Assembly: GCA_046541615.1 (NCBI GenBank) | Contig: JBKHCX010000056.1 | Coordinates: 1-15,322, forward strand | DNA from: Puniceicoccaceae bacterium | Lineage (GTDB): Bacteria; Verrucomicrobiota; Verrucomicrobiia; Opitutales; Puniceicoccaceae | Reading direction: 5' to 3' | Length of the DNA: 15,322 nucleotides | Shown here: in pieces, positions 1-15,322 of the stretch | How the letters are laid out: every line of letters begins with the position of its first letter | How positions within the stretch are numbered: position 1 is the stretch's first letter | Notes under the pieces: model-generated | The model's input: only the letters and a program-made list of their open reading frames with translations | Told to the model about the DNA's origin: nothing | Database searches by the model: none | Position numbers and translations under genes: made by a program

Positions 1-54
1 CTCGCCGCGTCGCCCGGGGCCGCCGGGAGCGCCTTTTCCGCCAGGCCGTTCCGG

Positions 55-78
55 GTTGGACGACTGAAGTCATCCAAC
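55..78. other. Small imperfect hairpin downstream of the minus-strand kinase-like gene; possible terminator or stabiliser stem
   Basis: GTTGGA(55-60)/TCCAAC(73-78) pair, plus inner GAC/GTC around a 4-nt loop, with one C/A mismatch. It lies about 55 nt past the stop at 132-134. There is no U-tract on either strand, so terminator function is unproven. Confidence 0.2.
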
Positions 79-131
79 TACGTTGTCCCGGCCGGCCGCA
101 CCGATGCCGGGCCATTCCCGCCGATCCTGGA

Positions 132-1334
132 TCAGCGGTGGCCGCGGCGGATCTCCGCGCCGGCGAAACTGATCCGGACCCGGCAGATTCTCTTGATCCG
201 GCTTTCGATCCGGCCCGTCTCCGGATCGACCCGCTCGGGGATGGTCTCCTTCCGGACATCGACCACCGCGTGGAAGCCCCGTTCGGAGAAGACATCGATC
301 AGCATCGCTATGCCGAGGTGGTTGGAATACAGGGAACTCTCGGTGTTGATGAGCGCCATGCCGGAAATGGCGTGCCGCCGGATGACCGGCATGAAGTAGG
401 TCTCGATGTCCCGGACGACCTCCGCGAAAAGCTCCCGGTGCTCCTCCTCATAGGAATCGAGCCGGTTGACGAGTTCCTGCCGGGCGTGGAGGGCGATGTC
501 CGAGGCGAGGGGCAGGGCGCCGATGCGGCGGTACGTGGCTTCGCCCAGCTCCAGCGAACTCTGGTAGCGCATCTCCTCGACGATGCGCGCCTGCACCTCG
601 GGGATCGGCCCCTGCGCGTCGATGTAATGGTAGTGGAAAACCTCCCGCAGCTCTTTCAGGGCGTGGTAGGTGATCTCCTTGAAGGTGCGGTAGCGCCCCC
701 GGGCCGCCTCTTCCGAGAGGTCGGTCTTGCGGATCTCCCTTTCCTCGCCCACCCCGGAGGCGCGGACTTTCTCGTTGTGGGCGATCGACTCCCGTCCGCG
801 CGCGAGCTGCCGCCTGACGCTCTCGGCCTCGTCAATGAACAGAACGATGATGTGGAAACGGCACTTGGGGAACGGATTCCGTCCGCGCCCGAGGTGTTCC
901 TGGTGCAGAAGGTTCAGACGGCTGTAGAGGAGTTTCACGCACTCGACCTGCACCTTCGTGCGGGGGAACCCATCGACGATCGCCCCGTGCTCGAACTCCG
1001 GATCGAGCAACCGCCGCAGGACCAGATCGGTCACCTCCCGGTCGCCGGCCAGCACGCCGGCGTCCATCCTCTTCTTCGCCTCCGGGCTTTTCAGCAACTG
1101 GCTCACGGTGATCGGGTCCGCGGTCAGGTCCCGCAGCCCCATCAGGAAACGGGTGTTGGTGCCCTTCCCCGCCCCCGGAGGGCCGTTGAGCCAGAAGATC
1201 TCCTTTGGGAACCGGAGGTTCTCCCGCCCCAGTTCCTCCTCCAGCCGGGTCCAGACCCGTTCGAAAATCAGGTGCGGATCCTTGACCTCCAGATCATGGA
1301 CCTGGGTTTGCGCTGCGGATTGCGGAGAACTCAT
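132..1334 (-). CDS. Adenylate kinase-family (NMP kinase) protein with an uncharacterised C-terminal extension of about 140 aa (400 aa from ATG 1334)
   Basis: P-loop GPPGAGKGT (nt 1158-1184). The motif IVDGFPRT matches the adenylate kinase LDGFPRT motif. LID/core arginines are retained ([19 protein letters not shown]), and the tail [18 protein letters not shown] resembles the AK C-terminus. The ORF extends to 1463, but the extra 43 aa are Arg/Gly/Pro-rich and look non-coding, so ATG 1334 is preferred. No Shine-Dalgarno is seen, so the start is uncertain. Confidence 0.7.
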
Positions 1335-1444
1335 GCCGGGCGAAGCTGGAGAACTTCTCTCCGGCAGGCAAGGCTTGAACCGGGTGCCCCGGGGGCGCGG
1401 GACAACGCCGCGGGACAGGAGCGTCCCGCCTCCCCCGGCCCGAG

Positions 1445-1464
1445 GGTGGACACTCCTGTCCACC
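1445..1464. promoter_or_regulatory. Perfect 8-bp palindrome GGTGGACA-ctcc-TGTCCACC in the divergent intergenic region; candidate operator or 5' leader hairpin
   Basis: The inverted repeat was read directly: 1445-1452 pairs with 1457-1464. A second perfect 7-bp stem, GCGGGAC-aggagc-GTCCCGC, sits at 1410-1429. Both lie between the divergent starts at 1334 (-) and 1552 (+). Function is not established. Confidence 0.25.
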
Positions 1465-1551
1465 GCTTCCCGCCGAATTGACCTTTCGCTTGCGTCCGCG
1501 AAGTTTTCCTTCTTGTTGCCTTAAGGAATTGTTTTATCCTTCCAACCAGAA

Positions 1552-1893
1552 ATGCCGAATATCATGCAGATCAAAGCCTACCTGAAACCCACCTGCGGAT
1601 GGAGCCGCGGGGTCCGCGCCATGTTCAAGAAATACGATCTCGAATACGAGGATCTCGACATCGTCGGGAACCGCGATCTCTACGAGGAGATGGTCCGCAA
1701 GTCCGGACAGCCGCTCTCTCCCTGCGTCGAGATCGACGGGATCATGCTCGCGGACGTCAGCGGGGAGGAGGTGGAGAATTATCTAGCCGCCAACAATCTG
1801 ATCGAAAAATCCAACGCCGAAGCCGATTACCCGACGAACCAGTCCTGCTCCGCGCACCGCCGCGAGGATCCGCGGACCGTCCGTTTCTTCTGA
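1552..1893 (+). CDS. Glutaredoxin-like thioredoxin-fold protein with a monothiol CGWS active-site motif (113 aa)
   Basis: KPTCGWS (Cys15 at nt 1594-1596) sits at the position of the Grx CxxC/CGFS motif after the first beta strand. A downstream SP-CVEIDG segment resembles the Grx cis-Pro/VFIxG region. The size and layout are typical of small Grx proteins. The start could also be ATG 1564. No obvious Shine-Dalgarno is present. Confidence 0.6.
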   Translation: MPNIMQIKAYLKPTCGWSRGVRAMFKKYDLEYEDLDIVGNRDLYEEMVRKSGQPLSPCVEIDGIMLADVSGEEVENYLAANNLIEKSNAEADYPTNQSCSAHRREDPRTVRFF

Positions 1894-2046
1894 TCCGCCG
1901 CGCGGGTCGGAATCGAAGGCGCGCGGATGGCCGCGCGTGCGACAGAACGCCGCCTCACCCCGGCGCGGAACCCTCCGAGGCCCGCCTTCGGGCCCGGAAA
2001 ATGCTCTTCCTCTCCCGGCGTTGCGCCGGTATCCACTGATCGCAGC

Positions 2047-5000
2047 ATGAACTTCGAACATCCATCCCCCCTCTACACGGCCGACCAGGAGCACGACGCC
2101 TGCGGGGTGGGCTTTATCGCCAACTCCAACGGCCGCCGTTCCCACTGGATTCTGGAGCAGGCGATCCAGGGGCTGATCAACCTCGCCCACCGGGGCGCCA
2201 TCGACGCCGATGCCGTCACCGGGGACGGCGCGGGCGTCCTCACCCAGATCCCCCACGCGATTTTCGAAGAGTTCCTCAGGCAGTCCGGCGAAGGCCCCGT
2301 CGCCCGGGAGGATCTGGGGGTCGGCATGGTCTTTCTCCCCCGCACCGACGAGAAGGAAACGAGGCACGCCCGGCGGATCCTCGAAACCGCCGTCAAACGC
2401 GAGGGGCTCCGCTTCGTGGCCTGGCGGGCGGTGCCCGTCGAGCCGGGCTGTCTCGGCAAGAAGGCGGAACAGACCCGCCCCGGCATCGCCCAGGCGTTGG
2501 TCGGGCGGCCCGGCGGGATGTCCCCCGACGCCTTCGAGCGCGCGCTCTTCCTCGCCATGCGGACGTCCATGAAGGCGGCGGCGGACGCGAACCTGACCGA
2601 TTTCTACGTGGTGAGCTTCTCCCACCGGACGATCACCTACAAGGGCCTGCTCAACGCCCCGCAGGTGCGCGAGTTCTTCCCGGATCTGCGCTCGCCCGCC
2701 TTCGAGACCGCCTTCGCGATCTTCCACCAGCGCTTCGCCACCAACACCCTCCCCGACTGGAAGAAGGCCCAGCCCTACCGCATGCTCGCCCACAACGGCG
2801 AGATCAACACCATCAAGGGCAACCGCAATCTGATGCGCGCCCGCGAGTTCTCGTCCAACCACGGCGTGTGGGGCGACCGCTACAAGGACCTGAGCCCGAT
2901 GATCCAGCAGGACATGTCGGACTCGACCAGTCTCGACAACACCCTGCAGCTCCTGAGCGTCGGCGGGCGCACCTGCCTGCACGGGCTCGGCATGATGATC
3001 CCCCCGGCCTGGGAGAACGATCCCCACCTGCCCGCGAAGGTGCGCGACTTCTACCGCTGCCATTCGACGATGATGGAGCCGTGGGACGGCCCGGCGGCGG
3101 TGGCCTTCACCGACGGGCGCTTCGTCGGCGGTCTCCTCGACCGGAACGGGCTCCGCCCCTGCCGCTACAAGATCTACGGGGACGGGACCGTCGTCCTCGG
3201 CTCGGAGGCCGGACTCATCCGCGACTGGGGTTCGCCCGTGGTCGAGGCGGGCCGGCTCGGCCCGGGCCGGATGATCGCCATCGACATCGGGGAGAACCGC
3301 ATTCTCCGCGACGCGGACATCAAGAACCATCTCGCCGACCGCGAAGACTACTCCGGCTGGTGCGCGCGCTCCCTCATCCCGCTGGAGAACCTGCTCGCCG
3401 GCCGGGCGGAGCGCTCCCCCGGAACGACCCTGCCCGCCGACCGGATCGCCCCGCTGCGGGTCTGCTTCGGCTACAGTTCCGACGAAGAGAACCTCATCCT
3501 GCGGCCGATGATCCGGACGGGCATGGAGGCCGTGGGCTCCATGGGCGACGACACGCCCCTGGCCGTGCTTTCGCGCCGCAACCGTCTCCTCTTCACCTAC
3601 TTCAAGCAGCTTTTCGCCCAGGTCACCAACCCGGCCATCGACTCCCTGCGCGAGCGCTCGGTCATGTCGCTCAACGTGAATCTCGGGGGTCGGCTCGGCC
3701 TGTTCGAGCCCCTCGGGGCCGACCACCCGTTCCTCACCCTGGAATCGCCCCTTCTTTTCCGCCGGGAATTCGAGGCGGTCTGCCAAAGCGATGTCTTCCG
3801 CGGCCGGACGGCCCGGATCGACGCGACCTTCCCCGTGTCCGGCGGAGCGGACGTCCTCGAGTCGGAGATCAACCGGATCGTGTCCGAGGCGGCCGGGGCC
3901 GTGAAAGACGGAAAGGCGCTGATCGTCATCTCCGACCGGGAGACCTCCGCCGACCGCGCGCCCGTCCCCTCCCTCCTCGCCACCGGGGCCGTCCACCAGG
4001 GGTTGATCCGGGCCGGTCTCCGCCTCCGCTGCGACCTGATCACCGACACGGCCGAGGCCCGCGACGTCCACCAGTTCGCCTGCCTTCTCGGTTTCGGGGC
4101 GAACGCCGTCCACCCGTGGCTGGCCGAGGAGTTGACCGCGGGGGTGATCGCGAACGACGGGGATGAGCCGGTTCTGCCGGAGATGGCCCTGGCCAACTAC
4201 CGGAAGGCGGTGGACAAGGGCATTCTGAAAATCATGGCGAAGATGGGGATCAGCACCCTCTACAGCTACCAGGGCGCCGAGATCTTCGAGGCCATCGGCA
4301 TCAGCTATCCGGTCGTGCGCCAGTGCTTCCGCGGGACCGCCTGCCCCATCAACGGGCTGGGCTACCGCCAGATCGCGGCCGAGACCCTCGCCCGGCACGA
4401 AAAGGCGTACCGCTCGGCGGACGTGGGCCCCTGGGACGAGGGCTACTACAGCGTCGTCAAGCGCGGCGAGGCCGAGTTCCACGGGTGGAATTCCAAGGTC
4501 GTCGGCGGTATGAACAAGATCTTCCGGGGCGATCCGCGGAAATTCGACCGCTTCCTCCCCTTCAAGGAGGCCAGCGAGCACCACCAGCCGCAGTCGGTCC
4601 GCGACCTGCTCAAGTTCCGCTTCGTCAACAAACCGATTTCGCTCGAGGACGTGGAGCCGGTCGAGGACATCCGGCGGCGCTTCACCACCGCGGGCATGTC
4701 CCTCGGCGCGATCTCCCCGGAGACCCACGAAACGCTCGCCCTGGCGATGAACAGCATCGGCGGGAAATCCAACTCCGGCGAAGGGGGCGAGGATCCCCGC
4801 CGGTTCCGGATCCGCCCCGACGGATCGAGCGCCAACAGCGCGATCAAGCAGGTCGCCTCCGGGCGCTTCGGCGTGACGGCCGCCTACCTGGCCAACGCCC
4901 GCGAGATCGAGATCAAGATCGCCCAGGGCGCGAAACCCGGCGAGGGGGGGCAGCTCCCCGGTCACAAGGTCACCGAACTGATCGCCGAACTGCGGTTCAG

Positions 5001-6585
5001 CGTGCCCGGCGTGACCCTCATCTCCCCCCCGCCCCACCACGACATCTACTCGATCGAGGACCTCTCGCAGCTCATCTACGACCTCAAGCAGGTCAACCCG
5101 CGGGCCAAGGTCTGCGTGAAACTCGTCGCCTCCTCCGGCGTGGGCACGATCGCCGCCGGGGTCGCCAAGGCCTACGCGGACGTGATTCTCATCGCCGGGC
5201 ACGACGGGGGCACCGGCGCCTCGCCCGTTTCCTCGATCAAGAACGCCGGCTCCGCCTGGGAGATCGGCCTGGCCGAGGCCCACCAGGTTCTGCTCATGAA
5301 CGATCTCCGCAGCCGGGTCGTCCTCCGCACGGACGGCGGGATGAAGACGGGGCGGGACATCGTCATCGCCTCCATTCTCGGGGCCGAGGAATACAACTTC
5401 GGCACGGCGGCCCTCATCGCCACCGGGTGCGCGATGTTCCGCGTGTGCCACAAGAACACCTGCCCGGTGGGCGTCGCGACCCAGCGCGAGGATCTGCGCA
5501 AGAAGTTCAAGGGCAAGCCGGAGAACCTGGTGAACTATTTCAACGCGATCGCCGAAGACGTCCGCCGGATCATGGCGAACCTCGGCGTCCCGGCGGTGGA
5601 CGAGCTGGTCGGGCGGACCGATCTCCTGGAGCAGATCCGCGATCCGAAGAACCCGAAGACCGAGACCATCAATTTCTCGGGCATCCTCCACAACCCCGAT
5701 CCGAGCGGCGTCCTCTCCCGCGTCCACACGAGGGAGCGCAACGACCGCATCGGCAACGACGGGAGCTGCGACGACCAGATCCTGCAGGAGGCCATCGAGA
5801 CCGTCACGCACCTGGCCCCGGAATACTCCGGGGAATTCCGGGTGAAGAACATCCACCGGAACATCGGCACGCGCCTCTCCGGCCAGATCGCCTACATGCA
5901 CGGGAACAACGGAATGCCGCCGGGCACGATGCACCTGACCTTCACCGGGAGCGCGGGCCAGAGCTTCGGCACGTTCCTCGTCCAGGGGGTCCGGCTCCAC
6001 CTCTTCGGGGAGGCGAACGACTACGTCGGCAAGGGGATGAACGGCGGCGAGATCATCGTGCGCCCCCGCGAACGCGAGACCTTCGCCTGGGAGAAGAACA
6101 TCATCATCGGCAACACCTGCCTCTACGGAGCGACCGGGGGGCTCCTGCTCGCCGCCGGACAGGCGGGGGAGCGCTTCGCCGTGCGCAACAGCGGCGGAAC
6201 CGCCGTCGTCGAGGGTGTGGGCGACCACGCCTGCGAGTACATGACCGCGGGCGCGGTCGTGGTGCTCGGAGACACCGGCACGAACTTCGCGGCCGGCATG
6301 AGCGGCGGCCTCGCCTTCGTGTTCGACCGGGAGGAACGCCTCGACAGCCGCCTCAACCCGGAAATGGTCTCCCTGGCCCGCCCCGACTCGCCGGAGGAGA
6401 CCGAATCGCTGCGCGAACTGGTCGGACTGCACGCCCGCCTAACCGAAAGCCCGCACGCGCGGCGGCTGCTTGCGGACTGGGAGAACACCCTGCCCCGCTT
6501 CCGCAAGGTGGTCCCCCACCGCGCCGACGGCGTGCCCGAGCCCTTCCTGCGCTTCGGCGAGACCCTGAAAGGCGTCGCGACCTAG
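2047..6585 (+). CDS. gltB: Glutamate synthase large (alpha) subunit, 1512 aa
   Basis: A short propeptide precedes the Ntn-amidotransferase Cys (HDACGVGFIA). Central and FMN-domain motifs are present (NSGEGGEDP, KIAQGAKPGEGGQLPG, ISPPPHHDIYSIEDL). The 3Fe-4S cysteines are present (CAMFRVCHKNTCPVGVATQ). The C-terminal beta-helix GXGXG region is present (GNTCLYGATGG, AGERFAVRNSG). The ORF opens at 1927, but ATG 2047 gives the expected N-terminus. Confidence 0.95.
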   Translation: MNFEHPSPLYTADQEHDACGVGFIANSNGRRSHWILEQAIQGLINLAHRGAIDADAVTGDGAGVLTQIPHAIFEEFLRQSGEGPVAREDLGVGMVFLPRTDEKETRHARRILETAVKREGLRFVAWRAVPVEPGCLGKKAEQTRPGIAQALVGRPGGMSPDAFERALFLAMRTSMKAAADANLTDFYVVSFSHRTITYKGLLNAPQVREFFPDLRSPAFETAFAIFHQRFATNTLPDWKKAQPYRMLAHNGEINTIKGNRNLMRAREFSSNHGVWGDRYKDLSPMIQQDMSDSTSLDNTLQLLSVGGRTCLHGLGMMIPPAWENDPHLPAKVRDFYRCHSTMMEPWDGPAAVAFTDGRFVGGLLDRNGLRPCRYKIYGDGTVVLGSEAGLIRDWGSPVVEAGRLGPGRMIAIDIGENRILRDADIKNHLADREDYSGWCARSLIPLENLLAGRAERSPGTTLPADRIAPLRVCFGYSSDEENLILRPMIRTGMEAVGSMGDDTPLAVLSRRNRLLFTYFKQLFAQVTNPAIDSLRERSVMSLNVNLGGRLGLFEPLGADHPFLTLESPLLFRREFEAVCQSDVFRGRTARIDATFPVSGGADVLESEINRIVSEAAGAVKDGKALIVISDRETSADRAPVPSLLATGAVHQGLIRAGLRLRCDLITDTAEARDVHQFACLLGFGANAVHPWLAEELTAGVIANDGDEPVLPEMALANYRKAVDKGILKIMAKMGISTLYSYQGAEIFEAIGISYPVVRQCFRGTACPINGLGYRQIAAETLARHEKAYRSADVGPWDEGYYSVVKRGEAEFHGWNSKVVGGMNKIFRGDPRKFDRFLPFKEASEHHQPQSVRDLLKFRFVNKPISLEDVEPVEDIRRRFTTAGMSLGAISPETHETLALAMNSIGGKSNSGEGGEDPRRFRIRPDGSSANSAIKQVASGRFGVTAAYLANAREIEIKIAQGAKPGEGGQLPGHKVTELIAELRFSVPGVTLISPPPHHDIYSIEDLSQLIYDLKQVNPRAKVCVKLVASSGVGTIAAGVAKAYADVILIAGHDGGTGASPVSSIKNAGSAWEIGLAEAHQVLLMNDLRSRVVLRTDGGMKTGRDIVIASILGAEEYNFGTAALIATGCAMFRVCHKNTCPVGVATQREDLRKKFKGKPENLVNYFNAIAEDVRRIMANLGVPAVDELVGRTDLLEQIRDPKNPKTETINFSGILHNPDPSGVLSRVHTRERNDRIGNDGSCDDQILQEAIETVTHLAPEYSGEFRVKNIHRNIGTRLSGQIAYMHGNNGMPPGTMHLTFTGSAGQSFGTFLVQGVRLHLFGEANDYVGKGMNGGEIIVRPRERETFAWEKNIIIGNTCLYGATGGLLLAAGQAGERFAVRNSGGTAVVEGVGDHACEYMTAGAVVVLGDTGTNFAAGMSGGLAFVFDREERLDSRLNPEMVSLARPDSPEETESLRELVGLHARLTESPHARRLLADWENTLPRFRKVVPHRADGVPEPFLRFGETLKGVAT

Positions 6586-6756
6586 CCCATGGCCGCATAT
6601 CCGGCAACCGCCAGGCAAGGTTCGGTGTCCAGGCTTCAGCCTGCAGCGTCGGAGCGGTCGCCCGCCCGGGTCCGATTATTCGTTTGCCTCATCCGAACCG
6701 TTCGCTACCCTGCGATCATTCCTCGATCGCCCGACCGACCACCACTCCCATCCGTC

Positions 6757-7242
6757 ATGCGCCCCACGATTTTTCTCGCAATCTTTCTCCTTCCGGTGAT
6801 TCCGGCCGCGGCGGAGGATTGGCTGCTCGAGGAGCCCCTCTTCGACGCGGCCTACTATTCCTCCGTCCACCCCGATTTGGAACGATCCCTCGGCGACGAT
6901 GTCCGGGAGCTGCGCAAGCACTGGCTTCGGTTCGGGATCGAAGAGGGGCGGCGGAGTTCGCCGGTCATGGACGTATCGTGGTATGTCGCCCGGAATCCGG
7001 ATCTGCAGAACGCCTTCGGCAGGGACAACTACCGCGACGCACTCCGGCACTGGCTCGAACACGGCCTGGGCGAAGGCCGGGCCGCACATCCGGATTTCGA
7101 CCCGCGCTGGTATCTCCAGGTGAATCCGGATCTCGCGGCGGCCTTCGGGGCGAACAATTACAAGCGGGGGGTCGAGCACTACCTCGAATTCGGTCTGGAG
7201 GAAGGACGCATGGGCGCTCCGCCGAAACGAATGCGGGAGTAG
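6757..7242 (+). CDS. Small secreted or exported protein of unknown function made of three tandem repeats of about 43 aa (161 aa)
   Basis: From ATG 6757 there is an N-terminal signal-peptide-like segment, MRPTIFLAIFLLPVIPAAA|ED. Three repeats follow with consensus FDxxWYxxxNPDLxxAFGxxNYxxxxxHWLxxGxxEGR. The upstream part of the ORF (6589-6756) is Arg/Pro/Ser-rich and unlikely to be coding. Confidence 0.6.
   Translation: MRPTIFLAIFLLPVIPAAAEDWLLEEPLFDAAYYSSVHPDLERSLGDDVRELRKHWLRFGIEEGRRSSPVMDVSWYVARNPDLQNAFGRDNYRDALRHWLEHGLGEGRAAHPDFDPRWYLQVNPDLAAAFGANNYKRGVEHYLEFGLEEGRMGAPPKRMRE
6841..7215 (+). repeat. Three protein-level tandem repeats inside the 6757-7242 CDS
   Basis: R1 is FDAAYYSSVHPDLERSLGDDVRELRKHWLRFGIEEGR. 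R2 is MDVSWYVARNPDLQNAFGRDNYRDALRHWLEHGLGEGR. R3 is FDPRWYLQVNPDLAAAFGANNYKRGVEHYLEFGLEEGR. The repeats are diverged at the DNA level. Confidence 0.8.
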
Positions 7243-7281
7243 CCCGCGAGGCACACGGTCGCGCCCGGGATCCCGGTCCAT

Positions 7282-7318
7282 CCGGCGGGCCGGGGGGGGC
7301 GCGCTCCCGGCCCGGCGG
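7282..7318. terminator. GC-rich hairpin between convergent genes (repeat protein on +, ftsZ on -); candidate bidirectional terminator
   Basis: CCGGCGGGCCGGG (7282-7294) pairs with CCCGGCCCGGCGG (7306-7318) at 12 of 13 positions, with an 11-nt loop. A second 8-bp hairpin, GCTTCCGG/CCGGAAGC (7332-7339/7349-7356), straddles the ftsZ stop codon. Neither is followed by a U-tract, so the call is weak. Confidence 0.3.
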
Positions 7319-7345
7319 AGAAGCACCGTCCGCTTCCGGCGGCGC

Positions 7346-8545
7346 CTACCGGAAGCCCTTGGGCATCGGAATCTTGATCCCGCGCCGCAGGAAGGTCGGT
7401 TTGTCCAGGTCCACTTCGTTGTATTCATCGACGGCCATGCGGCCGAAGAGTCCGCGCTCGTTGTCCTCGAGGAGGGAGTCGAATTCGGTCTGCACCCGGA
7501 CGGGACCCGCCGTGGCGCGTCTGCCGTCGAGCTTGGAGGCGTGCACCTCGACCGGGCGGGAGCGGTAGAGGGGTTCCGGCTGCGACGAAAGATCCGTCCG
7601 CGCCAGAACGGTGACCTCCAGGTCCGCGCCGAGGGCGGGGTCCTCCCAGAACCCGACCACGGCGTCCTCCCGCGAATCGAAGAGTTTGGTCACCCCGGCG
7701 GCCAGCTCCGCGAAGGCGGCGGCGGACAGAGCGCCCGCCGAACCGATGCTCACCAGCAGGCGGTCGGCGCGCGCCCGCTCGATCCCCGGCGAGCGAAGGG
7801 GGCATTCGAAAATGCCCTTCACCGCGGCCGCCGCCCCCTCCGCCAGGGGCACGCGGGCGGTCGAGAAGACGATCCGGCTCTCCGGCCCTTTCAGGGCGGC
7901 GCGGAAGGTGGCCAGATCCACCGACATCTTTCCGGGCCGGAACAGGGGACCGGCCAGCGCGGTGACCGCCCGCGACATCCATTCGTCGGAGGCGTCGAAT
8001 ATCCGGTCGGCCCGGTCCGATTCGCCGGCCTCCTGGAAGAGGAGATCGTTGGGCAGCTCGATGACGCAGTCGGCCGATTTACGGATGGCGGCGAGCGCCT
8101 CGCGGGCGAGCTTCGCCGGCCGCCGCCCCTCGAATTCGAAAGGGGTGGATACCACGGCGACCGTCGGACAACCGGTCTCGCCGATCAGGCCGGCCATCAC
8201 CGGAAGCGCGCCCGAGGCGCACCCGCGCCCGAGACACCCGACCAGGACGACCAGTTCGCCGCCGCCTAGGGCCGCGGCGATGAGAGGCCGGTCGCTTTCG
8301 GCGGCGAGACGGCCCATCTCTCCGTCCCCGCCGCAGCCGAGCCCGCGCACGAGAGCCTTCCCCAGCCGGACCGAGCGGATCTCCGGATACCGGTCGAGTT
8401 CGCGGGCGTCGGTGTCGAACCCGACGGGCACGATCTCCGGCCAGGCCGTTCCGCGAAGCCGGTCAACGACGCCAAGCGCCCCCCCGCCCACGGCCACGAG
8501 CCGAACGCCGGGTCTCTCCGCGTCGTTGCCGATGCCATCCTTCAT
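7346..8545 (-). CDS. ftsZ: Divergent FtsZ homologue (399 aa) with atypical nucleotide-binding motifs
   Basis: It occupies the last position of the dcw cluster directly after ftsA, with a TGATG stop/start overlap at 8543-8547. It is collinear with FtsZ: VRLVAVGGGALG, GFDTDAREL, VRGLGCGGDGEMGR, TPFEFEGRR, LPNDLL, FRPGKMSVD. The C-terminal DLDKPTFLRRG matches the conserved FtsA-binding peptide. The ORF runs up to 9088, but that part overlaps ftsA out of frame and is Arg/Pro-rich. Confidence 0.85.
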   Translation of the reverse strand: MKDGIGNDAERPGVRLVAVGGGALGVVDRLRGTAWPEIVPVGFDTDARELDRYPEIRSVRLGKALVRGLGCGGDGEMGRLAAESDRPLIAAALGGGELVVLVGCLGRGCASGALPVMAGLIGETGCPTVAVVSTPFEFEGRRPAKLAREALAAIRKSADCVIELPNDLLFQEAGESDRADRIFDASDEWMSRAVTALAGPLFRPGKMSVDLATFRAALKGPESRIVFSTARVPLAEGAAAAVKGIFECPLRSPGIERARADRLLVSIGSAGALSAAAFAELAAGVTKLFDSREDAVVGFWEDPALGADLEVTVLARTDLSSQPEPLYRSRPVEVHASKLDGRRATAGPVRVQTEFDSLLEDNERGLFGRMAVDEYNEVDLDKPTFLRRGIKIPMPKGFR

Positions 8546-9750
8546 CACGTCCCCCGCAGGAATCGCGTCACCTTGCCGACCACTCCGGCGGGACGCTGGT
8601 TGTTCTCCCGTTTCTCGGCCTGGCCCTCGAGGGCGTAGTGGAGCACTCCGAGGACCGTGCTGTACTCGGCCGCCCGCAGCTCGTCGGCCACCCAGTCGGG
8701 GTTGCCGGCGAACCGCGCCGGGAAGCCGAAGACCCGCTCCGCCAGATCGGCGCACCGCTCGAGGCGGGCGCCGCCGCCGGTCAGGAGCGCGCGGACGGCC
8801 CCCGACTTGAGCCGGGAGGCGCCGCACTCCTCGCGGATCAATTCGAAGAGTTCCTCCAGCCGCACTTCGAGAATGCGGTTGATGGACGAGGCGTAGAGGG
8901 ACTTGTCGCCGATCTTCAGGTCCCCGTAGAGGTGCAGGGTCCGGCCCTGGTCCTCGGGCAGCACGGTGGCCGCCCCGTGGCGGAGCTTCAGATCCTCCGC
9001 GCTGTCGCGCACGATCCGCAGGCCCACGGAAAGGTCGTTGGTCATGTGCTCGCCGCCGACCGGAATCGATCCGGTCCGGACGATGCATCCCTTGTCGTAG
9101 AAGGCGTAGTCCGTGGTGCCGCGGCCGATGTCGATCACGAGGCAGCCGGATTCCTTTTCCTCCTCGGTGGCGACCATGCAGGCGGAGGCCACGCTGGAGA
9201 CGATGACATCCTCCACCTTGATGTTCTGGCTGTTGACCGCGTGGATGTGCTCGGCGACGGCCTGGGAGTCGGCGTGGAGCAGCCAGTAGGTGACCGCCAG
9301 CTCCTCCCCCCGGAAGCCGGCCGGCTGCTCGACGACCCGCCCGTCCAGCTCGTAGTGGTTGCGGATGAAGTGGATGTAGAGCCGGTCGGCGCCGATCTCC
9401 TTGCTCTTGGCCTCGGCGTTCACGCGGTCCACGTCGGCGCGGGTCACGCGGTTGTCCGGGCTCCGCACCCGGATCCGGGCCGGGTGGGACAGGCCCTGGA
9501 GATGGGAACCGGCGATCGCCAGGTAGGAACTCTCGATATTGGTCCCGGCGCTGGTCTCGGCGCGGTCGAGCGCCTCCCCCACCCCGTCGCTGACCTCGCG
9601 GAAATTGAGAATCCGGCCCTTGGAAACCCCGCGCGATTCGACCTCGGCCTTGCCGATGATGTTCAGGCTCTGGTCCTCGTAGATCTCACCGACCAGGACT
9701 TTGATTTCCCGGCCTCCGATTTCGATGGCTGCTACGACTTTACCCGACAT
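8545..9750 (-). CDS. ftsA: Cell division protein FtsA (actin-like ATPase), 401 aa
   Basis: The N-terminus AAIEIGGREIKVLVGE is the phosphate-1 motif. DIGRGTTDYA is phosphate-2. LTGGGARL is the adenosine motif. The C-terminal amphipathic tail is GVVGKVTRFLRG. A strong Shine-Dalgarno lies upstream. Confidence 0.95.
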   Translation of the reverse strand: MSGKVVAAIEIGGREIKVLVGEIYEDQSLNIIGKAEVESRGVSKGRILNFREVSDGVGEALDRAETSAGTNIESSYLAIAGSHLQGLSHPARIRVRSPDNRVTRADVDRVNAEAKSKEIGADRLYIHFIRNHYELDGRVVEQPAGFRGEELAVTYWLLHADSQAVAEHIHAVNSQNIKVEDVIVSSVASACMVATEEEKESGCLVIDIGRGTTDYAFYDKGCIVRTGSIPVGGEHMTNDLSVGLRIVRDSAEDLKLRHGAATVLPEDQGRTLHLYGDLKIGDKSLYASSINRILEVRLEELFELIREECGASRLKSGAVRALLTGGGARLERCADLAERVFGFPARFAGNPDWVADELRAAEYSTVLGVLHYALEGQAEKRENNQRPAGVVGKVTRFLRGT

Positions 9751-9755
9751 CGGTA

Positions 9756-9761
9756 CTCCTT
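9756..9761 (-). promoter_or_regulatory. Shine-Dalgarno sequence AAGGAG for ftsA
   Basis: The minus strand reads gtgaaAAGGAGtaccgATG, with a 5-nt spacer to ATG 9750. This is the clearest ribosome-binding site in the window. Confidence 0.8.
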
Positions 9762-9848
9762 TTCACAGATCGGCCTCCGCATGTCGAGACCGCGGAAGTT
9801 GATTTGCGGCCATCGCGGCAACCGTCTTCGCTCTCCGAGCTCCGCCGA

Positions 9849-9932
9849 GTCAAGAGCACGAGGCCCTACAGGAATGCAAATTCCTAAATTTTCCTTGTTT
9901 CGGAAAAACGGGTAGGGCCGCGTGCTCTTGAC
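9849..9932. repeat. 84-nt imperfect palindrome with two nested hairpins (predicted three-way junction) in the ftsQ-ftsA spacer
   Basis: Outer arms 9849-9869 and 9912-9932 pair at 20 of 21 positions. The inner hairpins are AGGAAT-gcaa-ATTCCT (9870-9885) and TTTTCC-ttgtttc-GGAAAA (9889-9907). The inner 42 nt are AT-rich (15/42 G+C by hand count). The structure is certain from the sequence. The function (RNA element, protein site or REP-like repeat) is unknown. Confidence 0.5.
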
Positions 9933-10108
9933 GGCCATAACCCGGCTTGTCCAGCGTCTTGTCGCCCGTAGCTCGCTGAGGGAGAGGAAAGCCCCATGCG
10001 GAGGAGGCAGGGCGGCGGCTGTTGCGCGCGTGCCGCAGCCCAATCCCCGAGAACGGAAAAACGGGAGGAATTTCCATCCTGGCTCCCCATACCGATGGCT
10101 GCGCTCGC

Positions 10109-11020
10109 TCACCCTGCCGGATCCTCCCCGTCCAGAAGCACCGGCACCGAGTCGTCGAAACGCAGATCGACCCGCTCGATCCTGTCGATGCCCCGCTCGC
10201 CGGTCAGCGTCAGGATGTCCTGCAGGCGCATCAACTGGTCGGAGAGTCCCTCCGTCGCGAAAAGCGCTTCCCGCACCCGGGTGGACCGGACGCGGATCGT
10301 GGAAAAGGCGGCGGCCGGATCGGGGTCGTAGAGGGAGAGATCGACGATCCGCCACGACCGGAAGACCTCCGGAAAGCCGCTGCGGGCGAGATCGACGAGT
10401 TCGGCGACCGTGTGGAACCCCGGCACCGGAGCGTATCCGCCGGGTCGCTCGACCAGCGTGACCCCGGTGAGAAAGGGGAGCCGCGAGACCTCGGCCGGTT
10501 CGAGGCCGATCCCGGGAAAAACCGATCCGTCCCCCGCCACGAAGAGGGTGATCCGGCTGCCGGAGGCGTCCCGGGTGAGCAGCCGCAGCACCGGCTTGTG
10601 CTCCGAGATGCGCACTTCGAGGGTCTCCGGAAACCGGCGGCGGACGACGCACTCCCGGACCTGGGGATGGGCGGCCAACCGTTCCCGCAGCCGGAAGATA
10701 TCCGTCTGGAGGAGGGTCGCCCCCTCGGCCAGGACCAGCCGGTCCGCCAGCCATTCCTCGTCGAGCGTGCCGTCGGTCTCGAAAGCGACCTCCTGTATCC
10801 GGAACTCCTGACCGCCCCCCAGAATACGCTCCGGCTCGAAAAGGAGAAGGTAGGTCAGGAAGATGATCGCGATCGAAAAGCAGACCGCCCCCGCCCACAC
10901 GAGAAGGCTGCGCCCGCGGGTGCGCCCGACCAGACCGGAGGAGCGGGGCACTTTCTGCTGGATGCTCTTCCACGAGCGGACCCGGACCGGACCGGGGGGC
11001 GGGGATTTCCTGCGCATCAT
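10109..11020 (-). CDS. ftsQ: Cell division protein FtsQ (bitopic, POTRA domain), about 303 aa
   Basis: It has a basic N-terminus, then a single TM helix (LLVWAGAVCFSIAIIFLTYLLLF), then a POTRA-like region (FRIQEVAFETDGTLDEEWLADRL...RRRFPETLEVRISEHKP). It lies between ddl and ftsA. ATG 11020 overlaps the ddl stop (ATGA), and GGAG lies just upstream. The adjacent ATG at 11017 is equally possible. The ORF extension to 12088 overlaps ddl and was rejected. Confidence 0.85.
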   Translation of the reverse strand: MMRRKSPPPGPVRVRSWKSIQQKVPRSSGLVGRTRGRSLLVWAGAVCFSIAIIFLTYLLLFEPERILGGGQEFRIQEVAFETDGTLDEEWLADRLVLAEGATLLQTDIFRLRERLAAHPQVRECVVRRRFPETLEVRISEHKPVLRLLTRDASGSRITLFVAGDGSVFPGIGLEPAEVSRLPFLTGVTLVERPGGYAPVPGFHTVAELVDLARSGFPEVFRSWRIVDLSLYDPDPAAAFSTIRVRSTRVREALFATEGLSDQLMRLQDILTLTGERGIDRIERVDLRFDDSVPVLLDGEDPAG

Positions 11021-11946
11021 CCTCTCCGGCGGTGGAAACGGTTCAGGGCCGGCCGGACGAGTTCGGCGGCGAGATCCTCGAACGACAGACCGCGGCAGGC
11101 CGCGCTCTTCGGCAGGAGACTCTCGGCGGTCAAACCCGGAATGGTGTTGATTTCGAGAAAACAGGGCCCCTCGTCGTCGAGGCGGAAATCCGCCCGGGCG
11201 AAGTCGCGGCAGCCGCACACGGCGAACACGGTCTCGGCCCACCAGCGGACGACCGCCTCCACGCCGGGATCGAGCACCGCGGGCCATCGGTACTCGGTCA
11301 GGCCGGCCGTGTACTTGTGCCGGTAGTCGTAAACGCCCCCCTGCGGCAGGATTTCGACCACGCCCTGCCCGATTCCGTTGAGAAGGCCGATCGACAACTC
11401 GCGGCCGTCGATGAAGGTTTCGAGAATCCACCGCTGGTCCGGGAGGGCGTCGAGCCGGCGGAGCAACTCGCCGATCCCCCGGACCACCGCCAGGTGGGTG
11501 CTGCTGCCACCTGCGACCGGCTTGATCACGATGCGGTCGCCGAGACGGTCGCGGATCCGGCCGGCGTCCGGCGCCTCCCCCGGCTCCAGGACGATCGACT
11601 CCGGCACCCGCACCCCCGCGGCGGCCGCCGTCTTCTTCGTGCGCTCCTTGTCCATGCACAGAGCGCTGGATATCGAATCCGATCCGGCGTATTCGAACCG
11701 GCCCCGTTCGAGAAGGGTCTGGAGCGCGCCGTCCTCTCCGAACTCGCCGTGGAGGGCCGGGAAGACCACGCTTGCCGCAGGATCGAGGAAGGCGGGCAGC
11801 GCCGCCTCGCGCAGCTCGACGGCGTTCACCGGGAAAGACTCCTCCAGCGCGCCGATCAGCGCGGCACCCGTCTTCAGGGAGACATCGCGCTCTGGACCGA
11901 CGCCTCCGTAGAGAACGGTGACCGGGGTATCGTCCTCGGGGATCAT
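11017..11946 (-). CDS. ddl: D-alanine--D-alanine ligase, 309 aa
   Basis: Motifs seen: VLYGGVGPERDVSLKTG, ALHGEFGEDGALQTLLE, IKPVAGGSSTHLAVV, FLEINTIPGLTAESLLPKS. ATG 11946 gives an N-terminus matching E. coli Ddl and shares one base with the murC-murB stop (TGATG). Confidence 0.9.
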   Translation of the reverse strand: MIPEDDTPVTVLYGGVGPERDVSLKTGAALIGALEESFPVNAVELREAALPAFLDPAASVVFPALHGEFGEDGALQTLLERGRFEYAGSDSISSALCMDKERTKKTAAAAGVRVPESIVLEPGEAPDAGRIRDRLGDRIVIKPVAGGSSTHLAVVRGIGELLRRLDALPDQRWILETFIDGRELSIGLLNGIGQGVVEILPQGGVYDYRHKYTAGLTEYRWPAVLDPGVEAVVRWWAETVFAVCGCRDFARADFRLDDEGPCFLEINTIPGLTAESLLPKSAACRGLSFEDLAAELVRPALNRFHRRRG

Positions 11947-14183
11947 CACGGAACGGTGCGAAAGGAATCGGTCGGCGGCGGAACCTCGGCCGGATTGCCC
12001 GGAGAGAGGAACCGCACCTCCGGCTCGAGCCAAACGCCCGAGCGGAGCCGCACCCGCTCGCGAATCTCGGAGAGGAGCGCGAGAACATCGGCGGCGCGGG
12101 CGTTCTTGTCCGGCAGAAGGAAATTGGCGTGTTTTTCGGAGACCCGGACCCGCCCGAGGCGATAGCCTTTGAGCCCGGCTCGGTCGATCAGACGGCCGGC
12201 CGAATCCCCCTCCGGATTGCGGAACATGCAGCCCGCGCTCGCCCCGCCGGGCTGGCTCCCCCGCCTGCGGATCGAGTACTCCCGCATCCTCTGCCGGATC
12301 ACTTCCGGATCCTGCCTTTCCGTTCCCTCAAACACGGCGCGGATTATGCAAAGACCCTCCAGGCCAGGGCAAGAACGATAGCCGAAGGAAAGGTCGCTCC
12401 GGTCGAAGCACACGAGCTTTCCACCCGGGTCGAGGGCCTCCACCCGCACGGCCCGGTCCCCGATCCATCCACCCATGGCGCCCGCGTTCATGCGGAGGCC
12501 GCCGCCCACCGTACCGGGGATCCCCTCCAGGAATTCGAATCCCGCGAGGCCCTGTTTCGCCGCCGACCGGGCCAGGGCGGGGAGGGCGCAGCCGGCGCCG
12601 GCGGCGATCCGGAGCGAACCCCCTTCCGCCGCTTCCACCGACTCCCAGGCCGGACCTTTCAGGTGGACGACGAGACCGTCGAACCCCTCGTCCGACACCA
12701 GGAGGTTCGACCCGTTGCCGAGAAAGACGACGGGGATCCGCAGCATCCCCGCCGCGCGGAGCAGCCAGCGCAGGGCCGCGACCCCGTCCGGCTCCGCGAA
12801 CGCCGCGGCCCTGCCACCGATCCGCAGCGTACAGGCCCGTTCGAGCGGCTCGCCGCCGCGCACGGTTCCGGCGGCCAGATTGGCCTCGGCCAGGCGCAGC
12901 AACGCGGGCACCGGCCGGCCGCCCTCCCCGGCGAGGGCCGCCAGAACCGAGGCCCACTCGTTCGCGTCGCCCGCCCCGACGAAGGCGAACGTGCCGACCG
13001 GCCCGGCCCCCTCATCCTCCCCGAATCCGGGGAAGTCGCCCAGGCCGCGTATCCGGGACACCCGCACGCCCCCGGCCTCCAGCCCGGCCTCGATCCGCGC
13101 CAGGGCGTCCCCGCCGCCGGTAGCCTCTCCCGCGCCGTAAACGGAGTGCAGCCCCACCTCGGCGAGCCCCGAGAGCGCCTCGACGAACTCTCCCGCGAAA
13201 CGGGTCGTGCGGCTGAAGCGGTGCGGCTGGAAGTACACCCGCAGGGGCGCCGGGAAATCCCCTCGGGCGAGCCAGCCGAGAAAAGCCGCCACCTCGCGGG
13301 GATGGTGGGCGTAGTCCTCGACCACGGCGAAGCGCCCGCTCCGGGCGTGGATGGTCTGCCGCCGCCATACGCCGGGGAACCCGGCCGCCGCGTCGCCTCC
13401 GGCGGGCCGTCCCGCGGCGGCCGCGAAGGCCGCGCGGGCGGCGGCCTCGTTCGTCGCGGCAAAATCCGCCACGTCCACCGGAAAGGCCGTCCGCCCCGGG
13501 GAGTCCGGCCACTCCGGAGCGCCGTCGCCCGGGGCCGGCTCCGGATGGACCACGGCGGACCGCGTCCGCCCGGCGAGCCCGGCCCAGGTCGCCCGGATCG
13601 CCCCCGCGTCCCGGTAGCGGTCGGCGTGATCCCAGTCGAAATTCAGGAACAGCGTCACCTCGGGGGAGAAACCGTCGATCGTCCCGTCGCTCTCGTCGAT
13701 CTCGGCGACCAGCCACTCCGCCCCGCGGTTCCGGGCGGGCGGCAGACCGGCCCCGGGCAGCCCCCCGATCACGTGGTCGGCGGCCCATCCCTCGCGCCCG
13801 GCCAGGTGCGCGATCAACGCGGTGGTCGTGGTCTTTCCATGACTGCCCGCCACGGCCAGAAGCTTCCGCCCCGCCGCGATCCGGGCCAGGAGTTCCCCCC
13901 GGCGGAGGACGACCGGCGGCGGGTCGTTCTCCGCGAGACGCCGGCGCAAGGGGTGGTCGGCGGAGATGGCGCTGGATACCACTAGGAATCCGCACCGCGC
14001 CGCCGCGCGTGGCTCCGGCTCGAGCGCGACCCCTCCCTCCCGCAGCAGGCGCTCGGCCCGCGGCGTAAGGGCGTCGTCCCACCCGCTCACCTCCGCTCCG
14101 CCCTCCTTCAGAAAGAGGGCGAGCGGGAGCATCCCCATCCCGCCGATCCCGAGCAGGAAAAACCGTTCGCCGCGCACGTTCAC
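11946..14183 (-). CDS. murC/murB: Bifunctional fusion: UDP-N-acetylmuramate--L-alanine ligase (MurC, N-terminal) and UDP-N-acetylenolpyruvoylglucosamine reductase (MurB, C-terminal), about 745 aa
   Basis: MurC part: FLLGIGGMGM, AGSHGKTTTT, EIDESDG, NFDWDHADRY, EDYAHHPREV. MurB part begins around nt 12850: TLRIGGRA, LGNGSNLLV, GIPGTVGGGLRMNAGA, FGYRS, ASAGCMFRNP, VSEKHANFLL, WLEPEVRF. It is one uninterrupted frame. The proposed GTG start at 14183 overlaps the murG stop (GTGA), with GGGAGG upstream. GTG 14177 is an alternative. The ORF extension to 14363 was rejected. Confidence 0.9.
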   Translation of the reverse strand: MNVRGERFFLLGIGGMGMLPLALFLKEGGAEVSGWDDALTPRAERLLREGGVALEPEPRAAARCGFLVVSSAISADHPLRRRLAENDPPPVVLRRGELLARIAAGRKLLAVAGSHGKTTTTALIAHLAGREGWAADHVIGGLPGAGLPPARNRGAEWLVAEIDESDGTIDGFSPEVTLFLNFDWDHADRYRDAGAIRATWAGLAGRTRSAVVHPEPAPGDGAPEWPDSPGRTAFPVDVADFAATNEAAARAAFAAAAGRPAGGDAAAGFPGVWRRQTIHARSGRFAVVEDYAHHPREVAAFLGWLARGDFPAPLRVYFQPHRFSRTTRFAGEFVEALSGLAEVGLHSVYGAGEATGGGDALARIEAGLEAGGVRVSRIRGLGDFPGFGEDEGAGPVGTFAFVGAGDANEWASVLAALAGEGGRPVPALLRLAEANLAAGTVRGGEPLERACTLRIGGRAAAFAEPDGVAALRWLLRAAGMLRIPVVFLGNGSNLLVSDEGFDGLVVHLKGPAWESVEAAEGGSLRIAAGAGCALPALARSAAKQGLAGFEFLEGIPGTVGGGLRMNAGAMGGWIGDRAVRVEALDPGGKLVCFDRSDLSFGYRSCPGLEGLCIIRAVFEGTERQDPEVIRQRMREYSIRRRGSQPGGASAGCMFRNPEGDSAGRLIDRAGLKGYRLGRVRVSEKHANFLLPDKNARAADVLALLSEIRERVRLRSGVWLEPEVRFLSPGNPAEVPPPTDSFRTVP

Positions 14184-15322
14184 AACCCCTCCCGGAGCGC
14201 CCCCCCGGGCTCCTCCCGTTTCCCGGCGGCGGCGCTCTCGGCCAGCTCCTCCAGATCGGCCACCAGATCCTCCTTGCGGTTGGAGTCCTCGATCAGTTCG
14301 AGGTTCGTCCGGATCCGGTCCAGCAGGCCGGGATCCCGGAGAAAGGCCACCACCTCGTCGCACAGGCTATCAAGGTAATCCTGCTCGACCACCACGCACC
14401 CCCCCCGCGCCTCGAAATAGCGGGCGTTCTCCCTCTGGTGCCCGTCCGCCGCGTACGGATACGGAACCAGGATCGAGGGCAGGGCGCAGCGCGTCAATTC
14501 GGCAATGGCCCCCGCCCCGGCGCGCGACACCGCCAGGTCCGCCGCCGAGAGCACCAGGTGCATCGCATCGCAAAAGCCCACCGAATGGCAGCGCCGGACG
14601 CAGCCGGACGAATCCTTCTCCTCCAGCACGCCCTCCGCGCCCTTGCCCAGCCCGCGGACGCAGTAGATATCGACCCCCTCTCCCAGAAGCTTCCGGTAGT
14701 GCCGGTCCACCCAGTCGTTGAGCGCCGACGCCCCCTGGCTGCCGCCGCACACGACGAGCAGGAATCCATCGCGGGAAAGCCCCAGTTTCTCGCGGGCCCC
14801 GCGCCGGGAAATCCGCCGGAACTCGCGGCGGACGGGGTATCCGAAATGGCGGACGGCCCCGGGGGAGACCCCGGCCAGGCGCACTCCCGTCGGCAGGTAC
14901 ACCCGCCGGGCGAAACGCTTGAGCAGCCGGATCGCCCGCCCCGGCCTGCGGTTCGCCTCGTGGAGGGCCACCGGCAGCCGCAGGAGCCGCGCCGCCAGCA
15001 CGATCCCCACGGAGAGAAAGCCGCCGAAAGCAAGAACCAGATCCGGGTTCTCCCGGCGCAGCAGCCGCCGGCCGGAAAGAAGCCCCTTGACCGACCCGCT
15101 GATAAAGCGGCCCAACTCCCCCGGGCGCCTGCCGAAGGCCGCTCCCGGCAGCCGTACGAAATCCAGATGGGCGTACTTGCGGACGAGGCGCGAATCGACC
15201 TCCTTGTAGCTGATCAGCAGCGAGCACCGGTGACCCCTCGCCAACAGCTCCTCCGCGACCGCGATTCCAGGGGCAAGGTGCCCGCCCGTGCCCCCGCACG
15301 CTATCAGAAATTTGCGTCCCAT
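14180..15322 (-). CDS. murG: Undecaprenyl-PP-MurNAc-pentapeptide-UDP-GlcNAc GlcNAc transferase MurG, 380 aa
   Basis: The N-terminus ACGGTGGHLAPGIAVAEEL is the MurG G-loop. The C-terminal half carries VCGGSQGA and RAGAGAIAELT. The ATG is the last three bases of the window (15320-15322), so the gene is complete but its upstream context is missing. Confidence 0.93.
   Translation of the reverse strand: MGRKFLIACGGTGGHLAPGIAVAEELLARGHRCSLLISYKEVDSRLVRKYAHLDFVRLPGAAFGRRPGELGRFISGSVKGLLSGRRLLRRENPDLVLAFGGFLSVGIVLAARLLRLPVALHEANRRPGRAIRLLKRFARRVYLPTGVRLAGVSPGAVRHFGYPVRREFRRISRRGAREKLGLSRDGFLLVVCGGSQGASALNDWVDRHYRKLLGEGVDIYCVRGLGKGAEGVLEEKDSSGCVRRCHSVGFCDAMHLVLSAADLAVSRAGAGAIAELTRCALPSILVPYPYAADGHQRENARYFEARGGCVVVEQDYLDSLCDEVVAFLRDPGLLDRIRTNLELIEDSNRKEDLVADLEELAESAAAGKREEPGGALREGL

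Follow-up and report, generated by a model that had tools for sequence, protein, structure and literature searches.

The window, i.e. the whole stretch of 15,322 nucleotides analysed in this study, carries the genes murG, murC-murB, ddl, ftsQ, ftsA and ftsZ in this order, all on the reverse strand, and their coordinates were collected together with those of the features within ftsZ (Table 1). The ftsA stop codon overlaps the ftsZ start codon in the sequence TGATG (8543-8547), and the stop/start coupling recorded in the initial annotation of this DNA was thereby confirmed. FtsA itself is intact, and its C-terminus, GVVGKVTRFLRGT, was judged by eye as likely to be an amphipathic membrane-targeting tail. 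The murC-murB fusion was also called in Puniceicoccus vermicola and Actomonas. A 659-aa ORF at 10109-12088 was considered as a long FtsQ and rejected, being ddl in another frame together with ftsQ; its N-terminal portion had seemed conserved in tblastn because conserved DNA had been read in the wrong frame. Scans of the window with Rfam and for promoters and terminators were uninformative.

Table 1. Genes of the window and features of the ftsZ product
Feature	Coordinates	Strand	Residues and state (canonical form)	Basis
murG	14180..15322	-		Pfam Glyco_transf_28, Glyco_tran_28_C
murC-murB fusion gene	11946..14183 (start approximate)	-		Pfam Mur_ligase domains, FAD_binding_4 and MurB_C in a single ORF
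ddl, D-Ala-D-Ala ligase	11017..11946	-		Pfam Dala_Dala_lig_C, _N; 71% identity to P. vermicola Ddl (tblastn)
ftsQ	10109..11020	-	303 aa, POTRA domain	Pfam POTRA_1; 56% identity to P. vermicola FtsQ (tblastn)
ftsA	8545..9750	-	401 aa	TIGR01174 270 bits (cutoff 176); Pfam FtsA, SHS2_FTSA
ftsZ orthologue, divergent Puniceicoccaceae type	7346..8545	-	399 aa	ORF and translation
T1 loop	8471..8488	-	aa 20-25, GGGALG (GGGGGN)	Gap-free alignment to E. coli FtsZ
T2/H2	8402..8416	-	aa 44-48, DTDAR (NTDAQ); N44D, Q48R, D46 retained	Alignment
T3 loop	8318..8344	-	aa 68-76, GLGCGGDGE (GLGAGANPE)	Alignment
T4, tubulin-signature position	8210..8230	-	aa 106-112, GRGCASG (GGGTG[ST]G)	Alignment
Codon 143	8117..8119	-	Pro replacing arginine-finger-like R143 (E. 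coli R142)	Alignment
T6-H7 segment	7985..8050	-	N166, F183, D187	Invariant in a 24-sequence alignment including canonical relatives
T7 synergy loop	7907..7924	-	aa 208-213, SVDLAT (NxDxxD); N208S, D213T, D210 retained	Alignment
Variable linker, predicted disordered	7496..7588	-	aa 320-350	pLDDT; entropy 1.92 bits
Conserved C-terminal module	7361..7495	-	aa 351-395	Entropy 0.59 bits

Sequence motifs of the ftsZ product

The product of ftsZ was matched by the Pfam Tubulin profile PF00091 with 69.2 bits (cutoff 33), as a homologue of the Tubulin/FtsZ GTPase domain, and its residues 14-324 were aligned with E. coli/Klebsiella FtsZ by phmmer against the PDB (E = 2e-33), in agreement with the homology over the globular domain that had been proposed by eye. 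Its score with the equivalog profile TIGR00065 was 141.4 bits, below the cutoff of 295.2, and no match to the Pfam profile FtsZ_C was found in it. Both alignment blocks in which all of the motifs lie (window residues 14-217) are gap-free, and the window numbering is that of E. coli FtsZ + 1 and equals that of S. aureus FtsZ.

By profile alignment, GRGCASG, SVDLAT, GGGALG and GCGGDGE were assigned to T4, T7, T1 and T3, respectively, exactly as in the initial annotation, and three changes absent from it, Q48R, R143P and N44D, were found in addition. Neither the tubulin signature [SAG]GGTG[SAT]G at T4 nor the T7 pattern NxDxxD with both catalytic aspartates is present in the window FtsZ, in which Q48, R143, N208, D213, T109 and G107 are replaced and D46 and D210 are retained.

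Variants of the GRGCASG/SVDLAT type, whose conservation among orthologues had earlier been named as a check, are common to at least 20 relatives with 48-91% identity, comprising Puniceicoccus vermicola and Puniceicoccaceae/Opitutia MAGs, with sequences from NCBI, JGI, ENA and Logan sources. All 20 tabulated clade relatives follow the T4 pattern G[RK]G[CF]x[ST]G, and R48, P143, D46 and D210 are found in every one of them as well as in the window protein. The clade consensus at T1 is GGGALR, R25 occurring in most members, and at T7 an invariant D210 stands between position 208 (S/P/T/G/C) and position 213 (T/S/K/A). D213T was also found in otherwise canonical Opitutaceae-like FtsZs (122/122), and GGD at T3 in canonical relatives such as Actomonas, A71C being the only lineage-specific T3 change. 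The degeneracy described in the initial annotation holds for the motif columns, but the T7 D-to-T change and the T3 GGD are ancestral and belong to otherwise canonical Opitutae. Because the glycines and the Thr hydroxyl are needed there by canonical FtsZ, the bulky side chains at the phosphate-cradle sites of T1 (A23, L24) and T4 (R107, C/F109, A110) might mean that nucleotide binding has been lost.

Fold and conserved features

The globular domain (residues 10-320) was modelled by AF2 with a pLDDT of about 90, and the model was superimposed on FtsZ-GTP/GDP structures with a TM score of 0.90-0.93 and an rmsd of about 2 Å over about 309 columns. The model has the two-domain FtsZ fold, including the C-terminal domain, though the FtsZ_C sequence profile is unmatched. 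N166, F183, D187, E139, P135, F136 and G140 are invariant, canonical relatives included. N166, F183 and D187 are taken here, by reference to FtsZ-GDP structures, to be guanine-contact residues, and together with E139 they form the predicted guanine/ribose contacts that are invariant in the clade and in canonical relatives alike.

Regions with pLDDT below 50 were located at residues 322-336 and 338-376. The conserved C-terminal module ends with the FtsA-type peptide DLDKPTFLRRG (nt 7379-7411), the pattern of which matches E. coli YLDIPAFLRK, and D379, L380, D381, P383, T384, L386, R387, G389, I390 and I392 vary neither within the clade nor in canonical Opitutae. The tail is thus intact, as had been noted, and the predicted FtsA/ZipA-docking peptide is invariant or near-invariant among relatives.

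Descent, order of changes and selection

The order murG-murC/B-ddl-ftsQ-ftsA-ftsZ, with ftsZ in the same slot, was found in 10/10 related loci inspected (L001-L005, P. vermicola L011, the canonical Actomonas L013 and the intermediates L015, L016 and L017), as in the window. The neighbour-joining trees of FtsA and FtsZ were congruent, with bootstrap values of 0.975-1.0 for the nested groups, and the window gene is an orthologue that has descended vertically in the ancestral dcw slot. According to the residue states on the congruent trees, T4 was changed stepwise from GGGTGSG to GGGLASG, then to GGGFASG, at which stage Q48R and R143P co-occur at one node, and then to G[RK]G[FC]ASG; A71C was seen earliest at the P0159 stage. 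TIGR00065 scores drop along this series (306, 278, 190, 154 and 141 bits), the clade members scoring 126-154 bits as against 306 for the canonical Actomonas. Co-variation among 267 relatives (Q48R/K with N208 or D213; D213 with R143) gave modest Fisher p-values that are uncorrected for kinship. In the search with a profile of canonical Opitutae FtsZ, the best 120 of 7952 matches were all Opitutaceae-like.

The ftsZ gene is intact and under purifying selection, with a dN/dS of 0.136 (0.113 for ftsA) and zero frameshifts or stops among the 20 clade relatives and the window. The nucleotide-pocket loops had an entropy of 0.61 bits versus 1.25 bits for the rest of the globular domain (p = 3e-9), and canonical relatives show roughly the same ratio. 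The new pocket state was fixed by purifying selection after it had been rebuilt, so that "eroded", the word used in the initial annotation, does not describe a pocket that was re-tooled and then held. Between the canonical lineages FtsZ diverged more slowly than FtsA (0.46 vs 0.57), whereas in the divergent lineage it diverged faster everywhere (e.g. 0.32 vs 0.19).

Comparison with known FtsZ proteins

The window FtsZ and canonical FtsZ (E. coli, S. aureus, B. subtilis) have the same fold and the same place behind ftsA, where the dcw cluster ends, and they have in common T5 PFxFEG, T6 PND, H7 F183/D187, T2 D46, T7 D210, the disordered linker and the C-terminal FtsA-type peptide. They differ in that the window protein has an identity of only about 28%, a sub-cutoff TIGR00065 score, no tubulin signature, GGGALG at T1 and the replacements Q48R, R143P, N208S and D213T. 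Opitutaceae-type FtsZs (e.g. Actomonas aquatica P0022, Opitutaceae bacterium TAV1/TAV5) are encoded at the orthologous position of a dcw cluster arranged identically and, at 33% identity to the window protein, share with it D213T, the T3 GGD (e.g. Actomonas) and the C-terminal module Q.EF...RG.F...Y.G.DLD.PT.LRRGIKI, but GGGTGSG, Q48, R143 and N208 are retained in them and TIGR00065 is passed or nearly passed (306 bits). The gene also differs from non-dcw FtsZ-like paralogues (e.g. FtsZl and FtsZm types) by its dcw slot, its coupling to ftsA and its tail. The FtsZ of Verrucomicrobium spinosum has been described as likewise dcw-encoded and as diverging from the FtsZs of all other bacteria (Yee et al. 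2007, PMC1845146), so that unusual FtsZ sequences were already known in the phylum; it has the tubulin signature GGGTGSG, which the window FtsZ lacks. That paper was the sole relevant one in our literature search, in which nothing was found on Puniceicoccaceae FtsZ or on FtsZs without the tubulin signature.

Experiments on S. aureus FtsZ have identified six key residues, among them Q48, by which the K+ site is locked, R143, with an arginine-finger-like role, N208 and D213 (PMC8936486); four of the six are replaced in the window FtsZ, and only D46 and D210 are left. In vitro assembly was abolished by the S. aureus mutations D213N, N208L and R143Q (PMC8936486), and from these inactive single mutants a dead protein would be predicted unless other changes compensate. 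In E. coli, chromosomal D212A/G mutations leave cells viable at ~14% of the wild-type GTPase and ~7% of the wild-type treadmilling speed, and G105S loses 80-90% of GTPase with normal constriction (bioRxiv 10.1101/077610), so division can be sustained by a low-GTPase FtsZ. These mutants (D212G/A, FtsZ2; G105S, FtsZ84) are changed at the same T7 position and in the same T4 loop, respectively, and division of the FtsZ2/FtsZ84 type proceeds with 10-20% of wild-type GTPase and with treadmilling almost nil (bioRxiv 10.1101/077610). They were made in the laboratory, carry single substitutions and are defective in division, whereas the window clade carries multiple, naturally fixed and selected changes. 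At T7 of beta-tubulin, Lys is found where alpha-tubulin has its catalytic Glu, and the interface concerned binds its nucleotide without hydrolysing it. The last acidic T7 residue is thus naturally replaced there, as in the window FtsZ; however, one active interface is retained by the tubulin heterodimer, whereas the window FtsZ, a presumed homopolymer, would have the altered interface only and has lost the signature as well.

Discussion

With moderate confidence, the gene is read as a functional, re-tooled and vertically inherited ftsZ orthologue of a Puniceicoccaceae bacterium (Verrucomicrobiota, Opitutae), translationally coupled to ftsA, the product of which has an altered and probably slow GTP turnover; an altered or very slow GTPase would be compatible with all of the findings. 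Orthology, the order of the changes, selection, the fold and the states of the motifs follow from the data given above, whereas we infer that the protein binds nucleotide, polymerises, hydrolyses slowly and is compensated in charge. Because the fold, the base/ribose contacts, Asp210 and the tail are retained, guanine nucleotide would be expected still to be bound, head-to-tail polymers to be formed and FtsA to tether them. D213T, common to all Opitutaceae-type FtsZs examined, came first, followed by T109L/F/C, G110A, A71C, N44D and the loss of N208, then by Q48R with R143P, and last by G107R/K. Hydrolysis is probably impaired, as Q48, R143, N208 and D213 are all replaced, and by the rebuilt phosphate and hydrolysis apparatus GTP would be turned over much more slowly or by a different mechanism. 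Three basic residues gained in the lineage, R25 (in most members), R48 and R/K107, may substitute for the lost R143 and for the Q48/N208 K+ site; such compensation of charge may have taken place, to judge only from co-occurrence in one lineage and from weak associations uncorrected for kinship. The filaments would, with altered turnover, be more static than those of model bacteria.

A protein whose pocket binds no nucleotide at all, acting through nucleotide-independent filaments or as a static scaffold for FtsA docking, is considered unlikely. Such a protein would agree with the replacement of the T1/T4 glycines by Ala/Leu and Arg/Cys/Ala, with the lost T109 hydroxyl, with the replacement of R143, Q48, N208 and D213 together, with the failure of the FtsZ_C and TIGR00065 profiles and with an FtsZ that evolves faster than FtsA, its conserved loops then serving the structure or the contact between subunits. 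N166, F183, D187 and E139, as guanine/ribose contacts, are nevertheless invariant, D46 and D210, kept in 20 relatives and the window, are hard to explain without nucleotide and Mg2+, and the pocket loops are the most constrained part, in a ratio about as in canonical FtsZ; moreover, R or K at T4 position 2 is also present in relatives whose GxGTGSG is canonical in all other respects. At the other extreme, the changes may compensate each other fully, R48, R25 or R107 replacing R143/K+ and D210 alone positioning the water, so that activity and treadmilling are normal and the clade is a lineage sequence variant only. The stepwise series with Q48R and R143P at the same node, the strong purifying selection on the new residues and the existence of whole D213T families (122/122 Opitutaceae-like) that are presumably functional speak for this; we judge it improbable, since no active precedent for the combined loss of the signature Thr, N208 and D213 is known, single mutants at these sites have either no activity or a very slow one, the clade shows no constraint on position 208 and the relative rate of FtsZ is raised.

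Several non-canonical FtsZ subtypes were present among the Verrucomicrobia-like matches, and paralogy in the phylum is conceivable; the dcw copy could then be a specialised regulator or co-polymer, with the GTPase work done by a canonical ftsZ elsewhere. The divergent gene, however, sits in the ancestral slot and tracks the ftsA phylogeny, canonical-T4 FtsZs of other Puniceicoccales/Opitutaceae lineages lie in the same slot, and the FtsA-docking tail is retained; weakly, too, among the matches listed, most of which are unnamed, no canonical FtsZ is named as Puniceicoccus or Puniceicoccaceae. A second copy of this kind is judged quite improbable. The initial annotation was right in describing a dcw FtsZ with non-canonical T1, T3, T4 and T7 and an intact tail, but its suggestion of an intermediate toward loss, by analogy with Planctomycetes and Chlamydiae, has very little to commend it. 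FtsZ loss is known in the PVC superphylum, to which the organism belongs (PMC5147048), and the accelerated divergence relative to FtsA and the sub-threshold profile scores would fit a decaying gene; against this stand a dN/dS of 0.14, the lack of frameshifts and stops in the clade, the fixation of the variant residues themselves, pocket loops that are the most constrained, a clade as deep as 48% identity, and the intact tail and ftsA coupling. That errors of sequencing or assembly produced the motif codons is hardly credible, as a separate assembly with 91% identity (P0001/L001) has identical motif residues and the pattern recurs in 20 relatives. On the grounds of conservation and dN/dS, both an assembly error and a pseudogene were rejected.

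The protein of P. vermicola bears the name "FtsZ/tubulin family protein", and two MAG copies that of "hypothetical protein"; with sub-cutoff TIGR00065 scores, such proteins can be mis-scored as missing in surveys of FtsZ presence and absence in the PVC superphylum. Septal wall synthesis is believed to be organised by the GTPase of FtsZ and by the treadmilling that it drives, and, to our knowledge, the tubulin signature and the T7 aspartates are treated as near-universal. The clade is a counter-example from a culturable lineage, P. vermicola being an isolate, with a dcw-encoded, FtsA-coupled FtsZ that lacks the signature and four of the six key residues and is yet clearly selected, and the window FtsZ may show how far division depends on the FtsZ GTPase. 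We propose only tentatively, as a rather doubtful extension of the slow-turnover reading, that free-living Puniceicoccaceae divide with a single nucleotide-binding FtsZ in which hydrolysis coupled to polymerisation has been essentially lost, or in which the K+/R143/D213 mechanism has given way to one with a fixed arginine. If true, this would be a natural, selected Z-ring with treadmilling absent or very slow, and the extant series from Opitutaceae through P0159 and P0154 to the clade would document the dismantling or rebuilding of the mechanism.

Motif states of the window FtsZ

The 399-aa translation of the target gene was aligned over residues 14-324 to the E. coli and Klebsiella FtsZs (phmmer, E = 2e-33), and the motif columns were securely assigned because both motif-bearing alignment blocks (window residues 14-217) were ungapped. 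Residue numbers in the window protein match those of S. aureus FtsZ and exceed E. coli numbers by one. All four motif changes proposed in the initial annotation were borne out by this alignment, and the nucleotide coordinates assigned to them were correct: the window protein reads GRGCASG for the canonical GGGTGTG in the T4 loop, SVDLAT for NVDFAD in T7, GGGALG for GGGGGN in T1 and GCGGDGE for GAGANPE in T3. The divergence was also upheld by profile searches, in which Pfam Tubulin gave only 69 bits and FtsZ_C had no match. TIGR00065, for which the cutoff is 295 bits, gave 141 bits, and the adjoining FtsA scored above its own equivalog cutoff. Three more changes, absent from the initial annotation, were detected, namely N44D and Q48R (T2/H2) and R143P (H5).

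D46, Q48, R143, N208, D210 and D213 of S. aureus FtsZ are key to subunit association and hydrolysis (Ruiz et al. 2022, PMC8936486); assembly was abolished by D46A, R143Q, N208L, D210N or D213N, and GTPase activity was reduced about six-fold by Q48A or R143K. Only D46 and D210 of these six are retained in the window protein. The protein scores below the TIGR00065 cutoff and has neither the tubulin signature nor NxDxxD. By these three sequence-level criteria it falls outside FtsZ, whereas by fold, synteny, descent and tail it falls within.

Relatives sharing the variant motifs

At least 20 full-length proteins with 48-91% identity to the window protein, drawn from NCBI, JGI, ENA and Logan assemblies, were found by database search. 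All 20 relatives had the T4 pattern G[RK]G[CF]x[ST]G together with GLGC[GA]G[DE], R48, P143, D210 and T, S, K or A at 213, which rules out an artefact limited to the window. The nearest named match among the matches listed was a Puniceicoccus vermicola 'FtsZ/tubulin family protein' (66-67% identity), and the nearest genome locus (91%) was from an uncultured Puniceicoccaceae MAG. These matches place the organism in Verrucomicrobiota, class Opitutae, within or close to the family Puniceicoccaceae. The gene was present in five species-level genomes of the GTDB collection and in P. vermicola, directly after ftsA and with the same gene order in all.

A divergent FtsZ was already described from Verrucomicrobia by Yee et al. 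2007 (PMC1845146), but it retains GGGTGSG where the window FtsZ has GRGCASG. Reviews of PVC division (PMC5147048) cover the presence or absence of FtsZ and not a type without the tubulin signature. No description of such a Puniceicoccaceae orthologue was found in the open-access literature, a weak negative given that scope.

Further non-canonical FtsZ subtypes were seen among Verrucomicrobia-like protein matches (P0329, P0330, P0335-P0338, P0344, P0347, P0354, P0387 and others; P0310-P0316). One has GGGAG[ST]G and T7 I[EQ][IV]HF (T109A, N208E/Q, D210H), with some members named 'Verrucomicrobiae bacterium'; a second has GGGVGGG and T7 IDVDFSY, with one member named 'Opitutales bacterium'.

Orthology and order of the changes

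In Actomonas aquatica (Opitutaceae), and likewise in one Puniceicoccales MAG (protein P0182, locus L016), the identical dcw slot holds an otherwise canonical FtsZ. A profile search run exhaustively over 1.84 billion representatives recovered two intermediate forms, both in the dcw slot: P0159 (Puniceicoccaceae MAG, locus L015) and P0154 (locus L017). Neighbour-joining trees of FtsA and FtsZ, constructed from the same 11 loci, were congruent. The three nested groups, formed by the clade alone, by the clade with P0154 and by the clade with both P0154 and P0159, had bootstrap values of 0.975-1.0.

According to the residue states along this series, D213T/S came first with all else canonical, followed by T109L, G110A, A71C, N44D and N208P at the P0159 stage, by Q48R together with R143P, N25R and T109F at the P0154 stage, and by G107R/K in the clade. 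TIGR00065 bits dropped in step order (306, 278, 190, 154 and 141).

E. coli D212 (S. aureus D213) is regarded as catalytic and as conserved across species. Thr was found at this position in 122/122 of the otherwise canonical Opitutaceae-type FtsZs examined (P0022-P0027, P0038-P0153), which are presumably functional and therefore make up an entire FtsZ family without D213.

Selection and rate of change

Between the window and the 91% relative, dN/dS was 0.136 for the target gene and 0.113 for ftsA. Column entropy in the clade was 0.61 bits for the pocket loops (T1-T7, H7) versus 1.25 bits for the rest of the globular domain (Mann-Whitney p = 3e-9), and canonical Opitutaceae-type FtsZs had a closely similar ratio (0.13 versus 0.32). 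Constraint within the clade was strongest in T2, T3, T4 and T6. N166, F183, D187, E139 and the T5 PFxFEG were invariant, canonical relatives included; N166, F183, D187 and E139 are guanine/ribose-contact positions, the first three being base contacts in FtsZ-GDP structures.

The p-distance between two canonical lineages was lower for FtsZ than for FtsA (0.46 versus 0.57), whereas inside the divergent lineage it was always higher for FtsZ (0.07 versus 0.05, 0.32 versus 0.19 and 0.50 versus 0.36), a rate shift of FtsZ relative to FtsA. Against Actomonas, FtsZ had 33% identity, a divergence equal to that of FtsQ and greater than that of MurG, Ddl, MurC/B and FtsA.

Predicted structure and C-terminal tail

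The AlphaFold2 model, built from a 43-sequence alignment, had pLDDT around 90 for residues 10-320, a low-confidence linker (322-376) and then a short C-terminal helix. Top Foldseek matches in the PDB were FtsZ only (target-normalised TM 0.90-0.93, rmsd about 2 A), and both FtsZ domains were covered, since about 309 columns were aligned.

The last ~45 residues, ending in DLDKPTFLRRGIKI, are conserved from Opitutaceae to the clade (entropy 0.59 bits). The conserved module, QTEFDxLLEHNERGLFGRMxVExYNGVDLDKPTFLRRGIKIPMPK (aa 351-395, 7361-7495), has about 45 residues and is far longer than the usual FtsZ tail peptide of 10-15. Its core, Q.EF...RG.F...Y.G.DLD.PT.LRRGI.I, is common to the window and Opitutaceae FtsZs, so the module may carry an extra partner site. 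FtsA is intact, and its C-terminal end, GVVGKVTRFLRGT, is, as judged by eye, likely an amphipathic membrane-targeting tail.

Gene content of the window

The G+C content was 68.6% across the 15.3-kb window, and the distal portion of the dcw cluster was located by ORFs, Pfam and tblastn.

Genes of the dcw cluster and the adjacent gene in the window
Gene	Position	Strand	Remarks
murG	14180-15322	-	dcw cluster
murC-murB fusion	11946 to about 14183 (fused ORF 11946-14363)	-	Mur ligase + FAD_binding_4 + MurB_C domains
ddl	11017-11946	-	dcw cluster
ftsQ	10109-11020	-	dcw cluster
ftsA	8545-9750	-	dcw cluster; stop overlaps target-gene start (TGATG)
ftsZ orthologue (target gene)	7346-8545	-	directly after ftsA
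gltB, glutamate synthase		+	downstream of target gene

The MurC-MurB fusion was also called in P. vermicola and Actomonas, and a MurB/MurC fusion enzyme has reportedly been described in Verrucomicrobium spinosum (PMC4803751). ddl was present between murC/B and ftsQ in the window, P. vermicola, Actomonas, L016 and L017, but was not called in L015 (5538-8784). Because of the high G+C content, very long spurious ORFs occurred, including one of 1549 aa antisense to gltB (1783-6432). A 659-aa 'FtsQ' ORF (10109-12088) was rejected, being in fact ddl in another frame plus ftsQ (ATGA overlap, 11017-11020).

The ftsQ-ftsA gap (9751-10108) is 358 bp with a lower G+C content (61%) and is longer than its counterparts in the 91% relative (about 150 bp) and P. 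vermicola (about 46 bp); it gave no Rfam match and no sigma-70-like promoter, and held a single weak terminator-like hairpin (9991-10008). A 217-aa ORF (6589-7242, plus strand), convergent with ftsZ, had no match in Pfam or NCBIfam. Overlapping ambiguous ORFs lie on both strands at the left end (132-1481), with a weak adenylate-kinase/AAA match in the minus-strand one only. Directly 3' of ftsZ, where the window has the 217-aa ORF and gltB, P. vermicola (locus L011, 11357-18398) has an IS element (rve, HTH_Tnp_1) and CTD7, MC3 and LmuB_C genes, and the latter look like a defence island.

Function and mechanism

These results support a functional FtsZ of vertical descent, the phosphate-binding and catalytic apparatus of which was rebuilt and then frozen. 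The initial annotation had also considered an intermediate toward FtsZ loss; a decaying gene is not supported, given the low dN/dS, the pocket loops as the most constrained region and the depth of the clade (down to 48% identity).

From the sequence we infer that guanine nucleotide is still bound and that polymerisation proceeds through the usual T7-to-pocket interface, because the residues that contact base and ribose are retained, as are D46 on the Mg2+ side and D210, the swinging catalytic residue, the pocket loops stay the most constrained region of the protein and T7 is conserved except at position 208. GTP hydrolysis would be slow or take a different route, since T109, G107, G110, Q48, R143, N208 and D213 are all replaced. 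The main alternatives are a nucleotide-free scaffold, a fully compensated GTPase, in which those replacements would cost no activity, and a specialised copy beside an undetected canonical ftsZ elsewhere in the genome.

For a rebuilt active site, it may be speculated that a fixed positive charge, provided by R48 and perhaps also by R25 or R/K107, takes the place of R143 and of the K+ ion, which in S. aureus FtsZ is held by Q48 and N208 (PMC8936486). Such a charge would leave position 208 free to vary and would account for Q48R and R143P at the same node. A low-GTPase FtsZ that supports division has precedent, as E. coli with chromosomal D212A/G or G105S was viable at 80-90% GTPase loss and with near-absent treadmilling (bioRxiv 10.1101/077610).

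Follow-up and report, generated by a model that had tools for sequence, protein, structure and literature searches.

The 84-nt palindrome between ftsQ and ftsA in the window (the whole 15,322-nt stretch of DNA analysed) is very probably an inverted doublet of GTAG-REPs, part of a ∼301-nt mosaic repeat cluster that was inserted into a short ancestral ftsQ-ftsA spacer. The doublet is REPIN/BIME-like and is a tail-to-tail dimer in the nomenclature of Di Nocera et al. (PMC3733652). Since the palindrome is one copy of a small repeat that is scattered through the genome, we read it as an ordinary insertion rather than a regulator dedicated to the ftsQ-ftsA site. An earlier note on this DNA had offered five hypotheses (a processing element, an attenuator, a small RNA, a protein-binding site and a REP/MITE-like insertion); our analysis supports only the last.

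The palindrome and its setting in the dcw cluster

The window carries a dcw cluster on its minus strand (Table 1), and gene calls on the identical contig L001 leave the 358-nt ftsQ-ftsA spacer as the only junction of the cluster at which neighbouring genes do not overlap. The overlaps are 4 nt for murG/murC-murB, 1 nt for murC-murB/ddl, 4 nt for ddl/ftsQ and 1 nt for ftsA/ftsZ. These calls, with the coordinates of the ftsQ stop and the ftsA ATG, confirm the earlier description of a 358-nt spacer in a cluster whose other junctions all overlap by 1–4 nt. The relatives found through FtsA are MAGs that carry the names Puniceicoccaceae, Puniceicoccales or Verrucomicrobiota. Two further assemblies, GCA_046542055.1 (contig L001) and GCA_964591155.1 (contig L002), have an FtsA identical to that of the window, and the L001 and L002 ftsQ-ftsA spacers match that of the window save for three substitutions (three in L002), one of which is the mismatched stem base of the palindrome (C·C in place of C·U).

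The murC and murB sequences form a single gene of ∼736–746 amino acids, in which Mur ligase domains are followed by FAD_binding_4 and MurB_C, so that the domain order in the window is MurC, then MurB. This fusion is found throughout this Puniceicoccaceae clade (window, L001 1843-4080, L006, L007, L009, L010, L019 and L020), and Verrucomicrobium spinosum has a known MurB/C fusion enzyme. The FtsZ protein (7346-8545, minus) is divergent, with VAVGGGALGVVDRL as its N-terminal glycine-rich motif and a Pfam Tubulin match that covers model positions 49–187 only (E = 1.5e-18).

Table 1. Genes of the dcw cluster and parts of the ftsQ-ftsA spacer in the window, as interpreted here
Feature	Coordinates	Strand	Remarks
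murG	14180-15322	minus	
fused murC-murB	11946-14183	minus	
ddl	11017-11946	minus	
ftsQ	10109-11020	minus	303 aa, POTRA domain; stop 10109-10111
ftsA	8545-9750	minus	401 aa; ATG 9750-9748
ftsZ, divergent	7346-8545	minus	
ftsQ-ftsA intergenic spacer	9751-10108	minus	358 nt
degenerate left module of insert	10037-10102	minus	66 nt closest to ftsQ
REP unit A	9912-10036	plus	GTAG 9912-9915; begins GTAGGGCCGCGTGCTCTTGAC; tail ...TTGCGCGCGTGCCGC; body enlarged by nested inserts
module B	9944-10011	minus	nested insert of ∼68 nt in unit A
core REP doublet (84-nt palindrome)	9849-9932	–	two inverted REP heads, GTAG inward, 42-nt spacer between
doublet spacer	9870-9911	–	AT-richer (35.7% G+C); mini-hairpins 9870-9885, 9889-9907
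REP unit B	9806-9869	minus	GTAG 9869-9866; begins GTAGGGCCTCGTGCTCTTGAC; ∼33-nt nested loop insert; tail CGCGATGGCCGC
ancestral ftsA leader	9751-9798	minus	48 nt; TCGACA 9782-9787; ribosome-binding site AAGGAG 9756-9761

Recomputation reproduced the paired arms, the AT-rich interior and the two inner hairpins that the earlier note had described. The arms (9849-9869 and 9912-9932; 21 nt each) pair at 20 of 21 positions (95% complementary), and the inner 42 nt have a G+C content of 35.7%, compared to 68.6% for the whole window. A three-way junction that includes both inner hairpins forms on either strand; the minimum free energy is -47.0 kcal/mol for the minus strand and -48.2 for the plus strand, with fold z of -9.5 and -9.2, respectively, and 0 of 200 shuffled sequences fold equally well. 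The 84-nt palindrome is therefore real, but it makes up just the centre of a larger palindrome of ∼230 nt (∼9806-10036), imperfect and composite, which sits in turn within ∼301 nt of inserted DNA.

A strong hairpin on both strands could suit an attenuator or terminator of transcription, or a separate small RNA encoded by one strand or the other, but we regard these as extremely unlikely. There is no U-tract after the hairpin, as an intrinsic terminator would have (the minus strand continues UCGGCGG and the plus strand GGCCAUA), and a terminator scan of 9500-10400 returned one weak site, outside the hairpin and at chance level. The window had no Rfam match at gathering thresholds, and at permissive E-values 9650-10250 gave only noise with E > 1. 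No sigma-70-like promoter was found by a promoter scan of 9500-10400, which bears out the earlier note on this point, and relatives do not keep the element at this locus.

A palindromic protein-binding site or an internal ftsA-ftsZ promoter is very unlikely as well. AT-rich GGAA/TTCC palindromes do recur at 9870-9907 and 10054-10077, and some other bacteria are known to have promoters internal to the cluster for ftsAZ. However, in addition to the lack of a sigma-70-like promoter, these motifs are part of a dispersed repeat that is found at unrelated loci, and they are missing from the ftsQ-ftsA junction of relatives. By eye, the 42-nt spacer holds no convincing match to an IHF-site or sigma-54 consensus.

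An alternative minus-strand frame of 413 codons (9732-10973) is open through the whole ftsQ-ftsA spacer, including the AT-rich core. This frame lacks gene-like features and was judged to be spurious at 69% G+C.

Most parts of the insert have counterparts at other loci. For the core doublet (9849-9932), homologous doublets are found in L016, L018 and L027. Spacer positions 73-254 (window 10036-9855), which include unit A, are 81% identical over 183 nt to L016 3099-3280, and the 21-mer that begins unit A also heads units in L015, L016 and L018. Unit B is 86% identical to L018 6611-6674 and resembles the reverse complement of the long left arms of L015 and L018. The motif GTTTTYCGAAAC of the doublet spacer recurs in other copies, but the sequences of the hairpins and their loops vary among copies, and the GNRA/UUGC loop that the earlier note had stressed is not conserved. 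Module B is found in L016, is missing from the otherwise homologous units of L015 and L018 3454-3515, and stands alone at L019 16874-16940 (88% identity). The left module (10037-10102) has no significant match outside L019; its GGATGGAAAT..TTTTTC piece recurs at the start of the L019 insert, and its AT-rich patch at 10054-10077 repeats CGGAAAAACGGG of 9901-9912.

Both window units are long-loop variants, each with an insert of ∼33 nt like (G/A)TAGCTCG...AGAGCGA in its loop, and module B adds to the upstream unit (in operon sense) only. Folded alone, neither unit does better than shuffled sequence; the 20/21 pairing between the arms arises because both REP heads belong to the same subtype. On both arms, one GTAG unit appears to be nested within the loop of another.

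The stretch 10066-10103 resembles ftsA codons 7–18 (9700-9732; L008 3017-3050; L010 3018-3056), and the first ∼40 nt past the ftsQ stop, read in the ftsQ frame, give AAIGMGSQD, similar to AAVEIGSQD at the FtsA N-terminus of relatives. An origin of the spacer by tandem duplication of the ftsA 5′ end was considered, but the nucleotide score lies within the shuffle null; the likeness of 10066-10103 to the start of ftsA may be chance or the relic of an old duplication.

Copies of the repeat at unrelated loci

The repeat family has the unit consensus GTAGGGCCNCGYGCTTGCGCGATGGCC. Its basic unit, as in GTAGGGCCTCGCGCTTGCGCGATGGCC and GTAGGGCCGCGTGCTTGCGCGCGAGCC, is a 27-nt GTAG-tagged hairpin (folded as single-stranded DNA), in which the GTAG is unpaired and a 9-bp stem with one bulge closes a 4-nt loop. 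Basic units thus fit the short imperfect palindrome of GTAG-tagged REPs (stem of 5–13 bp, loop of 2–20 nt), whereas the loops of the two window units are enlarged by nested inserts. Units are found singly, as inverted doublets with a spacer of ∼41–47 nt and in tandem arrays, and are always intergenic. The GTAG tag is found on both window arms and on most units of L015, L016 and L018, with GTGG and GCAG as variants, and the doublet spacer starts with GTTTTYCGAAAC and usually holds two small hairpins.

With nhmmer, regex/fuzzy matching and BLAST, the count of units came to at least 14, spread over five intergenic regions in 24 kb of the sister MAG GCA_964507815.1 (contigs L015, L016 and L018), among them a tandem array at L018 3190-3560 with three doublet-plus-linker units and a period of ∼124 nt. 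The genes beside these other copies are unrelated to cell division: the copies lie near a type III PKS-like gene paired with a TlyA-like (FtsJ/S4) methyltransferase gene, def paired with an RND pump, a P-type ATPase gene with an esterase (erythromycin esterase) gene, and genes for DUF1622 and OsmC proteins.

Further copies are present in the window's own genome, where the earlier note had proposed to look for them. We sampled this genome through its AcrB ortholog, on contig 2 of GCA_964591155.1 (L027), the assembly that also contains L002. A complete doublet is found at L027 6962-7048 (nhmmer E = 4e-20), between a gene with a prepilin-type N-methyl domain (a weak Pfam hit) and a hypothetical gene, and a remnant is found at L027 8471-8526, upstream of the RND operon, where L016 likewise has a copy. 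Thus, the window's own MAG has three sites among the ∼34 kb examined. Such copies at unrelated intergenic sites, including sites in the same MAG, together with the 57-nt spacer of close relatives, speak against the locus-specific RNA element that had been suggested.

The long helix of the doublet is kept in six copies, with a conserved C/Y mismatch and a few compensatory pairs. The consensus helix has 21 pairs, of which four are still paired despite changes on both sides; an example is the change of A-U to G-C in L027, where the tags are CTGC/GCAG instead of CTAC/GTAG. The L018 doublets fold with z = -4.3 and -5.9 (compared to -9.5 for the window), and the L016 stems are shorter and mismatched; the window copy, at 20/21, has the best stem of the family.

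In a genome collection of species representatives, from which the window's own assemblies are evidently absent, the exact two-arm pattern had 0 matches. The single arm GTAGGGCCNCGTGCTCTTGAC matched three more contigs of GCA_964507815.1, a sister MAG and also the assembly of L005. A single-arm scan of JGI metagenomes gave one match only, and this lies in a coding gene. The exact 21-nt arm GTAGGGCCGCGTGCTCTTGAC occurs once in that coding gene, at L014 1415-1435 and L017 6188-6208, without a partner arm; we took the matches in the JGI metagenome and in the Betaproteobacteria MAG (L017), which are intragenic and in the same gene, to be due to chance.

Several contigs end within or beside the repeat. 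The Logan contigs L003 and L004, which encode an identical FtsA, start at 9834, 29–30 nt inside the outer end of the repeat, and a start ∼30 nt inside a repeat is expected for Logan k = 31 unitigs. A 1.5-kb esterase contig from another sample (L025) has REP units at both ends. These breaks agree with a multi-copy repeat. The erythromycin-esterase gene of L018 is flanked by repeat clusters on both sides (3190-3560 and 5160-5570), and the erythromycin-esterase contigs of near relatives in public assemblies are mostly just 1.5–4.4 kb, which suggests that the repeats fragment assemblies around this gene.

The ftsQ-ftsA junction in related genomes

Most relatives have much shorter spacers at this junction. 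Spacers of 83, 41, 53 and 48 nt are found in L006, L008, L010 and L012, respectively, in which FtsA protein identity is 74–81%. In the sister clade, whose ftsA genes are mutually 98–99.8% identical in DNA, the spacer is 57 nt in L020–L023 (ftsA DNA identity ∼93.5%) and 279 nt in L019 (93.9%), while in L005 (93.3%) it is a scaffold N-gap. The leader at 9751-9798 aligns with the whole right part of the L020–L023 spacers, and also with L005, L019 and more distant relatives; in L005, the sequence beyond the gap restarts with the conserved right boundary, TTCCGCAG. Because the spacers of relatives are short and the 48-nt leader aligns throughout, a short ftsQ-ftsA spacer is ancestral, and the window holds ∼301 nt extra between the ftsQ stop and the leader. 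The insertion leaves the leader and its ribosome-binding site intact.

Within the leader, TCGACA lies ∼35 nt upstream of the ftsA ATG in the window, L005, L008, L010 and L019–L023, and is replaced by TGGACA in L006 and L012. TCGACA is thus present in most of the examined relatives with an FtsA identity of 74–95%. The hexamer is similar to a -35 box, but it lacks an acceptable -10 downstream.

The palindrome is thus missing from the junction in L020–L023 and in the more distant L006, L008, L010 and L012, and the content of L019 is different, which is not what is expected of a dcw RNA element specific to this locus; the comparison of relatives' spacers for which the earlier note had called speaks against such an element. 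The L019 insert (8178-8456) matches the window insert in the first ∼60 nt only, and the remainder is not above noise. The same L019 stretch holds other GTAG-headed palindromes, e.g. GTAGCCCGCTTGTCTTCAGCAGACGGGC, with no match among the other loci examined. Indeed, the junction shows the presence/absence variation that is expected of mobile REPs, being 358, 279 or 57 nt long where ftsA is 93.5–99.8% identical, and it looks like either a repeated target, or hotspot, for such elements or a polymorphic site. The insert is found in every examined assembly that spans the spacer of this species (window, L001 and L002), and its left 60 nt are common to L019, so the insertion is not very recent.

The variation in presence would also fit a MITE derived from an IS, or a different foldback element, not of the RAYT type, with only a likeness to REPs, as would the long, imperfect inverted termini of ∼64 nt (9806-9869 versus the outer part of 9912-10036). 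Moreover, no transposase, RAYT or otherwise, was found in the ∼200 kb of loci examined, where a tblastn search with E. coli RayT gave a best E of 0.2. We nonetheless consider a MITE unlikely. Inverted termini are present, but no target-site duplication is seen on comparison with the empty 57-nt site; the 27-nt GTAG hairpin unit is also found alone and in tandem arrays, a pattern that characterises REPs and BIMEs rather than MITEs; and no parent IS is known. The REP reading has points against it too: the negative transposase search in these ∼200 kb, the lack of both a target-site duplication and a clean insertion boundary at the junction, the atypical units of the window and their inward-facing GTAG ends.

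Relation to known repeats and consequences for the operon

The window family fits the superfamily of GTAG-tagged REPs. The verrucomicrobium Opitutus terrae is highly enriched in them, including GTAG-17 to -20, and in general their tag lies outside a stem of 5–13 bp, their dimers are 20–100 bp apart and clusters are frequent (Di Nocera et al. 2013, PMC3733652). A dimer with GTAG inside is tail-to-tail, and the spacers of dimers may hold stem-loops (PMC3733652). The window family is alike in its unpaired terminal GTAG, its short, GC-rich, bulged stem-loop, its extragenic location and its multiple copies, which form singletons, inverted dimers and clusters, and O. terrae belongs to the same class, Opitutae. 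The family differs from the O. terrae REPs in having its own sequence, such that the two are likened by described features and not by consensus sequence; the loops of the window units, in addition, hold large nested inserts, and the host is an uncultivated member of the Puniceicoccaceae. GTAG REPs have thus already been described in Opitutus terrae, and the present family is a further member with its own sequence.

In Pseudomonas fluorescens SBW25, REP doublets form hairpins and are found inserted into or beside each other (Bertels and Rainey 2011, PMC3116915). As in these REPINs, two inverted REPs and a spacer make up one long hairpin in the window, the spacer is less conserved than the arms, compensatory changes and tandem arrays are seen, and elements are found inserted within or beside others. 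The polarity is the opposite: the GTAG tags of the window doublet face the spacer (tail-to-tail), whereas the SBW25 doublets are classed as head-to-head (PMC3733652).

Two further systems resemble the window element in part. The BIMEs of E. coli share the mosaic of REPs and linkers, the variable tandem repetition and the location between operon genes; their sequences are unrelated, and no IHF-site consensus was recognised in the window spacer. REPs in such a location are known to stabilise the upstream mRNA, as at malE-malF. The Correia (NEMIS) elements of Neisseria are likewise small palindromic insertions, but as MITEs they have terminal inverted repeats of 26 bp as well as a TA duplication, neither of which the window element shares. 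Correia elements are co-transcribed with flanking genes, and their RNA hairpin is a substrate of RNase III.

We propose that a RAYT-type (IS200-like Y1) transposase mobilises the family in the form of single-stranded DNA hairpins, as has been suggested for other GTAG REPs. The element would have landed between ftsQ and ftsA because this is the only non-coding stretch of a translationally coupled cluster, and the dcw mRNA would read through it. Any effect on the dcw mRNA is one that we infer, and it would be incidental: if co-transcribed, the hairpin might stop 3′ exonucleases or serve as a target of RNase III, as is known for REPs and Correia elements. Such behaviour is a generic property of REP doublets, which the window copy may share.

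A stronger version holds that the doublet, although mobile in origin, was co-opted as an RNA element of the dcw mRNA, in which an RNase III site or a 3′-exonuclease barrier would uncouple, or set the ratio of, the ftsQ (and upstream mur) mRNA relative to the ftsA-ftsZ mRNA in this species only. Several observations agree with co-option: the hairpin on the mRNA-sense strand is very stable (-47 kcal/mol), its stem is the best in the family, and all examined assemblies of the species with a complete spacer contain it. Between the element and ftsA the scan detected no promoter, which makes read-through transcription plausible, and the endonuclease sensitivity of RNA hairpins from REP dimers has been discussed (PMC3733652). 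Nevertheless, sister strains with an ftsA 93.5% identical manage with a 57-nt spacer that lacks the element, the same kind of doublet is found at unrelated loci, and the loop and spacer sequences are not conserved. We therefore hold co-option to be an outside chance, and favour the ordinary insertion of a GTAG-REP doublet.

The palindrome carries a caution: when the only gap in a cell-division operon holds a hairpin with z = -9.5, a riboregulator comes readily to mind, yet this one is a generic repeat, and one search of related genomes is enough to expose it as such. For uncultivated Puniceicoccaceae, the analysis records a family of GTAG-REPs that includes doublets, tandem arrays and nested inserts, and so extends the description from Opitutus terrae. 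The repeats also break metagenome assemblies at predictable points, as at the L005 N-gap, the starts of the Logan contigs and the 1.5–4 kb esterase contigs. Finally, the junction, polymorphic at 57, 279 or 358 nt, offers a natural setting in which to ask whether REP insertion alters the expression of an essential operon, and if co-option were true, the sister strains with the empty 57-nt spacer would be the natural control.
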